From contig JAGRES010000011.1 of NCBI GenBank assembly GCA_020446425.1, positions 9,484-73,483 on the forward strand: 64,000 bases of DNA, written 5' to 3'. The DNA comes from Sphingobium sp. (GTDB lineage: Bacteria > Pseudomonadota > Alphaproteobacteria > Sphingomonadales > Sphingomonadaceae). This document shows, in pieces, positions 1 to 64,000 of the stretch (positions within the stretch are counted from its first letter, which is position 1; each line of letters starts with the position of its first letter). The notes beneath the pieces were generated by a model. It saw nothing but the letters and a program-made list of their open reading frames with translations. It made no database searches and was not told where the DNA came from. The translations under genes and the position numbers were made by a program.

Positions 1-506
1 TCATTCAGCATCGCATAGGCGCCATAGCCTATTTCTTCGGCAGGCTGTGCGATCATAACCAGCGTGCCGGACCACTGGCCTTTCATTGCGGCCATGCGTC
101 GTGCCGTGCCGATCCAGCTTGTCATGTGGACATCATGACCACAGGCGTGCATCACGCCCTTCTCGACGCTGGCATAGGGCACGCCCGTTGCCTCGGTTAC
201 CGGCAGGCCGTCCATATCAGCGCGGATCAGCAGGGTTTGACCAGGGCCGTTTTTCATCACGGCAACGACGCCCGTGCCGCCCACGCCGGTCGTTACCTGA
301 TAACCCAGCGCCTTCATTTCTCTGGCGAGCAGGGCGGCGGTCTTGACCTCCTTGTTGCTCAGCTCCGGGTGCATGTGCAGCTGTTTGTAGAGCGCTACCA
401 GCGAGGCCTTGTCGGCCTGCACTGCGTCGCGCAGAGCGTCGGCATGCGCCGGGGCGGGAAGGGCCAGGGCAAGGCTGGCGGCGATCAGGGCAAGGGTCTG
501 TTTCAT
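1..506 (-). CDS. M20 family amidohydrolase (aminoacylase/hippurate-hydrolase-like), N-terminal part; gene runs off the left edge
   Basis: Own minus-strand translation from the ATG at complement of 504-506 gives MKQTLALIAASLALALPAPAHA (signal peptide), then LYKQLHMHPELSNKE, LLIRADMDGLPV and MHACGHDVHM, the metal-ligand motifs of M20D enzymes. It is absent from the ORF track because no stop lies in the window. Confidence 0.8.
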   Translation of the reverse strand, partial: MKQTLALIAASLALALPAPAHADALRDAVQADKASLVALYKQLHMHPELSNKEVKTAALLAREMKALGYQVTTGVGGTGVVAVMKNGPGQTLLIRADMDGLPVTEATGVPYASVEKGVMHACGHDVHMTSWIGTARRMAAMKGQWSGTLVMIAQPAEEIGYGAYAMLN

Positions 507-653
507 GGCGTCAGGCTAATCCGCGCTTTCCATGCGTCAACCCCGCTGCCATGTGTGGCGCCTTATATGACGTATGAGATATGCTTGATTATTGGTCCGC
601 CTGCCGCTAAGGCGCGTCTCTCCCTGCGGCGCGCCCTATTGCGTGCTCGGCAT

Positions 654-728
654 GGCCCCTTCGTCTAGCGGTCAGGACGCGGCCCTCTCACGGCTGAAAC
701 ACGGGTTCGATTCCCGTAGGGGTCACCA
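654..728 (+). tRNA. tRNA-Glu (anticodon CUC)
   Basis: Hand-folded cloverleaf: acceptor GGCCCCT/AGGGGTC, D stem GTCT/GGAC, anticodon stem CGGCC/GGCTG with loop CT-CTC-AC, T arm CGGGTTCGATTCCCG, discriminator A and an encoded CCA. Confidence 0.9.
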
Positions 729-965
729 GCTTTTCCGCTCGAGCTGCCGTGCTTCATGAGGCGCTGATCCCGGTTGTGCTGTCTCTACTTAAAGTCCATC
801 ATACATGCAGTCGCGGCATTGCCAGTTGTCGTGTCTGCATTTGGCCTTATTGGCACGATCCGCTATAGGGAGCCCGCCATATTCATGCCGTTCTTAGAGT
901 TCTATATGCTTTATCGCAGCCGGGTGGCCGCGAGTTGAATTGATGGCTGGAATTTGGAGCCAATA

Positions 966-2360
966 ATGACTGCGCTGATCCTCGCACGAATGCAATTCGC
1001 CTTCACAGTAAGTTTTCACTTCCTCTTTCCGGCCTTCACCATCGGCCTCGCTAGCTATCTCGCCGTCCTCGAGGGTTTATGGCTCAAGACCGGCAAGGGC
1101 GTGTATGCGAATCTATTCCGCTATTGGGTGAAGATATTCGCCGTGGTATTCGCTATGGGCGTAGTGTCCGGCATCGTCATGTCCTATCAGTTTGGTACCA
1201 ACTGGTCGGTTTTTTCCGACAAGGCTGGACCGGTTATCGGCCCGCTAATGGCATATGAAGTGCTGACAGCCTTCTTTCTAGAGGCAGGCTTCCTTGGCGT
1301 GATGCTGTTCGGTATCAACAAGGTCGGACGCAGACTGCATTTCGCAGCGACGCTGGCAGTGGCGGTCGGTACTTTCATCTCGGCTTTCTGGATATTGTCG
1401 GTCAACAGCTGGATGCAGACCCCCGCAGGATATGAGACAAGCGCGAACGGCCAGTTCCTACCCGGCCCAAGCTGGATGGCGATCATTTTCAATCCCAGTT
1501 TTCCCTATCGCCTCGTGCATACCGTGCTGGCGGCTTATCTGACGACGGCTTTCGTGGTCGGCGGCGTAGGGGCGTCGCATCTGCTCAAGGACCGCACCAA
1601 CCCCGGCGCGCGCGCAATGTTTTCGATGGCGATGTGGATGGCGGCAATCGTGGCGCCGGTGCAGATTTTCGCGGGCGATATGCATGGCCTCAACACACTG
1701 GAGCATCAGCCGGTCAAGGTGATGGCGATGGAAGGCCATTATGACAGCCATCCGGACGGCGCGCCGCTGATATTGTTCGGTGTTCCCAACAGTGCGGAGA
1801 AGCGCGTCGATTATGCAGTTGAAATTCCAAAGGCTTCGTCGCTGATCCTAAAGCATGACCTGGATGCGCCGCTCAAGGGGCTAGACAGCGTGCCCGATGA
1901 GGATGAACCGCCCGTCGGGATCGTCTTCTGGGCGTTTCGCATCATGGTAGGCCTTGGCTTCGCGATGTTTGGTCTCGGGCTGTGGAGCCTCGTCGCGCGG
2001 TGGCGAAAGGGGTTATATGACTGGCCCTGGCTGCATCATGCGGCGGTGGCGATGGGGCCCGCCGGTTTCATCGCGGTGCTCGCAGGGTGGGTCGTGACCG
2101 AGGTTGGACGCCAGCCCTTTACCATTTATGGCCTGCTGCGCACCGTCGACAGCGCTTCGCCACTCGATGCCCCCGCAGTCGGAGCTTCGCTCTTGGCCTT
2201 CGTCATTGTCTATTTCACCGTATTTGGCGCAGGTATCTGGTATTTGCTTCATCTGATGAAGAAACCACCCGAGCCGCATGAGGCTGGCCTCGACGGCACA
2301 CCCATACGATCCGCCGGTGTCACTCCGATCGCTGCCGTCATAAAGGGAGATACGCCATGA
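966..2360 (+). CDS. cydA: cytochrome bd-type (cyanide-insensitive CioA-like) ubiquinol oxidase subunit I
   Basis: Translation MTALILARMQFAFTVSFHFLFPAFTIGLASYL is a typical CydA N-terminus. At about 464 aa it has the short Q-loop form. Start moved to ATG 966, since the track ORF begins at an alternative start at 954. The stop overlaps the cydB start. Confidence 0.9.
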   Translation: MTALILARMQFAFTVSFHFLFPAFTIGLASYLAVLEGLWLKTGKGVYANLFRYWVKIFAVVFAMGVVSGIVMSYQFGTNWSVFSDKAGPVIGPLMAYEVLTAFFLEAGFLGVMLFGINKVGRRLHFAATLAVAVGTFISAFWILSVNSWMQTPAGYETSANGQFLPGPSWMAIIFNPSFPYRLVHTVLAAYLTTAFVVGGVGASHLLKDRTNPGARAMFSMAMWMAAIVAPVQIFAGDMHGLNTLEHQPVKVMAMEGHYDSHPDGAPLILFGVPNSAEKRVDYAVEIPKASSLILKHDLDAPLKGLDSVPDEDEPPVGIVFWAFRIMVGLGFAMFGLGLWSLVARWRKGLYDWPWLHHAAVAMGPAGFIAVLAGWVVTEVGRQPFTIYGLLRTVDSASPLDAPAVGASLLAFVIVYFTVFGAGIWYLLHLMKKPPEPHEAGLDGTPIRSAGVTPIAAVIKGDTP

Positions 2361-3355
2361 TCGATCTGACTATCATCTGGGCGTTTATCATTGCTTTTGC
2401 CATTGCCGCCTATGTTGTGATGGATGGGTTTGACCTCGGTATCGGCATCCTCTTCCCTAGGTTCAAAGTTGGCTCGGAGCGCGACGCTGCAATGAACAGT
2501 ATCGCGCCAGTGTGGGACGGCAACGAAACATGGTTGGTGCTGGGCGGCGGCGGTCTGATGGCCGCCTTCCCGCTCGCTTATGCGGTAATCCTGCCCGCGC
2601 TTTATGCACCGCTCATCGTGATGCTGCTGGGGCTGGTGTTGCGCGGTGTCGCCTTCGAGTTCCGATGGCGCGACTCGGCGCATCGGTCGTTCTGGGACAT
2701 GGCCTTTTCGCTGGGCTCCAGCATCGCCGCCTTGGCGCAGGGAGTGACTCTGGGCGCGTTGCTGCAAGGCATAACGGTTGAGGCGCGCGCCTATGCGGGT
2801 GGCTGGTGGGAATGGCTCTCGCCTTTTAGCCTGCTCACCGGCTTTGGACTGATGACCGGCTATGCGTTGCTCGGCTCCTGCTGGCTCATATGGAAAACCG
2901 AGGGGCCTCTGCAGCGGCAAGCCACAGTTTATGCAGGTAGGCTGGGCATCGTGTTGCTCCTCGTCATCATGGCGGTCAGCCTGGCGACATTGACTCTGGA
3001 AGCCCAATATTATCAGCGCTGGATCGAGTATCCCGGCATCATCGCCACCGCCCCGGTTCCGTTCGCGACGGTACTGGTGACCGGGCTTTTTTATCGCAGC
3101 CTGTCACGCGGCAAGGAACTTGCACCCTTCCTTTATGCACTTGCTCTTTTCGGGCTGTGCCTAGTGGGCCTTGGCATCTCCATCTGGCCCGATGTCATTC
3201 CGGCGCGCGTTTCCATCTGGGAAGCGGCGGCACCGCCGCGCAGCCAGCTTTTCATGCTGGTCGGCGCCGTCATCATGGTGCCAATCATATTGGTCTATAC
3301 CGCCTGGGCCTATTGGGTGTTTCGCGGCAAGGTCGGTCATGAAGGATATCATTGA
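2357..3355 (+). CDS. cydB: cytochrome bd-type ubiquinol oxidase subunit II
   Basis: MIDLTIIWAFIIAFAIAAYVVMDGFDLGIGIL and WDGNETWLV are CydB signatures. ATGA overlap with cydA. Confidence 0.9.
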   Translation: MIDLTIIWAFIIAFAIAAYVVMDGFDLGIGILFPRFKVGSERDAAMNSIAPVWDGNETWLVLGGGGLMAAFPLAYAVILPALYAPLIVMLLGLVLRGVAFEFRWRDSAHRSFWDMAFSLGSSIAALAQGVTLGALLQGITVEARAYAGGWWEWLSPFSLLTGFGLMTGYALLGSCWLIWKTEGPLQRQATVYAGRLGIVLLLVIMAVSLATLTLEAQYYQRWIEYPGIIATAPVPFATVLVTGLFYRSLSRGKELAPFLYALALFGLCLVGLGISIWPDVIPARVSIWEAAAPPRSQLFMLVGAVIMVPIILVYTAWAYWVFRGKVGHEGYH

Positions 3356-3459
3356 TGGCCAGATCAATGCGAAAATTAGGCTGGTTTTTCGGCATATGGG
3401 TGGCGAGCGTCGCAACCCTCGGCTTCGTCGCCTTTCTGATCAGGGAAGCGATCAAATGA
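3355..3459 (+). CDS. small membrane protein, DUF2474-like accessory ORF of cioAB (34 aa)
   Basis: Own translation MARSMRKLGWFFGIWVASVATLGFVAFLIREAIK: one TM helix, and the ATG shares its A with the cydB TGA (TGATG). Position and size match the small ORFs found after cioB. It is below the ORF-track size cutoff. Confidence 0.55.
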   Translation: MARSMRKLGWFFGIWVASVATLGFVAFLIREAIK

Positions 3460-3511
3460 TATCGGTTGATGTCGTTGCACGGCTGACCATGCTGTAACCG
3501 GCAAATGCAGG

Positions 3512-3544
3512 ATGAGCCGCCCCCGGAAGACCGGTACGGCTCAT
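3512..3544. terminator. hairpin between convergent genes (possible bidirectional terminator)
   Basis: ATGAGCCG (3512-3519) pairs with CGGCTCAT (3537-3544). The loop contains CCGG-aaga-CCGG. No strong T tract. Confidence 0.4.
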
Positions 3545-3562
3545 GCAATGCCGACCCTGATC

Positions 3563-3715
3563 CTAGGCTGCGTGCTTGTGCTCCGCGATCATCTGTTGCA
3601 GCACGACGATACGGCGGCGCTCCGCGCTCCAGTCATGCGAGGGGCGGGCGCGGATATTGTCCAGCAAGGTGCGCAGTTCCTTCTTGCGGTCGTCAATCGT
3701 GACAGGGGTTGTCAT
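3563..3715 (-). CDS. hypothetical small protein (50 aa)
   Basis: Own translation MTTPVTIDDRKKELRTLLDNIRARPSHDWSAERRRIVVLQQMIAEHKHAA. GGAGAG Shine-Dalgarno 6 nt upstream of the ATG. Codon usage looks native. Confidence 0.45.
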   Translation of the reverse strand: MTTPVTIDDRKKELRTLLDNIRARPSHDWSAERRRIVVLQQMIAEHKHAA

Positions 3716-3792
3716 GATGTTCTCTCCTGTTTGTTTTCTATGGGCGCATCATAACGGAAAAAGGCGCGAATTTCCAGTTCGGGCCGTGTGGA

Positions 3793-4818
3793 TTACAGCC
3801 ATTTCCATTTGCGGAACAGCCAGAGCTGCAGCACCAGCAATATGATGAGCGCGCCCACGGTGATCCAGAAAGCATCGCCGGATTCCACGCCGGGCATGCC
3901 GCCGACATTGATGCCGAGCAGCCCGGTGATGAAGCTGAGTGGCAGGAAGATCGCCGCGACGATGGAGAGCATATACATGGTATGGTCGGCATGGGCAGCG
4001 GCGCGGCTGTCCAGCTCGTCCTGTAACACGATGACGCTTTCCTTGGAAACGTCGATATCCTCCAGATAGCGGCTCAGCCGGTCGATCGTTTCGCGGATAT
4101 CGGCGCGGTTGGTCTTGGAAAGCCAGTCGGGCGCGTCGCGGCCGATCTGGAGAAGCGCTTCGTGCTGCGGCGACATATAGCGTTTCAGGCGCAGGCAATC
4201 GCGCCGGATGCCGCCGATACGATCGAGTATGTCGCGGACCTTGCCCTTTTCCATCTTCTTTTCGAGCGCGTCGATCTCGTCATTGGTGGCAAGGATAGAC
4301 AGGTTGATCTTGGACACGAGCTGCTCGACCAGCTCGGTCACCAGATCGCCCGCATTGCACGGCCCCATGCCATGTTCCAGCGTGGTGAGCACGTCGCGTG
4401 GGGTTTGCAGGCGGCGGCGGCGCAGCGTGACGACGCGCTCGCCGTCGCTCCATATCTGCAGCGCGATCATGTCCTCCATGTCGGAGCCGGGGTTGAGGTT
4501 GATGCCGCGCAGGATCGCGACGAGCGAATCGTCCTCGCGGAAGGCGCGCGGGCGGGTCTCGTGGCTGACCAGCACGTCGGCGGTGGCGTCGCCCAGATCG
4601 AGGCCGTCATGCAGCCAGTCGCTCACCGCATCGACGCGGCGGTCGAGATGCAGCCACAGCGTTTCGGAAGAACCTTCCGGCCGCCGCCAGCGCTCCGCCT
4701 CCGTCCAGCCTATCGGTCGCGCGCCGCCCTGCCCATCGAGCAGCCGCGCGAAGATGACGCCGTGCGCGGGGTCCTCGTCAGGCTCATGAGCGGAAGGGGG
4801 CGGGGCGGGCGTGGTCAT
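3793..4818 (-). CDS. zntB: CorA-family divalent cation transporter, ZntB-like
   Basis: 341 aa with two C-terminal TM helices. The loop motif GLLGINVGGMPG resembles the ZntB GVNxGGxPG motif rather than CorA YGMNF. Confidence 0.7.
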   Translation of the reverse strand: MTTPAPPPSAHEPDEDPAHGVIFARLLDGQGGARPIGWTEAERWRRPEGSSETLWLHLDRRVDAVSDWLHDGLDLGDATADVLVSHETRPRAFREDDSLVAILRGINLNPGSDMEDMIALQIWSDGERVVTLRRRRLQTPRDVLTTLEHGMGPCNAGDLVTELVEQLVSKINLSILATNDEIDALEKKMEKGKVRDILDRIGGIRRDCLRLKRYMSPQHEALLQIGRDAPDWLSKTNRADIRETIDRLSRYLEDIDVSKESVIVLQDELDSRAAAHADHTMYMLSIVAAIFLPLSFITGLLGINVGGMPGVESGDAFWITVGALIILLVLQLWLFRKWKWL

Positions 4819-4954
4819 GAGGGCAGGTTAAGCGAGCATGGCCAAGGAGGCAAATGGATCGCGCACAAGGCCGCAAAACGGGTGTCCTATGCCTGTTGGA
4901 AAGGCGGCGCGAGCCCATGCCCGCACCGCCTGCTGTGTTTGAGTAGCGTATGGC

Positions 4955-5389
4955 TCAGCGGCAGACCACTTCGCCGCGGTCGATCGCGCGGCCCAGCAAG
5001 GCGCCCGCGCCCGCGCCCAATATCGTGCCCAGCGTCTTCGAATCGCCCTGTGCGACCTGATTGCCGATCACGCCGCCGACAGCGGCGCCGATGATCAGGC
5101 CGGTCGTGCCGTCGGAGCGCTTGCAATAATAGCGGTCGTCCGAACCGCGATAGATGCGCGTCGCGCGGGTGACGCGGATCGGCGCATAGCCGCTGCGATA
5201 ATGGCGGTTAGCGTAATAGCGGTCATGGTCGCCATGCTTCCAATGGCCTTCGCCCTTGCCCTTCCAGTGGCCCTTGCCACGTTCCTGCGCATGGCGCGGG
5301 GGATCGGCGAGCGCAGGCGCGGTGGTGGCGGTGAGCGCCACTGCACTCAGCGACAGCGCGGCCATCGTGCCGGTCAGAAACTGTTTCAT
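4955..5389 (-). CDS. glycine-zipper 2TM / 17-kDa-surface-antigen-like secreted protein
   Basis: MKQFLTGTMAALSLSAVALTATTAPALA signal peptide and a C-terminal GLIIGAAVGGVIGNQV...GTILGAGAGALLG glycine zipper. Start set at ATG 5389, with GGAGGA 6 nt upstream. Confidence 0.7.
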   Translation of the reverse strand: MKQFLTGTMAALSLSAVALTATTAPALADPPRHAQERGKGHWKGKGEGHWKHGDHDRYYANRHYRSGYAPIRVTRATRIYRGSDDRYYCKRSDGTTGLIIGAAVGGVIGNQVAQGDSKTLGTILGAGAGALLGRAIDRGEVVCR

Positions 5390-5541
5390 TGTCATCCTCC
5401 TCGATGAAATCTGCGACGTATAAAACGAGAATTCGGGCCGGGAGGTTGCATGAACAGAAAATAACAAAATGTTAATGGGGGAGGGGCAGCGGTACCACTA
5501 CATGCTTGTAGAATACTACATACGCGCGCATATTGTTTGCG

Positions 5542-5715
5542 ATGAAACCGAACCAGCCCTTGACCGAAAAGCTGAATGAAGCAGGCGGCACGCCTGAGCG
5601 TGGCTATGACGCATGGAAGCGCGCCAAGGTCGAAAAGGGTCTGGAGCAGTCAAAGAACCGGGATGCGATGATCCCGGTTTCGAGGATTTTGCGCGACTTC
5701 GGCCTTGAACGTTAA
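5542..5715 (+). CDS. type II antitoxin (stability-determinant type, partner of ParE/RelE toxin)
   Basis: 57 aa. GYDAWKRAKVEKGLEQSKNRDAMIPVSRIL resembles the YDxWFRAKV...IPH pattern of small antitoxins. Overlaps the toxin gene by 11 nt. Confidence 0.65.
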   Translation: MKPNQPLTEKLNEAGGTPERGYDAWKRAKVEKGLEQSKNRDAMIPVSRILRDFGLER

Positions 5716-5992
5716 TTTCACGCCACAAGCCAAGGATGATCTGGAAGCGATCCACGACTGGATTGCCGAAGATGATCCGCGTGCGGCCGATAATGTTGTC
5801 GCGCGGATTGCTCAGACGGCTATGATGTTCGGGCAGTTTCCGATGTTGGGCAGGGCCGGGATCGTCGAGGATACACGGGAGTTTTCCGTGGTCGGCTTGC
5901 CCTATCTCATTGTGTATCGGATCGCGTCAGAAACGGAAGTCGATGTGCTGACCGTGGTGCATACTAGAAGGAAATATCCGCCAGAGAGGTGA
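5705..5992 (+). CDS. parE: type II toxin, RelE/ParE family
   Basis: 95 aa. NFTPQAKDDLEAIHDWIAEDDPRAADNVVARI...VDVLTVVHTRRKYP is typical ParE. TTG start overlaps the antitoxin. Confidence 0.8.
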   Translation: MNVNFTPQAKDDLEAIHDWIAEDDPRAADNVVARIAQTAMMFGQFPMLGRAGIVEDTREFSVVGLPYLIVYRIASETEVDVLTVVHTRRKYPPER

Positions 5993-5993
5993 T

Positions 5994-6140
5994 GTGCTGT
6001 TGGTCGAGAAACTCGGTCGCAACGACCCATGCCTATGCGGTTCGGGGAAGAGATTTCAAGCGGTGCTGTATGCGCTTTGGCCGGTTTCGATGGGTCTGAG
6101 AGGGGGTGAATGGTGGCGGCGAAGAAATTTATCTACATAG
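5994..6140 (+). pseudogene. degenerate SEC-C metal-binding motif remnant
   Basis: The frame reads VLLVEKLGRNDPCLCGSGKRFQAVL. Removing one C after AGATTT would restore GRNDPCLCGSGKRFKRCC, the canonical SEC-C CxCGSGKKxKxCC motif. The ORF then runs into the AT-rich islet. Confidence 0.35.
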
Positions 6141-6166
6141 ATAAGAGAAAATCATTGTTAATTAAA

Positions 6167-6346
6167 TTAATATGGTCCGTTTAAAACCTTACTGTATATA
6201 AAAGACCCTGCTATAGTTAAAAAAAGTCCAACCAAACCTCCCCAAAAAAGATTTTTTCTTAGCTCTTTTATGGAGTTATAACGGTTTATTTCTTTTCCCC
6301 AACAAAATATATTCGTTGGGTAAAGAAAATCAACTAATGTTGTCAT
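6167..6346 (-). CDS. hypothetical small membrane protein (59 aa)
   Basis: Own translation MTTLVDFLYPTNIFCWGKEINRYNSIKELRKNLFWGGLVGLFLTIAGSFIYSKVLNGPY with a C-terminal TM helix. Lies 66 nt downstream of the 185-aa ORF on the same strand. No clear SD. Confidence 0.3.
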   Translation of the reverse strand: MTTLVDFLYPTNIFCWGKEINRYNSIKELRKNLFWGGLVGLFLTIAGSFIYSKVLNGPY

Positions 6347-6412
6347 CGCTATTGCTGCTATTATTAGTGTAAATACTACTATTATTGGAATATATTCTAC
6401 AAAATCTGGTCG

Positions 6413-6970
6413 TTACCCCATATGCTCGATAATATATTCTAATTTTTGATCTGTGTTCATGCTCTGTGTTTGTACTTTTGGTGGTCGGGATTGTGCTCTC
6501 TGCCAAGAAACCACTATTACTGAAATAAAAATAATCAATGTCATGATAGCTGGTAAGAAAAGACGATATTTTATTAAATTAGTTACCCAATAAAATTTCT
6601 GTATGCATATTTCGGAATTCAAGTAAGACTTTAAATCAGATGATAATAGTAAAGCTGTATCACGCTGACCGCATTCTATGGACATGCTTGTGTTGTAATC
6701 GGAAGAAAAAACAATTTCCACATTTGTATGATCGTCTTTCGCTTCGATCTCTATCTCCTTTATCCTGTCTATATTTGAATTCTCTTCTGAAATTACATCC
6801 TTCGCAGAATCATATGTTATGAGCGCATCGTCTGCTCGGTGCACATTATATATTACTTTAACTTTGTCGTTTGACTCTATTCTTTTAGTTATAATATCAT
6901 CAATTTTGAGTAAATGCTCTTCCAGAAGAAGAAATCCTCTTCCAAATTTACTTTTTACTCTGGCTTTCAT
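6413..6970 (-). CDS. hypothetical protein, soluble N-terminal domain plus C-terminal TM helix (185 aa)
   Basis: Track ORF. AT-rich codon usage. AGAGG SD about 7 nt upstream. TM segment LFLPAIMTLIIFISVIVVSW. No family recognised. Confidence 0.55.
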   Translation of the reverse strand: MKARVKSKFGRGFLLLEEHLLKIDDIITKRIESNDKVKVIYNVHRADDALITYDSAKDVISEENSNIDRIKEIEIEAKDDHTNVEIVFSSDYNTSMSIECGQRDTALLLSSDLKSYLNSEICIQKFYWVTNLIKYRLFLPAIMTLIIFISVIVVSWQRAQSRPPKVQTQSMNTDQKLEYIIEHMG

Positions 6971-7004
6971 TGATCTGCCTCTATTTATATCAAAATTAAA
7001 TTAC

Positions 7005-8057
7005 CTACTCCGCCGCGACACCCGCCTGCTTGAACATATCGTCGCCATCGTCTTCCGGTGCGGCGTCGTCGTTCGCCCTGATCTTCTTGCGCCGGTCGAA
7101 GCTGTCCCACACATCGTTCCAGTTGCCGCGTGTCGCGGCCTTGCTGTATTCGGTCGCGCGGGTCTCGAAGAAGTTGGCGTGCTCCACACCGTTCAAGAGC
7201 GGCGCGAGCCACGGCAGCGGGTGCTCGTCGATCATGTAGATCGGCTGGAAGCCGAGCTGGCCCAGGCGCCAGTCCGCGATATAGCGGATATATTTCTTGA
7301 TCTCCTTGGCCGTCATGCCCGGCACCGGCCCCATTTCGAAAGCGAGGTCGATGAACGCGTCTTCGAGGCGCACCGTCTTCTGGCAGCAGTCGATGATATC
7401 TTCCTTCACCGCCTTGGTCAGGCAGTCGCGCTCCTTGGTGAAGGCGTGGAACAGGCGGGTGATGCCCTCGCAGTGCAGGCTCTCGTCGCGCACGGACCAA
7501 CTCACAATTTGCCCCATGCCCTTCATCTTGTTGAAGCGCGGGAAGTTCATCAGCATCGCGAAGCTGGCGAAGAGCTGCATGCCCTCGGTAAAGCCGCCGA
7601 ACATGGCGAGCGTGCGGGCGATATCCTCGTCGCTGTCGACGCCGAAATTCTGCATATAATCATGCTTGTCGCGCATCTCCTGATATTCGAGGAACATGCT
7701 GTATTCGCTCTCGGGCATGCCGATGGTGTCGAGCAGGTGCGAATAAGCCGCGATGTGGATCGTCTCCATGTTGCTGAACGCCGTCAGCATCATCTTGACT
7801 TCCGTGGGCTTGAACACGCGGCCATATTTGTCGTGATAGCAGTCCTGCACCTCGACATCCGCCTGCGTGAAGAAGCGGAAGATTTGGGTGAGCAGGTTGC
7901 GCTCATGCTCGGAGAGCTTCTGCGCCCAGTCGCGGCAATCCTCGCCCAGCGGCACTTCCTCGGGCATCCAGTGCACCTGCTGCTGGCGCTTCCAATATTC
8001 ATAGGCCCAGGGATATTCGAAGGGCTTGTAGACTTTGCTGGCTTGCAGAAGGGGCAT
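7005..8057 (-). CDS. nrdB: class I ribonucleoside-diphosphate reductase, beta (R2) subunit
   Basis: 350 aa with the di-iron ligand motifs SNMETIHIAAYSH (ExxH) and VRDESLHCEG (ExxH). Sits directly downstream of the alpha subunit. Confidence 0.9.
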   Translation of the reverse strand: MPLLQASKVYKPFEYPWAYEYWKRQQQVHWMPEEVPLGEDCRDWAQKLSEHERNLLTQIFRFFTQADVEVQDCYHDKYGRVFKPTEVKMMLTAFSNMETIHIAAYSHLLDTIGMPESEYSMFLEYQEMRDKHDYMQNFGVDSDEDIARTLAMFGGFTEGMQLFASFAMLMNFPRFNKMKGMGQIVSWSVRDESLHCEGITRLFHAFTKERDCLTKAVKEDIIDCCQKTVRLEDAFIDLAFEMGPVPGMTAKEIKKYIRYIADWRLGQLGFQPIYMIDEHPLPWLAPLLNGVEHANFFETRATEYSKAATRGNWNDVWDSFDRRKKIRANDDAAPEDDGDDMFKQAGVAAE

Positions 8058-8107
8058 GGTTCTTATGTCCTGTTAAAAATGCGATCCGGTGGTGACGACG
8101 GGTGGCC

Positions 8108-10108
8108 TTACTGGCAGGCGAGACACTCGTCATAATCGGTGGTTTCACCGATCTCGAACTTGGGCGCTTCGGCCGTATTGTCCGCCTCGACCCCGCCGGC
8201 GAAGCCTGCGCGCTGCACCGATTTCGAGCGCAGATAATAGAGCGACTTGATGCCCAGCTCCCACGCGCGGAAGTGCAGCATGAGCAGGTCCCATTTCTCG
8301 ACATCCGCCGGGATGAACAGGTTGAGCGACTGCGCCTGATCGATATAGGGCGTGCGGTCGGCGGCCAGTTCGAGCAGCCAGCGCTGGTCGATCTCGAAGC
8401 TGGTCTTGAACGCGTCCTTTTCTTCCTGCGTCAGGAAGTCGAGATGCTGGACGCTGCCGCCGCGCTCGAGGATCGAGTTCCACACATTCGCGCTGTCCTT
8501 GGATTTCTCCTTGAGCAGCTTCTCCAGATAGGGGTTCTTGACCACGAAGCTGCCCGAAAGCGTCTTGTGCGTATAGATATTCGCCGGGATCGGCTCGATA
8601 CAGGCCGAGGTGCCGCCGCAGATGATGCTGATTGACGCGGTCGGCGCGATCGCCATCTTGCAGGAGAAACGCTCCATCACGCCCATGTCCTCGGCGTCGG
8701 GGCAGGGGCCGCGCTCTGTAGCGAGCATCATCGACGCCTCGTTCACCTTGGCGTTGATATGCTTGAAGATCTTGAGGTTCCAGCTCTTGGCCATCGCGCT
8801 CTCGAACGAGATGCCGCGCGCCTGCAGGAAGCTGTGGAAACCCATGACGCCCAGACCCACCGAGCGTTCGCGGCTGGCGCTGTATTTGGCGCGGGCCATT
8901 TCGTCGGGTGCGCGGTCGATATAGTCCTGCAGCACATTGTCGAGGAAGCGCATCACGTCTTCGACGAAGGTCTTGTCGCCGTTCCACTCGTCCCAGGTTT
9001 CGAGGTTGAGCGAGCTGAGGCAGCACACCGCCGTGCGATCGTTGCCCAGATGGTCGCGACCCGTAGGCAGGGTGATTTCCGAGCACAGGTTCGATGTCGA
9101 GACCTTGAGGCCGAGATCGCGGTGATGTTTGGGCATCATCCGGTTCACCTGATCGGAGAAAACGATATAGGGCTCGCCGGTGGCGAGGCGGGTCTCGACC
9201 AGCTTCTGGAACAGGGCGCGCGCATCCACCTTGCTGCGCACGCTGCCGTCCTTGGGTGATTTCAGCTCGAACTCGGCGCCATCACGCACCGCTTCCATGA
9301 ACTCGTCGGTCAGCAGCACGCCATGATGCAGGTTGAGCGCCTTGCGGTTGAAGTCGCCGCTGGGCTTGCGGATTTCGAGGAACTCTTCGATCTCCGGGTG
9401 GCTGATGTCGATATAGCAGGCGGCCGAACCGCGGCGCAGGCTGCCCTGGCTGATCGCGAGGGTGAGGCTATCCATCACGCGCACGAACGGGATGATGCCG
9501 CTGGTCTTGCCGTTGAGGCCGACCGGCTCGCCGATGCCGCGCACGCTGCCCCAATAGGTGCCGATGCCGCCGCCGCGCGAAGCGAGCCAGACATTCTCGT
9601 TCCAGGTGTTGACGATGCCCTCCAGGCTGTCGTCGACGCTGTTGAGATAGCAGGAGATGGGAAGACCGCGTCCGGTGCCGCCGTTGGACAGGACGGGGGT
9701 GGCGGGCATGAACCACAGGTTGCTGATATAGTCGTAGATGCGCTGGGCATGCTCGGCGTCGTCGGCATAGGCCGCCGCGACGCGTGCGAACAGATCCTGA
9801 TAGGATTCGCCGGGCAGCAGGTAGCGGTCGCGCAGGGTTTCCTTGCCGAACTCGGTCAGCCGGTCGTCGCGCGACGGATCGGTCGTCACGTCGAAGCGGC
9901 GCTCCGCGACAGTCTTGGAATCGACCTTGGGTGCGGGCGGTGCTTTCTTCGCGCCACCATCAGAAGCGGGTTCGGGGGTAGGAGCGGAGTCGGTCTGCAC
10001 GGGAGCCTGTACAGGCTTTTTCCGGCTTTCCTTCATCTCTGCTGGTCTCTCTTCGGTCATTACTGCCACGTCGCCTGCATCCACTTCCTGCATGTCCCTA
10101 AAATCCAT
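8108..10108 (-). CDS. nrdA: class I ribonucleoside-diphosphate reductase, alpha (R1) subunit, no ATP-cone
   Basis: STSNLCSEITLP (NxCxE active site), C-terminal ECLACQ shuttle cysteines and a PATPVLSNGGT loop. The N-terminal ~90 aa are low complexity, so the exact start is uncertain. Confidence 0.88.
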   Translation of the reverse strand: MDFRDMQEVDAGDVAVMTEERPAEMKESRKKPVQAPVQTDSAPTPEPASDGGAKKAPPAPKVDSKTVAERRFDVTTDPSRDDRLTEFGKETLRDRYLLPGESYQDLFARVAAAYADDAEHAQRIYDYISNLWFMPATPVLSNGGTGRGLPISCYLNSVDDSLEGIVNTWNENVWLASRGGGIGTYWGSVRGIGEPVGLNGKTSGIIPFVRVMDSLTLAISQGSLRRGSAACYIDISHPEIEEFLEIRKPSGDFNRKALNLHHGVLLTDEFMEAVRDGAEFELKSPKDGSVRSKVDARALFQKLVETRLATGEPYIVFSDQVNRMMPKHHRDLGLKVSTSNLCSEITLPTGRDHLGNDRTAVCCLSSLNLETWDEWNGDKTFVEDVMRFLDNVLQDYIDRAPDEMARAKYSASRERSVGLGVMGFHSFLQARGISFESAMAKSWNLKIFKHINAKVNEASMMLATERGPCPDAEDMGVMERFSCKMAIAPTASISIICGGTSACIEPIPANIYTHKTLSGSFVVKNPYLEKLLKEKSKDSANVWNSILERGGSVQHLDFLTQEEKDAFKTSFEIDQRWLLELAADRTPYIDQAQSLNLFIPADVEKWDLLMLHFRAWELGIKSLYYLRSKSVQRAGFAGGVEADNTAEAPKFEIGETTDYDECLACQ

Positions 10109-10276
10109 CGCATCGACCCCTGAATGTTCACTGTTCGTTCGATTCGGTCAAGGCAAATGGTGCGAAAGAACCACCATAGCCTTTTTCACTCAAAAAGGGG
10201 ACGGGTTTTTACCCCCTGAATCGCGGTCGAAAAGGGAAAAACATCCCTTTCGCCGGAAAACCCCGGCGTTCCGTAA

Positions 10277-10325
10277 CCACAACCTGTTGGGTGACCCCCC
10301 GTCTCCCTGACACAAGGGATAGTGC
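10277..10325 (-). promoter_or_regulatory. candidate tandem NrdR boxes upstream of nrdA
   Basis: On the minus strand, GCACTATCCCTTGTGT (10325-10310) and ACCCAACAGGTTGTGG (10292-10277) each match about 12/16 positions of the NrdR consensus acaCwAtATaTwgtgt. Their starts are 33 bp apart. Confidence 0.4.
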
Positions 10326-10591
10326 CACAGCGATTTCGGGATGCAAGAGGGTAAATGGTTAATTTGCACTTCGGTTCGTCGCTGCTGTGATTCATTTCGT
10401 CGACAGAAGTGCACGGTGCGACGCAGCGACGCGTGGACTTCCCTTGGTTGCAGAAATTGCAAGGGAACAGAGCAAGAATAAAAATAAATTTATGGGGATA
10501 AGACTTGCGGCCTTGTGCAGACCTAGACTCTGATGCGCAAAACCGACATAGGCAGGCGCAAATCTGACAGCATCATGCACGAGGACAGCCC

Positions 10592-12112
10592 ATGACCGTC
10601 ATCAAGGCCGCCGACCTGATCGAGAGCGTCGCCGACGCGCTTCAATATATTAGCTATTATCATCCGATGGATTATATCAAGGCGCTAGGCGAAGCCTATG
10701 AGGCGGAGCAGGGACCCGCCGCCAAGGATGCGATCGCGCAGATCCTGACCAACAGCCGCATGTGCGCCGAAGGGCACCGGCCGATCTGTCAGGATACCGG
10801 CATCGTCAACGTGTTCATTAAATGGGGTATGGACTGCCACCTCGACGATACGAGCAAGCCGTTGCAGGACATCGTCGATGAAGGCGTGCGCCGCGCTTAT
10901 ACGAACCCCGAGAATCGGTTGCGCGCATCGATCTTGCGCGACCCAGCGTTCACGCGCCAGAACACCAAGGACAATACGCCCTGCGTCCTCTCCGTCGAGA
11001 TGGTGCCGGGCAGCACAGTCAGCATCGACGTTGCGGCCAAGGGCGGCGGCAGCGAGAACAAGTCCAAGTTCAAGATGATGAACCCCAGCGACAATATCGT
11101 CGACTGGGTGCTGGAGATGATCCCGCAAATGGGCGCGGGCTGGTGCCCGCCCGGCATGCTGGGCATCGGCATTGGCGGGACGGCGGAAAAGGCGGTGGCG
11201 CTCGCCAAGGAAAGCCTGATGGAGCCGATCAACATGGGCCAGCTGAAGGCACGCGGGCCGCAGAACGACATCGAGAAGCTGCGCATCGAGATTTTCGACA
11301 AGGTCAATGCGCTGGGCGTTGGTGCGCAGGGTCTGGGCGGCCTCTCAACCATTCTCGACGTGAAGATCTATGATTATCCCTGCCATGCGGCGGGCAAGCC
11401 GGTGGCGATGATCCCCAATTGCGCGGCGACCCGCCATGCGCATTTCACGCTGGATGGCTCCGGCCCGAGCTATATCGACCCGCCGAGCCTGGATGAATGG
11501 CCGGACGTGCATTGGGAGCCGGATGCGAAAGCGATCAAGGTCGATCTCGACAATCTGACGCCGGAGATTGTGCAGGGCTGGAAACAGGGTGACCGCTTGC
11601 TGCTGAACGGCAAGATGCTGACCGGCCGCGACGCCGCGCACAAGCGCATTCAGGACATGCTGGCCAAGGGCGAGGAACTGCCCGTCAATTTCAAGGGCCG
11701 CGCCATCTATTATGTCGGCCCGGTCGATCCGGTCGCGGGCGAAGTGGTCGGCCCCGCAGGCCCGACGACGGCAACGCGCATGGACAAGTTCACCGAGATG
11801 ATGCTCGATCTCGGGCTGCTCACGATGATCGGTAAAGCCGAGCGCGGGCAGGGCGCAGTCGATGTCATCAAGAAGCACAAGGTGACCTATCTGATGGCGG
11901 TTGGCGGCGCGGCCTATCTGGTGGCGCGTGCGATCAAGGGCGCCAAGGTCGTCGGCTTCGAGGATCTCGGCATGGAAGCGATCTACGAGTTCGAGGTGAA
12001 GGACATGCCGGTCACTGTCGCCGTCGACAGCGAAGGCAATAATGTCCATTATCTCGCCCCGCTGGTATGGCGCGACAAGATCGCGAAGGAGCATCTGCTC
12101 GATAACGCATGA
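10592..12112 (+). CDS. fumA: class I (Fe-S dependent) fumarate hydratase
   Basis: 506 aa. MTVIKAADLIESVADALQYISYYHP...ICQDTGIVNVF... indicates fused TtdA-like and TtdB-like halves. Confidence 0.9.
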   Translation: MTVIKAADLIESVADALQYISYYHPMDYIKALGEAYEAEQGPAAKDAIAQILTNSRMCAEGHRPICQDTGIVNVFIKWGMDCHLDDTSKPLQDIVDEGVRRAYTNPENRLRASILRDPAFTRQNTKDNTPCVLSVEMVPGSTVSIDVAAKGGGSENKSKFKMMNPSDNIVDWVLEMIPQMGAGWCPPGMLGIGIGGTAEKAVALAKESLMEPINMGQLKARGPQNDIEKLRIEIFDKVNALGVGAQGLGGLSTILDVKIYDYPCHAAGKPVAMIPNCAATRHAHFTLDGSGPSYIDPPSLDEWPDVHWEPDAKAIKVDLDNLTPEIVQGWKQGDRLLLNGKMLTGRDAAHKRIQDMLAKGEELPVNFKGRAIYYVGPVDPVAGEVVGPAGPTTATRMDKFTEMMLDLGLLTMIGKAERGQGAVDVIKKHKVTYLMAVGGAAYLVARAIKGAKVVGFEDLGMEAIYEFEVKDMPVTVAVDSEGNNVHYLAPLVWRDKIAKEHLLDNA

Positions 12113-13410
12113 AGCAGCGCTGGACCAACCGCAGATTTCGCGCACTCGTCAGGCATAGCGGCCCGACGTCGCTGATCTTTCGCCGCCGTGTGGCGCTGAT
12201 CGGCGGGGCTGTGATTGTCGGGCTGGTGGCGCTGATCTTTGCCTGGGCGGCGGATGGAGCCGGCCACCTGTTCGAGAATATGGTTGCGCGCTATCCCTAT
12301 GCGCCGTTCGTCATCACGCCGCTGGGGTTTGCGCTCATCGTCTGGATCACGCGCCGCTTCGCCCCGCTGGCGGCTGGGTCGGGCATACCGCAGGTCATCG
12401 CCGCATCGCGCGGGACGAGCGCGGACCATAGGCGGCTTGTCGATATGCCCACCGCGCTGCTCAAGTCCGTGCTGACGACCGGCGCACTGCTGGTCGGGGC
12501 ATCGGTGGGGCGCGAAGGGCCGACGGTTCAGATCAGCGCGGCATTGCTTGGATGGACGCACCGCATATTGCAGGTGCCGATGCGCGTGACGGTGATGATC
12601 GCGGGTGGCGCAGCGGGCGTGGCCGCCGCCTTCAACACACCGCTGGCCGGGATCACCTTCGCCATTGAGGAACTGGCCGCCGCCTATGAACAGCGCATGG
12701 CGATGCTGGTCATCACCGCAGTCATCATATCGGGTATGGTGACGTTGGGGCTGGCGGGCAATTATGTCTATTTCGGCGGCGGCATAGAGGCGCGGCTCGG
12801 TGTTGGCTCCGCCATATCGGTGGCGTTGGTGGGAGGTGTGCTTGGCGGCCTTTCGGGTGGGTTGTTTGCGCGCTGGACGCTGGCGGCAGCACGCATCAAC
12901 AACCGCTTCACCTATGTGCGCAAGCGCTATCCCGTTGCATTTGCTGCCGTTTGCGGCCTGTTCGTCGCTCTGCTCGGTGTTGCGACCGGCCTGACATGGG
13001 GCACGGGCTATGAACCGGCGCGTGCGCTGATCGAGGGTGAAACGCTGCCTTACTGGTTTGCGCCCGCCAAATTCATTGCCACGCTGGCGACAACAGTTTC
13101 GGGAATACCTGGCGGCATCTTTGCGCCCTCGCTGGCGACCGGTGCGGGTTTCGGGGAGGCGCTGCGCTGGATATTTCCGGGCGAACCGGCCAGCGCCGTG
13201 GTGCTGATGGGTATGGCGGCCTATTTCACCGGGGTGGTGCGCGCGCCGCTCACCGCCGTCATCATCATCACAGAGACGACCGGCGCTCGTGGTTTCATGC
13301 TGCCGCTGCTGGGGGCTGCGCTGGTGGCGGACGCATCCGCACAGCTGCTCTGCAAGGAACGGCTCTATCATGGGCTGGCGAAGGGTTTCATGCCGGACGC
13401 CAAGGGATGA
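12109..13410 (+). CDS. ClC-family voltage-gated chloride channel/antiporter
   Basis: Selectivity-filter motifs GSGIPQ, GREGPTVQ and GIFAPSL. Polytopic. ATGA overlap with fumA. Confidence 0.88.
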   Translation: MKQRWTNRRFRALVRHSGPTSLIFRRRVALIGGAVIVGLVALIFAWAADGAGHLFENMVARYPYAPFVITPLGFALIVWITRRFAPLAAGSGIPQVIAASRGTSADHRRLVDMPTALLKSVLTTGALLVGASVGREGPTVQISAALLGWTHRILQVPMRVTVMIAGGAAGVAAAFNTPLAGITFAIEELAAAYEQRMAMLVITAVIISGMVTLGLAGNYVYFGGGIEARLGVGSAISVALVGGVLGGLSGGLFARWTLAAARINNRFTYVRKRYPVAFAAVCGLFVALLGVATGLTWGTGYEPARALIEGETLPYWFAPAKFIATLATTVSGIPGGIFAPSLATGAGFGEALRWIFPGEPASAVVLMGMAAYFTGVVRAPLTAVIIITETTGARGFMLPLLGAALVADASAQLLCKERLYHGLAKGFMPDAKG

Positions 13411-14579
13411 TGAGGTCGATGGTGAAATGGGTCGGCGGTTTGCTGCTATGGGCGGCTGTCGCCGTCATGCTCGTCGTTACGTTCGTTCCGGCGTTCCTGG
13501 ACCGCATCTATTATCGCGGGCCGCATAGCGACCATTTTGATGGCGCGCATTTTTCCAATCCCGATGGCGAGATTACATTCACGGTGCCGCCGGGGCAGCG
13601 GCGCGGCAACCTGTTTTATCGCTTCCTGTTCGGGCGCGACGACCGGCCGCCTTGGCCCGAGCATGTTACGGTACGTCAGAGCAGGCCCCCTGCGCATGTG
13701 GCGGAGGGCGAGATGCGCGCTACATGGGTCGGCCACGCAACTGTGCTGGTGCAGGCGGGCGGCCTCAACATTCTGACCGACCCGCAATGGTCGGACTATG
13801 CCAGCCCCTTTCCGGGCATCGGCCCAAAACGGGTGGCAGCACCCGGCATCGCGTTTGACGATCTGCCGAAGATCGACATCGTCGTCGTTAGTCACAATCA
13901 TTATGACCATATGGACCTGCCGACATTGAAGCGCCTATGGGAGCGTGACAAGCCGCTGATCGTCACCAGCCTGGGCAACGACAGGGTGATAGCGCAGGCC
14001 GGGGTTGAAGCACGCGCGCTGGATTGGGGCGGCGTTGCGGAAGCTGGCGGGGCAAAGGTGCACGTGATCCGCAACCATCACTGGTCGAGCCGCTGGGCCA
14101 AGGACCGCAATCGGGCGCTATGGTCCGCCTTCGTTATCGAGACAGAGGCAGGCAATATCTTCTTCGCTGGCGATACCGGCATGGGTGACGGCAAATGGCC
14201 GCTGGAGGCGCGGAGCTATGGCCCGGTGCGCCTCGCCATCATTCCGATCGGCGCTTTCCGCTTTTATCCCGGCCAGATGGAAACCGGATCGCATATCGGG
14301 CCACGCCAGGCGGTCGAGATGTTCAAGATGCTTGGCGCAGCGCAGGGCGTGCCGATCCATTGGGGGACCTTTCGCCTGTCGAGCGAGGCGCGTGACACGC
14401 CACCCAAGATGCAGCAGCTCTATATGCGGTGCAGCGGCCTTGACCCGGCTTCATTCCGGCCGCTCGATATCGGTGAGGCGATAGACGTTTCGTCGGCTGC
14501 CTCGCCAGGGCAGGCGGTCAGCGCGCAGGCGCGTGCGGATTGCAAACCGGGATCGGCGGCGCTCGATGCGCTGAAATAG
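13407..14579 (+). CDS. MBL-fold metallo-hydrolase (NAPE-PLD-like) with N-terminal TM anchor
   Basis: HNHYDHMD (HxHxDH) motif and N-terminal hydrophobic helix. ATGA overlap with the ClC gene. Confidence 0.8.
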   Translation: MMRSMVKWVGGLLLWAAVAVMLVVTFVPAFLDRIYYRGPHSDHFDGAHFSNPDGEITFTVPPGQRRGNLFYRFLFGRDDRPPWPEHVTVRQSRPPAHVAEGEMRATWVGHATVLVQAGGLNILTDPQWSDYASPFPGIGPKRVAAPGIAFDDLPKIDIVVVSHNHYDHMDLPTLKRLWERDKPLIVTSLGNDRVIAQAGVEARALDWGGVAEAGGAKVHVIRNHHWSSRWAKDRNRALWSAFVIETEAGNIFFAGDTGMGDGKWPLEARSYGPVRLAIIPIGAFRFYPGQMETGSHIGPRQAVEMFKMLGAAQGVPIHWGTFRLSSEARDTPPKMQQLYMRCSGLDPASFRPLDIGEAIDVSSAASPGQAVSAQARADCKPGSAALDALK

Positions 14580-15284
14580 TCAACGTATAGGGGGAATGAA
14601 TTTTTCCGGTAACGGGAACAGGGTACGGAAATGCTCCGCCTGTTTCCTGTCGCCGACAATGCTGAGCGTGCCTTGCGCATTGAGCTCTTCATAGGGGACT
14701 CCGCCATAGACATAGGCGCCAAGTGCCTCTGGATTTCCTTCGAAGATGAGATCCGCGCCTTCCGGGTCACCTTGTGAAACGGTGAAGCCCGAGTGGTTCA
14801 GATGACCACGATATTGATCTTCACCGAAGCGAAAGCCGAGCGATATGTCTAGGTCGCCGATGCGTGGTCGGTCGATCATTGTACGGAAAGAGAGCAGGAT
14901 CGAGACGCCGCTGATAGGAAGCGTCGGGTCATGCAGCGGCGAGCGCGTTGCCCAGCGGCCCAGCTCCTGCACAATGATTTCCGCTTCGTAGCCCCACTCG
15001 GTAAGTTCATATACCTGTACCGAGGCAGGCGGTGGCAGCTTGCGTTTGAACAGAACGCCGCGCGCTTCCAGCTCGGTCAGGCGCTGGGTCAGCACATTGG
15101 CGCTTAAACCGGGCAGGTCGGCGCGAAGATCGCTGAAACGTCGCGGTCCAAGCATTAACTCTCTGACGATGAACAAGGCCCAACGCTCACCTATTAGTTC
15201 AAGCCCGTGTGCCATACCGCAGGCATCGTAAAAGCGGCGTTTTTCCTTGGGTTTTGAAGAATTAGTTATTTTTTCTAACTCCAT
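14580..15284 (-). CDS. HxlR-family winged-helix transcriptional regulator with C-terminal extension
   Basis: CGMAHGLELIGERWALFIVRELMLGPRRFSDLRADLPGLSANVLTQRLTELEARGVL is the HxlR signature. 234 aa. Confidence 0.85.
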   Translation of the reverse strand: MELEKITNSSKPKEKRRFYDACGMAHGLELIGERWALFIVRELMLGPRRFSDLRADLPGLSANVLTQRLTELEARGVLFKRKLPPPASVQVYELTEWGYEAEIIVQELGRWATRSPLHDPTLPISGVSILLSFRTMIDRPRIGDLDISLGFRFGEDQYRGHLNHSGFTVSQGDPEGADLIFEGNPEALGAYVYGGVPYEELNAQGTLSIVGDRKQAEHFRTLFPLPEKFIPPIR

Positions 15285-15349
15285 AGTTGTTTTTGATAAT
15301 CTTCATGCCATGATCTGTCAATGTCGAGTCGAACCGGAAGGAGTGGACC

Positions 15350-16093
15350 ATGTCTTATATCGATGGCTTCGTGATCGCGGTGCCTGTCGCGAACAAACAG
15401 GCTTTTATCGACCATGCCAAGCATTTCGATCAGTTGCTGCTCGAGGAAGGCGCTATCCGCGTCGTTGAAGGCTGGGGTGACGATGTCCCTGATGGCAAGG
15501 TTACGGATTTCCGGCGCGCTGTACAGGCGACAGCGGAGGAGACAGTTGCCTTTTCCTGGATCGAATGGCCGGACAAGGCGACGCGCGATGCGGCATTCGC
15601 CCGGATAGAGGACATGATGAAAACGGATGAGCGCTTCGATACTGAAAAGCACCCGATGCCGTTTGACGGCAAGCGGATGATCTTTGGCGGCTTTACGTCC
15701 ATAGTCGACCTCGGCATCCCGGCAAGTGACGGCTATATGCAGGGTTTCGTCATTCCGGTCCCGGAGGATAAGCACGACGCCTATCGCAAGCTGGAAGAGG
15801 ACTGCTGGCCTTATTTCCAGAAGCTCGGGGCGGCGAGAGTGGTAGCGGCTTGGCAGGACGATGTGCCCGAGGGCAAGCAGACTGATTTTTTCCGGGCAGT
15901 GAATGCGCAGCCGGGCGAGAAGGTCGTCTTCGCGTTCATGGAGTGGCCCTCCCGCGACATATGCGACGAGGCGGCGAAGGCGATGATGTCGGGCGACGCC
16001 ATGCCCATGCCTGAGGACATGCCGTTTGATGGCAAACGTATGATCTACGGTGGCTTCGCGCCGGTCGTTACTCTGGAGAAGCAAGATGCCTAA
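15350..16093 (+). CDS. tandem-duplicated DUF1428 protein
   Basis: There are two internal repeats. The first is SYIDGFVIAVP...DFRRAV...FSWIEWP...PFDGKRMIFGGF and the second is GYMQGFVIPVP...DFFRAV...FAFMEWP...PFDGKRMIYGGF. Confidence 0.8.
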   Translation: MSYIDGFVIAVPVANKQAFIDHAKHFDQLLLEEGAIRVVEGWGDDVPDGKVTDFRRAVQATAEETVAFSWIEWPDKATRDAAFARIEDMMKTDERFDTEKHPMPFDGKRMIFGGFTSIVDLGIPASDGYMQGFVIPVPEDKHDAYRKLEEDCWPYFQKLGAARVVAAWQDDVPEGKQTDFFRAVNAQPGEKVVFAFMEWPSRDICDEAAKAMMSGDAMPMPEDMPFDGKRMIYGGFAPVVTLEKQDA

Positions 16094-16862
16094 CAAGCAT
16101 GGCGATTTCATCTGGTATGAGCTGCTGACCAGCGATGCTGATGCCGCTCAGGCCTTTTATGGCAAGGTGCTGGATTGGGAGGTTGCTCCGAGCGGCACTC
16201 CGGGCGTGGACTATCGCATCATCAATGCGGGAGAGCATGGGGTGGGCGGCATGATGGCGATCACCCAGGAGATGGCGGATAACGGCGCCCGGCCGACATG
16301 GCTTGGCTATATTACCGTCGATAATGTCGATACATGCGTCGAGAGCGTAGAACATGGCGGCGGCAAGACGATGATGCCGGCGATGGATATTCCGGAAGTC
16401 GGCCGCATCGCCATGGTCGCGGATGCTCAGGGCGCTCCCTTTTATGTGATGAAGCCCAGTGGCGAGGGTGAGAGCCTTGCGTTCGCTTATGACAAACCGC
16501 GCATCGGCCATTGCGCCTGGAACGAACTTGTTACCTCGGATCAGGCTGAGGCATGGCATTTTTATGGCGTGCGCTTCGGATGGACCAAGGATGGAGAGAT
16601 GCCGATGGGGCCGATGGGCACCTATGATTTCATCCGGCATGGTGGTGTGATCGGCGCGATCATGACAGCTACGCCTGAGATGGGCCCCCCACACTGGAAT
16701 TTTTACCACCGTGTGGCCGATATCGACGCTGCAAAATCGGCGATAGAAGAGAATGGCGGCAGCGTCGCCAACGGACCGATGGAGATCCCCGGCGGTGAAT
16801 ATGCCATGCATGCGCTTGATCCGCAGGGGGCATATTTCGGCCTGGTCGGTCCTCGCAAATAG
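16086..16862 (+). CDS. VOC (glyoxalase/bleomycin-resistance fold) family protein, two-domain
   Basis: MPNKHGDFIWYELLTSDADAAQAFYGKVLDWEV, and a second repeat with HCAWNELVTSDQAEAWHFYGVRFGW. Start at ATG 16086, overlapping the upstream gene by 8 nt. Confidence 0.8.
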   Translation: MPNKHGDFIWYELLTSDADAAQAFYGKVLDWEVAPSGTPGVDYRIINAGEHGVGGMMAITQEMADNGARPTWLGYITVDNVDTCVESVEHGGGKTMMPAMDIPEVGRIAMVADAQGAPFYVMKPSGEGESLAFAYDKPRIGHCAWNELVTSDQAEAWHFYGVRFGWTKDGEMPMGPMGTYDFIRHGGVIGAIMTATPEMGPPHWNFYHRVADIDAAKSAIEENGGSVANGPMEIPGGEYAMHALDPQGAYFGLVGPRK

Positions 16863-16875
16863 AAAAGGACAGCTG

Positions 16876-17373
16876 ATGAGCATTGCCAAGAACACCATCT
16901 GTCTCTGGTATGATAATGATGCTGAGGGCGCTGCGAAATTTTATGCGGAAACCTTTCCCGATAGCGCGGTGGGCCAGGTCAACCGCGCGCCCGGCGATTA
17001 TCCCTCGGGCCAGGAGGGAGATGTGCTGACGGTGGAATTCATCGTAGCGGGCATTCCGTGCATTGGCCTGAACGGTGGGTCGGCCTTCACGCATAATGAA
17101 GCCTTCTCTTTCCAGATCGCGACGGAGGATCAGGAAGAGACGGACCAGCTGTGGAACGCCATCGTCTCCAATGGTGGCGAGGAAAGCGCCTGCGGCTGGT
17201 GCAAGGATCGCTGGGGCATTTCATGGCAAATCACGCCAAAGGTGCTCACCGAAGCGATGGCCAATCCCGACAGAGCGGTGGCTAAGCGCGCGTTCGAGGC
17301 GATGATGACGATGCGCAAGATTGATGTTGCAGCGATCAAGGCCGCGGTTGCGGGTGTGCCTGCCGATGCTTGA
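16876..17373 (+). CDS. VOC family protein (PhnB-like / 3-demethylubiquinone methyltransferase-like domain)
   Basis: MSIAKNTICLWYDNDAEGAAKFYAETFPDS...CGWCKDRWGISWQITP is typical of this family. AAAGGA SD before ATG 16876. Confidence 0.75.
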   Translation: MSIAKNTICLWYDNDAEGAAKFYAETFPDSAVGQVNRAPGDYPSGQEGDVLTVEFIVAGIPCIGLNGGSAFTHNEAFSFQIATEDQEETDQLWNAIVSNGGEESACGWCKDRWGISWQITPKVLTEAMANPDRAVAKRAFEAMMTMRKIDVAAIKAAVAGVPADA

Positions 17374-18025
17374 ACTTTTCGCGCACCCGTTCTCCTCCTA
17401 TTGCTGGAAGGTGTTGATCGCACTTTATGAGCGCGAGATACCGTTTGAATACCGGCTGCTGGAGCAGGATCATCCGGAGAATTTCGAGCGATTGAAGCGC
17501 TATTGGCCGGTCGGGAAGTTCCCTGTGCTGGTCGATGAGGGACGGCCTGTCATAGAGTCCTCGACGATTATCGAGCATCTCGATGACGAAAAATTCGGGG
17601 CGGCGGCGAAGATGATCCCCGATGGCAAGGAAACCGCGCGTCAGGTGCGCTTCATGGACCGCGTGTTCGACAATCATGTGATGGGAAAGATGCAGGTCGT
17701 GGTCGATCAGCATATATTTAATCGCGAGGCGCTGGACATAACGGCGATGGACAGGGCGAGAGCTGCGCTGGACATAATCTATGACTGGCTGGAGACGCAG
17801 CTGGGCGCAGAAGGCTGGGCCGCTGGTGAAGCGTTCACGATGGCCGATTGCGCGGCTGCGCCGTCGCTCTTTTATGCTGACTGGGTGCACGAGATCGGCG
17901 ATGGCAGGCCGAAATTAAAGGCCTATCGCGCGCGATTACTGGCGCGGCCATCGGTCAGCCGCTGCGTCGAGGATGCCCGGCCTTATCGTGGATATTTTCC
18001 GCCGGGTGCGCCGGACAGAGACTGA
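17366..18025 (+). CDS. glutathione S-transferase family protein
   Basis: MLELFAHPFSSYCWKVLIALYE...GKFPVLVDEGRPVIESSTIIEHL is the GST N-terminal thioredoxin-like fold. Start at 17366 overlaps the previous stop. Confidence 0.85.
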   Translation: MLELFAHPFSSYCWKVLIALYEREIPFEYRLLEQDHPENFERLKRYWPVGKFPVLVDEGRPVIESSTIIEHLDDEKFGAAAKMIPDGKETARQVRFMDRVFDNHVMGKMQVVVDQHIFNREALDITAMDRARAALDIIYDWLETQLGAEGWAAGEAFTMADCAAAPSLFYADWVHEIGDGRPKLKAYRARLLARPSVSRCVEDARPYRGYFPPGAPDRD

Positions 18026-18044
18026 ATTATCGAGGAGTGACAAG

Positions 18045-18506
18045 ATGATGGCGGATACGGATACACGTGAACTTTCGGTAGAGGCATTTATAGATGCGCC
18101 GCCCAAGAAGGTTTGGGACATCATGACCGAGCGGCAAGAGGAATGGTGGTGCCCCACGCCCTGGCGCGCGAAGATTGATCATCAGGATCGCCGGGCAGGT
18201 GGCCGCTGCGACATGACATTTCACGGCCCCGATGGCGAGCAGATGCCGCAAAACGGCATTTATCTGGCCTATGAGCCGGGCAGGCGCTTTGTGATTACGG
18301 ATGCGGTCACTGGAGACTTCGAGCCGCAAGGCCCCTTCATGATTGGCATTTGGGAGATCATGCCCCAAGGTGAGGGCACGCTCTATCGCGCGAGCGCGCG
18401 TCACTGGACCGATGAGGCCAAACAGCAGCATGCGGAGATGGGCTTCGAAGAGGGCTGGGCCGCTTGCGCGCGGCAACTCAAGGAGCTGGTAGAAAGCGGA
18501 AGTTGA
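18045..18506 (+). CDS. SRPBCC (Aha1/START-like) domain protein
   Basis: ELSVEAFIDAPPKKVWDIMTERQEEWW... is a typical SRPBCC N-terminus. GAGGAG SD upstream of ATG 18045. Confidence 0.75.
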   Translation: MMADTDTRELSVEAFIDAPPKKVWDIMTERQEEWWCPTPWRAKIDHQDRRAGGRCDMTFHGPDGEQMPQNGIYLAYEPGRRFVITDAVTGDFEPQGPFMIGIWEIMPQGEGTLYRASARHWTDEAKQQHAEMGFEEGWAACARQLKELVESGS

Positions 18507-18624
18507 GCGGACGGGAAACTTTCATTTTGGAGGCAGTTGCGCTCGACAGCGCTATGGCCTGACGACATGGTGAACGGAACAAAGGCGGTACGCCGCAGGC
18601 GCGGCAATAAGTGGGCAGGTCGGG

Positions 18625-19262
18625 GTGTTAGCAACGGTATCGACGGTGGCCTATCTGGGGCTGGAGGCGCGCGCCGTCGAGGTGCAATGCCAGCTGGTGG
18701 CGGGGCTGCCCAATTTCATCGTCGTGGGTCTTGCCGACAAGGCGGTATCGGAAAGCAAGGAGCGGGTGCGCAATGCGCTTGCCGCTATTGGTCTTGCACT
18801 GCCGCCCAAGCGTATCACCGTCAACCTGTCGCCCGCCGACTTGCCGAAGGAAGGCTCGCATTACGACCTGCCGATCGCGCTCGCGGTGCTTGGCGCAATG
18901 GGCATGATCGACGCCGAAACACTGTCGCATTATGTGGTGGTGGGCGAACTGGGGCTGGATGGCCGTATTGCGCCCAGCCCCGGCGTGCTGCTCGCCGCAT
19001 TGCATGCCAGCGGGCAGGACAAGGGGTTGATCTGCCCTGCGGTGCAAGGAGCGGAAGCGGCCTGGGCGGGTAATGTGGAAGTGGCCGCCGCGCCCAATCT
19101 TACAGGCCTGCTCAACCACCTGAAAGGCAAAGGCGTGCTCCAGCCGCCGCAACCCGGTGAGGTCGAGGCGCCGCTGCAAGGCCCCGACCTGCGGCAGGTA
19201 AAAGGGCAGGAGGTCGCCAAGCGCGCATTGGAAATCGCGGCGGCGGGCGGGCACAATATGCT
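18625..19262 (+). pseudogene. comM: comM/yifB 5' fragment (N-terminal Lon-like domain), truncated by island insertion
   Basis: The translation reads ...VSTVAYLGLEARAVEVQCQL...SHYDLPIALAVLGA...QVKGQEVAKRALEIAAAGGHNML. The frame then leaves native sequence and stops after two foreign codons at 19272. Confidence 0.9.
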
Positions 19263-19283
19263 CACATTATAACCTATTAAATT
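19255..19283. repeat. attL: shared core AATATGCT plus island-side P' arm
   Basis: Core at 19255-19262 is identical to 27435-27442. The arm ATTATAACCTATTAAATT (19266-19283) is the inverted copy (16/18) of 27420-27437. Confidence 0.8.
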
Positions 19284-19294
19284 TGAGTAATGAA

Positions 19295-19390
19295 ATGAAG
19301 ATCGGACTTTGGTTAGAAGCAGTTTTGATCGGTATCGTAACTGTTATCGCTATCGTTCAGGCGGCTATCAGTGTTCTCAATGTTTTGTGA
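19295..19390 (+). CDS. possible 31-aa hydrophobic peptide
   Basis: Own translation MKIGLWLEAVLIGIVTVIAIVQAAISVLNVL. No clear SD, and it could be spurious. Confidence 0.2.
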   Translation: MKIGLWLEAVLIGIVTVIAIVQAAISVLNVL

Positions 19391-19470
19391 GTGCTGGTTA
19401 AGCCCGCATATGCTTCCATATTTTGGAATGCACCGCTTTGAGGTCGGTCCTTAATCTAAGAGATTCTCGG

Positions 19471-19800
19471 TCAAATGCGCTGAGCGACAAGATATAGCGC
19501 CACCAGCACAACGAAAGTTATGGACCCAATAGCTAACGCTCCCTCCACCCAAGCCCACACAATACCGAAAGGGGTTCGTCTCCAAGCTTCTTCCGGTTTC
19601 TTGGTCTTAGTCCGGGTTTCGGACAGGTACTGCCTCACATCATGGAACAAATAGTAAAAGACCGCTGCAATGAACAGGGCGGAAAATCCGATTGATATCG
19701 GCGATTCTTTCGGGACGAGCGTCATGATTGAGAGCGAAATCCCAATAACTATGCACCAAGCTATGTATATGGCGGCCTCGTGGTTTGAGGATTTTTTCAT
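19471..19800 (-). CDS. hypothetical membrane protein (109 aa, about 3 TM)
   Basis: Track ORF. The ATG overlaps the stop of the upstream 51-aa ORF (ATGA). Hydrophobic segments AAIYIAWCIVIGISLSIM, GFSALFIAAVFYYLF and ALAIGSITFVVLVALYLV. Confidence 0.6.
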   Translation of the reverse strand: MKKSSNHEAAIYIAWCIVIGISLSIMTLVPKESPISIGFSALFIAAVFYYLFHDVRQYLSETRTKTKKPEEAWRRTPFGIVWAWVEGALAIGSITFVVLVALYLVAQRI

Positions 19801-19952
19801 CTGCCTCCCTCGTCACAGACAGGTATAGCCATCACCAAATTGGAGGAGCCATAATGGCTTCCCGGCCTCCATAATATTAGAATGGAGTTGACGATCACGG
19901 CACCAATGCAACCGGCAACAAAATTGAACCCTGCAGCGTCATGCTTATTCAT
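19797..19952 (-). CDS. hypothetical small membrane protein (51 aa)
   Basis: Own translation MNKHDAAGFNFVAGCIGAVIVNSILILWRPGSHYGSSNLVMAIPVCDEGGR. Its start overlaps the upstream stop (ATGAATAA) and its stop overlaps the downstream start (ATGA), so it bridges the two flanking ORFs exactly. Confidence 0.45.
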   Translation of the reverse strand: MNKHDAAGFNFVAGCIGAVIVNSILILWRPGSHYGSSNLVMAIPVCDEGGR

Positions 19953-20271
19953 TTAAGGCGCTTTCTCGTGTTCCCTCATCACCATAGGTTGCTGACCGCA
20001 TAGCAATGAGTTCCGAAGTGTCAGCAAGGCGCTCCATATGTTCGGAGATTTTTAGGAGGCTGTCGTGGGCAGAGATCAGGATCGCCGTCCCAAATAGCGC
20101 TGAGACTATTACGCTGAGGAAGATGATGACGATGGTTACGGAATAATCGCCTATGAAGCTGGCGCCCGGTTCGGCGGTAAAAGACCAGAAGAGGAAGATG
20201 GTGCAGACAATTAATATCAGCCCGCACGCAATTATAATTCCGTATTTCACTAAATTAACGATGAAAACCAT
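19945..20271 (-). CDS. hypothetical membrane protein (108 aa, 2 TM plus soluble tail)
   Basis: Track ORF trimmed to the internal ATG 20271 (MVFIVNLVKYGIIIACGLILIVCTIFLF...). The upstream part of the track ORF overlaps the divergent promoter region. Confidence 0.55.
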   Translation of the reverse strand: MVFIVNLVKYGIIIACGLILIVCTIFLFWSFTAEPGASFIGDYSVTIVIIFLSVIVSALFGTAILISAHDSLLKISEHMERLADTSELIAMRSATYGDEGTRESALNE

Positions 20272-20315
20272 ATGACGACCCCCTGAACAGTCAAGCGAAC
20301 TGGCGAATTGAGAGT

Positions 20316-20332
20316 GTCCCCAAAATGGGGAC
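20316..20332. promoter_or_regulatory. 17-bp perfect palindrome, candidate XRE operator
   Basis: GTCCCCAAAATGGGGAC lies in the 111-bp gap between the divergent membrane-protein operon and the XRE gene. Confidence 0.4.
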
Positions 20333-20382
20333 GATTTATGTTGGGTATATGTGCATGTGCTGGAAATCAAGCGGAACCAGCG

Positions 20383-20634
20383 ATGCAAAGAGGTTGGGTC
20401 GTATCGACCGAATATCGTTCGATCATTGAGAAGGTTAAGGCCGTTCGCCTGTCGCTGGATGTCTCTCAAAGGGAGCTTGCTCGCCGACTTGGAAAGCCAC
20501 CATCCTTCGTCAACAAGATCGAATTGCTGGAACGTCGAATGGACATTCTGGAGTTTGTCCAGATTGCTGAAGCGTTAGGTATGAGTGCTGAGCAACTTAT
20601 AGCCGCTGTGGCGACTTCGCTAAAAAAAGAGTGA
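20383..20634 (+). CDS. XRE-family helix-turn-helix transcriptional regulator (83 aa)
   Basis: IIEKVKAVRLSLDVSQRELARRLGKPPSFVNKIELLERRMDILEFVQIAEALG is a Cro/CI-type HTH. Start taken at ATG 20383. Confidence 0.75.
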   Translation: MQRGWVVSTEYRSIIEKVKAVRLSLDVSQRELARRLGKPPSFVNKIELLERRMDILEFVQIAEALGMSAEQLIAAVATSLKKE

Positions 20635-20666
20635 TGTATGAAGGGGGAGGGGGCAAACCATCCGCC

Positions 20667-21011
20667 CTAATCCGGAAGTGATATCGAAGCCCCGTTGAAT
20701 GATCGCTTGGGGGAAGACCTTGTTTTTGATCGATCCTGCCTAGCCTGCTTCGTTCCCTCAGGCAGAGGAAAATCACATGCGTGCAGGAACATCAGATATT
20801 CTACGCCTAGAGATACGGTGCCAGGAATTTCCCTTTTTCCTGCCTCCCAATCACCGATAGTTTGATGTCCCCAAGCCGCCATGCGTAATTTGCTAGCCAT
20901 TTCCTGCCTGCTAAGCCCAAGCGCTTCTCTGCATTCGATAAACTCAGCGGGCTTCATGGGAGTATAATCCGACCGGGTTGCACTCTGCGAATCCTCACTA
21001 TTCATTATCAC
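20667..21011 (-). CDS. helix-turn-helix domain protein (114 aa)
   Basis: MKPAEFIECREALGLSRQEMASKLRMAAWGHQTIGDWEAGKREIP is an XRE-like HTH. Convergent with the 83-aa XRE gene. Confidence 0.65.
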   Translation of the reverse strand: MIMNSEDSQSATRSDYTPMKPAEFIECREALGLSRQEMASKLRMAAWGHQTIGDWEAGKREIPGTVSLGVEYLMFLHACDFPLPEGTKQARQDRSKTRSSPKRSFNGASISLPD

Positions 21012-21203
21012 TCCATCAATTTCACAATGTCAGGTCGCAAATCGCTATTGACCGTCACATGACGAAAGCGGACCAACCACAATTGAAGCCATTATTGTCC
21101 GATCTCAGGCTGTTTAAACCCCGTTACGTCCAAAGCGGAGCTAATTGCCATCCAACAGCGCTAAAAACTGCTTATTTTCAATGCGATCATTCCAAATCGG
21201 TGT

Positions 21204-21737
21204 TTGTTGCAACCAGGGGCGCGTGTGGAAAGCATAGAAAGGCAAAAGCTGCAGCTGTCAGAGCTCCAAATTTCCATCCTAAAGCTCGTCGCCGAATCCC
21301 GCACAAGCAAGCAGATTGCAGCCGAACTCGACATTTCTAATCACACTGTCGATACCTATATATGGTCCGCAATGCAGACTTTAGGGGTAAACAGCCGATC
21401 CGAAGCAGCAAAAATCGTCGTAAATCCGCCAAATATGAATTCGGCCCAATTCATATATGAACCGGAAAGGCTTGATGATCCCGGCCAGGTTATGCCTCAT
21501 ACGACACATCCGGCGCAGCTGGTCGTCTCACAGAATGAAGTTGCTGATCAACGACACAAACGTGATTGGCGGACAATTTTACAGACGTTCAAGTTGCCTC
21601 CGGTTGGAGGGCAAAAGCATGACTTAAGCACACTCAGTCGGTTAGCTATAGTAGGGCGAATAGCATTTATCTCTGCTCTACTATTAGCAGCTCTCGGAGC
21701 GGTCATTTCCGGCGCCCTTCACCTGCTCGGCAGGTAA
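21204..21737 (+). CDS. LuxR/GerE-type HTH protein with C-terminal TM anchor
   Basis: LSELQISILKLVAESRTSKQIAAELDISNHTVDTYIWSAMQTLGVNSRSEAAKIV is a GerE HTH. C-terminal IAFISALLLAALGAVISGAL. The start is uncertain (TTG 21204 or GTG 21225). Confidence 0.65.
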   Translation: MLQPGARVESIERQKLQLSELQISILKLVAESRTSKQIAAELDISNHTVDTYIWSAMQTLGVNSRSEAAKIVVNPPNMNSAQFIYEPERLDDPGQVMPHTTHPAQLVVSQNEVADQRHKRDWRTILQTFKLPPVGGQKHDLSTLSRLAIVGRIAFISALLLAALGAVISGALHLLGR

Positions 21738-21786
21738 TCAACAGACAGGTGAAATGAAGTGCGCATTTTTGCGCAGAGGAGAAGCT

Positions 21787-22143
21787 ATGCACTTATCAGA
21801 AGCGGGTGGCCGGACAGTTGCGGCTGATCTTGAAACAATGTTCCATGGCCTCGATAATTCGTTGCTGGATGCAACACGGTTGTCGATGTCCGTATTGGAA
21901 ACGAAAGCGGGGACAACTTTACCCCCTGCCACATTCCAGAGAGTGTTGGACTCAATGATGTCTGGACTGTCCAAAATGGTCGATGGGCGAAAGTCTATGG
22001 TGGCGATGCACCGTCATCTCGTCACAATCAAGGGCGAGAGCAATTTGGCCGAGGTCGATTATGGATGCTTTTTCTCGACTGGGTCAGCCGCAGATGGTCC
22101 AGGGGACAATAAGGCATCCACGAGTACGTCGGCGATGGCCTGA
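21787..22143 (+). CDS. hypothetical protein (118 aa)
   Basis: Track ORF 21754-22143 trimmed to ATG 21787, which is preceded by AGGAGA. No family recognised. Confidence 0.5.
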   Translation: MHLSEAGGRTVAADLETMFHGLDNSLLDATRLSMSVLETKAGTTLPPATFQRVLDSMMSGLSKMVDGRKSMVAMHRHLVTIKGESNLAEVDYGCFFSTGSAADGPGDNKASTSTSAMA

Positions 22144-22173
22144 AAACTTGTCTTGACTGGTTTTGGGTAAAAC

Positions 22174-22656
22174 ATGACCAGTCAAGACATGCTCGCCCTC
22201 TATCTTACGTTTGGCGCTCTTTGGTTCCTGACTTGCCTCTATGCATGGGCATATGGAGGATGGGAGGGGCGATGGCTCTCAACCATGTTGGTTTTGGCAG
22301 CTGTGATTTCGCCCTTCGCTCAATTCCATCACAGCAAGAACTGGATAGAGCCCCAATATGGGGTTTTTGCTATCGATCTTGCCCTGCTTATCGGCATGAC
22401 GACCGTAGCATACCGAACGGATCGATACTGGCCATTATGGATGCTGGCTTTCCATCTTTTGTCTGTTCTGACGCATGTCGTGGTCATGCTGGATCAGCAG
22501 GTTTTTGCTCGAGCCTATCAGTCTGCTGCAGCGTTCTGGAGCATACCGATTCAATTGATAATGGCACTGGGAGTTATGTTGGATCGCCGAGCGAAAAATA
22601 CGTTTGGAGAAAGTGATGGGAGAGAGTTTTCCCAATCTGAACAATCTATTGATTGA
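22174..22656 (+). CDS. hypothetical polytopic membrane protein (160 aa)
   Basis: Track ORF with four or five hydrophobic segments. 30 nt after the preceding ORF. Confidence 0.55.
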   Translation: MTSQDMLALYLTFGALWFLTCLYAWAYGGWEGRWLSTMLVLAAVISPFAQFHHSKNWIEPQYGVFAIDLALLIGMTTVAYRTDRYWPLWMLAFHLLSVLTHVVVMLDQQVFARAYQSAAAFWSIPIQLIMALGVMLDRRAKNTFGESDGREFSQSEQSID

Positions 22657-23071
22657 TGCTCGCTCGGCCATTGACGTCTTGCTGAGCAATTTATCGGAAC
22701 AGAAGCCCGGCCAACTTCACAACCTTTTGGCCGAACCAAGCGATGTACGAGCAATAGGAAAGCATTATCTCTCGGTTTTGAAATCCCGTGACCGTCTTCT
22801 AGGCCGACAGCTGAGCGACAGCGCATGGGTGATACTCATCGACCTATATGTGCATGAGCAGAATCGGAATATATCTGTTTCGAGTGCCTGTGTTGCATCC
22901 GGAAGGCCGCCAACCACAGCGTTGCGACAAATTCGGGTATTATGCGAGTTTGGTCTGATTGACCGTCAGCATGATCCCCGTGACGGGAGGATTGTCTATC
23001 TAAAGCTTACCGAGACTGCTCGTAAAGCCGTAGAAGAGCACCTTATAGAGCTGACAAGCGCTTCACAATGA
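22616..23071 (+). CDS. MarR-like winged-helix protein
   Basis: ISVSSACVASGRPPTTALRQIRVLCEFGLIDRQHDPRDGRIVYLKLTETARKAVEEHL is a wHTH with the DxR...V.L.LT wing. Overlaps the upstream ORF by 41 nt. Confidence 0.6.
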   Translation: MGESFPNLNNLLIDARSAIDVLLSNLSEQKPGQLHNLLAEPSDVRAIGKHYLSVLKSRDRLLGRQLSDSAWVILIDLYVHEQNRNISVSSACVASGRPPTTALRQIRVLCEFGLIDRQHDPRDGRIVYLKLTETARKAVEEHLIELTSASQ

Positions 23072-23156
23072 ATGATGAAGTAAACATAGCTTGCCTACAC
23101 ACAAAAGCAGAGGCGGTCAGCAAACTATATGTGCAATGATATGCAAGGTACGATGG

Positions 23157-23744
23157 CTATACATCAACCACCTTCCTCATGGCCTCAGTGTCGATTTCGA
23201 TATAGCGCTGGGTCATAGCTAGTGATCTGTGCCGAGCCAGAGCCTGCACATCTCTGAGGCTTCCTCCAAACCGACCGATATTTTTTGCCGCTCGAGTGAT
23301 AAATGTCCGTCGACCGCTATGACTGGAACAGCCAGCCAACCCAAGGCCAGAATACCACTGCCGGAACATATTGATGATCACTTGGCTGGAAGTCTGTTTC
23401 GATCTGGACGTTCGGATGATCCGATTCTCGAACGAAGACGGGTTTGAGCTGATTTGGAGCGCCCTTAAAGCGTTTTGGAGTTCGTTAGCCATTGGGATAA
23501 TACCGCCGCTTGTCCCCTTTGTGGCGCTATCGGCGAGAGCGATGCAATCTCGCAAATTTCCTTCGGCGTCAGTGACCATATCCCATGTGATGGAAGCGAT
23601 CTCCTTCGCTCTGAGTCCTGCTCTTACAGAAAGCAGGAAAATGACGATGTTGCGTTCTGGCCAACGAGAGCATTCCAGATAGCGGATGACGGCCTTGATC
23701 TGAGCGGGTGAAAGAATTTTGGCTTGCTTGCCGAGCATCAACAC
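23157..23744 (-). CDS. minimal tyrosine recombinase (catalytic domain only, 195 aa)
   Basis: Catalytic residues in order: RAGLR, HSGRRTF (HxxR), LARHRS and QRYIE (nucleophile Tyr). No N-terminal SAM-like core-binding domain is visible. Confidence 0.8.
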   Translation of the reverse strand: MLMLGKQAKILSPAQIKAVIRYLECSRWPERNIVIFLLSVRAGLRAKEIASITWDMVTDAEGNLRDCIALADSATKGTSGGIIPMANELQNALRALQISSNPSSFENRIIRTSRSKQTSSQVIINMFRQWYSGLGLAGCSSHSGRRTFITRAAKNIGRFGGSLRDVQALARHRSLAMTQRYIEIDTEAMRKVVDV

Positions 23745-23974
23745 CTTCCATTATAATTACACAAACTATTGTAATATCATAATAAAATTCGCTCAAGGCA
23801 TTAAAGCGGGTTCTGTGAAAACCGAGTGAAACAGCGGGTTTGGCCGGTTTCATGAGAAAAATATAATTTCATAATGACGAGCCGCCAGCAAGCCGGGCAA
23901 GGCAAAGCTAGCTGCTGCAACAACCACCCCTTTTTCTGTCACCCACTCACCAGCAATGGAGGCGTGTGCCAGCG

Positions 23975-23998
23975 ATAAGCCGGAGCTCATCGGCTTAT
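23975..23998. repeat. perfect 8-bp-stem inverted repeat
   Basis: ATAAGCCG-gagctcat-CGGCTTAT, in the gap between the tyrosine recombinase and the Rep-like ORF. Confidence 0.6.
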
Positions 23999-24125
23999 GA
24001 GTCGACAAGCGAAAAATCCGTAATTATCCTTTATTTACAGATGCTTGGTACATCTCGAAAAATGTTGAAGTTATTTCGGGGAATCGCCACTGTTGCCTTA
24101 TTCCACCCACAGGCAAGGAGAACGG

Positions 24126-24665
24126 ATGGCAGCGAAGACAGCGGATTACACCAATTGGATCGATCCAAATCTTAATCCCAACATATATTGCGTCGGCACG
24201 ACCAAGCAGGAGTATATGAGCTGGCGGAACGGCTCCCCCATACGGATGAAGCTCACCGAGGACACTCTTCATGAGCGAGCCGGTCAATTTATCGCTCGCT
24301 TATCCAAAGCCATTTACGGCAAGACGGCCTATCGCCGGTTCAAGCTAACAATACCGAACGCCCTTACATTGGAGGGTAACGGAAACGGCAGATCATGCTT
24401 CTGGCTGAGTCATGAAAAAGACCCCAGGAGCCTGAAAGAGAGGGGGAAGGTGCGTTACCATTTCAACATCCTTCTCAGGAAGCCGGAGTGGATGCCTTTC
24501 GACCAGCTTGAAGAGATCATAAAAAATATCTGGCGGTCCTGTGATTGGACCATGCCGGACATAAATATAGAGGAGCGAACTGGCGATTGCGTCGGTTACT
24601 CTCTCAAGGAAGGACCTGAGACTTTGGTCACCAAAACGCTTAGTTTTGGTCGCTCAATGCAGTGA
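24126..24665 (+). CDS. hypothetical protein with HUH-Rep-like motif order (179 aa)
   Basis: AAGGAG SD 5 nt before ATG 24126. FKLT (aa 72-75), YHFNILL (111-117) and GYSLK (157-161) have the spacing of rolling-circle Rep motifs I/II/III, but the second His is Asn. Confidence 0.5.
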   Translation: MAAKTADYTNWIDPNLNPNIYCVGTTKQEYMSWRNGSPIRMKLTEDTLHERAGQFIARLSKAIYGKTAYRRFKLTIPNALTLEGNGNGRSCFWLSHEKDPRSLKERGKVRYHFNILLRKPEWMPFDQLEEIIKNIWRSCDWTMPDINIEERTGDCVGYSLKEGPETLVTKTLSFGRSMQ

Positions 24666-24716
24666 TAACCGATGGGCGTCATTATATGCCCCAAAATTTC
24701 ACACTGGACCCGACAT

Positions 24717-24767
24717 AATTCTAGCTCAGCTTTGGTTCATATGCGATCCAAGGCTTAGGCTAGAATT
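24717..24767. repeat. long imperfect hairpin downstream of the Rep-like ORF
   Basis: AATTCTAGC-tc-AGCTTTGG ... CCAAGGCT-tag-GCTAGAATT: a 9-bp perfect outer stem plus an 8-bp inner stem (1 mismatch) with a 12-nt loop, ttcatatgcgat. Confidence 0.6.
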
Positions 24768-24867
24768 GTAGCTGGAATATACTTCAGTAATCTGAATTAA
24801 AATGCATTCATACCTACACCATAAGGTGTAATATAAACCGAAATCTAAATGACGAAAGAATCTGAAA

Positions 24868-25686
24868 ATGGCACGCAAGCCTCGAAAGCCGACAGGAGAA
24901 ATTACCTCTCGTCCATTGGTTCTTCGTCCTGGTCAAGAGGCTCGACTAGGCTCCACTAAGTTATTTAAGTTGCCTGAAGTGAAGGCGCAGGCAGAGTTTA
25001 TAGTTATGCAGAAGACAATATCCTGTATGTCAAGCATGCCACTTTTGCCTAAAACCCCTATAAGTTTCACAAAGTTCCCTAAAGAAGAAGGCCCTGATTT
25101 CAATATAGCATTTTCAGATGGCTCCAATGGATATGCAGAAATTACTGAAATTGCCCCTCTCATGGGACCATATCAGGAGGCTCCTCGCTTCATTAATGTG
25201 GGGCAATATATACAGCATGTAAAAAAACTCGTTATGAGAAAGTGTAGAATTTATAATTCTAGAAAACTAAGTCCAATTATATTAATTCTATATGTTTCTC
25301 ATGATACTTTTATTCCTACACCAGAAATTGCAGAGGCGATTTCTTATAATATTTCTCATCTTAACTCGAATCCATTTTTATCAATTACATTAACTTTGTT
25401 TGGATACGATGGAAATCCTCTAGTTGTACAATTACTACCATCTCCGATTCATTTATATTCAAAACAATATAATGCAATCGAACATAAATCCATGGGCTTA
25501 ACATCAACCGCAGATATGGAAGTTGTTAAGGGAGGTATGAATAAAGATGGTTATGTTGATGCCGTCGTCCGTTTTAAATTTCCGGAAGGTACTCCTTCTG
25601 AGGTGGTGCAGCAGTATTTAAATGGAGAAAATATACCGGGGCCAATGCATTTCGATCTGGGCGATAATGTAGTGATTAAAAAATGA
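24868..25686 (+). CDS. hypothetical protein (272 aa), very AT-rich orphan
   Basis: Track ORF. The GPDFNIAF...YAEITEI segment is faintly PD-(D/E)xK-like but lacks the Lys. No family recognised. Confidence 0.55.
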   Translation: MARKPRKPTGEITSRPLVLRPGQEARLGSTKLFKLPEVKAQAEFIVMQKTISCMSSMPLLPKTPISFTKFPKEEGPDFNIAFSDGSNGYAEITEIAPLMGPYQEAPRFINVGQYIQHVKKLVMRKCRIYNSRKLSPIILILYVSHDTFIPTPEIAEAISYNISHLNSNPFLSITLTLFGYDGNPLVVQLLPSPIHLYSKQYNAIEHKSMGLTSTADMEVVKGGMNKDGYVDAVVRFKFPEGTPSEVVQQYLNGENIPGPMHFDLGDNVVIKK

Positions 25687-25689
25687 GTA

Positions 25690-27390
25690 TTATGCTCTTT
25701 TGATAGATTCGCGTTGCATAAGAACATTCATCTTGGAATTCATTTCAAAATGTGTTCGCTCACCGGTGAATGCATCAAATTCTGTGAAACTATAGGTCTT
25801 GTAAAGCACCATTATCTCAATGAACCGATTGGCATCTCCCAAATCAGTAAGAGTTAATCCTTCGAACATCTGATCAGGAATATCATCGCCCGGAGTGGGA
25901 AAGCTCCGTCCAATTTCAATGCGAGACACTAGCCTTCCGAGTTCAGAGGAAAATTTTCGTCGGAGAGCAGATCGCTCACTATCGGTGATGATGGGAGAGT
26001 TAAGGTTCTCGACGAGCGCTTTGTAATCAAGTCCTGATGACAGACTAAGATGCGCTAATTCCTCATCGGCAGTACGTTTGTCTCGTTGTATTTTTTCTAA
26101 GTCCAATTCCAGCCGTTTAAGTTTTGAGGAAAGCGCTTCCGAATATCCGCTCGCAGCGATAGCATCTGCTACATTCTCTAACTGCTTCTGAAGCTTCGCT
26201 TCCTTTGCATCCAGATCGACTAGTCTGAAACGTAATTCGGCGGTTTTTGCCATCCATGCAGGGCTATTGATAATGGCATCAAAGTTGATTGTAGTGAGCA
26301 ATCGAAACAGATGCGCTTCGACTATGTCGTATCGGAAGGCAGGACTCGAACAATCTTGTGTCAAAACTGCTCTGGAGCATCGGAGGTACCTACCCCCTTT
26401 AGGTGGCGGGCCTTTGTCAATGAACCGCATACCAGACCTGCAAGATTTGCATCTCAATAAGCCTGTAAAAAGGTTTGTGAAATTTCTTCCCTTACGGCCT
26501 TTTCCATTCACTTTGCGTCTAGCGATAGCGTTCTGAGCATCGGCAAATACCACCTCATCAATGATTGCTGGATAATAGCCGCAAATTGGTGGTCCATCAG
26601 GAGATCGGGGTTTATGAGATAGCCCTTTAGCTAGACGGTGAGGCTGATACTCACCCAAAACTGCCCGATTGGACAGAATTTTTTTAATATAGGATTCTTG
26701 CCAATGCCCACTGCGGCTCCAAGCGGGTATTCGCTGTTCATTCAAGTGTTTTGCAATGGAAAATGACCCCCAACCGCTTCCGCTAAGATCGAACATGTCT
26801 CTGATAATCTCAGCGCGCTCTTCAATGATTTCAATGGTTTGACCATCTTCTGAAAAGCGAAGCCAGCTTGGAATACGTTGCTTGGTAATATGACCAGCTC
26901 TTGCTGCTGTTCGCTTGTTCTCCCAGACTGCTCCTAACCTCATCGACTTGGTACGAGATTCTTCATGCGCTCGCATCAAAACCATGGCGGCCATAATCAT
27001 CGCCATGGGGTTTTTAGAAACAGTTTCTGCCGAATAAATTTGCTCATCAACTAGCGTTACGAGCACGATGCCGTATCCGACGATCTTATTTAGAAGAGAG
27101 ATGGCTTCTATAAGATTGGTGCGGGTTATCCGGTCCAATGACTCCACGATCAAGTAGCTACCTTTAGCTATCCTGCCTGCTTCGGCGAGATCAAGAAAGT
27201 TCGCCAATTTACCCATTTCTGCGTTTTCGCCTGCAAAAGCTGAAACACCACAATCATGCATGATGTCCATCAATTCTAGGCCATGTTTTTTGGCATAGTC
27301 CTCGGAAGCCTTCAGCTGGCGCCGAATGGAATCCCCCTTCATCTGTTCAAGCGTGGACATGCGAATATACGAATAAGCGTGCGGCATCAT
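25690..27390 (-). CDS. large serine recombinase (integrase of the island)
   Basis: MPHAYSYIRMSTLEQMKGDSIRRQ (resolvase catalytic Ser), a recombinase domain, Zn-ribbon CKSCRS...RYLRCS and a C-terminal coiled coil. The track ORF starts at 27411; the likely start is ATG 27390 or 27387. Confidence 0.9.
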   Translation of the reverse strand: MMPHAYSYIRMSTLEQMKGDSIRRQLKASEDYAKKHGLELMDIMHDCGVSAFAGENAEMGKLANFLDLAEAGRIAKGSYLIVESLDRITRTNLIEAISLLNKIVGYGIVLVTLVDEQIYSAETVSKNPMAMIMAAMVLMRAHEESRTKSMRLGAVWENKRTAARAGHITKQRIPSWLRFSEDGQTIEIIEERAEIIRDMFDLSGSGWGSFSIAKHLNEQRIPAWSRSGHWQESYIKKILSNRAVLGEYQPHRLAKGLSHKPRSPDGPPICGYYPAIIDEVVFADAQNAIARRKVNGKGRKGRNFTNLFTGLLRCKSCRSGMRFIDKGPPPKGGRYLRCSRAVLTQDCSSPAFRYDIVEAHLFRLLTTINFDAIINSPAWMAKTAELRFRLVDLDAKEAKLQKQLENVADAIAASGYSEALSSKLKRLELDLEKIQRDKRTADEELAHLSLSSGLDYKALVENLNSPIITDSERSALRRKFSSELGRLVSRIEIGRSFPTPGDDIPDQMFEGLTLTDLGDANRFIEIMVLYKTYSFTEFDAFTGERTHFEMNSKMNVLMQRESIKRA

Positions 27391-27419
27391 GCCACTGTAA
27401 ACACCTTCCATATAAATTC

Positions 27420-27442
27420 AATTTATTAGGATATAATATGCT
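27420..27442. repeat. attR: island-side P arm plus shared core AATATGCT
   Basis: AATTTATTAGGATATAAT (27420-27437) is inverted relative to 19266-19283. The core is at 27435-27442. Confidence 0.8.
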
Positions 27443-28313
27443 GATGTCAGGGCCGCCGGGCGCGGGCAAATCGCTGATGGCGAGTTGCCTGCCGGGGATA
27501 TTGCCGGACCTGACGCCCGCTGAGGCGCTGGAAGTTTCGATGGTGGCAAGCGTGGCTGGCACATTGGAGGGCGGGCGCATGACACGCGCGCGGCCTTTCC
27601 GCAGCCCGCATCACAGCGCGTCGATGGCTGCGCTGGTTGGCGGCGGTTTGCGGGTGAAACCGGGTGAGGTCAGCCTCGCGCATCTGGGTGTGCTGTTTCT
27701 CGATGAACTGCCGGAGTTTCAGCGCGCCGTATTGGATTCACTGCGCCAGCCATTGGAGACGGGCGAAGTCGCCGTCGCACGCGCCAACAGTCATGTTACC
27801 TTTCCCGCGCAGGTGCAACTGATTGCGGCAATGAACCCGTGCCGGTGCGGTCATCTGGGCGACGCGTCGCTGGCCTGCTCGCGCGCGCCGCGCTGCGCCG
27901 CCGATTATCAGGCCAAGCTGTCCGGTCCGCTGCTCGATCGCATCGACCTGCATGTCGAGGTCGGTGCCGTGAGCGCCAGCGACCTCAGCCTGCCGCCTCC
28001 CGCCGAGGGATCGCAGCAGGTTGCCGCACGCGTGGCGCAGGCGCGCGATATTCAGACGCGCCGTTATGCCCCCTATGATCTGCGTACCAATGCAGAGGCG
28101 GACGGCCTGTTGCTGGAAACCCTGTGCAAGCCGGAGGAGGCAGGACAGACATTGCTGGCCGATGCTGCCGCCACATTGAAGCTGACGGCGCGCGGTTACA
28201 CACGCGTTTTGCGCGTCGCGCGTACTATTGCCGATCTGGCAGGGGCGCAGACCATAGGGCGGCTTCATATCGCGGAGGCATTGAGCTATCGTCGGCGCGC
28301 TCCGGCTGGCTGA
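27438..28313 (+). pseudogene. comM: comM/yifB 3' fragment (AAA+ Mg-chelatase-like ATPase and C-terminal domain)
   Basis: MLMSGPPGAGKS (Walker A), VLFLDELPEF (Walker B) and the ChlI-like region. In frame with 18625-19262 once the island is removed. Confidence 0.9.
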
Positions 28314-28336
28314 GCTGGACGGAAGGGAGAAGCGAT

Positions 28337-28762
28337 ATGGACTGGATGCTCCTGCCCCTGCGGCGTTACGCAACCTTCGGTGGATGCTCGCGCCGCAAGG
28401 AATATTGGATGTACGCGCTGTTCCTGATGCTGTGCATGATCGGATTGCGCATCATTGAGGACATGTTCGGGTTCGAGACGATGGGCGAATATGCCTATCG
28501 CAATGGCCTGGAGCTGGGTGTGTGGGAAAAGGTCGAGGGTGGCAGGCTGGTAGGTCTGTTCGCGCTGGCGACGCTCATTCCCTCAATTGCGGTGGCGGTG
28601 CGGCGGCTGCACGATACGGATCGCAGCGGCTGGTGGATGCTGCTGGCCTTCATTCCGTTGATCGGTACGCTCTGGCTGCTGATCCTGATGGTGCTGCGCG
28701 GCACGCGGGGGCCGAACCGCTTCGGGCCGGACCCTGTCGGAATCGAACCGGACGGATATTAA
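28337..28762 (+). CDS. DUF805 (YhaH-like) inner-membrane protein
   Basis: RRKEYWMYALF and VAVRRLHDTDRSGWWMLL are DUF805 signatures. Start at ATG 28337. Confidence 0.8.
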   Translation: MDWMLLPLRRYATFGGCSRRKEYWMYALFLMLCMIGLRIIEDMFGFETMGEYAYRNGLELGVWEKVEGGRLVGLFALATLIPSIAVAVRRLHDTDRSGWWMLLAFIPLIGTLWLLILMVLRGTRGPNRFGPDPVGIEPDGY

Positions 28763-28777
28763 CGCAAGGCCGCCGGT

Positions 28778-29239
28778 TCAGGCGTTGGCGGCGTCTTCGC
28801 TTCCGCCACGCACCAGCTTGAGATCCGTGTTTGCCGCCGTACCGGCATTGCCGCGATGGGTGAAGCGGCCATCGACCTGGCTGCCCGGCGCGACCGATAT
28901 GCTCTCGTAAGTGACATCGCCGGTGATACGGGCTGTGGCCTCGACAACCAGTTCGCCTACATTGATCGAGCCCTCGATCTTGCCAGCCAGCCGCGCCGAG
29001 CGCGACGTGATCTGGCCCTTGATATGGCTGTCGGTGCCCTGCACCAGCGACGCGCATATGATGTCGCCTTCCACCTGGCCGTCGACATGCAGGTCGGTCG
29101 CGGCCTTGATGTTGCCGGTTACCGTGACGTCGCCGCCCAGTACGGAGAAAGTGGATTTACCCGCGCTCATCGGCTTTGACTGCTTTGGCGCCGACGCGGG
29201 CGAAGCGCTGTTTTGCGATTTGCTGGACCTTGAGAACAT
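28778..29239 (-). CDS. bactofilin (polymer-forming cytoskeletal protein)
   Basis: Beta-helical repeats VTVTGNIKAATDLHVDGQVEGDIICASLVQGTDSHIKGQITSRSARLAGKIEGSI. The alternative start ATG 29170 (MSAGKS) would still overlap the M23 gene by 14 nt. Confidence 0.85.
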   Translation of the reverse strand: MFSRSSKSQNSASPASAPKQSKPMSAGKSTFSVLGGDVTVTGNIKAATDLHVDGQVEGDIICASLVQGTDSHIKGQITSRSARLAGKIEGSINVGELVVEATARITGDVTYESISVAPGSQVDGRFTHRGNAGTAANTDLKLVRGGSEDAANA

Positions 29240-30368
29240 CTTCCTTCACCTCCAGGAAACGGCGGGGATTGATGGCATTGCCATTCAGGCGGACTTCGAA
29301 ATGCAGGTGCGTGCCGGTCGAGCGGCCGGTCGACCCCATGCGGCCCACGGTTGCGCCGCGCGTAACAGCCTGACCGGGGCGTACCGCGAAACCGGACAGG
29401 TGGGCATAGCGGGTCATGATGCCATGGCCATGGTCGATCTCGACCACCTTGCCATAGCCCTGACGCCGGCCGACATAGGATATGCGGCCTGCGGAAGCGG
29501 CGAGGATCGGCTGGCCGTAGCGCCCGCGAAAATCAATGCCAGCATGAAAGGCCGCACGGCCGTTGAATGGATCGCGGCGATAGCCATAGGAGCTGGTCTG
29601 CATCGGCGCCGCTGTCGGGCGGCCAGACGGAATGGATACCAGCCCGCGCTCCAGCGCATCGAGGCGGGATAGTGCATTGGCCAGATCGGCCAGCGCTTCA
29701 TCATGCGGTGCATCCGTTTTCGCCCAGGGGATGAACGGGCCACCCTGCTGCGCTGCTGCTGTGCCTGCAATCTGCTTGGGATTGAGGCCAAAGCTGCGAA
29801 TGGCGGCTTCCGCGCGCGCCGCGCGCTCATCAATAAGGCTCACCAGTTTTTTGGCGAACAGGGTCTGACGCGCTTCAACACCGCGAAGTTTGCGGATACC
29901 CAGCACATCCTTGCCGGTCGCGTCCGATGTCTTGGTGGCGTCGGTTTGCTTGCCGGTCTGTTCATCGGGCGCGCCCACAACATTGGGATCAATGCTGGTC
30001 GTGCCGAACTGGCTGCGCACCATATCGTCGAGTGCGTCCTGACGGCGGCTAAGGTCGGCGGCGATATCGCTGACGGAGCGTTTGTAGGCCTTTACCTTGC
30101 TTGCTTCGGCTGCGACGCTCTTGGCCTTGGCGTCGATGGCGGCGCGATCCTGCGCGACGGTTGCCTGATCGTAGAGCATGCTGAGCGTACCGATCAGCCA
30201 CGCGCCAAGCAGCGCCACCACCAGCGAGGCGATGACGATCTGCACAGTCGAACTGATGCGCACGAACGTCACCCTTCCCTGGGTGCGGAAATACACTTCC
30301 TTATCGGCGAAGATTTTTGCCATCCGCTCTTTTAGCTGAGCGGACATACCCTCTCTGCTCGTTGGCAC
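29157..30368 (-). CDS. M23-family metallo-endopeptidase with N-terminal TM anchor and coiled coil
   Basis: FHAGIDF (HxxxD) and HLHFEVR (HxH) motifs. GTG start at 30368 or ATG at 30347. Confidence 0.88.
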   Translation of the reverse strand: MPTSREGMSAQLKERMAKIFADKEVYFRTQGRVTFVRISSTVQIVIASLVVALLGAWLIGTLSMLYDQATVAQDRAAIDAKAKSVAAEASKVKAYKRSVSDIAADLSRRQDALDDMVRSQFGTTSIDPNVVGAPDEQTGKQTDATKTSDATGKDVLGIRKLRGVEARQTLFAKKLVSLIDERAARAEAAIRSFGLNPKQIAGTAAAQQGGPFIPWAKTDAPHDEALADLANALSRLDALERGLVSIPSGRPTAAPMQTSSYGYRRDPFNGRAAFHAGIDFRGRYGQPILAASAGRISYVGRRQGYGKVVEIDHGHGIMTRYAHLSGFAVRPGQAVTRGATVGRMGSTGRSTGTHLHFEVRLNGNAINPRRFLEVKEDVLKVQQIAKQRFARVGAKAVKADERG

Positions 30369-30441
30369 TGCGACCCCATATAATTGTTGCGCCCCGGCAC
30401 AAGCCAGACTTGCGCCGTTAACAAAGCTTAATAGGGGAGGC

Positions 30442-30542
30442 GAATCGAACCGTTAAAAGCGGGATGAATCGAGCTGGACTCAGGTTGAATCGTTAATATT
30501 TGCCGGAACAAACGTGAAATTGGCCCTGTTTTCATGCGAATC
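30442..30542. promoter_or_regulatory. cluster of five GANTC (CcrM methylation) sites upstream of the M23/bactofilin operon
   Basis: GAATC at 30442, 30466, 30487 and 30538, and GACTC at 30477, all within 101 bp of intergenic DNA. Confidence 0.5.
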
Positions 30543-30603
30543 GCTGAACCTTTTGCACCATTGGAATTACCGGAAAATTAAGCATATTCTCGCGGAAAAC
30601 CTG

Positions 30604-30638
30604 CAAAAAAAGAGGCGCCGAAATCAGATCCGGCGCCC
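30604..30638 (-). terminator. Rho-independent terminator of the MCP gene
   Basis: On the minus strand, GGCGCCG-gatctgattt-CGGCGCC is followed by TCTTTTTTT. Confidence 0.75.
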
Positions 30639-30671
30639 CAGTTGCTGTGCCTCGGTAAAGTGAAATTCCGC

Positions 30672-32540
30672 TCAGCTCGCGATCGCGTAGGGTTCCCCCT
30701 CGTCGCGATCTTTGGCCTGGCTGCCGGAACCGGTGGTTGGCCCCGGCTTGGGCTCGGCGATGCTGGCCGCCGCTGCAGCCTGCTGCATACGGCCCTGAAT
30801 GTTGACCTCATTGTCGGGCATATCAATCTGGAAGTTGCCGACCAGCCGCGCGAGCGACACCGCTTCGTTGGCCAGGTTGCGGGCCGATGCGGTCGATTGC
30901 TCGACCATGGCCGCGTTCTGCTGCGTCATACTGTCCATCTCGCCGACCGCACTGTTGACCTGCACCAGCACGAGCGATTCTTCCTCGACCGAGCTGGCGA
31001 TCTCGTTCATGAGCTTTGTGATTTCGCTCACGCGCTCGACGATATGATCGAGAGTCTCGCCTGCCTGCCCGACAAGCCGCACGCCGTTTTCGACCTGTGA
31101 TGCGCTTGATGTGATGAGCTTCTTCACATCATTGGCGGCGTCTGCCGTGCGCTGGGCCAGCCCGCGCACCTCGGCGGCAACGACGGCGAAGCCATCGCCC
31201 GCCTCACCCGCGCGTGCAGCTTCAACCGCGGCGTTGAGCGCGAGCAGGTTGGTCTGGAAGGCGACATTGTCGATCAGCGCGATGATCTGGCTGATCTGCT
31301 TGGAGCTCTGTTCAATCTCGTCCATCGCGGAAATGGCGTCATGCACAATCTCGCCGCCCTTGGTCGCCGCGTCATGCGTGTCGCGCACGGCTTGATTGGC
31401 GTTCTTGGCTGCATCGGCCGTCTCTTTTACGGAGGACGTTGCTGTCGTCATCGACGCCGATGTTTCCTCAAGAGCAGCGGCCTGCTGCTCGGTGCGGATC
31501 GACAGGTCGTTAGACGCCTGTGCGATTTCACCGGTGCCGATCTGGATCTGGTCCGATGCCTCGGAAACGGCGCGCAGGGCGCTGCCGACGGCCGTCAGTG
31601 CGGAGTTGAAGTCCATGCGCAGGTCTTCATACTGACCGGCGAACTGGTCCTCGATGCGATAGCTGACATTGCCGTTGGCGAGGTGGCGCAATGCGATGCT
31701 GAGCGATTCGATAATCTTGTTGCGCTCCACCTGCTGCTGTTTGCTGACTTCCTCCAGCGCGCGTTTGTCGACTTCCGCCTGACGGAAGGCCACGAGCGCA
31801 CGGGCCACATCGCCCATTTCGTCGGCGCGCAGGTCTCCCTTGATCGGCGTAGAAAGGTCGCCGCCCACCATCGCGCGCATGGTTGTCGCGGTCTGGGCTA
31901 GCGGTTTTGCGACCCGGCTGAGCATTATCCAGCAGAAGGTGCCGACACCAGCGACAATCAGTACGGCCAGGACGCTGAGAATGGTGATGGCCGATCTGGT
32001 GGATGATTGCGAGGTATCGACCAGCTCACCCTGATATGCCGTGATGTGGGTTACCGCCTTGTCGATGGCCTTGCGGTGATCGCGGTAAAGCGGCGTGATA
32101 TATAGGTCCTTGACGCGTGCGGCTCTCTCGCGGTCGCCGGCCTTTAGGACGGGGATGAGCCTTGCATCAACTTCTCTCCACATCTTGTCCGAATGTTGCC
32201 ACGCGGCATTCAGCTCGTTCTTGATGGCGTCGGAAAGCGTGCTTTGCTGCCACAGGTTGCGCCGCTCCTTATACTCTTTTTCAAGAGTGGCCAGACGCTG
32301 CATATGAATTTCAAGCCGTTTCGGTTCCTCGATCGCGAGCGTTGCTTCGAGATAGCCTTCAATAACAAATGCCGGGGGCGGCAGGATATCGGCCATCAGT
32401 TCGGCTGCCTGCCGGTTGCTGGTTTCCAGCGGCCCGCCGATGCGGATCTTGTTGATGTCGTAAAAGGCGATGGCGCCACCGACGCCGATCAGCAGCAGCA
32501 GCGCCAGCGCGCCATAACGAATGAGGTTGCGAATGGTCAT
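30672..32540 (-). CDS. methyl-accepting chemotaxis protein
   Basis: TM helix, periplasmic domain, HAMP, and the conserved signalling hairpin [35 protein letters not shown]. Start trimmed to ATG 32540 ([17 protein letters not shown]). Confidence 0.88.
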
Positions 32541-32893
32541 GATGCGTGTCTTCCCGCGTTCCGTTTGGTTAATTATAGGAAGAGGTGCGACGGATCGGGT
32601 TCGTGCGGGCAAATTTTCATATGCGTGGTCCACAGCCCAGCATTGGCTTGACCAGTGGCATGCGCGCAGCTATAGCGCGCCCTGCCTTGCGGCCAGTAGC
32701 CGTGAATCGACGCTTTTCCATGAAATGCCGGTGATTCTCTGGATGCGACAAGCAGGCATATTTTAGAGCTGAACATTGCCGGTTCATCTTTTCGGTCCAG
32801 GGGGTCATTCGACTGCCGGGGCCGTTGCTGTTGTAAAAACAGCAGCCCGAAAAGGGAGACCGGTAAAGTAACTATGCAAAGGTGAAGGGCTTC

Positions 32894-33265
32894 ATGCCAA
32901 CGATCAATCAATTGGTCCGTAAGGGCCGTGTACCGCAGAAGGCCAAGTCAAAGGTCCCTGCAATGGAACAGAACCCGCAGAAGCGCGGCGTCTGCACCCG
33001 TGTTTACACCACCACCCCGAAGAAGCCGAACTCCGCGCTTCGCAAGGTCGCCAAGGTGCGCCTGACGAACAGCCGCGAAGTCATCAGCTACATTCCGGGC
33101 GAAGGCCACAACCTGCAGGAGCACAGCGTTGTGCTGATCCGCGGCGGTCGTGTGCGCGACCTTCCCGGTGTGCGCTACCATGTGCTGCGCGGCGTGCTCG
33201 ACACGCAGGGCGTCAAGGACCGCAAGCAGAGCCGTTCGAAATACGGCGCGAAGCGTCCGAAGTAA
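32894..33265 (+). CDS. rpsL: 30S ribosomal protein S12
   Basis: [25 protein letters not shown]... Start moved to ATG 32894. Confidence 0.97.
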
Positions 33266-33283
33266 GAGAGGGGAGATAAAGAT

Positions 33284-33754
33284 ATGTCACGTCGTCGTCG
33301 CCCCGAAAAGCGCATCATCCTGCCGGATCCGAAATTCAAGGATCAGGTGCTTTCGAAGTTCATGAACAGCGTCATGCTGGACGGCAAGAAGGCTGTTGCG
33401 GAATCCATCGTCTATGGCGCGCTCGACCAGGTCGAAGCCAAGGCGAAGAAGGACCCGATCCAGCTTTTCCATGATGCTCTCAACAATGTGAAGCCGGGCA
33501 TCGAGGTCCGCAGCCGCCGTGTCGGTGGCGCCACCTATCAGGTGCCGGTCGAGGTTCGCCCCGAACGTGCGCAGGCTCTGGCCATCCGCTGGCTGATCTC
33601 GGCTGCGCGCGGACGCAGCGAAACCACGATGGCAGCCCGCCTGTCGGGTGAGCTGATGGATGCGGCCAACAATCGCGGCAACGCCGTGAAGAAGCGCGAA
33701 GATACGCACCGCATGGCCGAAGCCAACCGCGCCTTCTCGCATTACCGCTGGTAA
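33284..33754 (+). CDS. rpsG: 30S ribosomal protein S7
   Basis: [28 protein letters not shown]... Confidence 0.97.
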
Positions 33755-33848
33755 TAAAAATATAACATGGCCGGGGCATTGCCCCGGCTTTTCCTCTCTG
33801 ATGCAACCGCCGCCCCGGATGACCCGCGCCGGCAATGGAGTATAGATC

Positions 33849-35921
33849 ATGGCCCGCAGCCATCCGCTCGAAAAATACCGCAATATTGGTATCATGGCGC
33901 ATATCGACGCCGGCAAGACCACTACGACCGAGCGCATCCTGTATTATACCGGCAAGTCCTACAAGATCGGCGAAGTGCATGACGGCGCCGCAACGATGGA
34001 CTGGATGGAGCAGGAGCAGGAACGCGGGATCACCATCACATCGGCGGCCACGACTTGTTTCTGGAACGATAACCGCATCAACATCATCGATACGCCGGGC
34101 CACGTTGACTTCACTATCGAAGTGGAGCGCTCGCTGCGCGTGCTTGACGGTGCGGTGGCATGTTTCGACGGTGTCGCGGGCGTGGAGCCGCAGTCTGAAA
34201 CCGTGTGGCGTCAGGCCGACAAATATGGCGTGCCGCGTATGTGCTTCATCAACAAGCTGGATCGTACGGGCGCCAATTTCGAATATTGCGTGCAGTCGAT
34301 CATCGACCGCCTCGGCGCCACTCCGGCTGTTCTCTATATCCCGATCGGTATCGAAGCCGACCTCAAGGGTCTGGTCGACCTCGTCAACAATCGCGGCATC
34401 GTCTGGAAGGACGAAAGCCTGGGCGCGGAATTCGAATATGTCGATATTCCGGCAGACCTGGCCGACAAGGCCGCTGAATATCGCGAAAAGTTGATCGAGC
34501 TTGCTGTTGAGCAGGACGATGACGTGATGGAAGCCTATCTCGAGGGTAATGAACCGGACGCCGACACGCTCAAGAAGCTGATCCGCAAGGGTACGCTGAA
34601 CCAGAGCTTCGTTCCGGTTCTCTGCGGTTCGGCCTTCAAGAACAAGGGCGTTCAGCCGTTGCTCGACGCCGTTGTCGATTATCTTCCCTCGCCGCTCGAC
34701 GTTCCCGCTATCAAGGGCGTCAAGCTCGATGGAACAACCGAAGACAGCCGGCCCTCAAGCGACGATGCGCCTTTCTCGGCGCTTGCGTTCAAGATCATGA
34801 ACGATCCGTTTGTCGGTTCGCTCACCTTCGCGCGCATCTATTCGGGCAAGCTCGAAAAGGGCAGCTACCTGAATTCGGTGAAGGACAAGAAGGAAAAAAT
34901 CGGTCGTATGCTGCTGATGCATGCGAACAGCCGTGAAGATATCGAAGAGGCCTATGCGGGCGACATCGTTGCTCTGGCCGGCCTCAAGGAAACCACCACC
35001 GGCGACACTTTGTGCGCCGAGCGCGCGCCGATCATCCTGGAGCGCATGGAGTTCCCTGACCCGGTTATCGAGCTGTCGGTGGAACCCAAAACCAAGGCCG
35101 ACCAGGAAAAGATGGGCATCGCGCTCAACCGTCTGGCCGCCGAGGATCCGTCCTTCCGTGTTTCGACCGATCATGAATCGGGCCAGACCATCATCAAGGG
35201 CATGGGCGAACTGCACCTCGACATTCTGGTCGACCGCATGAAGCGCGAGTTCAAGGTCGAGGCCAATGTCGGTGCGCCGCAGGTGGCCTATCGTGAATCA
35301 CTCGCCAAATCTGTCGAGGTCGACTACACCCACAAGAAGCAGTCGGGCGGTTCCGGTCAGTTCGGTCGCGTCAAGGTTTCGGTTACGCCGGGCGAACGCG
35401 GCAGTGGCATCACCTGGGTTGACGAGATCAAGGGCGGTAATATTCCGCGCGAATATATCCCGTCGATTGAGAAGGGTATGCGCGAAACCGCCGAGAGCGG
35501 CTCGCTTATCGGTTTCCCGATCATCGATTTCGAAATTCGTCTCACAGACGGCGCCTATCACGATGTCGACTCGTCGGCTCTGGCATTCGAAATCGCCGGT
35601 CGCGGTGCGATGCGAGAGGTGGCGCAGAAGGCTGGTATCAAGCTGCTTGAGCCGGTCATGAGAGTTGAGGTTGTGACCCCGGAAGAATATCTGGGCGATG
35701 TCATCGGCGACATGAACAGCCGTCGTGGCCAGATCCAGGGTACGGACAGCCGCGGCAACGCTCAGGTTGTCGAGGCCATGGTGCCGCTGGCCAACATGTT
35801 CGGATATGTGAACCAGCTCCGTTCGTTCACCCAGGGACGTGCGCAGTACACCATGCAGTTCTCGCACTATGAAGAAGTGCCGCAGAATGTTGCGGATGAG
35901 GTAAAGGCCAAGATGGCCTGA
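33849..35921 (+). CDS. fusA: elongation factor G
   Basis: [35 protein letters not shown]..., 690 aa. Confidence 0.97.
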
Positions 35922-36062
35922 TGTGCCTGGAGGGGTGAAGTGCTCTCCCCTCCAAAAAAGCTCTAAAAACGGGCTGGCATTCTCAAAATTAACTGCTATG
36001 AGCGCCACTTCGCGAGGCGCCTCATGGCTGTCGAAGCAGATTTGGACAAGAAGAGGTAAGAA

Positions 36063-37238
36063 ATGGCTAAGGCTAAATTTGAGCGGAACAAGCCGCACTG
36101 CAACATCGGCACCATCGGTCACGTCGACCATGGCAAGACCACGCTGACAGCTGCGATCACCAAGGTGCTGGGTGCGCCGGTGGACTTCAGCAACATCGAC
36201 AAGGCTCCCGAAGAGCGTGAGCGCGGCATCACCATTTCGACCGCGCACGTCGAATATGAAACCGATGCGCGTCACTATGCGCACGTCGACTGCCCCGGCC
36301 ACGCCGACTATGTGAAGAACATGATCACCGGCGCCGCGCAGATGGACGGTGCGATCCTCGTTGTGAATGCTGCCGACGGTCCGATGCCGCAGACCCGCGA
36401 GCACATCCTGCTCGCTCGTCAGGTTGGCGTTCCCGCACTCGTCGTGTTCCTCAACAAGGTTGACCAGGTCGACGACGAAGAGCTGCTCGAACTCGTTGAG
36501 CTCGAAGTTCGCGAACTGCTTTCCAGCTACGACTTCCCGGGCGACGATATTCCGATCATCGCCGGTTCGGCTCTGGCCGCTCTGGAAGATCGCGACGACG
36601 CCATCGGCAAGGAAAAGATCCTTGAGCTGATGAAGGCTGTCGATGAATCCATCCCGCAGCCCGCCCGTCCGGTTGACAAGCCCTTCCTGATGCCGATCGA
36701 AGACGTGTTCTCGATCTCCGGTCGTGGTACGGTTGTGACCGGCCGTGTTGAAACCGGCATCGTCAAGGTCGGTGAAGAAGTCGAGATCGTCGGCCTCAAG
36801 GACACGCAGAAGACCACCGTTACCGGTGTCGAAATGTTCCGCAAGCTGCTTGATCAGGGTGAAGCTGGCGACAATATCGGTGCGCTGATCCGCGGTATCG
36901 GCCGTGAGGACGTGGAGCGCGGTCAGGTTCTGGCCAAGCCGGGTTCGGTTACGCCGCACACCGAGTTCGAAGCTGAAGTTTACGTGCTGTCGAAGGACGA
37001 AGGTGGCCGTCACACGCCGTTCTTCGCCAACTATCGCCCGCAGTTCTACTTCCGCACGACCGACGTGACCGGCGAAGTGATCCTGCCCGAAGGCACCGAA
37101 ATGGTGATGCCGGGCGACAACGTGAAAATCGGCGTTAAGCTGATCGCTCCGATCGCCATGGACCCGGGTCTCCGCTTCGCTATTCGCGAAGGCGGCCGCA
37201 CCGTTGGTTCGGGGGTTGTCGCGAACATCACAAAGTAA
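36063..37238 (+). CDS. tuf: elongation factor Tu
   Basis: [37 protein letters not shown] and NKVD motifs. Confidence 0.97.
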
Positions 37239-37249
37239 TATAGGCAGCG

Positions 37250-37288
37250 GACCGCGCGGGTCGGGTGATTCGCGCGGTCTGGTTTTTT
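37250..37288 (+). terminator. Rho-independent terminator after tuf
   Basis: GACCGCGCG-12 nt-CGCGCGGTC followed by TGGTTTTTT. Confidence 0.85.
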
Positions 37289-37393
37289 GAGGCCGCCTCG
37301 GCCTGATATTCGCAGGATTTTCCGGAGTGTCAGGTCTCTCGCAAGAGAGTGGGGCGGCTTTGGTTTTGGCTCTTTCGCATCGGTAAGTTGGAC

Positions 37394-37705
37394 ATGGAAA
37401 CGCAGAATATCCGCATTCGCCTCAAGGCCTTCGATCACCGCGTGCTCGATCAGGCAACCGGCGACATCGCAGACACCGCCCGCCGTACGGGCGCTCTTAT
37501 TCGCGGCCCCATTCCTCTGCCGACGCGCATCGAGAAGTTCACGGTCAACCGTGGACCTCATATTGATAAAAAGAGCCGCGAACAGTTCGAGGTCCGCACC
37601 TACAAGCGTATGCTTGATATTGTGCAGCCGACGCCGCAGACGGTCGATGCGCTGATGAAGCTCGACCTCGCCGCTGGCGTAAATGTTGAGATCAAGCTCG
37701 CTTAA
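37394..37705 (+). CDS. rpsJ: 30S ribosomal protein S10
   Basis: [25 protein letters not shown]... Start at ATG 37394. Confidence 0.97.
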
Positions 37706-37815
37706 GAGCTGATACGACAAGGGATACCGCCGGAATAATCCGGGTCCTGGTCCCCCGTCGCTTTCCTTTTGGGAAGCATCCAACCCGGACGGGGTGATCT
37801 TCATTGTTGGGTTGG

Positions 37816-37846
37816 CCGCTTGGCGATTTTCGTCAGGCGGTTTTTT
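37816..37846 (+). terminator. terminator-like hairpin (possible attenuator) in the rpsJ-rplC spacer
   Basis: CCGCTTGGCG-atttt-CGTCAGGCGG (10-bp stem with 2 G-U pairs) followed by TTTTTT. Upstream sits a second nested hairpin, CCCCGTC...GACGGGG. Confidence 0.55.
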
Positions 37847-37902
37847 CGTTGGATACGCCCGCCTAGCTTCGGTGAAGCGGGCCTCTGTTGGGAGAACTGA
37901 TC

Positions 37903-38679
37903 ATGCGTACTGGCGTGATCGCGAAGAAAGTCGGGATGACCCGCCTTTTCGAGGAAAGCGGACGGCATGTGCCCGTTACCGTTCTGGCCCTCGAAGGCAA
38001 TCAGGTGATTTCCCGCCGCGAGATTGAAAAGGACGGCTATGTCGCCGTTCAGCTCGGCGCTGGCGTGGCTAAAGCCAAGAACGTCAACAAGCCGCAGCGC
38101 GAACAATTTGCCAAGGCGGAAGTAGAGCCCAAGGCTCGCGTCGCCGAGTTCCGTGTCGATGAAGACGCGTTGCTCGATGTCGGTGCGGAGATTGCGGCTG
38201 ACCATTTCATTGCCGGCCAGCTGGTCGACGTGACCGGTCACACCCAGGGTAAGGGCTTTGCCGGTGCTATGAAGCGCTGGGGCTTCGGCGGTCTGCGCGC
38301 CACGCATGGTGTGTCGCTCTCTCACCGTTCGCATGGTTCGACCGGTAACCGTCAGGATCCGGGCAAGGTTTTCAAGAACAAGAAGATGGCCGGCCATATG
38401 GGCGACCGTCAGCGCACGCAGCAGAACCTCGAGATCGTCCGCACGGACGTTGAGCGTGGCCTGCTGTTCGTCAAGGGCTCGGTACCGGGCTCGAAGGGCA
38501 GCTGGCTGCTGGTCAGCGACGCCGTCAAGGTGCCGCGCCCGGCTGACGTGCCTTATCCCGCCAGCCTGAAGCAGGCTGCAAACAGCAACGAACCGGCTCC
38601 CGAACCGGCTGACATTCCGGCGGATACTCCCGCTGAGGAAGCAGCCGCACCGGAAGCCACCGAAGGCCAGGAGGGCTAA
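37903..38679 (+). CDS. rplC: 50S ribosomal protein L3 (with Pro/Ala/Glu-rich C-terminal tail)
   Basis: [28 protein letters not shown]... Start at ATG 37903. Confidence 0.96.
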
Positions 38680-38682
38680 TCG

Positions 38683-39306
38683 ATGAAGGTCGAAGTCAAA
38701 ACCCTGGACGCGAAGAAGAGCGGCGACGTCGAGCTCAACGATGCCATTTTCGGCATCGAGCCTCGCGCTGACATTCTGCACCGCGTCGTCACCTGGCAGC
38801 TTGAAAAGCGCCGTGCACCCGCTTCCGCCACCCGTGAGCGCAGCGATGTCGCCCGCACCGGCAAGAAGTTCGGCCGTCAGAAAGGCGGCGGTGTGGCCCG
38901 TCACGGCGATCGCCGTGCTCCGATCTTTGTCGGTGGTGGTAAGGCCCATGGTCAGCGCGCCCGCACTTTCGGTCACGACCTCAACAAGAAGGTTCGTGCG
39001 CTCGGCCTGAAGATGGCGCTTTCCGCCAAGGCCAAGGGCGGCGCGATCACCGTGGTCGACAATCTCGATGTGAAGGACGGCAAGACGAAGTTGCTCGCCG
39101 GTCAGCTCGAGAAGCTGGGTCTCGCAAAGGCGCTGTTCATTGACGGCGACGCGATCAACGTCAGCTTCGCCAAGGCGTCGTCGAACCTGGTAGGCATCAA
39201 TGTCCTGCCTGCGGTCGGCGCCAATGTGTACGACATTCTCCATGCCGACGCGCTGGTCCTGACCCGTGCCGCTGTGGAAAAGCTGGAGGCGCGCTTCAAT
39301 GGCTAA
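38683..39306 (+). CDS. rplD: 50S ribosomal protein L4
   Basis: [36 protein letters not shown]... Confidence 0.96.
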
Positions 39307-39613
39307 GAAACAGGCAAGCGCGGTGGATCTGCGTCACTATGACGTTATTCTTGCACCGCACATCACCGAAAAAGCCACGCTGCTCTCCGAGAACAACGCC
39401 GTTGTTTTCAAGGTTGCGGGCGACGCGTCCAAGCCGGAAATCAAGGCGGCTGTGGAAGCTCTGTATGGCGTATCCGTCAAGGGCGTGAACACCATTGTCC
39501 AGAAGGGCAAGGTGAAGCGCTGGCGCGGCAAGCCTTACAAGCGCAGCGATTTCAAGAAAGCGGTCGTCACGCTGGCTGAAGGCCAGTCGATTGACGTGAC
39601 CAGCACGATCTGA
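39299..39613 (+). CDS. rplW: 50S ribosomal protein L23
   Basis: [27 protein letters not shown]... 8-nt overlap with rplD. Confidence 0.95.
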
Positions 39614-39627
39614 GGCGAGAGGCGACA

Positions 39628-40464
39628 ATGGCACTCAAGCATTATAACCCGACCAGCCCCGCACAGCGCGGCCTTATCCTGGTTGACCGCTCGCACCTTC
39701 ACAAGGGCAAGCCGGTCAAGCAGCTGACCGAAGGCAAGCGCAAGACGGGTGGCCGCAACAACAAGGGCCATGTGACCAGCCGCGGTATCGCGGGCGGCCA
39801 CAAGCAGCGCTATCGCATCGTCGATTTCAAGCGTCGCAAATGGGACGTCGAAGGCACGGTCGAGCGTCTGGAATATGACCCCAACCGCACTGCGTTCATC
39901 GCTCTCGTCAAATATGATGACGGCGAGCTGGCCTATATCCTCGCGCCGCAGCGCCTTGCGCCCGGCGACAAGGTGATCGCCGGTAAGAAGACCGACGTGA
40001 AGCCGGGCAACGCGATGGAGCTGGGCCAGATGCCCGTCGGCACCATCTGCCACAATATCGAGATGAAGCCGGGCAAGGGCGGTCAGATCGCCCGTAGCGC
40101 AGGCACCTATGTTCAGCTGGTCGGTCGCGACCGCGGCATGGTGATCGTTCGCCTGAACTCGGGTGAGCAGCGCTACATTCGCTCGGACTGCATGGGCACT
40201 GTCGGCGCCGTTTCGAACCCCGACAACGCCAACACCAATCTCGCCAAGGCCGGCCGTAACCGCTGGCTGGGCAAGCGCCCGCTGACCCGCGGCGTTGCGA
40301 AGAACCCGGTCGACCACCCGCACGGCGGTGGTGAAGGCCGGACCTCCGGTGGCCGCCATCCGGTGACCCCGTGGGGCAAGCCGACCAAGGGTGCCCGCAC
40401 CCGCAACAACAAACAGACCGACCGCATGATCATCCGGTCGCGTCACGCGAAGAAGAAGAGGTAA
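39628..40464 (+). CDS. rplB: 50S ribosomal protein L2
   Basis: [22 protein letters not shown]... and HPHGGGEGR. Confidence 0.97.
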
Positions 40465-40467
40465 GCG

Positions 40468-40746
40468 ATGGCTCGTTCCGTCTGGAAGGGTCCGTTTGTG
40501 GACCTGCATCTGCTGAAAAAGGCAGAATCCGCGCAGGAAGCTGGCGCCAAGGCTGGTCCGATCAAGACCTGGTCGCGCCGCTCGACCATCCTGCCGCAGT
40601 TCGTTGGCCTGACGTTCAACGTCTATAACGGCCGCAAGCACGTTCCCGTTTCGGTGAACGAAGACATGGTTGGCCACAAGCTGGGCGAGTTCGCGCCGAC
40701 GCGCTACTTCCCCGGTCATGCTGCCGACAAGAAGGGTAAGCGCTAA
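40468..40746 (+). CDS. rpsS: 30S ribosomal protein S19
   Basis: [18 protein letters not shown]... Confidence 0.97.
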
Positions 40747-41129
40747 TGGGTAAGGCAAAGGCTCCCCGCCGCGTCGCCGCCAATGAGGCGCTGGCCGTCG
40801 GCACGACCATTCGCGGTTCGGCGCAGAAGCTGAACCTCGTTGCTGCGCTGATCCGTGGCCGCAAGGTCGAGGACGCGATGAACGTGCTCGCTTTCTCGAA
40901 GCGCGCAATGGCCGTCGATGTCCGCAAGGTTCTCGCTTCGGCGATTGCCAATGCGGAAAACAATCACAATCTCGACGTCGATGCTCTGGTCGTCGCCGAG
41001 GCTTCGGTTGGCAAGGCGCTGACCATGAAGCGCTTCCACGCACGCGGTCGCGGTAAGTCGACCCGTATCCTGAAGCCGTTCAGCCGGGTTCGGATCGTGG
41101 TGCGCGAACAAGAAGAAGCGGAGGCTTGA
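40746..41129 (+). CDS. rplV: 50S ribosomal protein L22
   Basis: The sequence ...[35 protein letters not shown]... is typical of L22. Confidence 0.96.
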
Positions 41130-41132
41130 GCT

Positions 41133-41828
41133 ATGGGTCATAAGAGCAATCCGATCGGTCTGCGTCTTCAGATCAACCGCACCTGGGACAGCCGCTGGTT
41201 CGCGGAAGGCCAGGATTATGGCCGTCTTCTGATGGAGGATCTTCAGATCCGCAAATTCATCATGAAGACCGTGCCGCAGGCCGCGATCTCCAAGGTCGTG
41301 ATCGAGCGTCCGGCCAAGCTGTGCCGCGTTTCCATCTATGCCGCACGCCCCGGCGTGATCATCGGCAAGAAGGGCGCTGACATCGAAAAGCTGCGCCGCA
41401 AGCTGGCGGAAATGACCGACAGCGACGTGAGCCTGAACATCGTTGAAATCCGCAAGCCGGAAATCGACGCGAAGCTCGTTGCACAGGGTGTCGCCGACCA
41501 GCTGGAGCGCCGTATCGCGTTCCGCCGTGCGATGAAGCGCGCTGTGCAGTCGGCTCTGCGTCTCGGCGCGGAAGGCATCAAGATCACCTGCGGCGGCCGT
41601 CTGGGCGGCGCGGAAATCGCCCGCACCGAATGGTATCGCGAAGGCCGCGTTCCGCTGCACACGCTGCGCGGCAACGTCGATTACGCCGAAGCAACTGCTC
41701 ACACCGCTTATGGCGTGTGCGGCATCAAGGTGTGGATCTTCAAGGGTGAGATTCTGGGCCACGACCCGATGGCCACCGACCGGCTGATGATGGAGGCACA
41801 AACCTCCGGCGTCCGTCCGGCGCATTGA
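41133..41828 (+). CDS. rpsC: 30S ribosomal protein S3
   Basis: [24 protein letters not shown]... Confidence 0.97.
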
Positions 41829-41847
41829 TTGATTAGGGACTAGCGTC

Positions 41848-42282
41848 ATGCTGCAACCGAAGAAAATGAAGTTCCGCAAGGCTTTCAAGGGCCGGATCAA
41901 GGGCAATGCCAAGGGCGGCAGCGACCTGAATTTCGGATCCTATGGCCTGAAGGCGATGGAACCGGAGCGTATCACCGCTCGCCAGATCGAAGCCGCGCGT
42001 CGCGCGATCACCCGCCACATCCGCCGTCAGGGCCGTTTGTGGATCCGCGTGTTCCCCGACGTTCCGGTGTCGAAGAAGCCTGCCGAAGTCCGTCAGGGTA
42101 AAGGTAAGGGTTCGGTCGAATATTGGGCGGCGCGCGTAAAGCCCGGCCGCATCCTGTTCGAGCTTGACGGTGTTCCCGGCCCGCTCGCGGCGGAAGCCTT
42201 TTCGCGTGCAGCGATGAAGCTGCCGATCAAGACCAAGGTGGTGGCGCGTCTGGGCGACACCTCGCATCTGGGAGGCGAATGA
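41848..42282 (+). CDS. rplP: 50S ribosomal protein L16
   Basis: [24 protein letters not shown]... Confidence 0.97.
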
Positions 42283-42283
42283 C

Positions 42284-42484
42284 ATGGCACAGGTAACGGA
42301 TTTCCGCGCCAAGTCGGACGATGAACTGGCAGGCGAACTCGCCAACCTGAAGAAAGAGCAGTTCAACCTGCGCTTTCAGGCGGCGACCAACCAGCTGGAA
42401 AAGCCCAGCCGCGTGCGCGAAGTGCGCCGCGCCATTGCACAGATCAAGACGCTGCAGGGCGAACGCGCCCGCGTGGCGAAATAA
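42284..42484 (+). CDS. rpmC: 50S ribosomal protein L29
   Basis: [32 protein letters not shown]... Confidence 0.95.
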
Positions 42485-42498
42485 GGAAGGAAGCGACT

Positions 42499-42777
42499 AT
42501 GCCCAAGCGCGTGCTGACGGGAACGGTGGTTTCCGACAAGGGTGACAAGACGGTGGTGGTTCGTGTGGAGCGCAAGGTGAAGCACCCGCTCTACGGCAAG
42601 ATCATCCGCCGCTCGAAGAAATATCATGCTCATGACGATACCAACGAGTATCGCGAGGGCGAAACCGTCCGTATCGAGGAGACGGCGCCGATCTCGAAGC
42701 TGAAGACCTGGAAGGTCATCGCTCGGGTGGACACGCACAAGTCGCCCGAGGAAGTGGCGGCGGAAGCAGCGGCGTAA
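42499..42777 (+). CDS. rpsQ: 30S ribosomal protein S17
   Basis: [34 protein letters not shown]... Confidence 0.96.
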
Positions 42778-42842
42778 CGGTCGCATCAGTTTTGGGAACT
42801 ACCGGAATATTCCGGCAAGCCAGGTAAGAAGGAACCGGATCC

Positions 42843-43211
42843 ATGATCCAGATGCAATCCAATCTTGAGGTCGCCGACAACAGCGGTGCCAAGCGCGTTC
42901 AGTGCATCAAGGTGCTGGGCGGCTCGAAGCGGCGTGTGGCCGGCGTGGGCGACATCATCGTCGTCTCCGTCAAGGAAGCACAGCCCAAGGGCCGTGTGAA
43001 AAAGGGTGACGTGCACCGCGCCGTCATCGTGCGCACCGCGAAAGACGTTCGCCGTCCCGACGGCAGCGTCATCCGCTTTGACAGCAACGCCGCCGTTCTG
43101 GTCAACAAGAGCGAAGAGCCGATCGGCACGCGTATCTTCGGCCCCGTGGTTCGCGAGCTGCGCGCCACCGGCCACATGAAGATCATCTCGCTGGCTCCGG
43201 AGGTGCTGTAA
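42843..43211 (+). CDS. rplN: 50S ribosomal protein L14
   Basis: [28 protein letters not shown]... Confidence 0.97.
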
Positions 43212-43522
43212 TGAGCGCTGCACGTATCAAGAAGGGCGACACCGTCGTGGTGCTCGCGGGCAAGGACAAGGGCCGCACCGGCGCCGTCCTGCAGGTTATG
43301 CCGAAGGAGGACAAGGTCCTCGTCGACGGCGTTAACGTGCATGCGCGTCACCGCAAGCCCGACCAGATGAACCCGCAGGGCGGCATCGACCGCAAGCCCG
43401 CTCCGCTGCACATTTCCAACGTCGCGATTGCCGGCAAGGATGGCAAGGCCACCCGCGTCCGCTTCGAAGAGCGCGACGGCAAGAAGGTCCGCGTGGCCGT
43501 GAAGTCCGGGGAGGTCATCTGA
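43211..43522 (+). CDS. rplX: 50S ribosomal protein L24
   Basis: [29 protein letters not shown]... Confidence 0.96.
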
Positions 43523-44097
43523 TGGCTGACAAATATACTCCGCGTCTCAGAACGCTCTATGACGAGCAGATCGTCAAGGCGATGACCGAGAAGTTCGGCT
43601 ACGCCAACGTGATGCAGGTTCCCGGGATCGAGAAGATCACGCTCAACATGGGCGTCGGCGAAGCGACCCAGGACAAGAAGAGGGTCACTTCTGCTGCTGA
43701 GGAAATGGAGCTGATCGCGGGTCAGAAGCCCGTCATCACCAAGGCGCGCAAGTCGATTGCGCAGTTCAAACTGCGTGAAGGCATGCCGATCGGTGCGAAG
43801 GTCACCCTGCGCCGCGAACGCATGTACGAATTCCTCGACCGTCTGATCACCATCGCGATGCCCCGCATCCGCGACTTCCGTGGTCTGAACCCCAAGTCGT
43901 TCGACGGCCGCGGCAATTATGCGTTCGGGATCAAGGAGCAGATCATCTTCCCCGAAATCAACTATGACCGCATCGACAAGGTGCGCGGCATGGACATCAT
44001 CGTGACCACCACGGCCAAGACGGACGAAGAAGCGCGCGAACTGCTGCGCCTGTTCGGTTTCCCGTTCCCGGCTGAAGAGGAAAAGCAGGCCGCTTGA
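43522..44097 (+). CDS. rplE: 50S ribosomal protein L5
   Basis: The sequence ...[42 protein letters not shown]... is typical of L5. Confidence 0.97.
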
Positions 44098-44134
44098 CGC
44101 GCGCCTGCATGAAGGAAGGAAGAGAACTTAAGTC

Positions 44135-44440
44135 ATGGCGAAACTGAGTTCCATCAACAAGAATGAGCGTCGCAAGAAGCTGGTAAAGAAATATGCCGGC
44201 AAATATGCGAAGCTGAAGGCTATTGCGAACGACAAGTCGCTCGACGATACCGAGCGTCTGATCGCGCGTCTCAAAATGGCCGAGATCCCGCGTAACGGCA
44301 ACCCGACCCGCGTGCGTAACCGCTGCGAGCTGACGGGCCGTCCGCGCGCTTATTACCGCAAATTCCGCCTCTGCCGCGTGCAGCTGCGCGATCTGGCCAA
44401 CAAGGGCCTGATCCCGGGCGTCACCAAGTCGAGCTGGTAA
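44135..44440 (+). CDS. rpsN: 30S ribosomal protein S14 (long form)
   Basis: [20 protein letters not shown]...[21 protein letters not shown]... Confidence 0.96.
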
Positions 44441-44450
44441 GGATAACGAT

Positions 44451-44846
44451 ATGGCATTGACCGATCCTCTGGGTGATATGCTCACCCGCATCCGCAACGG
44501 CCAGACGGCTCGTAAGGATAGTGTCACCACCCCGGCCTCCAAGCTGCGCGCGCGCGTACTCGACGTGCTGCAGCGTGAAGGCTACATCCGTGGTTACAGC
44601 GAAGAAGCGCTGGGCAAGCATCCTGGCCTGCGCATCGAGCTGAAATATTTCGAGGGCGAACCCGCGATCAAGCATGTCGCCCGCGTGTCGAAGCCCGGTC
44701 GCCGCGTCTATTCCGGCAGCAAGGAATTGCCGGTCGTGCGCAATGGCCTGGGCATCACCATCGTTTCGACGCCGCGTGGCGTTCTGTCCGACGTGGAAGC
44801 GCGCGATCAGAATGTCGGTGGCGAAGTACTGGCGGAGGTATTCTGA
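44451..44846 (+). CDS. rpsH: 30S ribosomal protein S8
   Basis: [25 protein letters not shown]... Confidence 0.97.
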
Positions 44847-44848
44847 CC

Positions 44849-45382
44849 ATGTCTCGTATCGGCAAGAAACCCGTTGCGATTCCGAGCGGCGTGACCGCGA
44901 CGATCGCCGACGGCCAGCTTTCGGTGAAGGGGCCCAAGGGCACGCTCGCCATGGATCTGGTCGACGAAGTGACCTACACGGTCGAAGACGACAGCGTCTC
45001 CGTTCAGCCCGTCAGCAACAGCAAGCGTTCGCGCTCGTTCTGGGGCATGCAGCGCACGCTGGTGCAGAACCTGATGACCGGCGTGACAGAGGGTTATACC
45101 AAGGTGCTGGAAATCAGCGGCGTTGGTTATCGTGCACAGGCGCAGGGCAAGACCCTGAAGCTGCAGCTCGGCTTCAGCCACGACGTCGATTTCGCGGTGC
45201 CCGAAGGCATCGAGATCAAGACCCCGGATAACACCACGGTCGAGATCAGCGGCATCGACAAGCAGAAGGTCGGCCAGGTCGCGGCGGAAATCCGTCGCTG
45301 GAGGAAGCCCGAACCCTATAAGGGCAAGGGTATCAAATATCGCGGTGAGTATATCTTCCGCAAAGAAGGCAAGAAGAAGTAA
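44849..45382 (+). CDS. rplF: 50S ribosomal protein L6
   Basis: [33 protein letters not shown]... Confidence 0.97.
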
Positions 45383-45385
45383 GCC

Positions 45386-45739
45386 ATGGCGAAACTCTCT
45401 CTCTTCGAACGGCGTCGTCGCCGCGTTCGCACCGCCCTCAAGGCGCATTCGGGCACCCGTCCGCGTCTTTCCATCCACCGTTCGGGCAAGCATATCTATG
45501 CCCAGGTTATCGACGATGAGCGCGGTCACACCGTGGCTGCCGCTTCGACCCTGGACAAGGATGTGCGTGGCAAGGCAGGCTCGAACGCCGCCGCAGCCGC
45601 CGAAGTTGGCAAGCGCGTCGCCGCTGCTGCAACCAAGGCAGGCGTGACCAAGGTCGTGTTCGACCGTGGCGGTTTCCTGTTCCATGGCCGCGTGAAGGCG
45701 CTGGCCGATGCTGCCCGTGAAGGCGGGCTGGAGTTCTGA
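45386..45739 (+). CDS. rplR: 50S ribosomal protein L18
   Basis: The sequence ...[35 protein letters not shown]... is typical of L18. Confidence 0.96.
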
Positions 45740-45740
45740 T

Positions 45741-46487
45741 ATGGCTGATGAAAACACCAATGGCGCCAACACGGGCGAAGGCACCCAGCCCGAAGCAACT
45801 GCGGCTCCTGAAACCACCAATCAGGAAGTAGCCCAGCCGGAAGAAAATACCCGCGCTCCACGCCGTGGCCGTGGCGGACGGGATCGTGACGGGGGCGGCC
45901 GTGGCCGTGGCCGTCGTGACGACCGTCGTGGCAACCGCGATGAGGAACAGGGTGAGGAGCTGATCGAAAAGCTGGTCCACATCAACCGTGTTTCCAAGAC
46001 GGTAAAGGGTGGTAAGCGCTTCGGTTTCGCTGCGCTCGTCGTCGTTGGCGACGGCAAGGGCCGCGTTGGCTTCGGCCATGGCAAGGCCCGCGAAGTCCCC
46101 GAGGCGATCAGCAAGGCAACTGCTTCTGCCAAGAAGAAGATGGTTCGCGTTCCGCTGCGTGAAGGCCGTACGCTGCACCATGATGGCCGCGGTGTTTTCG
46201 GCGCGGGCAATGTGACCGTCCGCTCGGCGCCCGCCGGTACCGGCATCATCGCCGGTGGTCCGATGCGCGCCGTGTTCGAAAGCCTTGGCGTTGCCGACGT
46301 TGTGACCAAGTCGGTCGGTACGTCGAACCCCTATAACATGATCCGTGCAACCTTCGAGGCGCTGACTGACCAGTCCAGCCCGAAAGCAGTGGCCCAGCGC
46401 CGCGGCAAGAAGGTAGCGGACCTGCTGCGCCGTGGCGGCGCTTCGGCGGAAGTCGCCGAAGCCGACGCGGAAGCGATTGCGGAGTAA
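45741..46487 (+). CDS. rpsE: 30S ribosomal protein S5 with a long RGG-rich N-terminal extension
   Basis: The core is [49 protein letters not shown]. It is preceded by about 70 aa of acidic then RGRGG-rich sequence. Start at ATG 45741. Confidence 0.93.
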
Positions 46488-46493
46488 AGAACG

Positions 46494-46685
46494 ATGGCGA
46501 AGGCAAAGAGCAGCACCATCAAGATCAAGCAGGTCGGTTCGCCGATCCGCCGTCCCGAAGCCCAGAAGAAGATTCTCATCGGTCTGGGTCTCGGCAAGAT
46601 GCACCGTGAAGTGGAAGTACAGGACACGCCGGAAGTACGCGGCGCGATCCGGAAGCTGCCACATCTGGTGCAGATCGTAGACTGA
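46494..46685 (+). CDS. rpmD: 50S ribosomal protein L30
   Basis: [36 protein letters not shown]... Confidence 0.95.
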
Positions 46686-46721
46686 TTTCATCCGCCCGAT
46701 TCCGGGTGGACGAAAGGAGCA

Positions 46722-46751
46722 GGGGCGGCTATTCGCTGCCCCTTCTATTTT
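46722..46751 (+). terminator. terminator-like hairpin between rpmD and rplO
   Basis: GGGGCGGC-tattc-GCTGCCCC (one G-U pair) followed by TTCTATTTT. Confidence 0.45.
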
Positions 46752-46784
46752 CCAGCGCGAACATAGCGAAAGCGAGTGCAAGAT

Positions 46785-47321
46785 ATGAAACTGAACGAAC
46801 TCAACGATAATGCAGGCGCCCGCAAGGGCCGTATGCGCGTCGGCCGTGGTATCGGCTCGGGCAAGGGCAAGACTGCCGGTCGCGGCCAGAAGGGTGCGAA
46901 ATCGCGCTCGGGCGTTTCCATCAACGGCTTTGAGGGCGGCCAGATGCCGCTGCACATGCGTCTGCCGAAGCGTGGCTTCAACAACATCTTCGCCAAGGAT
47001 TACGCCATCGTGAACCTCGGCGCGATCCAGAAGGCCGTTGACGCGAAGAAGCTCGACGCCAAGGGCACCATCGACCATGCAGCGCTGAAGGCTGCAGGCC
47101 TCGCCCGTGGCGGCAAGGATGGCGTTCGTTTGCTCGGCAAGGGCGAGCTCAAGACGAAGCTCAGCTTCACCGTCGCCGGCGCATCCAAGGGTGCGATCGA
47201 GGCCGTCGAAAAGGCAGGTGGCAAGGTTGAGGTGATCGAGGTCGTCAGCGCAGCCGACAAGGCCGCCGCCAAGAAGGGCAAGGGCGCACCGAGCAAGGGC
47301 CGCGAGAAAGCCAAGGCCTGA
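46785..47321 (+). CDS. rplO: 50S ribosomal protein L15
   Basis: [34 protein letters not shown]... Start at ATG 46785. Confidence 0.96.
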
Positions 47322-47345
47322 TCGCCGACCAGAACCAATAAGAAG

Positions 47346-47384
47346 ACCCCGCTGCCCGCAAGGGAAGGCGGGGTTTCCTTTTTC
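47346..47384 (+). terminator. terminator-like hairpin between rplO and secY
   Basis: ACCCCGC-15 nt-GCGGGGT followed by TTCCTTTTTC. Confidence 0.55.
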
Positions 47385-47554
47385 GGGACCCGCTCCGGTC
47401 TGCATCCCCCTTGCGTTATTGCCCGCAAATCGCCAACTGGACGGAACGGGGAATCGCCAAGCGCACCATGGCCGGTTCACAGGAGCCATATTAGCGGCTA
47501 AGGGACATTTTTCGCGCTCGTCCGGGCGTATGGATTTGAAGGTATATCAAGGCA

Positions 47555-48919
47555 ATGGCATCACGCGCCGATCAGCTTGCATCCAACCTCAGCCTTGCGA
47601 AACTCTCGCAGGCGACGGAACTCAAGAAGCGCCTGTGGTTCACGCTGGGCGCGCTTGTCGTGTTCCGTTTCCTCAGCTTCGTGCCGCTGCCGGGCATTGA
47701 CCCGACCGTGCTGTCGCGCCTTTACGCGCAGACGCAGGGCGGCGTGCTGGACATCTTCAATACCTTCTCCGGCGGTTCGCTGGAGCGTATGAGCCTGATC
47801 GCACTGGGCGTGATGCCTTATATCACTGCGTCGATTGTCGTGCAGCTCGCCGCTGCGCTGCATCCCACGCTCGCGGCGCTCAAGAAAGAGGGCGAAAGCG
47901 GGCGCAAGAAGCTCAACCAATATACACGATACGGCACCGTTGGCCTGACAGCGGTTCAGGGCTATTTCATCGCCGTCGGCCTCGAAAGCTTCGGTGCGGC
48001 GCAGGGCATGCAGGCGGTCGTGGAACCCGGCATGCTGTTCCGTGTTGCGGCGGTCGTCTCGCTGATCGGCGGTACGATGTTCCTGATGTGGCTGGGTGAG
48101 CAGATCACATCGCGCGGCATCGGCAATGGCGTGTCGCTCATCATCATGGCCGGCATCGTCGCGCAGCTTCCCGTCACATTGAGCAACCTGTTCCAGTCGG
48201 GCCGGGAAGGCTCGATCTCCGGTCTGCTGATCCTTGGTGTGGTCATCATGGCGCTGGGTCTCATCGCCTTTATCTGCTTCATGGAGCGGGCGCAGCGCCG
48301 CGTGCTGATCCAGTACCCCAAGCGCCAGACGCGTCAGGGGCTGATGCAGGCGGACCGCAGCCATTTGCCGCTCAAGGTCAACACCGCGGGCGTCATTCCG
48401 CCGATCTTCGCCAGCTCATTGTTGCTGATGCCGCTGACGGTCTCGCGCTTTGCCGGTAATCAGGTGGCGGGCGAGAGCGCATGGGGCGATTTCGTGCTGA
48501 CGCTCAACCAGTATCTCAGCCACGGTAGCCCGGTTTATATGCTGCTCTATGGCGCGGGCATCGTGTTCTTCTGTTTCTTCTACACCGCTCTGGTGTTCAA
48601 CCCGGAAGAGACCGCTGAAAACCTCAAGAAAAATGGCGGCTTCATTCCCGGCATCCGTCCGGGCAAGAACACCGAGAATTATCTCGATTATGTGCTGACC
48701 CGCATCACTGTGATCGGCGCAGCCTATCTGGCGCTGATCTGCCTTATTCCCGAATATGCGATATCTCAGGCGGGGATACCATTCTACCTTGGTGGTACTA
48801 GCCTGCTGATCGTCGTCAATGTAACGGTGGATACGGTGACGCAGATTCAAAGCCATCTGCTGGCGCACCAATATGGCGATCTGATCAAGAAAGCCCGGCT
48901 TAAAGGACGTATGCGCTGA
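47555..48919 (+). CDS. secY: preprotein translocase subunit SecY
   Basis: 454 aa, 10 TM helices. ELKKRLWFTLGALVVFRFLSFVPLPGID... is typical SecY. Confidence 0.97.
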   Translation: MASRADQLASNLSLAKLSQATELKKRLWFTLGALVVFRFLSFVPLPGIDPTVLSRLYAQTQGGVLDIFNTFSGGSLERMSLIALGVMPYITASIVVQLAAALHPTLAALKKEGESGRKKLNQYTRYGTVGLTAVQGYFIAVGLESFGAAQGMQAVVEPGMLFRVAAVVSLIGGTMFLMWLGEQITSRGIGNGVSLIIMAGIVAQLPVTLSNLFQSGREGSISGLLILGVVIMALGLIAFICFMERAQRRVLIQYPKRQTRQGLMQADRSHLPLKVNTAGVIPPIFASSLLLMPLTVSRFAGNQVAGESAWGDFVLTLNQYLSHGSPVYMLLYGAGIVFFCFFYTALVFNPEETAENLKKNGGFIPGIRPGKNTENYLDYVLTRITVIGAAYLALICLIPEYAISQAGIPFYLGGTSLLIVVNVTVDTVTQIQSHLLAHQYGDLIKKARLKGRMR

Positions 48920-48958
48920 CCCGCTGCACCAGGGGAGGCAATTGAACAGGGGACAGAT

Positions 48959-49606
48959 ATGAATATCATTTTGTTGGGGCCGCCGGGTGCGGGCAAGGGC
49001 ACGCAGGCGGCGCGTCTGGTTGAAAATCGGGGAATGGTGCAGCTTTCCACCGGTGACATGTTACGTGCGGCGGTGAAGGCGGGAACGCCTGTCGGCTTGC
49101 AGGCGAAGGCGGTAATGGAATCCGGCGGGCTGGTGTCGGACGAGATTGTGTCCGGTATTATCGGTGAGGCACTGGATGCGCTCAAATCCGATACTGGCGT
49201 GATCTTCGACGGTTATCCGCGCACCGAGGCTCAGGCGCACTCGCTTGATGAGTTGCTGGCTTCGCGGCATCGCAAGCTGCATCATGTCATCGAGCTTGAG
49301 GTCAATGAGGATGCGCTGGTCGAGCGCATTACCGGCCGCTTCACCTGCGCGACTTGCGGCGAAGGCTATCACGACACGTTCAAGCAGCCCAAGGCCAACG
49401 GCGTATGCGACAAATGCGGCGGCAAGGAATTCAAGCGCCGCGCCGATGACAATGAGGAAACGGTGCGTACCCGCATGGCGGAATATCGTGCCAAGACCGC
49501 GCCCATCCTGCCGATCTACGAAGCGCGCGGCATCGTGTCCCGCGTCGATGGCATGGCCGACATGGGTGATGTGACGGAAGCGATAAGCGCTATTCTCGAC
49601 GCATGA
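48959..49606 (+). CDS. adk: adenylate kinase (zinc-lid type)
   Basis: MNIILLGPPGAGKGTQA (P-loop). The lid has CATC...CDKCG. Confidence 0.97.
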   Translation: MNIILLGPPGAGKGTQAARLVENRGMVQLSTGDMLRAAVKAGTPVGLQAKAVMESGGLVSDEIVSGIIGEALDALKSDTGVIFDGYPRTEAQAHSLDELLASRHRKLHHVIELEVNEDALVERITGRFTCATCGEGYHDTFKQPKANGVCDKCGGKEFKRRADDNEETVRTRMAEYRAKTAPILPIYEARGIVSRVDGMADMGDVTEAISAILDA

Positions 49607-49694
49607 TGGCGGCGGGAGTGACCAGCTCCCGCTTCCCGCTTGATCCCGATAGCTTCACCGCTATCCTGTCCGTATTGCAGGACGGGAGGGCTGA

Positions 49695-50249
49695 ATGACT
49701 CGTTTCTCATGGTGTGCCGCCATGGTGCTGGCGTTGATACCGTTTGGCTTTCCTGCCGCCGCGCAGGCGAAAATCCTGTCCTCCTCGGATGCGGGATTTG
49801 CCGTTGCTCATGAGGCGACTGTACAGGCCAAGCCGGAGGAAATATGGGCGGCGATGATCGAACCCGCCAAATGGTGGTCCGGCGCGCATAGCTGGTCCGG
49901 CAAGGCGGAAAACTTTTTCCTGACGGTTCAGCCCGGAGGCTGTTTCTGCGAAGCCCTGCCCGATGGCGGTTTCGCTGAACATGCCCGCGTGATCTACGCC
50001 CAGCCCAGTCATATGCTGCGCCTGTCCGGCGCGCTGGGGCCGCTTCAGTCCGAGGCTCTGACCGGTACGCTCAGCATCGAAATAAAGCCCGCCGATGGTG
50101 GCACCCGGATCAGCTTTCATTATGTCGTGGGCGGATATGCGCGTTTCGATCTGGTTGGTTTTGCAGGGGCCGTCGATGGTGTGATCGGGGAACAGCATGC
50201 GCGCCTGACCAGGCTGGTCTCGACCAGTAGTGCGGACCCAGCGAAATGA
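49695..50249 (+). CDS. secreted SRPBCC-fold protein
   Basis: Signal peptide MTRFSWCAAMVLALIPFGFPAAAQA, followed by a START/Aha1-like pattern (PEEIWAAMIEPAKWW). Confidence 0.65.
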   Translation: MTRFSWCAAMVLALIPFGFPAAAQAKILSSSDAGFAVAHEATVQAKPEEIWAAMIEPAKWWSGAHSWSGKAENFFLTVQPGGCFCEALPDGGFAEHARVIYAQPSHMLRLSGALGPLQSEALTGTLSIEIKPADGGTRISFHYVVGGYARFDLVGFAGAVDGVIGEQHARLTRLVSTSSADPAK

Positions 50250-50273
50250 GCCTCGAGCTATTCGGCAGCGGCA

Positions 50274-50936
50274 ATGGTACGGCTTGACCGGCGCGCGCGG
50301 GCGCTCGCACTATGTCTTGCGGCTCTGGCCGGATATGTCGACGCCATCGGTTTCATCCAGGTGGGCGGCTTCTTCGTTTCGTTCATGAGCGGCAACAGCA
50401 CGCGGCTTGCCGTTGGGGTGATGAGCGATGCCAAGGACTGGATGATTGCGGCGGGGCTGATCGCCGCTTTCTTCATCGGCGTAATTGCCGGGTCGCTGAC
50501 CGGGCGTAAGATTAAGCGCAGGCACCGCGCCGTTCTGGCGGTAGTGACGATTGCTCTCCTTGTGGCGGCGGGGATGGCCGAGACCGGTTTCCTGATGGTT
50601 TCGGCATGGGCGCTGGCCTTTGCGATGGGTGCGGAAAATGCGACCTTCGAACGCGACGGCGAGGTGCTGGTCGCGCTGACCTATATGACCGGCACCTTCG
50701 TTAAGGCGGGGCAAAGGATCGCGGCGGCACTGGCGGGCGACGCCGATAAATATGCGTGGATACCTCATATGCTGTTGTGGCTGGCGTTGATCGCCGGGGC
50801 CGTCATAGGCGCGGCGATGCAGGTGCAGTTTGGCACGTTGTCCCTCTGGTGTGCGGCGGGTGTCGCCGCAGCCTGTTTTCTGGCAGCTGGCGTGCTCGAT
50901 ACTCAGCGCGCCGTGAGTACCGCGCCCCAGGCATAA
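50274..50936 (+). CDS. YoaK-family (DUF1275) membrane protein
   Basis: LAALAGYVDAIGFIQVGGFFVSFMSGNSTRLAVGV is the DUF1275 signature. Confidence 0.8.
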   Translation: MVRLDRRARALALCLAALAGYVDAIGFIQVGGFFVSFMSGNSTRLAVGVMSDAKDWMIAAGLIAAFFIGVIAGSLTGRKIKRRHRAVLAVVTIALLVAAGMAETGFLMVSAWALAFAMGAENATFERDGEVLVALTYMTGTFVKAGQRIAAALAGDADKYAWIPHMLLWLALIAGAVIGAAMQVQFGTLSLWCAAGVAAACFLAAGVLDTQRAVSTAPQA

Positions 50937-51565
50937 CCGCGATAGAGCGGCGTAAAGTCCAATGCGAGATCATGCCTTTGCGCCAGTTCTTCCAGCACAG
51001 CGGGCAGGGCGGCGCGCGGCGTTACGTGAAACTGCTGCAACCATGTGATCAGCACCGATTTGAACCAGCGCGGCAGCCGCTCCTGCTGGCCGAAATCGAC
51101 AATATGAAGCTTGCCGCCGGGAGCAAGCGCACCCGCTGCTTCTTCCAGTGCCAGCTCCCACGCCGGGATCATCGAGAGGGTATAAGACATGAATATCCGG
51201 TCGAACCGTTTGTCCGCAAACGCATCGTTGGCCGTGAAAGTACAGGCATCGGCCTGAGCCAAACCAATATGCCGCGCATATCCGCCGCGCGCGATGGATG
51301 CATGGGCGGTTTCCAGCATCGCCGTGCTGATATCCAGTCCGGTGAAGCTGGCTTTGGGCCAGCGGCGTGCGGCAGCGATCAGGTTCCGCCCGGTGCCGCA
51401 TCCAATTTCGAGCACCTGACATCCGGTACCGGCGTTCAACTCTTCGATCAGCCGATCACGACCCAGTAGATAATATTTGCGCGTCAGGTCATAGAAATGA
51501 CGCTGGATGCGGTAGACGCCATCCATTCGCTCGGCATGGCTATTCGCGGCTATCGCGCCGCTCAT
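50903..51565 (-). CDS. btaB: class I SAM-dependent methyltransferase, BtaB-like (DGTS betaine-lipid synthesis)
   Basis: VLEIGCGTGRNL (SAM motif I). ATGA overlap with the upstream DUF3419/BtaA-like gene. Confidence 0.7.
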   Translation of the reverse strand: MSGAIAANSHAERMDGVYRIQRHFYDLTRKYYLLGRDRLIEELNAGTGCQVLEIGCGTGRNLIAAARRWPKASFTGLDISTAMLETAHASIARGGYARHIGLAQADACTFTANDAFADKRFDRIFMSYTLSMIPAWELALEEAAGALAPGGKLHIVDFGQQERLPRWFKSVLITWLQQFHVTPRAALPAVLEELAQRHDLALDFTPLYRGYAWGAVLTAR

Positions 51566-52803
51566 TGTGCTTTGCGGATATAGAGATGGAAACCGCCATA
51601 GATGGCGGAGCGGTCGCGCCGTGTATAATCGTGTGAACGCGCTTCCTCATACTGCCATTGCGACAGGGTTTCGTCCGCAACGCGCCCGGGCAGCAGGCTT
51701 AGCGCGGCGGCGGTGCGGAATATGACGCGCGCGCCGGGGCGGCTGGTGCGCGTTATCTCGCTCCACAAGCGATTGAGCTGCGCATCGGTCATCCAGTCCT
51801 GTGCGTCGAGCAATATATAACGGTCGAAGCTGCCGGTGGGATGTTCGCCGAGATAATCCGCGAAGTTGCAGTGATGGATGCTGGCGCGGTCAAGATTGCC
51901 GGTCAGCGCATCATAGCGCGACGCTTGCAGATAGGGCGGCAGCGAGGCATCCGCATCAAGAGCGTAACCGCGCCCGAATGCCTGCTGCGCGAAATAATTG
52001 TCGCGAATGTCGAAATCGCAGGCCAGTTTTTCCAGCCGCTGCTTGAGTACGTCCGACATGCCGCGCGCCTCGCCCTCGCACAGCGCGTCATATTGGGCGG
52101 GCGGAATGCCCAGGCCAAAGAGCGAGGCGGGTTGCCGCGTCAGCCAGCGAACGAACTTGCGGTCGAATAGCGGCGCCAGGCGCTGTTCGAAAATTGCGCG
52201 CTGTTCATCGACGGAGCGCGCGGCAAGCAACTCGCGCGGATTGATACGATAGAGTTTCGCAACGACATGCGCGGCGGAGATGAACTGGCCCAGCAGGCCA
52301 CGCGCATAGACATTCTTGGCAAAGGCGTTGATGCGCTTGCGCCCGACGAGATCGCGGCCTTCCCAATAGCGGATGGTGACATCGTCCAGATGCGGGCGGA
52401 GATAGACATTATACGCGTCGATATTGCCGCGCTGCCCCGACTGGGCGAAGAAACGGTGAAAGCTCGCATGATCCGGCAGATGGCGGGCCGCCGCGAGCTT
52501 GAGCTTGCCAAGCGCGACATGGGCGGTGTTGAGATCGACCGCATGCAGTGAATTGGGGTCGGCCGTCAGATAGGACAGCATGTTGCAGCCGCCGCTGGCG
52601 ATGGTCACGATGTCGCTCGTGCTGTCCAGCTCCATCGCTTCCATGTCGATGACCGGATCTTCCCATATCTGGGCATAGACCATACCGCGAAAGGCGAAGG
52701 TGAATGCGCGCTCCATCAGGCCTTTGCGCGTCATATTGTCGTTCTGGAAAACCGCCTGACCAACGGCGCGCGCGGTTTGCGTGCTGTGACTGGAACCGAT
52801 CAT
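51562..52803 (-). CDS. btaA: DUF3419 / BtaA-like S-adenosylmethionine:diacylglycerol 3-amino-3-carboxypropyl transferase
   Basis: The YAQIWEDPVIDMEAMEL...IASGGCNMLSYL...AVDLNTAHVAL pattern is typical of DUF3419. Start chosen at ATG 52803, which has AGGGGTG upstream. The track ORF extends to GTG 52917, which has no SD. Confidence 0.7.
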   Translation of the reverse strand: MIGSSHSTQTARAVGQAVFQNDNMTRKGLMERAFTFAFRGMVYAQIWEDPVIDMEAMELDSTSDIVTIASGGCNMLSYLTADPNSLHAVDLNTAHVALGKLKLAAARHLPDHASFHRFFAQSGQRGNIDAYNVYLRPHLDDVTIRYWEGRDLVGRKRINAFAKNVYARGLLGQFISAAHVVAKLYRINPRELLAARSVDEQRAIFEQRLAPLFDRKFVRWLTRQPASLFGLGIPPAQYDALCEGEARGMSDVLKQRLEKLACDFDIRDNYFAQQAFGRGYALDADASLPPYLQASRYDALTGNLDRASIHHCNFADYLGEHPTGSFDRYILLDAQDWMTDAQLNRLWSEITRTSRPGARVIFRTAAALSLLPGRVADETLSQWQYEEARSHDYTRRDRSAIYGGFHLYIRKAQ

Positions 52804-52963
52804 GTCACCCCTAACCCATCGAACCATGATGTGTCCCGCTAGTTGAGCGATGTGACGGGCCGATGAAGCTTTGATGTCGTTTTTATGAGCGGCGCATGTA
52901 ATTTCGGATGGCGGCACGCTGATATTTACGTGTGTTTTAACCGGAATCGGCTATTGCGCGTCA

Positions 52964-54040
52964 ATGACAACAGAGCTGCGTCCGGGTGAGTCGCCATTGC
53001 GCCGCCCAAAAGGTCGTTTGGTGGAACTGGACGCGCTTCGCGGCATAGGAGCCATTGCTGTTGTTCTCTACCATTTAACCACACGTTTTCCGGAGATTTT
53101 CCCGAAGGCTGACGCCGTTCCCTTTCGATTTTGGGAGGGGGAATATCGCGTGCTGCTGTTTTTCGCGATTTCCGGTTTCGCGATCTTTTTCTCGCTGGAG
53201 CGGATCGCGAGCCTATCGGATTTTGCGGTCAATCGCTTCTCACGGCTGTTTCCCGCCTATTGGGTGGCGATTATACTGACACTGAGCTTTGAATATCTGG
53301 GGCATGTCGATGCGCTCATGATTCCGCCGCTCAGCATTCTGGCCAATATAACGATGCTGCAGGGGTTCCTTTATCTGCCTGCCGTCGATGGTGTGTACTG
53401 GACGCTTACGGTTGAGCTGGGTTTTTATGCCTGCATGGTCGGTCTTTGGATGTTGCTGGGGAAGGGTATGCACCGCCTGGAGTTGCTGCTATTGCCCTGG
53501 CTGGCGCTCAAATGGCTGATGTTTTACTGGGTCGATATGCCCTCGCGCATTGCGATGCTGCTGGTGCTTCAGTTCCTGCCCTTCTTCATTATCGGCATGC
53601 TCTATTATCGCATCTGGTCGGGTCAGCGCGACTGGGTGGAACAGCTGCCCTATTTCGCGGCGGCTTTGCTGACGGTACTGGGTACCGACGGACATGACTT
53701 TTTCTATGTGGCGTGCGCTCTTGTCGTCATTTTTGCAGCGAGCTTGGGCGGCGCGCTACGTTTTCTGTGCGTGAGGCCGATATTATGGTTCGGCGCGATC
53801 AGCTATCCGCTCTATCTCGTCCATGAAAATATCGGATTCGTTATCATGCTGAAGGCGCAGGCCCTGCATATGAATCATTGGGCCGGGTTCGCCAGCGCGC
53901 TCGGCGTGGTGACGCTGCTGGGTTGGCTGCTGCATGAATATGTCGAGCTGCCCGCCGCGCGGCGCATAGCGCGGTGGTGGAGGGATTGTAAGGCGCGGCG
54001 GCCCATCGACCCGATGGATGGCGCCATGGGTGCCGCTTGA
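52964..54040 (+). CDS. acyltransferase-3 family membrane protein
   Basis: LDALRGIGAIAVVLYHL... and ISYPLYLVHENIG, about 10 TM helices. Confidence 0.82.
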   Translation: MTTELRPGESPLRRPKGRLVELDALRGIGAIAVVLYHLTTRFPEIFPKADAVPFRFWEGEYRVLLFFAISGFAIFFSLERIASLSDFAVNRFSRLFPAYWVAIILTLSFEYLGHVDALMIPPLSILANITMLQGFLYLPAVDGVYWTLTVELGFYACMVGLWMLLGKGMHRLELLLLPWLALKWLMFYWVDMPSRIAMLLVLQFLPFFIIGMLYYRIWSGQRDWVEQLPYFAAALLTVLGTDGHDFFYVACALVVIFAASLGGALRFLCVRPILWFGAISYPLYLVHENIGFVIMLKAQALHMNHWAGFASALGVVTLLGWLLHEYVELPAARRIARWWRDCKARRPIDPMDGAMGAA

Positions 54041-54052
54041 CCGGACGGAGAG

Positions 54053-54487
54053 TCAGGCGCGGAGTACGGAAGAGGGGATGCGCGGGATGTCGGCGCGGTG
54101 GCCGCGCTGGTACGCGACTTCCTTGATCATGCCCAGCAGTTCGTCCGCCTGAGCGATCATGCGCGATTTGTTGAAGCAACCGGCGGCGCCCTTGTCTATT
54201 GCCTCGACGCGCAGCTCGGACCCCTCGCGCATCAGTGACGACAGCATGATAACCGGGCGCGGTTCCTTTTTCATGATCCTTTCCAGCACGGCCATGCCAT
54301 CCATGCCAGGCATGGCGATATCCAGGGTCACGACATCGGGATCGGTTTCCTTGATGAGCTGGAAGGTTTCTTCCGCATTGCTGGCGATGCCGACGAGACG
54401 CAAAGACGGATCACGCTCCAGCAATACCTCTAGCATTGCACGGATTGTGACCGAGTCGTCGACCACCAGAATCGTAGTATATCGCAT
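54053..54487 (-). CDS. stand-alone response-regulator receiver, CheB-N-terminal-like (144 aa)
   Basis: ILVVDDSVTIRAMLEVLL...PDVVTLDIAMPGMDGMAVLERIM...VIMLSSL closely follows the CheB receiver pattern, but no methylesterase domain follows. GGAGAA SD before ATG 54487. The longer track ORF is antisense to rpsM. Confidence 0.8.
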   Translation of the reverse strand: MRYTTILVVDDSVTIRAMLEVLLERDPSLRLVGIASNAEETFQLIKETDPDVVTLDIAMPGMDGMAVLERIMKKEPRPVIMLSSLMREGSELRVEAIDKGAAGCFNKSRMIAQADELLGMIKEVAYQRGHRADIPRIPSSVLRA

Positions 54488-54583
54488 CAAGTTCTCCGGC
54501 GTTCCGCAGCGAACCTTTATAATTACGGAACTGAACGGACATATTGCTATATTTTGGTTAATCCAAAGTGAAAGCAAGTCCGC

Positions 54584-54612
54584 TTGACACAATGAATTCG
54601 ACTCGATAAGCA
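54584..54612 (+). promoter_or_regulatory. candidate sigma-70 promoter for rpsM-rpsK-rpoA-rplQ
   Basis: TTGACA (54584-54589), then GATAAGCA 15-17 nt downstream. About 180 nt upstream of rpsM. Confidence 0.3.
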
Positions 54613-54790
54613 CCGCGGCTTCCGAGATACCGAACAGTCGGCGGCGCTCGATATTGGGCGTGTGCCGTGTTTTGCGTTTCGGAGTATCGTATGCCGCAGG
54701 ATGCTGCACCTTTATGCAGCCGTTCACGCGGTTTGACGCTTTGAGATAGGGTGAACGCCAAACGCCCTGTGGAGCAGGAGTATATAGTAT

Positions 54791-55159
54791 ATGGCACGTA
54801 TTGCGGGCGTTAACATCCCGACAAACAAGCGCGTGATCATCGCGCTTACCTACATTCATGGCATTGGCCGTAAAACCGCAGTCGATATCGCCAACAAGCT
54901 GGGCATCGACCACAGCCGTCGCGTACAGGATCTCTCGGACGCCGAAGTGCTCCAAATTCGTGAGGCGATTGACGCGGGTCATACGGTGGAAGGCGACCTT
55001 CGCCGCGACACCGCGATGAACATCAAGCGTTTGATGGACCTCGCCTGCTATCGCGGCCTGCGTCACCGCAAGGGCCTGCCGGTTCGCGGACAGCGCACGC
55101 ATACCAATGCGCGCACCCGCAAGGGCAAAGCCAAGCCGATCGCGGGCAAGAAAAAGTAA
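54791..55159 (+). CDS. rpsM: 30S ribosomal protein S13
   Basis: [26 protein letters not shown]... Confidence 0.97.
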
Positions 55160-55259
55160 GGATTTCGTCCGGGGGACGGAATTCGCTTTTTCTCCGCCGG
55201 AGGCCGCTCTTATCGGGCACCCCCTCCGTCACACCAGTTTCTGAAGTAGGATAAAGAAT

Positions 55260-55649
55260 ATGGCACGGGAACCTCAACGCGTAAGAAGGCGTGAGCGTAA
55301 AAATATCTCTGCCGGCGTCGCGCATGTGAACGCCAGCTTCAACAATACCATGATCACCATCACCGACGCCCAGGGCAATGCGATCAGCTGGTCCTCCGCA
55401 GGTATGATGGGGTTCAAGGGATCGCGTAAATCGACCCCTTATGCAGCGCAGGTTTGCGCAGAAGACGCGGGCCGTAAGGCCGCCGAGCACGGCGTCCGCA
55501 CCCTCGAAGTCGAGGTCAAGGGGCCCGGCTCCGGTCGCGAATCGGCGCTTCGCGCCCTGCAGGCTGTCGGCTTCACCATCACGTCCATTCGCGACGTGAC
55601 ACCGATCCCGCACAATGGCGTGCGTCCGTCCAAACGGCGCCGCGTCTGA
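55260..55649 (+). CDS. rpsK: 30S ribosomal protein S11
   Basis: The sequence ...[31 protein letters not shown]... is typical of S11. Confidence 0.97.
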
Positions 55650-55753
55650 ACCAAATCCCGTTCGAGGCGGTGGACGCATCGCCTTAGCTTTTGCACCGGC
55701 CGGGGTTCTCTTCGCAAGACAGAGCGCTCCCGCCACATTCCCAGGGGAAATAC

Positions 55754-56809
55754 ATGACTGTCAACATGAAGAACTGGCAGGAATTACGGAAGCCGAACAG
55801 CCTGGAGATCAAGGCCAGCGGCGACGGACAGCGCAAGGCGACTTTTGTCGCCGAGCCGCTGGAGCGCGGCTTTGGCCTGACGCTGGGCAACGCGCTGCGC
55901 CGCGTTCTGCTCTCCTCGCTTCAGGGCGCTGCCGTTACTTCGGTGAAGATCGAGAATGTCCTGCATGAATTCTCGTCGTTGGCCGGCGTGCGTGAGGACG
56001 TGACCGATATCGTTCTCAACGTGAAGCAGATTGCGCTTCGCATGGAAGGCGAGGGCCCCAAGCGGCTTCAGCTCTCCGCCACTGGCCCTGCCGAAGTCAA
56101 GGCAGGCGATATCGCGGTTTCCGGTGATATCGAGGTGATGAACCCGGATCTGGTGATCTGTCATCTCGATGAGGGCGCTTCGCTCAACATGGAGCTGACC
56201 GCTGATACCGGCAAGGGCTATGTCCCCGCCGTTGCCAACCGTCCGGCCGATGCGCCGATCGGCCTTATCCCGATCGACGCGCTTTATTCGCCGGTGCGTC
56301 AAGTGGCGTACAAGGTCGACAACACCCGCGTTGGACAGGATCTGGACCTCGACAAGCTGAGCCTGACCCTCGAAACCGACGGCACTGTGACGCCGGAAGA
56401 TGCAGTCGCCTATGCGGCCCGCATCCTGCAGGACCAGCTGCAGCTCTTCGTCCACTTCGACGAGGCGCTGGAAGCCCCTGCGGCAGCTGCGGCTGCAAGC
56501 GCGGCGAGCGAGAGCGAGAGCAACGCGAACGTCATCAACCGTTACCTGCTCAAGAAAGTCGACGAGCTGGAGCTTTCCGTACGTTCGGCCAACTGCCTCA
56601 AGAACGACAATATCATCTATATTGGCGATCTGGTGCAGAAGACCGAAGCCGAAATGCTGCGCACGCCGAATTTCGGCCGCAAGTCGCTGAACGAGATCAA
56701 GGAAGTGCTTTCTTCCATGGGTCTGCGCCTCGGCATGGATATTCCGGGCTGGCCGCCTGAGAATATCGAGGAGATGGCCAAGAAGCTTGAGCAAGAGCTG
56801 CTGGGTTAA
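55754..56809 (+). CDS. rpoA: DNA-directed RNA polymerase alpha subunit
   Basis: The translation reads [20 protein letters not shown]...[23 protein letters not shown]... and the C-terminal domain carries [13 protein letters not shown]. Start at ATG 55754. Confidence 0.97.
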
Positions 56810-56820
56810 GCACAGCCTTT

Positions 56821-56905
56821 GTCATCCCCGCGAAAGCGGGGATCCATCTCCCGGCGACGCCGAGAGATATGGCAGAAGATGGACCTCCGCCTGCGCGGGG
56901 GTGAC
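56821..56905. repeat. REP/MITE-like palindromic intergenic element
   Basis: Terminal inverted arms GTCATCCCCGCG (56821-56832) and CGCGGGGGTGAC (56894-56905). Internal hairpin CCCCGC-gaaa-GCGGGG (56826-56841). Confidence 0.5.
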
Positions 56906-56987
56906 GAGAATGTTATCGGGCGGTTCACTCGTCGCCGCCAGGTCTGGGTTACCTCATACGGGCCCTTAACAAACGAAGGAATGGAAT

Positions 56988-57413
56988 ATGCGTCACAAGA
57001 TTGGACATCGTAAGCTTCAGCGCGGCACCGGGCATCGCAACGCCCTGTTGCGCAACCTGGCGGCTTCGCTCATCAAGCATGAGCAGATCACCACCGGCGT
57101 CGCGAAGGCGAAGGAACTGCGCCCCTATGTCGAAAAGCTGATCACGCTGGCGAAGCGTGGCGGCCTTTCCAACCGCCGTCTGGCGCAGGCGCGCCTTCAG
57201 GACGATACGCAGCTCGCCAAGCTGTTCGACGTTCTGGCCGAGCGTTACAAGGATCGCAATGGCGGCTACACTCGGGTCATCAAAGCCGGTTACCGCGCTT
57301 CGGACGCCGCGCCGATCGCCGTGATCGAGCTGGTCGACCGTGATGAAAGCGCCAAGGGTCAGGATAGCGGCCCGGTACAGAGCGTTGAGCTGGATGAACT
57401 CGAAGAGGCCTGA
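56988..57413 (+). CDS. rplQ: 50S ribosomal protein L17
   Basis: [25 protein letters not shown]... Confidence 0.97.
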
Positions 57414-57438
57414 TCCTCTTTCCACAGGATATCGAATA

Positions 57439-57468
57439 GGCCTCGCAGCGATGCGGGGCCTTTTCTTT
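57439..57468 (+). terminator. Rho-independent terminator after rplQ
   Basis: GGCCTCGCA-gcga-TGCGGGGCC followed by TTTTCTTT. Confidence 0.8.
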
Positions 57469-57561
57469 AAGCGATGAAGGCGCAGCAGCGGGCCAGCTTC
57501 TTTGCAATGGCGGCTTTGCGGTATAAGCTATGCATAAACTGATAAGCAGGAGGATTGCCGG

Positions 57562-59808
57562 GTGCTGAAGCCGCTGAAAAGCGTCGCATTGTTATTGGCC
57601 ATGGCCGGATTGGCGGGCATGCATGGCGCGCTTCTTGCGCAAAACTCCTCTGCCTCCGCGCCTTCTGTTGCGCCAGTGGATTTCAGCGAACAATTGACAT
57701 CGGGGCCGCGCATGACGCCATCTGTTTCCTACCCGCATACGCGCTCGCTCGATCTGGTCGAGGAAAAGTTCGGTGAGAAAATCGCTGATCCTTTCCGCTG
57801 GCTGGAGGATGATGTTCGCGCCGACAAGGAGGTGAGCGGCTGGGTCGCGGCGCAGAACCGGGTGACCGACGCCTATCTCGAGACAATTCCGGGCCGTGAT
57901 ATATTGAAGGACCGCATGCGCGCCATGCTGGATTATGAGCGTTACTCGGTGCCGTATAAAGCGGGCCGCCGCTATTTCTTTACGCATAATAGCGGGCTGC
58001 AAAACCAGTCGCCGCTGTTCGTGCGGGACGGGTGGGGCGGCAAGACGCGTATGCTGATCGACCCCAACGCCTTTGCGAAGGACGGCGCAACCGCGCTGGC
58101 CGAATGGTCTCCGTCGCACGATGGTAAGTTGCTGGCTTATGCGGTGCAGGACGGGGGCAGCGATTGGCGGACGCTGCATGTGCTCGATGCAGATAGCGGG
58201 CAAAAGCTGGCCGATCAGGTGAGATGGGTGAAATTTTCCCGTCTGGAATGGGATGGTGAAGGCAAGGGGTTTTTCTATTCCCGCTTCCCGGCGCCACCCG
58301 AAGGACAAGAGTTTCAGTCCACTGACGCCGACAGCATGATCTATTATCACCTTATCGGCACCAGTCAGAGTGAGGACCGGCTGGTCTACGCGACCCCCAA
58401 GAAGCCGAAATGGCGGCATACGGCGCAGGTTACGGATGATGGCGAGTGGTTGATCATCACCACATCGGAAGGGACCGACCCGCGCTATGAGCTAACCGTC
58501 ATCGATCTGTCGAGCGAGGACTGGAAGCCACGTACCCTGGTGCGCGGACTGAAGAATGACTGGCGCTATGTCGGCAGCATCGGCAGCCAGATGTGGTTCG
58601 TCACCGATCAGGATGCGCCGCGTTCGCGGCTGGTCAAACTGGACGCTGCCCGGCGCAGGGGCGCAGCAGTCGAAATTGTGCCCCAGCGCGCCGACACGCT
58701 TGCCGGGGCATCCATGGTCGGCAGCAAGATCATCCTCGCCTATATGAGCAACGCCCAGTCGGTGGCGGAGCTGGCCGATCTGGAAGGGCATCCGCTGGGG
58801 ACCATTCCCTTGCCGGGCATCGGTACGGCGGCGGGTTTCGGCGGCAAGGCGGGCGATCCCGAAACCTTCTTTCATTTCTCAGGCTTCACCACGCCGGGAA
58901 CCATCTATCGCTTCAATACCGAGACGCGGGCTATCGAGGAGTTTGCACGGCCCAGGCTGGTGTTCAACCCGGACGACTATGAGGAGGAACAGCTCTTTTA
59001 TGCGTCGAAGGACGGGACGAAAGTGCCCATGTTCATCATCCGCAAGAAGAAGCTGGCGATGACGCGCACCGCGGCGCCGACGATCCTCTATGGCTATGGC
59101 GGATTCAACATTTCGATCCTGCCGGGCTTTTCCGCGACGCGAATGGCGTGGCTGGAGCAGGGCGGGGTGATCGCCGTCGCCAATCTGCGCGGCGGCGGTG
59201 AATTCGGCAAGGAATGGCATGACGCGGGCCGCCTCGGCAACAAGCAGAATGTGTTCGACGATTTCATCGCGGCGGGCGAGTATCTGATCGACAATGGCTA
59301 TACCGGTAGGGGGCAGCTTGCAATCGAAGGACGCTCGAACGGCGGATTGCTGGTCGGCGCGGTCGTCAACCAGAGGCCGGACTTGTTCGCCGCCGCCCTG
59401 CCCGCGGTTGGCGTGATGGACATGCTGCGCTTCGACCAGTTCACGGCGGGGCGCTATTGGGTCGACGATTATGGCTATCCGGACAAGGAAGAGGACTTCC
59501 ATATCCTGCGATCCTATTCGCCCTATCACAATATTCGCGGTGGTGCGGACTATCCCGCGATCATGGTGATGACGGCGGATACCGACGACCGGGTCGTGCC
59601 GGGACACAGCTTCAAATATGCGGCCGCGTTGCAGGCGGCGGATATTGGCAGGAAACCCCATCTGATCCGTATCGAAACGCGGGCGGGGCACGGATCCGGC
59701 AAGCCTACGGACAAGCTGATCGACGAGTTTGGTGATGCCTATGCCTTTGTTGCGCACTGGACAGGGTTGAAGGTCAAAACGGCTGACCGCAAATTGTCAC
59801 GGAATTGA
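57562..59808 (+). CDS. S9A prolyl oligopeptidase (prolyl endopeptidase), secreted
   Basis: Signal peptide MLKPLKSVALLLAMAGLAGMHGALLAQ, beta-propeller region, and catalytic GRSNGGLL (GxSxGG), DDRV and GHG motifs. GTG start with AGGAGGA upstream. Confidence 0.9.
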   Translation: MLKPLKSVALLLAMAGLAGMHGALLAQNSSASAPSVAPVDFSEQLTSGPRMTPSVSYPHTRSLDLVEEKFGEKIADPFRWLEDDVRADKEVSGWVAAQNRVTDAYLETIPGRDILKDRMRAMLDYERYSVPYKAGRRYFFTHNSGLQNQSPLFVRDGWGGKTRMLIDPNAFAKDGATALAEWSPSHDGKLLAYAVQDGGSDWRTLHVLDADSGQKLADQVRWVKFSRLEWDGEGKGFFYSRFPAPPEGQEFQSTDADSMIYYHLIGTSQSEDRLVYATPKKPKWRHTAQVTDDGEWLIITTSEGTDPRYELTVIDLSSEDWKPRTLVRGLKNDWRYVGSIGSQMWFVTDQDAPRSRLVKLDAARRRGAAVEIVPQRADTLAGASMVGSKIILAYMSNAQSVAELADLEGHPLGTIPLPGIGTAAGFGGKAGDPETFFHFSGFTTPGTIYRFNTETRAIEEFARPRLVFNPDDYEEEQLFYASKDGTKVPMFIIRKKKLAMTRTAAPTILYGYGGFNISILPGFSATRMAWLEQGGVIAVANLRGGGEFGKEWHDAGRLGNKQNVFDDFIAAGEYLIDNGYTGRGQLAIEGRSNGGLLVGAVVNQRPDLFAAALPAVGVMDMLRFDQFTAGRYWVDDYGYPDKEEDFHILRSYSPYHNIRGGADYPAIMVMTADTDDRVVPGHSFKYAAALQAADIGRKPHLIRIETRAGHGSGKPTDKLIDEFGDAYAFVAHWTGLKVKTADRKLSRN

Positions 59809-59922
59809 AACAATTTTACATCTTGGCAGTGTTTCATTCACTCCCATTCAGCTAATCGACAGCTCACATCTTCTAGACCGGTAAGGATCGCTACTGAGCG
59901 GGATTACCGGAAAGGATTTCGA

Positions 59923-60537
59923 ATGAGCGGCAAACGCAGTTCGAGGACAAGATGGGCTGTGGGGGCCATCACGGCCGGGGCGATGTTTGTGGGTAGCGTC
60001 GCTCCGGCTATGGCGCGCCACAAGGATTATGGCGGCGGCTATTATGGCAGTCGCTATGGCTATAGCTATCCCTACCGATATGACCGGTATCGCGATTATC
60101 GCTACCGCCATCATCGCCATCGCGGCGGACTGGATGCCGGCGACGTGATCGGTATCGCGCTGTTGGTAGGCGCAGTTGCCGTAGTCGCGAGCTCCGTAAA
60201 CAAGGACAAGAAATCGCGGGATCGTGATCGCGATTGGCGCGACAAGGACCGGCCCTATGACGACCGTGACGATAATCGCGACACCGCGAGCGAGAATGAA
60301 GCGGTTGATGTATGCGTTTCCGCCGCGCGCAACGAAGCGGAGTCGCAGAGCGGTGGCTATGCCGAGATTATCGACGTTGAATCCCCGCGCCGCAGTAGTG
60401 AAGGCGGCTGGGACGTCGAAGGCAGGCTCGAGCAGCGGTCGAGCTATCGCGACAATGAACTGGTGACGAAAAGTTTCTCCTGCTCTTATGAGCGGGGCCG
60501 GGTGGCGCATGTCTATGTTTCGCGCAATTTGACCTGA
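59923..60537 (+). CDS. hypothetical secreted/membrane protein with Tyr/Arg-rich and Arg/Asp-rich low-complexity regions
   Basis: Signal-like N-terminus, [33 protein letters not shown], one TM helix ([18 protein letters not shown]), [24 protein letters not shown], then a globular C-terminus. Confidence 0.6.
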
Positions 60538-60574
60538 GCATCGCCGCGGAAAATCCGCGCATGACTGGACAGGC

Positions 60575-60617
60575 GGGGATGAGGAGCCTAACCGGCTTTC
60601 TCATCCCCTTCTTCATT
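60575..60617 (+). terminator. hairpin/terminator upstream of guaA
   Basis: GGGGATGAG-16 nt-CTCATCCCC followed by TTCTTCATT. Confidence 0.5.
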
Positions 60618-60634
60618 CCGGAAAGCCGATTCTC

Positions 60635-62209
60635 ATGTCCGCCACGCCCAGCCATCAGTCGATCCTCATTGTCGATTTTGGCAGCCAGGTGACGCAACTT
60701 ATCGCGCGGCGGGTACGCGAGGCGGGGGTCTATTCGGAAATCGCCCCCTTCACCCAGGCCGAGGCAGCATTCAACCGGATGAAGCCGGCTGGCATCATTC
60801 TCTCCGGCTCGCCCGCAGGCGTGCCCGAGGAAGGCAGCCCGCGCGCGCCGCAAATGCTGTTCGAGGCGGGCGTACCGATCCTTGGCATCTGTTATGGCCA
60901 GCAGGTGATGACGCACCAGCTTGGCGGCGAGGTACGCCCCGGCCACGAGACCGGCGATGGCGGAGAGTTCGGCCGGGCCTTCCTGACGGTGACCGAGAAG
61001 TGCGCGCTGTTCGATGGGCTGTGGCAGGTCGGTGAGCGTCATCAGGTGTGGATGAGCCATGGCGACAAGGTGACCCGCTTTGCCGAGGGGTTCGATATCG
61101 TTGCGGTCAGCGATGGCGCGCCTTTTGCGGTGATCGCCGACGAAAAGCGCAAATTTTACGGCACGCAGTTCCATCCGGAAGTTGTGCACACGCCTGACGG
61201 TGCGAGGCTGATCGCCAATTTCGTGCGCCATGTCTGCGGCTGTCCGGGCGACTGGTCGATGGCGGAGTTCCGTGCGACCAAGATCGCCGAGATCCGCGAG
61301 CAGGTTGGCGAGGGCCGGGTGATCTGTGGCCTGTCCGGCGGCGTCGACAGCGCTGTCGCCGCCGTGCTGATCCACGAGGCAATCGGGGATCAGCTCACCT
61401 GCGTATTCGTCGATCATGGCCTGATGCGCATGAACGAGGCCGAGCAGGTGGTGACGCTGTTCCGCCAGCATTATGGTATCAACCTTGTGCATGTGGATGC
61501 CGAGGAGATGTTCCTGACCGGCCTTGCGGGCGTCACCGACCCGGAGGCCAAGCGCAAGTTTATCGGCAAGGCGTTTATCGACCTGTTTGAGACCGAGGCG
61601 AAAAAGGTCGGCGGCGCCGACTTCCTGGCGCAGGGCACGCTTTACCCGGACGTGATCGAGAGCGTTTCCTTCACCGGCGGGCCGAGCGTCACGATCAAGT
61701 CGCACCATAATGTCGGCGGCCTGCCCGAACGTATGAACATGCAGCTCGTCGAGCCGCTGCGCGAGCTTTTCAAGGACGAGGTGCGTGAGCTGGGCCGCGA
61801 GCTGGGCCTGCCAGAGATATTCGTCGGGCGACATCCGTTCCCCGGTCCCGGCCTCGCCATCCGCATTCCCGGCGAAGTGACCAAGGAGCGTTGCGACATT
61901 CTGCGCAAGGCCGACGCGATCTATCTCGACGAAATCCGCAATGCGGGCCTGTATGACGCGATCTGGCAGGCATTTGCGGTGCTGCTTCCCGTTCGTACGG
62001 TGGGCGTGATGGGCGACGGGCGCACCTATGACAGTGTGTGCGCGCTGCGCGCCGTCACCAGCACCGACGGCATGACAGCGGACATCTATCCATTTGACGC
62101 AGCCTTCCTCTCCCGCACCGCCACGCGCATCATCAACGAAGTGAAGGGCATCAACCGCGTGGTGTACGACTATACGTCGAAACCGCCGGGCACCATCGAG
62201 TGGGAGTAA
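60635..62209 (+). CDS. guaA: glutamine-hydrolysing GMP synthase
   Basis: GATase domain [12 protein letters not shown]-PPase SGGVDS, and C-terminal ...PPGTIEWE. Confidence 0.97.
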
Positions 62210-62248
62210 AGCCGATGAGAAAATGTCCGGGGGACATTTTCCGGCTTT
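62208..62248 (+). terminator. compound hairpin after guaA
   Basis: AAAGCCG/CGGCTTT encloses GAAAATGTCC-ggg-GGACATTTTC. A second hairpin CGGCCCC-acaa-GGGGCCG lies at 62252-62269. Confidence 0.55.
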
Positions 62249-62311
62249 ACTCGGCCCCACAAGGGGCCGCAGCCATAGAGTCACGGTCTCTCATGGCTTG
62301 AACGGCGTCCA

Positions 62312-63022
62312 ATGCAACTCCCCCTCGGCCCCGATCCGCGCACAGAACAGCTTCAGCGCATACAGAATAACCTGATCCAGCATTTCGGACGCCTTATCCG
62401 TCCGCCGGAAAAGCGGCGCGATCCGGTATGGGTGCTGGTGCAGGGCGTTATTGGTGCACGCACCAAAACCGCTATATCCAACGAGAATACCGATCGGTTG
62501 CTCGCCACATATGGTTCTTGGGAAGCGGTGGCCGATGTTCCAGCGGACGCGCTGGCTGCCGACCTTGCCACTGCCACCTTTCCGCAGGTCGCAGGGGAAC
62601 GGTTGAAGGCATGCCTGACCGCGATAAAGGCCCAGCGCGGCAAGGTTGACCTCTCGCATCTGGAGCAGATGGAGACAGAAGCAGCGATGCGCTGGCTGGA
62701 GACGCTGCCCGGCGTCGCTCGCAAAGTCAGTGCGGGTGTGGTCAACACCAGTACGCTGGATCGCAAGGCACTGGTGATCGACAGCAATCACCGCCGCGTG
62801 ATCCAGCGTGTCGGGCTGGTGCCCGCCAAGGCCGATACGGCGCGCGCCTATGAGGCGCTGGAGCCCGTGCTGCCTCCTGAGTGGGCGGCCGCCGATATCG
62901 ACGAGCATCATCTGCTGGTGAAGCGTGTCGGCCAGACCTGGTGCCGGCCATCGCGAACCGATTGTGCACATTGCCCGTTACAAAGCATGTGCCGGACAGC
63001 GCAAAGGCAATTGCCGAATTAG
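62312..63022 (+). CDS. endonuclease III-like HhH-GPD family protein with 4Fe-4S loop
   Basis: HhH region LETLPGVARKVSAGV and cluster motif CRPSRTDCAHCPLQSMC (C-x6-C-x2-C-x5-C). Confidence 0.75.
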   Translation: MQLPLGPDPRTEQLQRIQNNLIQHFGRLIRPPEKRRDPVWVLVQGVIGARTKTAISNENTDRLLATYGSWEAVADVPADALAADLATATFPQVAGERLKACLTAIKAQRGKVDLSHLEQMETEAAMRWLETLPGVARKVSAGVVNTSTLDRKALVIDSNHRRVIQRVGLVPAKADTARAYEALEPVLPPEWAAADIDEHHLLVKRVGQTWCRPSRTDCAHCPLQSMCRTAQRQLPN

Positions 63023-63522
63023 CCGGTCGTTACGAAGCAGCCCTTTTCGCGATCCTTCACGACCCTGTCGCCGCCAAACACGGTGCCGTTCATCGTGATA
63101 TAGACGCCGGGAGGCGCGCTCTGAACGCAGGCGAAAGCCATGCCGAGATTGAACATGGCGTCGCTCTCGGCAAAACGGGCGGGGGCGAGGGCACCCGCCA
63201 ATGCGACGGTCTTGTCTCCTACCATCGGCATCAACGCCTTGGCCGTTTCCGTCATCGTGTCGGTGCCATGGGTGATGACGACGCGCTTGTGCGGGCTGTC
63301 CTGCACCTTTTGCACAATCAGGGCGCGGTCGGCATCGCTGAGCTCCAGGCTGTCCTTGCGCATCAGTTCGCATATTTCATAGTCCTGGACGACGCGCGCC
63401 ACGGAGAGCAGGCGCGCGATCATTGATTCCCCCACCTGATATTCGCTGAGCGCATCGAAATATTGCTTGTCGATGGTGCCGCCTGTGGTGAGGATCAATA
63501 TGGGTTCATGCGCGTCGTTCAT
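63019..63522 (-). CDS. asparaginase-domain protein (short, N-terminal-domain type)
   Basis: ILILTTGGTIDK (TGGTI nucleophile motif) and VITHGTDTM. Confidence 0.75.
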   Translation of the reverse strand: MNDAHEPILILTTGGTIDKQYFDALSEYQVGESMIARLLSVARVVQDYEICELMRKDSLELSDADRALIVQKVQDSPHKRVVITHGTDTMTETAKALMPMVGDKTVALAGALAPARFAESDAMFNLGMAFACVQSAPPGVYITMNGTVFGGDRVVKDREKGCFVTTG

Positions 63523-63561
63523 AGCCGCCGCCTATCACAGGCCGCGACCTCTGTCATGCGG

Positions 63562-64000
63562 CTATACAGGCGCGCTGAACCGGCCTATCTGGTTATTGAG
63601 GCGAGGGTCGAATATCGCGGCGATGGTGCGTGTATAGGGCGCGGCCTGCGGCTTGAGCGTCAGCATGCCCGAACTGGTCGATATCAGCCCACGCCGTGCG
63701 AACGCCTCCAGATGCTCGTGCTGCACAGGCGAGAGGTCTGCTGGCAGCAGCGTCTTTCCATGGCAGAGTATGTCATTGATACGCTTGCCGTTGGCGCGAC
63801 TGATAGCATCGCGAAGCACGCCGCGCTCTACCGGCAGCCGATGATGCGCAATTGCTGCCCGATAAGCGCCGCTGTTCTTGGTGTTCTGCACATACAGGCC
63901 GGGAAAGGCACTGATAGCCGACGCGCCCAGCCCGATGAGATATTCCGCGCTATCGTCCGTAAAGCCCTGAAAATTGCGATGCAACCGCCCTTGCTTGGCG
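63562..64000 (-). CDS. hemN: oxygen-independent coproporphyrinogen III oxidase (HemN) C-terminal part; gene continues past right edge
   Basis: HRNFQGFTDDSAEYLIGLGASAISAFPGLYVQN...RGLI... is the HemN C-terminal domain. The reading frame is still open at 64000. Confidence 0.8.
   Translation of the reverse strand, partial: AKQGRLHRNFQGFTDDSAEYLIGLGASAISAFPGLYVQNTKNSGAYRAAIAHHRLPVERGVLRDAISRANGKRINDILCHGKTLLPADLSPVQHEHLEAFARRGLISTSSGMLTLKPQAAPYTRTIAAIFDPRLNNQIGRFSAPV

What the first reader, a model, noticed from the sequence alone, without database searches (positions are those of the whole stretch)
18625..28313. comM/yifB is split at its Walker A codons by an 8.2-kb island whose attP can be rebuilt as a near-perfect palindrome
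Seen in sequence:
- The ORF at 18625-19272 encodes the ComM N-terminal domain up to ...AAGGHNML, then stops after two foreign codons.
- The ORF at 27438-28313 begins MLMSGPPGAGKS and carries the rest of the AAA+ protein.
- Joining 19262 to 27443 gives ...GGHNMLMSGPPGAGKS... in frame, 1509 nt in total.
- Both junctions share AATATGCT (19255-19262 and 27435-27442).
- The island-side flanks are inverted copies of each other. AATTTATTAGGATATAAT (27420-27437) compares with the reverse complement of 19266-19283, AATTTAATAGGTTATAAT, at 16/18 positions.
- An excised circle would therefore carry AATTTATTAGGATATAAT-ATGCTCAC-ATTATAACCTATTAAATT, with CT at the centre as the likely crossover dinucleotide.
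- A 573-aa large serine recombinase begins a few tens of bp from attR, and GC content is visibly lower across the island.

Established knowledge: serine integrases use short, imperfectly palindromic att sites with a central dinucleotide. ComM is a helicase needed for efficient natural transformation and is a recurrent target for islands.

Inference: this is an intact, probably still excisable element that acts as a reversible switch on comM.
Basis: partly seen in the sequence, partly recalled or inferred. Interest (0 to 1): 0.78.

Follow-up and report, generated by a model that had tools for sequence, protein, structure and literature searches.

The report
Serine-integrase island splitting comM gene
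An 8.2-kb mobile element carrying its own large serine integrase has inserted precisely into the DNA-recombination helicase gene comM of a Sphingobium-like bacterium. This is a clean, well-preserved example of what is already known to be the commonest target of such integrases.

Summary
comM is split at 19262|27443, and joining the halves gives one 502-aa ORF. That ORF is 97-98% identical to intact ComM of close relatives and has the same length. The empty-site DNA is colinear with those relatives without gaps.

The island (19263-27442, GC ~0.47 against ~0.62 outside) carries an intact 573-aa large serine recombinase 30 bp from attR. The rebuilt attP is a 19/24 palindrome centred on CT, and attB has its dyad on the same CT.

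In 83 loci encoding relatives of this recombinase, 48 have the recombinase gene abutting a comM fragment broken at this same position. In all 13 islands with both ends (window included), attL and attR share the dinucleotide (CT, TT or AT). The attP arms co-vary between elements.

This is already known in kind. Durrant et al. 2022 report that Mg-chelatase/comM homologues are hit by 12.4% of predicted site-specific serine integrases. Croucher et al. 2016 describe comM-targeting elements.

"Still excisable, reversible switch" is untested. No directionality factor was identified, and no circular junction was found in metagenome or viral contigs.

One new detail emerged. The island core also encodes a rare protein with a rolling-circle Rep-like (HUH-type) fold, plus a small tyrosine recombinase.

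The parts
18625..19262 (+). comM/yifB 5' fragment (ChlI N-terminal domain plus the first 26 positions of the Mg_chelatase AAA+ domain). The ORF as it stands runs on to a foreign stop at 19272.
   Evidence: Pfam PF13541 E 2.4e-38 and PF01078 positions 1-26.
19237..19286 (+). attL: B arm 19237-19260, crossover CT 19261-19262, P' arm 19263-19286 (CACATTATAACCTATTAAATTTGA).
   Evidence: The family alignment shows the same junction and a conserved P' arm.
19263..27442 (.). Integrated island of 8,180 bp with GC about 0.47 (host about 0.62).
   Evidence: composition; the empty-site reconstruction is colinear with L086 and L085. L084, an independent metagenome contig, is 99.97% identical to 20755-27391.
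19471..19800 (-). 109-aa predicted membrane protein (cargo, function unknown).
   Evidence: Weak sub-threshold TauE hit. No PHROG or PADLOC hit.
19945..20469 (-). 174-aa ORF with a hydrophobic C-terminal half (cargo, function unknown). The true start is probably internal.
   Evidence: No family hit.
20308..20634 (+). Xre-type HTH_3 regulator, conserved in related comM islands.
   Evidence: PF01381 E 2.2e-9. Homologues in L003 (57%), L046, L028, L051 and L074.
20667..21011 (-). Second HTH_3 regulator, divergent from the LuxR-type gene.
   Evidence: PF01381 E 1.7e-5. PHROG transcriptional regulators.
21204..21737 (+). LuxR/GerE-type HTH protein with a C-terminal membrane anchor.
   Evidence: PF00196 E 3.5e-13.
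21754..22143 (+). 129-aa ORF of unknown function.
   Evidence: no hits. Also called as a gene on L084.
22174..22656 (+). 160-aa multi-pass membrane protein of unknown function.
   Evidence: no hits. Also called as a gene on L084.
22604..23071 (+). MarR-like winged-helix regulator.
   Evidence: PF13463 E 1.7e-5 and PF01047 E 7.6e-5.
23157..23744 (-). 195-aa tyrosine recombinase with a catalytic domain only. R, K, HxxR, H and Y are all present. It is a conserved accessory gene of the alphaproteobacterial comM islands.
   Evidence: PF00589 E 1.1e-15. phrog_216 E 1e-35. Homologues at 53-66% identity in L003, L004, L005 and L009, and weaker ones elsewhere.
24126..24665 (+). 179-aa protein with a rolling-circle Rep-like (HUH-type) fold; the ORF is open from 24093. 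It is a conserved core gene next to the integrase in related islands.
   Evidence: Rare family: 134 representatives in 1.84e9 proteins. 11 of 38 members give sub-threshold hits to PF23343 REP_ORF2-G2P. AF2 pLDDT 91.7. Foldseek BFVD: 17 hits at E<=1e-3, including a microvirus replication initiator; parvovirus NS1/non-structural proteins appear lower in the list at E 3e-3 to 6e-3. The profile hits island ORFs in L003, L007, L008, L016 and L024.
24868..25686 (+). 272-aa orphan ORF in the lowest-GC patch (0.34-0.38), wedged between the integrase and the Rep-like gene. It is probably later-acquired cargo.
   Evidence: No Pfam, PHROG, PADLOC or NCBIfam hit. Absent from the L003 and L004 islands.
25690..27411 (-). 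Large serine recombinase (integrase), 573 aa. The start may be Met8 at 27390.
   Evidence: PF00239, PF07508 and PF13408. Nucleophile S19 and other invariant residues conserved across 32 relatives. 617 relatives at E<=1e-10.
27417..27466 (+). attR: P arm 27417-27440 (TTCAATTTATTAGGATATAATATG), crossover CT 27441-27442, B' arm 27443-27466 covering the Walker A codons.
27443..28313 (+). comM 3' fragment (AAA+ Mg_chelatase domain from Walker A onward, plus Mg_chelatase_C). An in-frame ATG at 27438 is kept from the shared junction sequence.
   Evidence: PF01078 E 2.7e-80 (positions 25-205) and PF13335 E 1.9e-29.

Best explanation
A small integrative element (19263-27442) has been inserted into comM/yifB by its own large serine recombinase.

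**Shown in sequence.** The enzyme recombined a quasi-palindromic attP (AATTTATTAGGATATAATATG-CT-CACATTATAACCTATTAAATT) with an attB made of highly conserved comM codons (...GGCGGGCACAATATG-CT-GATGTCAGGGCCGCC...). The exchange occurred at the asymmetric CT dinucleotide, 7 nt upstream of the Walker A glycine codons. This recombinase belongs to a large clade, spread over Alpha-, Beta- and Gammaproteobacteria and beyond, that is specialised on this one site. Because the site is built from near-invariant AAA+ codons, it is available in almost any host.

**Inferred.**
- The insertion separates the N-terminal domain from the ATPase. It should therefore abolish ComM branch-migration activity and lower recombination of incoming DNA (natural transformation, or gene-transfer-agent DNA in alphaproteobacteria). 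As argued for other comM-targeting elements, this protects the island from being deleted by recombination with an empty-site allele.
- The conserved core is the integrase, a protein with a rolling-circle Rep-like (HUH-type) fold, a small site-specific recombinase and an Xre regulator. This suggests the excised circle can replicate or be processed as a rolling-circle replicon or mobilisable element, with the small recombinase resolving multimers.
- Excision would need an unidentified directionality factor, and would restore comM exactly.
For: - **Anatomy:**
- **Empty site:** the rejoined ComM is 98% and 97% identical to P0121 and P0122 and has the same 502-aa length. The reconstructed empty site aligns over 2609 nt at 93.5% with 0 gaps to L086, and over 4830 nt at 86% to L085, with the same flanking genes.
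- **Enzyme:** three LSR domains and conserved catalytic residues.
- **Family census:** in 48 of 83 loci with relatives at 35-51% identity, the recombinase gene abuts a comM fragment broken at the same codon.
- **Crossover:** attL and attR carry the same dinucleotide in 13/13 fully delimited islands, while it varies between islands (CT in 10, TT in 1, AT in 2). The attP dyad axis falls on that dinucleotide in 11/13.
- **Arm co-variation:** the arms co-vary, for example GGCTA/TAGCC, GTAGCAC/GTGCTAC and CCATAT/ATATGG.
- **Half-site consensus:** the P arms share TTTAAT at -19..-14 and cAyAA at -9..-5. Both B arms share GGCGG at -15..-11.
- **Other islands:** all 12 other delimited islands are small (4.3-10.9 kb) and lower in GC than their flanks.
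- **Gene integrity:** in-silico excision restores an open comM frame in 9 of 9 other evaluable loci.
- **Rep-like core gene:**
- **Literature:** PMC10083194, PMC4774983, PMC11472951, PMC12378983.
Against: - No excised form or free attP was found, and no directionality factor is identified. Present-day mobility is therefore unproven.
- Loss of ComM function is inferred from domain architecture, not measured. The 3' fragment keeps an in-frame ATG and could in principle be expressed.
- Natural transformation is not documented for this host.
- The Rep-like assignment is not firm. It rests on sub-threshold Pfam hits (best E 5e-6, all seen below the 27.8-bit cut-off), Foldseek matches to predicted viral structures (TM about 0.45-0.5), and no significant PDB hit. 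The window protein has RYH rather than a canonical HUH motif.
- No conjugation, mobilisation or packaging genes were recognised, so the route of horizontal transfer is unknown.
Confidence: 0.85

Rival explanations
1. Reversible genetic switch. The element excises on cue, restores comM when recombination of incoming DNA is useful, and re-integrates afterwards. This would resemble the comK prophage of Listeria or the skin and SPbeta elements of Bacillus.
For: - Excision would rebuild a perfect comM.
- Neither comM half shows any frameshift or stop, here or in 9 of 9 other evaluable islands.
- The integrase and both att sites are intact.
Against: - No directionality factor was recognised.
- No attP junction was found in metagenome or viral contigs, although the island itself is present in one metagenome at 99.97% identity.
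- Undecayed halves are equally explained by recent insertion and fast turnover.
- Some family members do show decay or secondary insertions: a frameshift in L034, a truncation in L067 and a second insertion in L003.
- Published interpretation favours selfish inactivation (PMC4774983).
Confidence: 0.15
2. Fixed, no longer mobile insertion. The island integrated once and is now simply a stable, inert disruption of a dispensable gene.
For: - No circular form was found.
- No transfer genes were recognised.
- Extra low-GC cargo sits between the integrase and the Rep-like gene, compared with the 4.3-kb L003 island.
Against: - All recombinase genes are intact.
- The att sites are perfect.
- The comM halves are undecayed.
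- The closest relatives, at 93.5% nucleotide identity, have the empty site, so the insertion is recent on that scale.
Confidence: 0.3
3. Insertion by a different machinery, with the serine recombinase as a passenger. Candidates are a Tn7-like AbaR-type transposon or the island's own tyrosine recombinase.
For: - comM is also the target of Tn7-like AbaR islands in Acinetobacter (PMC11472951).
- The island does carry a tyrosine recombinase.
Against: - No TniA/B/C-like genes are present, and there is no 5-bp target duplication.
- The only repeat at the ends is the junction sequence around the crossover dinucleotide, flanked by inverted arms typical of serine-integrase attP.
- The serine recombinase gene sits 30 bp from the junction in 35 related loci.
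- The tyrosine recombinase is a catalytic domain only, is internal to the island, and is replaced by a small serine resolvase in the gammaproteobacterial islands.
Confidence: 0.02

Closest known systems
Large serine recombinase elements that target Mg-chelatase/ATP-dependent-protease (comM/yifB) homologues (Durrant et al. 2022, PMC10083194)
   Same: Same enzyme class and domain architecture, and the same target gene family. That paper reports this gene as the most enriched target, hit by 12.4% of predicted site-specific LSRs, with competence genes enriched overall.
   Different: This particular recombinase is only 51% identical or less to anything else found. I could not check whether it, or its exact att sites, are in that database. 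The core gene set described here (Rep-like protein plus small recombinase) is not discussed in the text I read.
comM-targeting mobile elements of Aggregatibacter, Acinetobacter, Mannheimia, Francisella and Pseudomonas syringae (Jorth & Whiteley 2012, PMC3484387; Croucher et al. 2016, PMC4774983)
   Same: A site-specific element with a conserved integrase inserts at an orthologous, imperfectly conserved position in comM. This is interpreted as a way for the element to block its own removal by transformation.
   Different: The hosts are gammaproteobacterial pathogens. The class of the integrase (CF65_00446) is not stated in the text I could read, so homology to this recombinase is untested. The Aggregatibacter insertions carry an rhs gene and other cargo, unlike this island.
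Listeria A118/phi10403S prophage in comK (serine integrase; 'active lysogeny')
   Same: A serine integrase inserts a mobile element inside a competence gene, and precise excision restores the gene (PMC3556126 listed; comK prophages are mentioned).
   Different: That is a full prophage with demonstrated regulated excision. Here the island is 8 kb, has no phage structural genes, and shows no evidence of excision.
AbaR/AbGRI resistance islands in Acinetobacter baumannii comM
   Same: They interrupt the Mg-chelatase domain of comM and lower transformation (PMC11472951; PMC11441513 listed).
   Different: They are Tn7-like transposons (TniABC) with a different insertion mechanism and carry resistance cargo. 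None of this is present here.
Integrative elements with rolling-circle Rep proteins (actinomycete AICEs such as pSAM2; Firmicute IMEs with Rep-related relaxases). From my own knowledge, not looked up here.
   Same: A site-specific integrase is combined with a small HUH-type Rep-like protein. This suggests a replicative or mobilisable circular intermediate.
   Different: The Rep-like family here is rare and unannotated, and its similarity to known Reps is weak. No FtsK-like transfer protein, coupling protein or oriT was recognised.

Membership tests
Large serine recombinase (serine integrase) integrative element | N-terminal resolvase-type catalytic domain with the serine nucleophile | tested here: met
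   PF00239 E 3.9e-18 over residues 12-169. S19 and R31, together with D93, R94 and R97, are invariant in 32 relatives.
Large serine recombinase (serine integrase) integrative element | C-terminal recombinase domain plus zinc-ribbon domain | tested here: met
   PF07508 E 5.7e-13 (residues 197-299) and PF13408 E 8.9e-10 (residues 314-369). A heptad-rich segment follows, but the coiled coil was not formally tested.
Large serine recombinase (serine integrase) integrative element | Short, imperfectly palindromic attP and attB with a shared central 2-bp crossover. attL and attR are hybrids. | tested here: met
   attP 19/25 and attB 14/25, both centred on the same CT. The same holds in 12 other islands, with matching attL/attR dinucleotides in 13/13 (window included) and co-varying arms.
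Large serine recombinase (serine integrase) integrative element | Catalyses attP x attB integration; excision requires a directionality factor | not testable with these tools
   No RDF homologue is recognisable, since RDFs share no common family. No excision junction was found in the assemblies searched.
comM/Mg-chelatase-targeting LSR clade | Integrase gene lies at an island end that abuts a comM fragment broken at the conserved site just 5' of Walker A | tested here: met
   True for the window and for 48 of 83 loci of relatives. Of these, 35 have the same geometry as the window.
Regulatory-switch ('active lysogeny'-type) element | Precise excision restores the interrupted gene | tested here: met
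   In silico only: a 1509-nt ORF, 98% identical to an intact relative.
Regulatory-switch ('active lysogeny'-type) element | Excision actually occurs and is regulated by a host cue, followed by re-integration or maintenance | not testable with these tools
   0 hits for attP junctions. This is only weak negative evidence, because rare circles are not expected to assemble.
AbaR / Tn7-like comM islands | TniA/TniB/TniC transposition module, terminal inverted repeats with TnsB-type sites, and a 5-bp target duplication | tested here: not met
   No such domains appear in any island ORF. The junctions show a serine-integrase-type att structure.
HUH-superfamily rolling-circle Rep / relaxase (for ORF 24126-24665) | HUH metal-binding motif and catalytic Tyr (YxxK) on a Rep-type alpha/beta fold | tested here: inconclusive
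   Y158 and K161 are invariant, and H112 is the only invariant His. The window has RYH, whereas the L007 homologue has HYH. PF23343 hits are sub-threshold in 11 of 38 members. Foldseek BFVD gives E 6e-5 to 1e-3 and TM 0.4-0.5 to a microvirus replication initiator, with parvovirus NS1 at E 3e-3. PDB hits are not significant.
Prophage | Virion structural, packaging and lysis genes | tested here: not met
   The only PHROG hits are an integrase and transcriptional regulators. The island is only 8.2 kb.

The most novel reading that the evidence does not exclude
The small (4-11 kb) comM islands may form an undescribed family of integrative rolling-circle replicons or mobilisable elements. Their conserved core would be: a comM-specific serine integrase, a rare protein with a rolling-circle Rep-like (HUH-type) fold, a small resolvase-type recombinase (tyrosine in alphaproteobacteria, serine in gammaproteobacteria) and an Xre regulator. 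In sphingomonads their excision and re-integration might toggle ComM-dependent uptake of gene-transfer-agent or transforming DNA.
Probability: 0.2. Interest if true: 0.6.

Novelty: new member of a known kind. Interest (0 to 1): 0.35.

Why it matters
comM is the branch-migration helicase that lets incoming DNA recombine. Mobile elements that knock it out are central to the idea that transformation and mobile elements are in conflict.

This locus is a textbook-clean case in a Sphingobium-like alphaproteobacterium, a group outside the named-species examples in the papers read here. It comes with fully defined attL, attR, attP and attB.

The family comparison made here has two practical uses. It gives a ready-made set of natural attP/attB pairs and crossover variants (CT, TT, AT) for one integrase clade. 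It also points to a conserved Rep-like partner gene that could explain how such tiny islands persist and spread.

It does not overturn anything. The targeting of comM by serine integrases is already published.

Tried and rejected
- **Excised circle.** I searched for the exact 24-mer across the attP junction, and for a degenerate family-level attP pattern. Both gave 0 hits in metagenome contigs and the degenerate pattern gave 0 in viral contigs. This is uninformative rather than negative.
- **Promoter rebuilt on the circle.** I asked whether circularisation creates a promoter for the integrase. A consensus scan gave equally mediocre sigma-70 matches (9/12) upstream of the gene in both the integrated and the circular configuration. 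I dropped the idea.
- **Invertible segments.** An inverted- and direct-repeat scan of the island, looking for a target for the small tyrosine recombinase, returned only short, chance-level pairs. A 19-nt direct repeat (23740-23758 / 27400-27418) does sit at the 5' ends of both recombinase genes. I noted it but cannot explain it.
- **Cargo function.** Pfam, PHROGs, PADLOC and NCBIfam gave nothing for the 272-, 174-, 160-, 129- and 109-aa ORFs. There is no recognisable defence system.
- **First structure model.** The first AF2 model of the Rep-like protein used 5 sequences and reached only pLDDT 60. Its PDB search was meaningless. The 38-sequence model was good but still has no significant PDB neighbour. 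A PDB sequence-profile search also found nothing.
- **Vehicle of the integrase.** tblastn of the integrase against phage and plasmid collections found only distant hits at 35% identity or less for matches covering at least 80% of the query (39.5% over one partial match). The top 'plasmid' hits are chromids or mislabelled chromosomes. No free vehicle was identified.
- **Failed look-up.** P0022 (Rhizorhabdus) had no record.
- **Noisy literature search.** The first search with word-start matching was swamped by 'common' and 'Commun'.

Full report

Yes. The + strand ORF 18625-19272 encodes a ComM N-terminus ending ...AAGGHNML, followed by Thr-Leu-stop from foreign sequence. ORF 27438-28313 starts MLMSGPPGAGKS.

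Joining 19262 to 27443 gives 1509 nt with a single terminal stop. Pfam maps the two pieces to consecutive parts of one protein:
- ChlI plus Mg_chelatase positions 1-26
- Mg_chelatase positions 25-205 plus Mg_chelatase_C

AATATGCT occurs at both junctions, and the island-side flanks are inverted copies at 16/18. A scan of every possible symmetry centre puts the best dyad of the rebuilt attP (19/25) on CT 27441-27442. Independently, the best dyad of the rebuilt attB (14/25) falls on the same CT.

GC falls from 0.60-0.67 to about 0.47 inside the island, with a 0.34 trough at 25000-25400.

ORF 25690-27411 (-) is a complete large serine recombinase with Resolvase, Recombinase and Zn_ribbon_recom domains. 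The nucleophile Ser19 and other catalytic-domain residues are invariant across 32 relatives.

One correction of detail. The crossover lies in the Leu213 codon, 7 nt before the first Walker A glycine codon. The Walker A codons form the right half-site of attB.

**2. Empty site in relatives**

The rejoined ComM is 98% and 97% identical, over 100% of its length and at the same 502 aa, to two intact proteins from metagenomes. It is 82-87% identical to Sphingobium ComM/YifB proteins, so the host is a Sphingobium-like sphingomonad.

The reconstructed empty-site DNA aligns without a single gap to L086 (93.5% over 2609 nt), and over 4830 nt at 86% to L085. The same genes lie on both sides: AHSA1 upstream, and DUF805, bactofilin and M23 peptidase downstream. 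Those relatives carry attB variants GGACATAATATGCTGATGTCGGGT and GGGCATAACATGCTTATGTCGGGG.

An independent metagenome contig (L084, JGI 3300010350) is 99.97% identical to island positions 20755-27391. The island interior is therefore not an assembly artefact.

**3. The recombinase clade is specialised on this site**

The recombinase has hundreds of relatives. The nearest non-self relative is 51% identical, from a Sphingobium MAG.

I fetched 80 genome loci of relatives at 35-50% identity, plus three loci found by protein look-up. I then searched them with the two ComM halves. The 83 loci sort as follows.

| Arrangement | Loci |
|---|---|
| Recombinase abuts a comM fragment broken at exactly this codon | 48 |
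| Of those 48: same geometry as the window (5' end of the gene tens of bp, up to ~125 bp, from the C-terminal fragment, divergent) | 35 |
| Of those 48: 5' end next to the N-terminal fragment (opposite island orientation) | 7 |
| Of those 48: 3' end of the gene at the junction | 6 |
| Recombinase abuts comM at a second site near codon 30 | 5 |
| comM elsewhere in the locus | 8 |
| No comM in the locus | 22 |

Hosts span Alpha-, Beta- and Gammaproteobacteria, Nitrospinota, Desulfobacterota and Bacillota.

**4. att sites across the family**

Extracting junctions in register shows a conserved island-side arm, consensus ..TTTAAT(-19..-14)...cAyAAtATg. It appears on both sides of the element as an inverted repeat.

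Thirteen islands, including the window, have both ends available. In these:
- attL and attR carry the same central dinucleotide in 13/13, while it differs between islands (CT in 10, TT in 1, AT in 2).
- The best dyad axis of the rebuilt attP falls on that dinucleotide in 11/13.
- The variable inner part of the arms co-varies: GGCTA/TAGCC in L007, CAGCTA/TAGCTG in L024, GTAGCAC/GTGCTAC in L078, CCATAT/ATATGG in L003.

The B and B' half-sites both carry GGCGG at -15..-11. This symmetry is supplied by the AAGG and GPPG codons. The B arm shares CACAA with the P arms.

From my own knowledge, this layout is what the serine-integrase att-site model predicts. A proximal motif is shared by attP and attB, and a distal motif is displaced outward in attP. 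I did not test that model here.

**5. What the island carries**

Besides the integrase, the island encodes the following:
- two Xre-type HTH proteins
- a LuxR/GerE-type protein
- a MarR-like protein
- several small membrane proteins
- a 272-aa orphan in the lowest-GC patch
- a 195-aa tyrosine recombinase consisting of the catalytic domain only, with all catalytic residues present
- a 179-aa protein (24126-24665)

PHROGs, PADLOC and NCBIfam add nothing for the cargo. There are no phage structural genes, no recognisable defence system, and no conjugation or mobilisation genes.

Comparison with the other islands shows which genes are core:
- The small tyrosine recombinase recurs at 53-66% identity in L003, L004, L005 and L009.
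- The gammaproteobacterial islands carry a small serine resolvase instead.
- The 179-aa protein's family recurs next to the integrase in L003 and L004. By profile search it also appears in L007, L008, L016 and L024 (E 6e-59 to 3e-10).

The 12 other fully delimited islands are 4.3-10.9 kb, and all are lower in GC than their flanks. The smallest (L003, 4.3 kb) consists of the integrase, the 179-aa homologue, the tyrosine recombinase, the Xre gene and one further 231-aa ORF.

**6. The 179-aa core protein**

It belongs to a rare family, with 134 representatives among 1.84 billion cluster representatives. Invariant residues are E83, H112, P120, W141, Y158 and K161.

Eleven of 38 members give sub-threshold hits to PF23343, Replication-associated protein ORF2/G2P, with best E 5e-6.

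With the 38-sequence alignment, AlphaFold2 gives pLDDT 91.7. Foldseek against predicted viral structures returns 17 hits at E<=1e-3 with probability 0.99-1.0 and TM 0.4-0.5. Most are unnamed in the UniProt tables at hand. Among those 17, the only named hit is a microvirus replication initiator. Parvovirus NS1/non-structural proteins appear lower in the list, at E 3e-3 to 6e-3.

The PDB search has no significant hit. HUH transposases appear only at E about 0.14.

The L007 homologue has a canonical H-Y-H plus YxxK, whereas the window protein has R-Y-H plus YSLK.

I read this as a probable, unproven HUH-type rolling-circle Rep or relaxase-like nuclease. Together with a resolvase-type small recombinase, it suggests that the excised circle has a replicative or mobilisable life.

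**7. How it most likely works**

Shown:
- integration by the serine recombinase at CT within comM
- a clade-wide specialisation on this site

Inferred:
- Loss of ComM helicase function. ComM is a hexameric branch-migration helicase needed for efficient recombination of heterologous incoming DNA (10.1101/147660 and PMC11612176, listed). It is also reported to be important for integration of DNA acquired via gene transfer agents in Rhodobacter (PMC12378983).
- Following Croucher et al., this loss protects the island against deletion by recombination.

Excision would restore comM exactly, but would require an unidentified directionality factor.

In 9 of 9 other evaluable islands, as here, in-silico excision restores an open frame of normal length. 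This fits either rapid turnover or reversibility. L034 (frameshift), L067 (truncation) and L003 (a second insertion further into comM) show that decay and pile-ups also occur.

**8. Comparison with what is known, and novelty**

- Durrant et al. 2022 report that Mg-chelatase/ATP-dependent-protease homologues are the most enriched target of serine integrases. They are hit by 12.4% of predicted site-specific enzymes, with competence genes enriched overall.
- Jorth & Whiteley 2012 and Croucher et al. 2016 describe site-specific elements inserting at an orthologous comM position in several gammaproteobacterial pathogens.
- Reviews list comM as a recurrent target.
- AbaR islands hit comM by a different, Tn7-like mechanism, which is excluded here.

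The finding is therefore a new, very clean member of a known kind. The 'reversible switch' reading remains a hypothesis.

The modestly new element is the conserved Rep-like gene plus small recombinase in these mini-islands. I did not find this described in the papers read.

**9. Verdict**

- Observation: confirmed.
- Interpretation: partly supported.
- Novelty: new member of a known kind.
- Interest: 0.35.
- Confidence: about 0.85 that this is a serine-integrase-borne island integrated at CT in comM; about 0.15 for a genuine regulatory switch; about 0.2 for the broader 'integrative rolling-circle replicon family' reading.

Noticed in passing
L011, L029, L043 and L077 (recombinase start about 45-50 bp from comM codon ~30); L025 (comM codons 5-35 abut the recombinase). 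L012 and L071 are similar.: A subset of the same recombinase clade leaves the Walker A site intact. It sits instead at a second site near codon 30 of comM, so there are two distinct att sites in one gene for one clade.
   Followed up: partly
L003 7886-9917: In this metagenome contig the comM C-terminal fragment stops after 133 residues. It is followed by another Recombinase + Zn_ribbon gene, and by a cluster with HxsD and radical-SAM genes and a small resolvase. This looks like a second island piled into the same comM further downstream.
   Followed up: no
L020, L023, L040, L041, L050, L063, L065: In these loci the island lies in the opposite orientation relative to comM, with the integrase next to the N-terminal fragment. 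Because attP is nearly palindromic, flipping only the central dinucleotide would reverse polarity. Two of these loci have the self-complementary AT dinucleotide.
   Followed up: partly
window 23740-23758 and 27400-27418: A 19-nt direct repeat (AACACCTTCCATTATAATT / AACACCTTCCATATAAATT, 84% identical) lies at the 5' ends of both the tyrosine and the serine recombinase genes. It may be a shared operator or translation-start region.
   Followed up: no
window 27432-27446: The P arm places a perfect TATAAT immediately before the retained in-frame ATG (27438) and ATG (27444) of the comM 3' fragment. A truncated AAA+ ComM, possibly translated from a leaderless transcript, could therefore be made from the island end. 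This is pure speculation from sequence.
   Followed up: no
window 24868-25686: A 272-aa orphan ORF with GC 0.34-0.38 is much lower in GC than the rest of the island. It is wedged between the integrase and the Rep-like gene, which are adjacent in L003 and L004. It has no hit in four HMM libraries.
   Followed up: partly
window 5705-6970: A second low-GC patch (GC 0.35 over 6001-7000) holds a 185-aa orphan ORF (6413-6970, -) with a C-terminal hydrophobic segment. It lies just downstream of a 95-aa ORF (5705-5992) that, read by eye, looks like a ParE/RelE-type toxin, and next to what looks like a ribonucleotide-reductase beta-subunit gene (7005-8057, -). Neither gene was scanned against any library.
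   Followed up: no
window 654-728: tRNA-Glu(CTC) is the only tRNA in the window.
   Followed up: no
L006, L013, L014, L017, L018, L021 and others (22 loci): Relatives of the recombinase at 35-48% identity have no comM within 10 kb. This part of the clade must use other targets, which I did not identify.
   Followed up: no

Follow-up and report, generated by a model that had tools for sequence, protein, structure and literature searches.

Three overlapping genes in an island that interrupts comM

What do three overlapping genes for small membrane proteins, divergent from an XRE regulator, do at the end of a mobile island? The question is raised by a 64,000-nucleotide stretch of DNA (here called the window) in which comM of a wastewater sphingomonad is interrupted by an integrative island of 8.18 kb (8180 bp) lying between two att cores (Table 1). 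The N-terminal half of comM is terminated by the island, its open reading frame (ORF) ending in ...GGHNMLTL*, and the ORF of the C-terminal half starts MLMSGPPGAGKS, at the Walker A motif. Across about 19.3 to 27.4 kb, the GC content falls from about 60% to 48 to 52%. The split comM gene, the low GC content, and the large serine recombinase gene at the opposite island end bear out the initial annotation, which had placed the three genes on a mobile island. The 22 metagenome copies of the locus are essentially identical, with one substitution within island sequence, and the island is stable and single copy in wastewater communities sampled between 2015 and 2025 in no fewer than 10 studies. A search of four DNA runs for empty-site or excision joints returned just short-sided joints from the comM genes of other organisms.

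The island ORFs that were scanned encode regulators, recombinases, and orphans, with no muramidase, amidase, or peptidase domain among them. Regulators are unusually numerous according to a profile search of the ORFs: in addition to the XRE protein, there is a second HTH_3 protein of 114 aa (HTH114), a LuxR protein, and a MarR protein. The HTH114 gene, which had been described as convergent with the XRE gene, was indeed seen on the minus strand, and no homologue of it was found in related loci. Next to the truncated comM half, a 31-aa hydrophobic ORF was called in two metagenome assemblies and is not conserved in the related locus L053, leaving its status as a gene uncertain. Sister islands carry defence-type cargo: L015 encodes a PDC-S15 (FRG) protein (E = 1.9e-38) and L022 encodes a PD-T4-6-like kinase (E = 3.3e-34).

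Table 1. Features of the island ends and of the XRE-linked operon, in window coordinates
Feature	Position	Strand	Basis or description
comM/yifB N-terminal half (ChlI domain)	18625..19272	+	Pfam ChlI E = 2.4e-38, Mg_chelatase start
attL core AATATGCT	19255..19262	.	Read from sequence; same letters as attR core
31-aa hydrophobic ORF, gene status uncertain	19295..19390	+	ORF list; directly 3' of truncated comM half
Gene C	19471..19800	-	109 aa, 3 predicted TM; K/R-rich loop at residues 53-77
Gene B (B')	19797..19952	-	51 aa, 1 TM; N-terminal TM anchor of a ~200-aa protein
Gene A	19945..20271	-	108 aa, 2 TM and coiled-coil tail; SD (AGGGGG) 8 nt upstream of ATG
Divergent control region, 111 bp	20272..20382	.	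XRE-proximal part conserved across cargo types, cargo-proximal part not
Candidate operator dyad GTCCCCA-AAA-TGGGGAC (GTCCCCAAAATGGGGAC)	20316..20332	.	Once in window
-10-like box TATATG (TATACT in most relatives)	20346..20351	+	26-locus information profile; 13 nt after dyad
XRE/HTH_3 regulator, 83 aa	20383..20634	+	Pfam HTH_3 (PF01381) E = 1.1e-9
Second HTH_3 protein, 114 aa	20667..21011	-	Pfam HTH_3 E = 1.7e-5; convergent with XRE
Large serine recombinase	25690..27411	-	Opposite island end; Resolvase, Recombinase, and Zn_ribbon_recom domains on the identical L001 gene
attR core	27435..27442	.	Identical to attL core; read from sequence
comM/yifB C-terminal half	27438..28313	+	ORF starts at Walker A motif

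The three ORFs are real genes and match no described family

The three minus-strand ORFs are chained as first described, through an 8-nt overlap of A with B (ATGAATAA, 19945-19952) and a 4-nt overlap of B with C (ATGA, 19797-19800); a strong SD (GGGAGG) for C is embedded in the 3' end of B. The transmembrane (TM) helix counts obtained by hydropathy, i.e., two for A, one for B, and three for C, agree with the earlier view of TM-dominated proteins. A diverged copy of the triplet occupies the same comM junction in L053, with the gene order and both the 8-nt and the 4-nt overlaps kept. The C protein is 54% identical to its L053 counterpart C135, with a dN/dS of 0.21; the N terminus of B gives a dN/dS of 0.32, and gene A gives a pN of 0.34 and a pS of 0.82. 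Since the triplet and its overlaps are conserved in L053 with dN/dS values well below 1, all three can be taken as true genes on which purifying selection acts, and they form part of a very rare family confined to mobile elements.

No family match was obtained for A, B, or C in Pfam, PADLOC, PHROGs, or NCBIfam, as the initial annotation, which recognised no family in any of them, had anticipated. The long B and C homologues were likewise without a profile match, including in PADLOC for the long B of L053. The defence profile library was PADLOC-DB 2.0, in which XRE gives just generic HTH matches. An assignment of C to TauE/SafE (PF01925) was rejected: the score of 27.4 bits, short of the 32.6-bit cut-off, was judged compositional for a 109-aa protein set against a 237-position model, and C135 has no TauE match.

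Gene A consists of a TM hairpin, the second helix of which runs on into a coiled-coil-like tail of about 40 residues, 13 of them charged; TM2 is followed by a conserved S-x-H-(D/E) motif. Its AF2 model (pLDDT 73.5) has helices at residues 2-32 and 40-106, and residues 67-91 matched designed coiled coils in a profile search (E = 1.2e-6). An exhaustive search of 1.84 billion representatives with A as the query found just five relatives, i.e., six representatives including that of the window. In a word-index search of 5.8 billion clusters, A and C matched only themselves; alignments of A or C found nothing in JGI metagenome contigs and IMG/VR, the six-sequence A alignment being too diverged for pattern scanning; tblastn of A gave no match in phage and plasmid collections; and the A model had no significant neighbour in PDB or BFVD (E above 1).

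Gene A is coupled to a longer gene B in its relatives

The loci that carry A lie at att-proximal island ends or beside a HigBA-like pair, with none in the phage and plasmid collections searched, a confinement in line with the early judgement that this is not a housekeeping function. The att-end position is shared by L053 and L022, and L013 has a remnant there. The A-B order and overlap recur in L022, L054, L057, and L056. The HTH regulators divergent from A-B belong to two XRE lineages, one in the window, L053, and L022 and the other in L057; the A-B pair of L055 adjoins a RelE/HTH pair and is without a divergent XRE gene.

Downstream of every A relative comes a coupled B-type gene with a TM anchor, 173-233 aa long and frameshifted in one locus pair (L055 and L056). 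Window B aligns to the B209 protein gene of L053 over its first 98 nt only, and about 480 nt (some 160 codons) are missing; window B shares the N-terminal motif KH..G.(S/N)F..(A/G)CIG with the long B proteins of L053, L022, L054, and L057. Because the B proteins of the relatives always measure 173-233 aa, window B is the internal-deletion remnant of a protein of about 200 aa that has lost its extramembrane domain, and the idea of a natural 51-aa protein had to be given up. This domain is highly variable among the homologues, and the cytoplasmic part of B comprises about 7 residues. The structure model of B was unusable (pLDDT 42). We also considered B as a lipoprotein and discarded this, as its VAGC motif forms part of the TM helix and does not follow a signal h-region. 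Through the deletion, the frame stayed open to the ATGA overlap and the SD of C was retained, which suggests continued selection for C translation.

Gene C was found in the window and in L053 only. From these comparisons, the ancestral unit is A with a membrane-anchored B of about 200 aa, to which C is an add-on. The conserved core of the family is thus made up of A and the B coupled to it, which has a TM anchor and an extramembrane domain that is variable and contains Cys. The original picture of three small membrane proteins thus stands insofar as the ORFs are real, and requires amendment for a partly decayed state in which B is without its extramembrane domain; similarly, the three genes are kept together in L053, and the other A relatives have A and a long B without C. 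Of the seven independent A-loci, three show degradation: the window, the pair L013 and L014, which has a nonsense codon in A, and the frameshifted L055 and L056 pair.

XRE and its dyad appear to form a portable cassette

The XRE protein scores 38.6 bits against the HTH_3 model over residues 18-71 (gathering threshold, 23), and the start that gives 83 aa is supported by homologues that share the beginning MQRGW. We found 372 homologues, the best 60-82% identical and the source-named ones all from Sphingomonadaceae, and 34 genome loci. The divergent arrangement proposed for this gene and the operon, with a 111-bp gap, was confirmed, and the control region with its dyad proved genuine. What had been called a perfect 17-bp palindrome is actually a 7-bp inverted repeat with an AAA centre, positions 8 and 10 being A and A. 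Judged by the window alone, the dyad is marginal (0.12 occurrences expected with up to two mismatches; 12 of 100 shuffles yield one). Over 26 related loci, GTCCCCA-N3-TGGGGAC is present once per locus, 49-55 nt upstream of the XRE ATG, with 2.0 bits of information at 14 of its 17 positions. A role of the dyad as an RNA hairpin or terminator was rejected given its invariant sequence with no compensatory changes, and one as a tyrosine-recombinase core site was rejected given a 3-bp spacer that is too short.

The -10-like box that follows the dyad may act as a promoter element. As is typical of HTH_3 regulators, XRE has a dyad-symmetric candidate operator near its own putative promoter. On the operon side, a sigma-70 scan gave one minus-strand match, with its -10 on the A start codon, and no credible operon promoter. 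Since the dyad and the A start are separated by 44 nt that also hold the SD, the operon promoter would have to overlap the dyad or lie beyond it.

The XRE gene and dyad recur in Sphingomonadaceae mobile elements, where envelope proteins other than A take the divergent position in almost every case, and the XRE family faces at least eight unrelated partner types, including lipoproteins and secreted proteins. XRE and the dyad look like a portable cassette, and the XRE gene is not specific to this operon. The many unrelated envelope proteins that the cassette faces argue against a specific toxin/antitoxin-like pairing. A type II TA system with XRE as the antitoxin, in which XRE would be paired with one toxin family and usually encoded co-directionally with an overlap, did not survive the comparison, the XRE gene here being divergent. 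The element types with the proposed cassette include comM islands that encode a serine recombinase, islands at tRNA-Lys, and solo Cas1 elements.

A-B-C as a possible envelope-level exclusion or protection module

The reading that we favor, with a probability of roughly 0.38, is that A-B-C is an MGE-encoded module for exclusion or protection at the level of the envelope. It is suggested by the envelope proteins that the same XRE cassette faces elsewhere and by the defence-type cargo of the sister islands. An XRE dimer would bind the dyad, which may overlap the -35 element of the XRE promoter and so bring about autorepression, and this single operator would set both transcription units, with XRE possibly controlling the operon as either a repressor or an activator. 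Entry into a repressor-free cell would then cause a burst of A-B-C, with low, buffered expression later. In the inner membrane, A would oligomerise by its coiled-coil tail and partner with B and C at the envelope, so that incoming DNA, phage, or agents directed at the envelope would be kept out or guarded against. In this island, where B is without its domain, the module has probably lost some of its ancestral function. A stronger version, in which A-B(-C) would be the first example of a new envelope exclusion or defence system and XRE with the dyad a portable bidirectional promoter-operator cassette with interchangeable envelope cargo, we consider unlikely.

Several observations speak against exclusion. 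Simple XRE repression opposes the expression needed in the established state, A-B-C match no Sie, holin, Abi, TA, or defence profile, and the fold searches remained insignificant. Moreover, the degradation of three of seven independent A-loci would fit dispensable or decaying cargo, and no transcript of the locus was detected in the metatranscriptomes of one study that also holds the DNA. The last two points could also be explained if the operon had been functional in an ancestor and were now a remnant kept only by recent descent. We regard this as unlikely: while the loss of about 160 codons from B, the nonsense codon and frameshift in sister loci, and the near-identity of the 22 metagenome copies, which gives no recent selection signal, point toward decay, neither A nor C is damaged and both have good SDs, the deletion in B preserved both the frame to the ATGA overlap and the SD of C, and the element has stayed stable and single copy across the wastewater studies.

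Alternatively, the operon might encode a toxic membrane effector of the holin-like, Abi, or addiction type, in which a pore formed by A would depolarise the membrane and XRE would silence the genes until infection or island loss. Gene A does have hallmarks of holins and viroporins, being a small protein in which two TM helices precede a hydrophilic, charged C-terminal tail with a coiled coil; it resembles class II holins and pinholins in its length of about 100 aa and in its likely oligomerising helix. The position of A-B beside divergent HTH genes of two XRE lineages, or beside the RelE/HTH pair in L055, is also compatible with this, and frequent inactivation would fit a costly gene. However, A, B, and C match no holin family in Pfam, PHROGs, or NCBIfam, no endolysin, spanin, or other recognisable killing partner was found adjacent or among the scanned island ORFs, and the context is not that of a lysis cassette. 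Furthermore, the XRE/operator unit faces harmless-looking lipoproteins and secreted proteins elsewhere, as would not be the case for a dedicated antidote, and the L055 pair does without a divergent XRE gene. Together with the lack of Abi or TA profile matches, this makes a toxic effector doubtful.

A membrane sensor or anti-repressor appears improbable. Here, A-B-C would sense an envelope signal by the variable outer domain of B and modulate XRE, HTH114, LuxR, and MarR, and thereby excision or cargo expression. The high variability of the extramembrane domain is sensor-like, the island is rich in regulators, and the cytoplasmic coiled coil of A could bind a partner; against this, XRE is an HTH-only protein of 83 aa with no extra domain for a signal, the cytoplasmic part of B is very short, the XRE cassette is combined with many cargo genes that are unrelated, and the putative sensor domain has been lost from window B. 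Finally, a set for handling small solutes or metals, analogous to MerT/MerP/MerC with conserved TM cysteines as ligands, is very improbable, because the dyad operator, the regulator divergent from small membrane proteins, and the Cys that B (CIG, four of five homologues) and C (WCIVIG) have in their first TM helix and that most A proteins also contain are set against cysteines that are not invariant among A homologues, the absence of paired CxxC or CC motifs, of a reductase or efflux partner, and of Mer, Cop, Czc, or other transporter profile matches, and a regulator that is XRE and not MerR or ArsR.

Should A-B-C turn out to exclude phage or foreign DNA, the few membrane-level exclusion systems would gain a new, homologue-less family, and this in the Sphingomonadaceae, which are important in wastewater treatment and pollutant degradation. 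The pay-off specific to the window is limited, since the central gene B is already truncated. Whatever its function, a cassette of XRE and dyad with swappable envelope cargo would offer a clean natural system for studying how MGEs regulate surface-acting accessory genes and would also inform on cargo exchange between element types.

Comparison with known systems

In its architecture, A may be likened to MscL and KcsA, which combine two TM helices with a C-terminal helical bundle; for A, the prediction is a TM hairpin that leads into a long cytoplasmic helix of coiled-coil character. The analogy does not go beyond structure: neither sequence nor Foldseek comparison shows any similarity, A is the shorter protein, and a channel role for it would be purely speculative.

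Closer in setting are the known superinfection- and entry-exclusion proteins, such as T4 Imm and Sp, HK97 gp15, P22 SieA, lactococcal Sie2009, the lipoproteins Llp/Cor/Ltp, and TraS/TraT. Like A-B-C, these are small inner-membrane or membrane-anchored proteins without an enzymatic domain, encoded on mobile elements next to an immunity-type HTH regulator and close to an att end; the operon here is att-proximal and divergent from XRE. Moreover, the pairing of the two-TM Imm or gp15 with the TM-anchored Sp or Sie2009, which have an outer domain, resembles that of A with B. They differ in that no sequence or profile similarity links them to A-B-C in PHROGs, Pfam, or PADLOC, the best BFVD match of A having an E value of 1.2. 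In addition, A-B-C sit on a small non-phage island, and their operon is divergent from the regulator and not co-transcribed with it.

The XRE protein itself may be compared with the controller (C) proteins of restriction-modification (RM) systems and with XRE regulators of the Cro/CI type. The partners of XRE are predicted envelope proteins and not nucleases, and its dyad is single and of another sequence. Nevertheless, like these, it is an HTH_3-only protein of about 80 aa with a dyad just upstream of its own gene on a mobile element, and XRE gives a weak match to the PADLOC 'Control_protein' profile (E = 1.5e-5). The logic of controller proteins, i.e., autoregulation combined with the timing of neighbouring genes after transfer, is what we would predict for XRE too.

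The island and its insertion in comM

GC content, about 60% over the window, drops to 38-52% between approximately 19.3 and 27.4 kb, and this stretch is flanked on both sides by the halves of a single comM/yifB gene. The two junctions share the same 8-nt core (AATATGCT), which delimits the insert as an 8180-bp island, with the membrane-protein genes A, B and C and their divergent XRE gene at its near end. Gene C is present on 22 contigs from wastewater and activated-sludge metagenomes (at least 10 studies), every one a copy of this same island; the differences among them are few, one being a substitution and all others lying in the flanking comM. Two contigs from independent data sets (L004 and L005) match the window from comM through C, B, A and XRE as far as 20763, past which (window 20755-20763; L004:1-45, L005:1-28) they continue into unrelated sequence (...ACCACGAGCGCGGACGCTAAC), and may thus represent a second island variant with only the left arm in common. 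L004 differs from the window at 11 positions, all within comM. An almost wholly hydrophobic 31-aa ORF (MKIGLWLEAVLIGIVTVIAIVQAAISVLNVL) starts 23 nt past the stop codon that ends the truncated comM half. It has the same orientation and could be reached by read-through from the comM promoter. It may be spurious, since it is not kept at the equivalent junction of L053, a diverged copy of A-B-C.

Features of the island and its junctions (window positions)
Feature	Position	Strand	Basis
comM/yifB, N-terminal part, ChlI domain	18625-19272		ORF list, domain search
8-nt core, both junctions	19255-19262 and 27435-27442
31-aa ORF	19295-19390	+	ORF list
Gene C	19471-19800	minus
Gene B	19797-19952	minus
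Gene A	19945-20271	minus
A/XRE spacer, 111 bp	20272-20382
XRE gene	20383-20634	plus
Second HTH gene, convergent with XRE	20667-21011
Backbone gene pair	23157-24665
Large serine recombinase, 573 aa (end far from A-B-C)	25690-27411
comM/yifB remainder, Walker A to end	27438-28313

Genes A, B and C and their relatives

The initial annotation described three chained membrane-protein ORFs of 108, 51 and 109 aa, and its coordinates and counts were borne out by ORF positions and hydropathy: the A/B overlap is 8 nt (ATGAATAA) and the B/C overlap 4 nt (ATGA), and two, one and three TM helices are predicted in A, B and C, respectively. It had recognised no family in any of them, and profile searches of Pfam, PADLOC, PHROGs and NCBIfam were likewise empty. 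The sole signal, a TauE match for C, was sub-threshold, absent in C's homologue, and was rejected. A word-index search of 5.8 billion clusters returned self matches only, and the module was not found in phage collections, plasmid collections or IMG/VR. Exhaustive HMMER searching of 1.84 billion representatives recovered five relatives of A (28-56% identity).

L053 shares the comM junction of the window (79% identity across it), with XRE divergent from A (104 aa), B (209 aa) and C (135 aa) and the same 8-nt and 4-nt overlaps. XRE is also divergent from A (99 aa) and B (200 aa) in Sphingobium phenoxybenzoativorans SC_3 (L022); A (102 aa) and B (173 aa) recur in L054, and A (94 aa) and B (233 aa) are divergent from a different XRE-type gene in L057. 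L055 and L056 carry A (104 aa) followed by a frameshifted B, while A has an in-frame stop in L013 and L014. The three genes occur together in the window and L053; elsewhere A-B occurs without C, which is limited to this lineage, and the conserved core is the A-to-B coupling. Between the window and L053, dN/dS was 0.21 for C, 0.32 for the B N-terminus and 0.15 for XRE, and A showed a pN of 0.34 versus a pS of 0.82, substitution patterns showing that the ORFs are protein-coding genes under purifying selection. No A-B-C RNA was found in metatranscriptomes of one study whose DNA contains the locus.

In L055 (369-2018) and L056 (419-1261), two independent assemblies in both of which the frameshift splits B, a RelE/HigB-like toxin and HTH antitoxin pair immediately precedes the A homologue, and the locus adjoins host argG. 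A small LprI-domain (lysozyme-inhibitor, PF07007) protein follows the A-B pair in L057 (2213-2476), possibly hinting at an envelope-protective theme, or a coincidence.

In the A family alignment, M1, F3, V5, L59, A63, S67 and H69 are invariant, the last two belonging to an S-x-H-(D/E) motif right after TM2. An AlphaFold2 model from six sequences (pLDDT 73.5; helices 2-32 and 40-106) depicts A as a TM hairpin whose second helix extends into a long tail. Foldseek found no significant neighbour of this model in PDB or BFVD, and a PDB profile search matched designed antiparallel coiled coils only (residues 67-91, E=1.2e-6).

Intact B homologues are all 173-233 aa long, with an N-terminal TM anchor that bears the common motif KH..G.(S/N)F..(A/G)CIG, followed by a linker rich in Pro and Ser and then a poorly conserved Cys-containing domain; a structure model of B was unusable (pLDDT 42). 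The alignment of the window's B to that of L053 covers the first 98 nt only, C begins 58 nt beyond the aligned part, and about 480 nt are absent, so that B of the window is, at the level of sequence, firmly established as a truncated remnant. The deletion kept the frame open up to the ATGA overlap, and the Shine-Dalgarno of C (GGGAGG), within the last codons of B, survived it, which suggests continued selection for C expression. Counting the window, L013/L014 and L055/L056, damage affects three of seven independent A-loci, and the module therefore looks dispensable.

A portable XRE cassette with variable cargo

The XRE protein consists of an HTH_3 domain alone and belongs to a family with 372 matches (closest 60-82% identical), Sphingomonadaceae wherever a source is named. 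Among 34 genome loci fetched, 26 distinct ones contain the dyad GTCCC(C/T)A-N3-(T/C)GGGGAC once each, 49-55 nt upstream of the XRE ATG and with 2.0 bits at 14 of 17 positions. In the window it is a perfect 7-bp inverted repeat around AAA, not the perfect 17-bp palindrome first described. A TATA(C/T)T-like box is conserved 13 nt downstream, and on the cargo side information is about 0 bits right from the dyad edge. Two variant sites (L032 and L053) carry non-compensatory changes, which fits a protein operator and led us to reject an RNA hairpin. The dyad would span about -42 to -26 relative to the -10-like box, favouring autorepression by XRE. Only 44 nt, Shine-Dalgarno included, separate it from the ATG of A, and an A-B-C promoter would thus have to coincide at least in part with the dyad or be located on its far side; a consensus promoter scan found no credible promoter. 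As judged by comparison across loci, the control cassette with its predicted operator is firmly established as real and not specific to A-B-C.

Genes facing this XRE family almost always encode envelope proteins. Some of these are secreted, polytopic or held by a TM anchor; L023 has three in a row, a lipoprotein flanked by two 3-TM proteins; and in ten sphingomonad genomes (locus L026:795-8246; also L024, L025, L027, L029, L033, L036, L038-L040) the partner is a 306-326-aa lipoprotein. The gene for the latter converges on a solo Cas1-like gene (L026:5868-6971; Pfam Cas_Cas1 E=1.5e-29; TIGR00287 score 76.1 bits, cut-off 71.7), and 6 of the 10 loci also have a conserved 1028-aa orphan nearby. 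These loci may belong to a Sphingomonadaceae element of casposon-like or Cas1-solo type.

One sub-family of islands shares the window-type backbone, a 195-aa tyrosine-recombinase-like gene (catalytic domain only; 66-91% identity) and a 190-aa orphan (33-76% among islands), also seen in L015, L019, L022, L032 and L013. Their att site is comM for some and tRNA-Lys for others; as the pair occurs in both comM (serine recombinase) and tRNA-Lys islands, it is a module independent of the integration system. The att-adjacent cargo varies from island to island: A-B-C in the window and L053, A-B in L022, a TM-anchored protein in L012/L019, and in L015 both a TM-anchored protein and a secreted one of 253 aa. 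On the opposite side of XRE, next to it, stand candidate defence genes, a PDC-S15 (FRG-domain) protein in L015 (7779-8906; E=1.9e-38) and a PD-T4-6/mad6-like Ser/Thr kinase with a PP2C phosphatase in L022 (8394-10423; E=3.3e-34).

Possible role of the module

A-B-C is firmly established as a real, rare inner-membrane-protein operon borne on mobile elements. We favour, with a probability of about 35-40%, a role in envelope-level exclusion or protection, because the same cassette faces lipoproteins or other surface proteins across mobile elements of several kinds, the sister islands carry defence-type genes, and XRE is clearly not a dedicated antidote. That A-B-C is decayed cargo seems rather unlikely. 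A holin-like or Abi toxic effector, supported mainly by the architecture of A, is unlikely, and a sensor or anti-repressor improbable; a Mer-like solute-handling set is very improbable. Of the side results, the portable XRE/dyad cassette is the most interesting, together with its connection to solo-Cas1 elements. The proteins themselves form an undescribed family of an already familiar kind, small accessory membrane proteins on a mobile element with an XRE regulator. Exclusion or protection is further favoured by the likeness of A-B-C to classical Sie and entry-exclusion genes, with which it shares the att-side position and an immunity-type regulator as neighbour.
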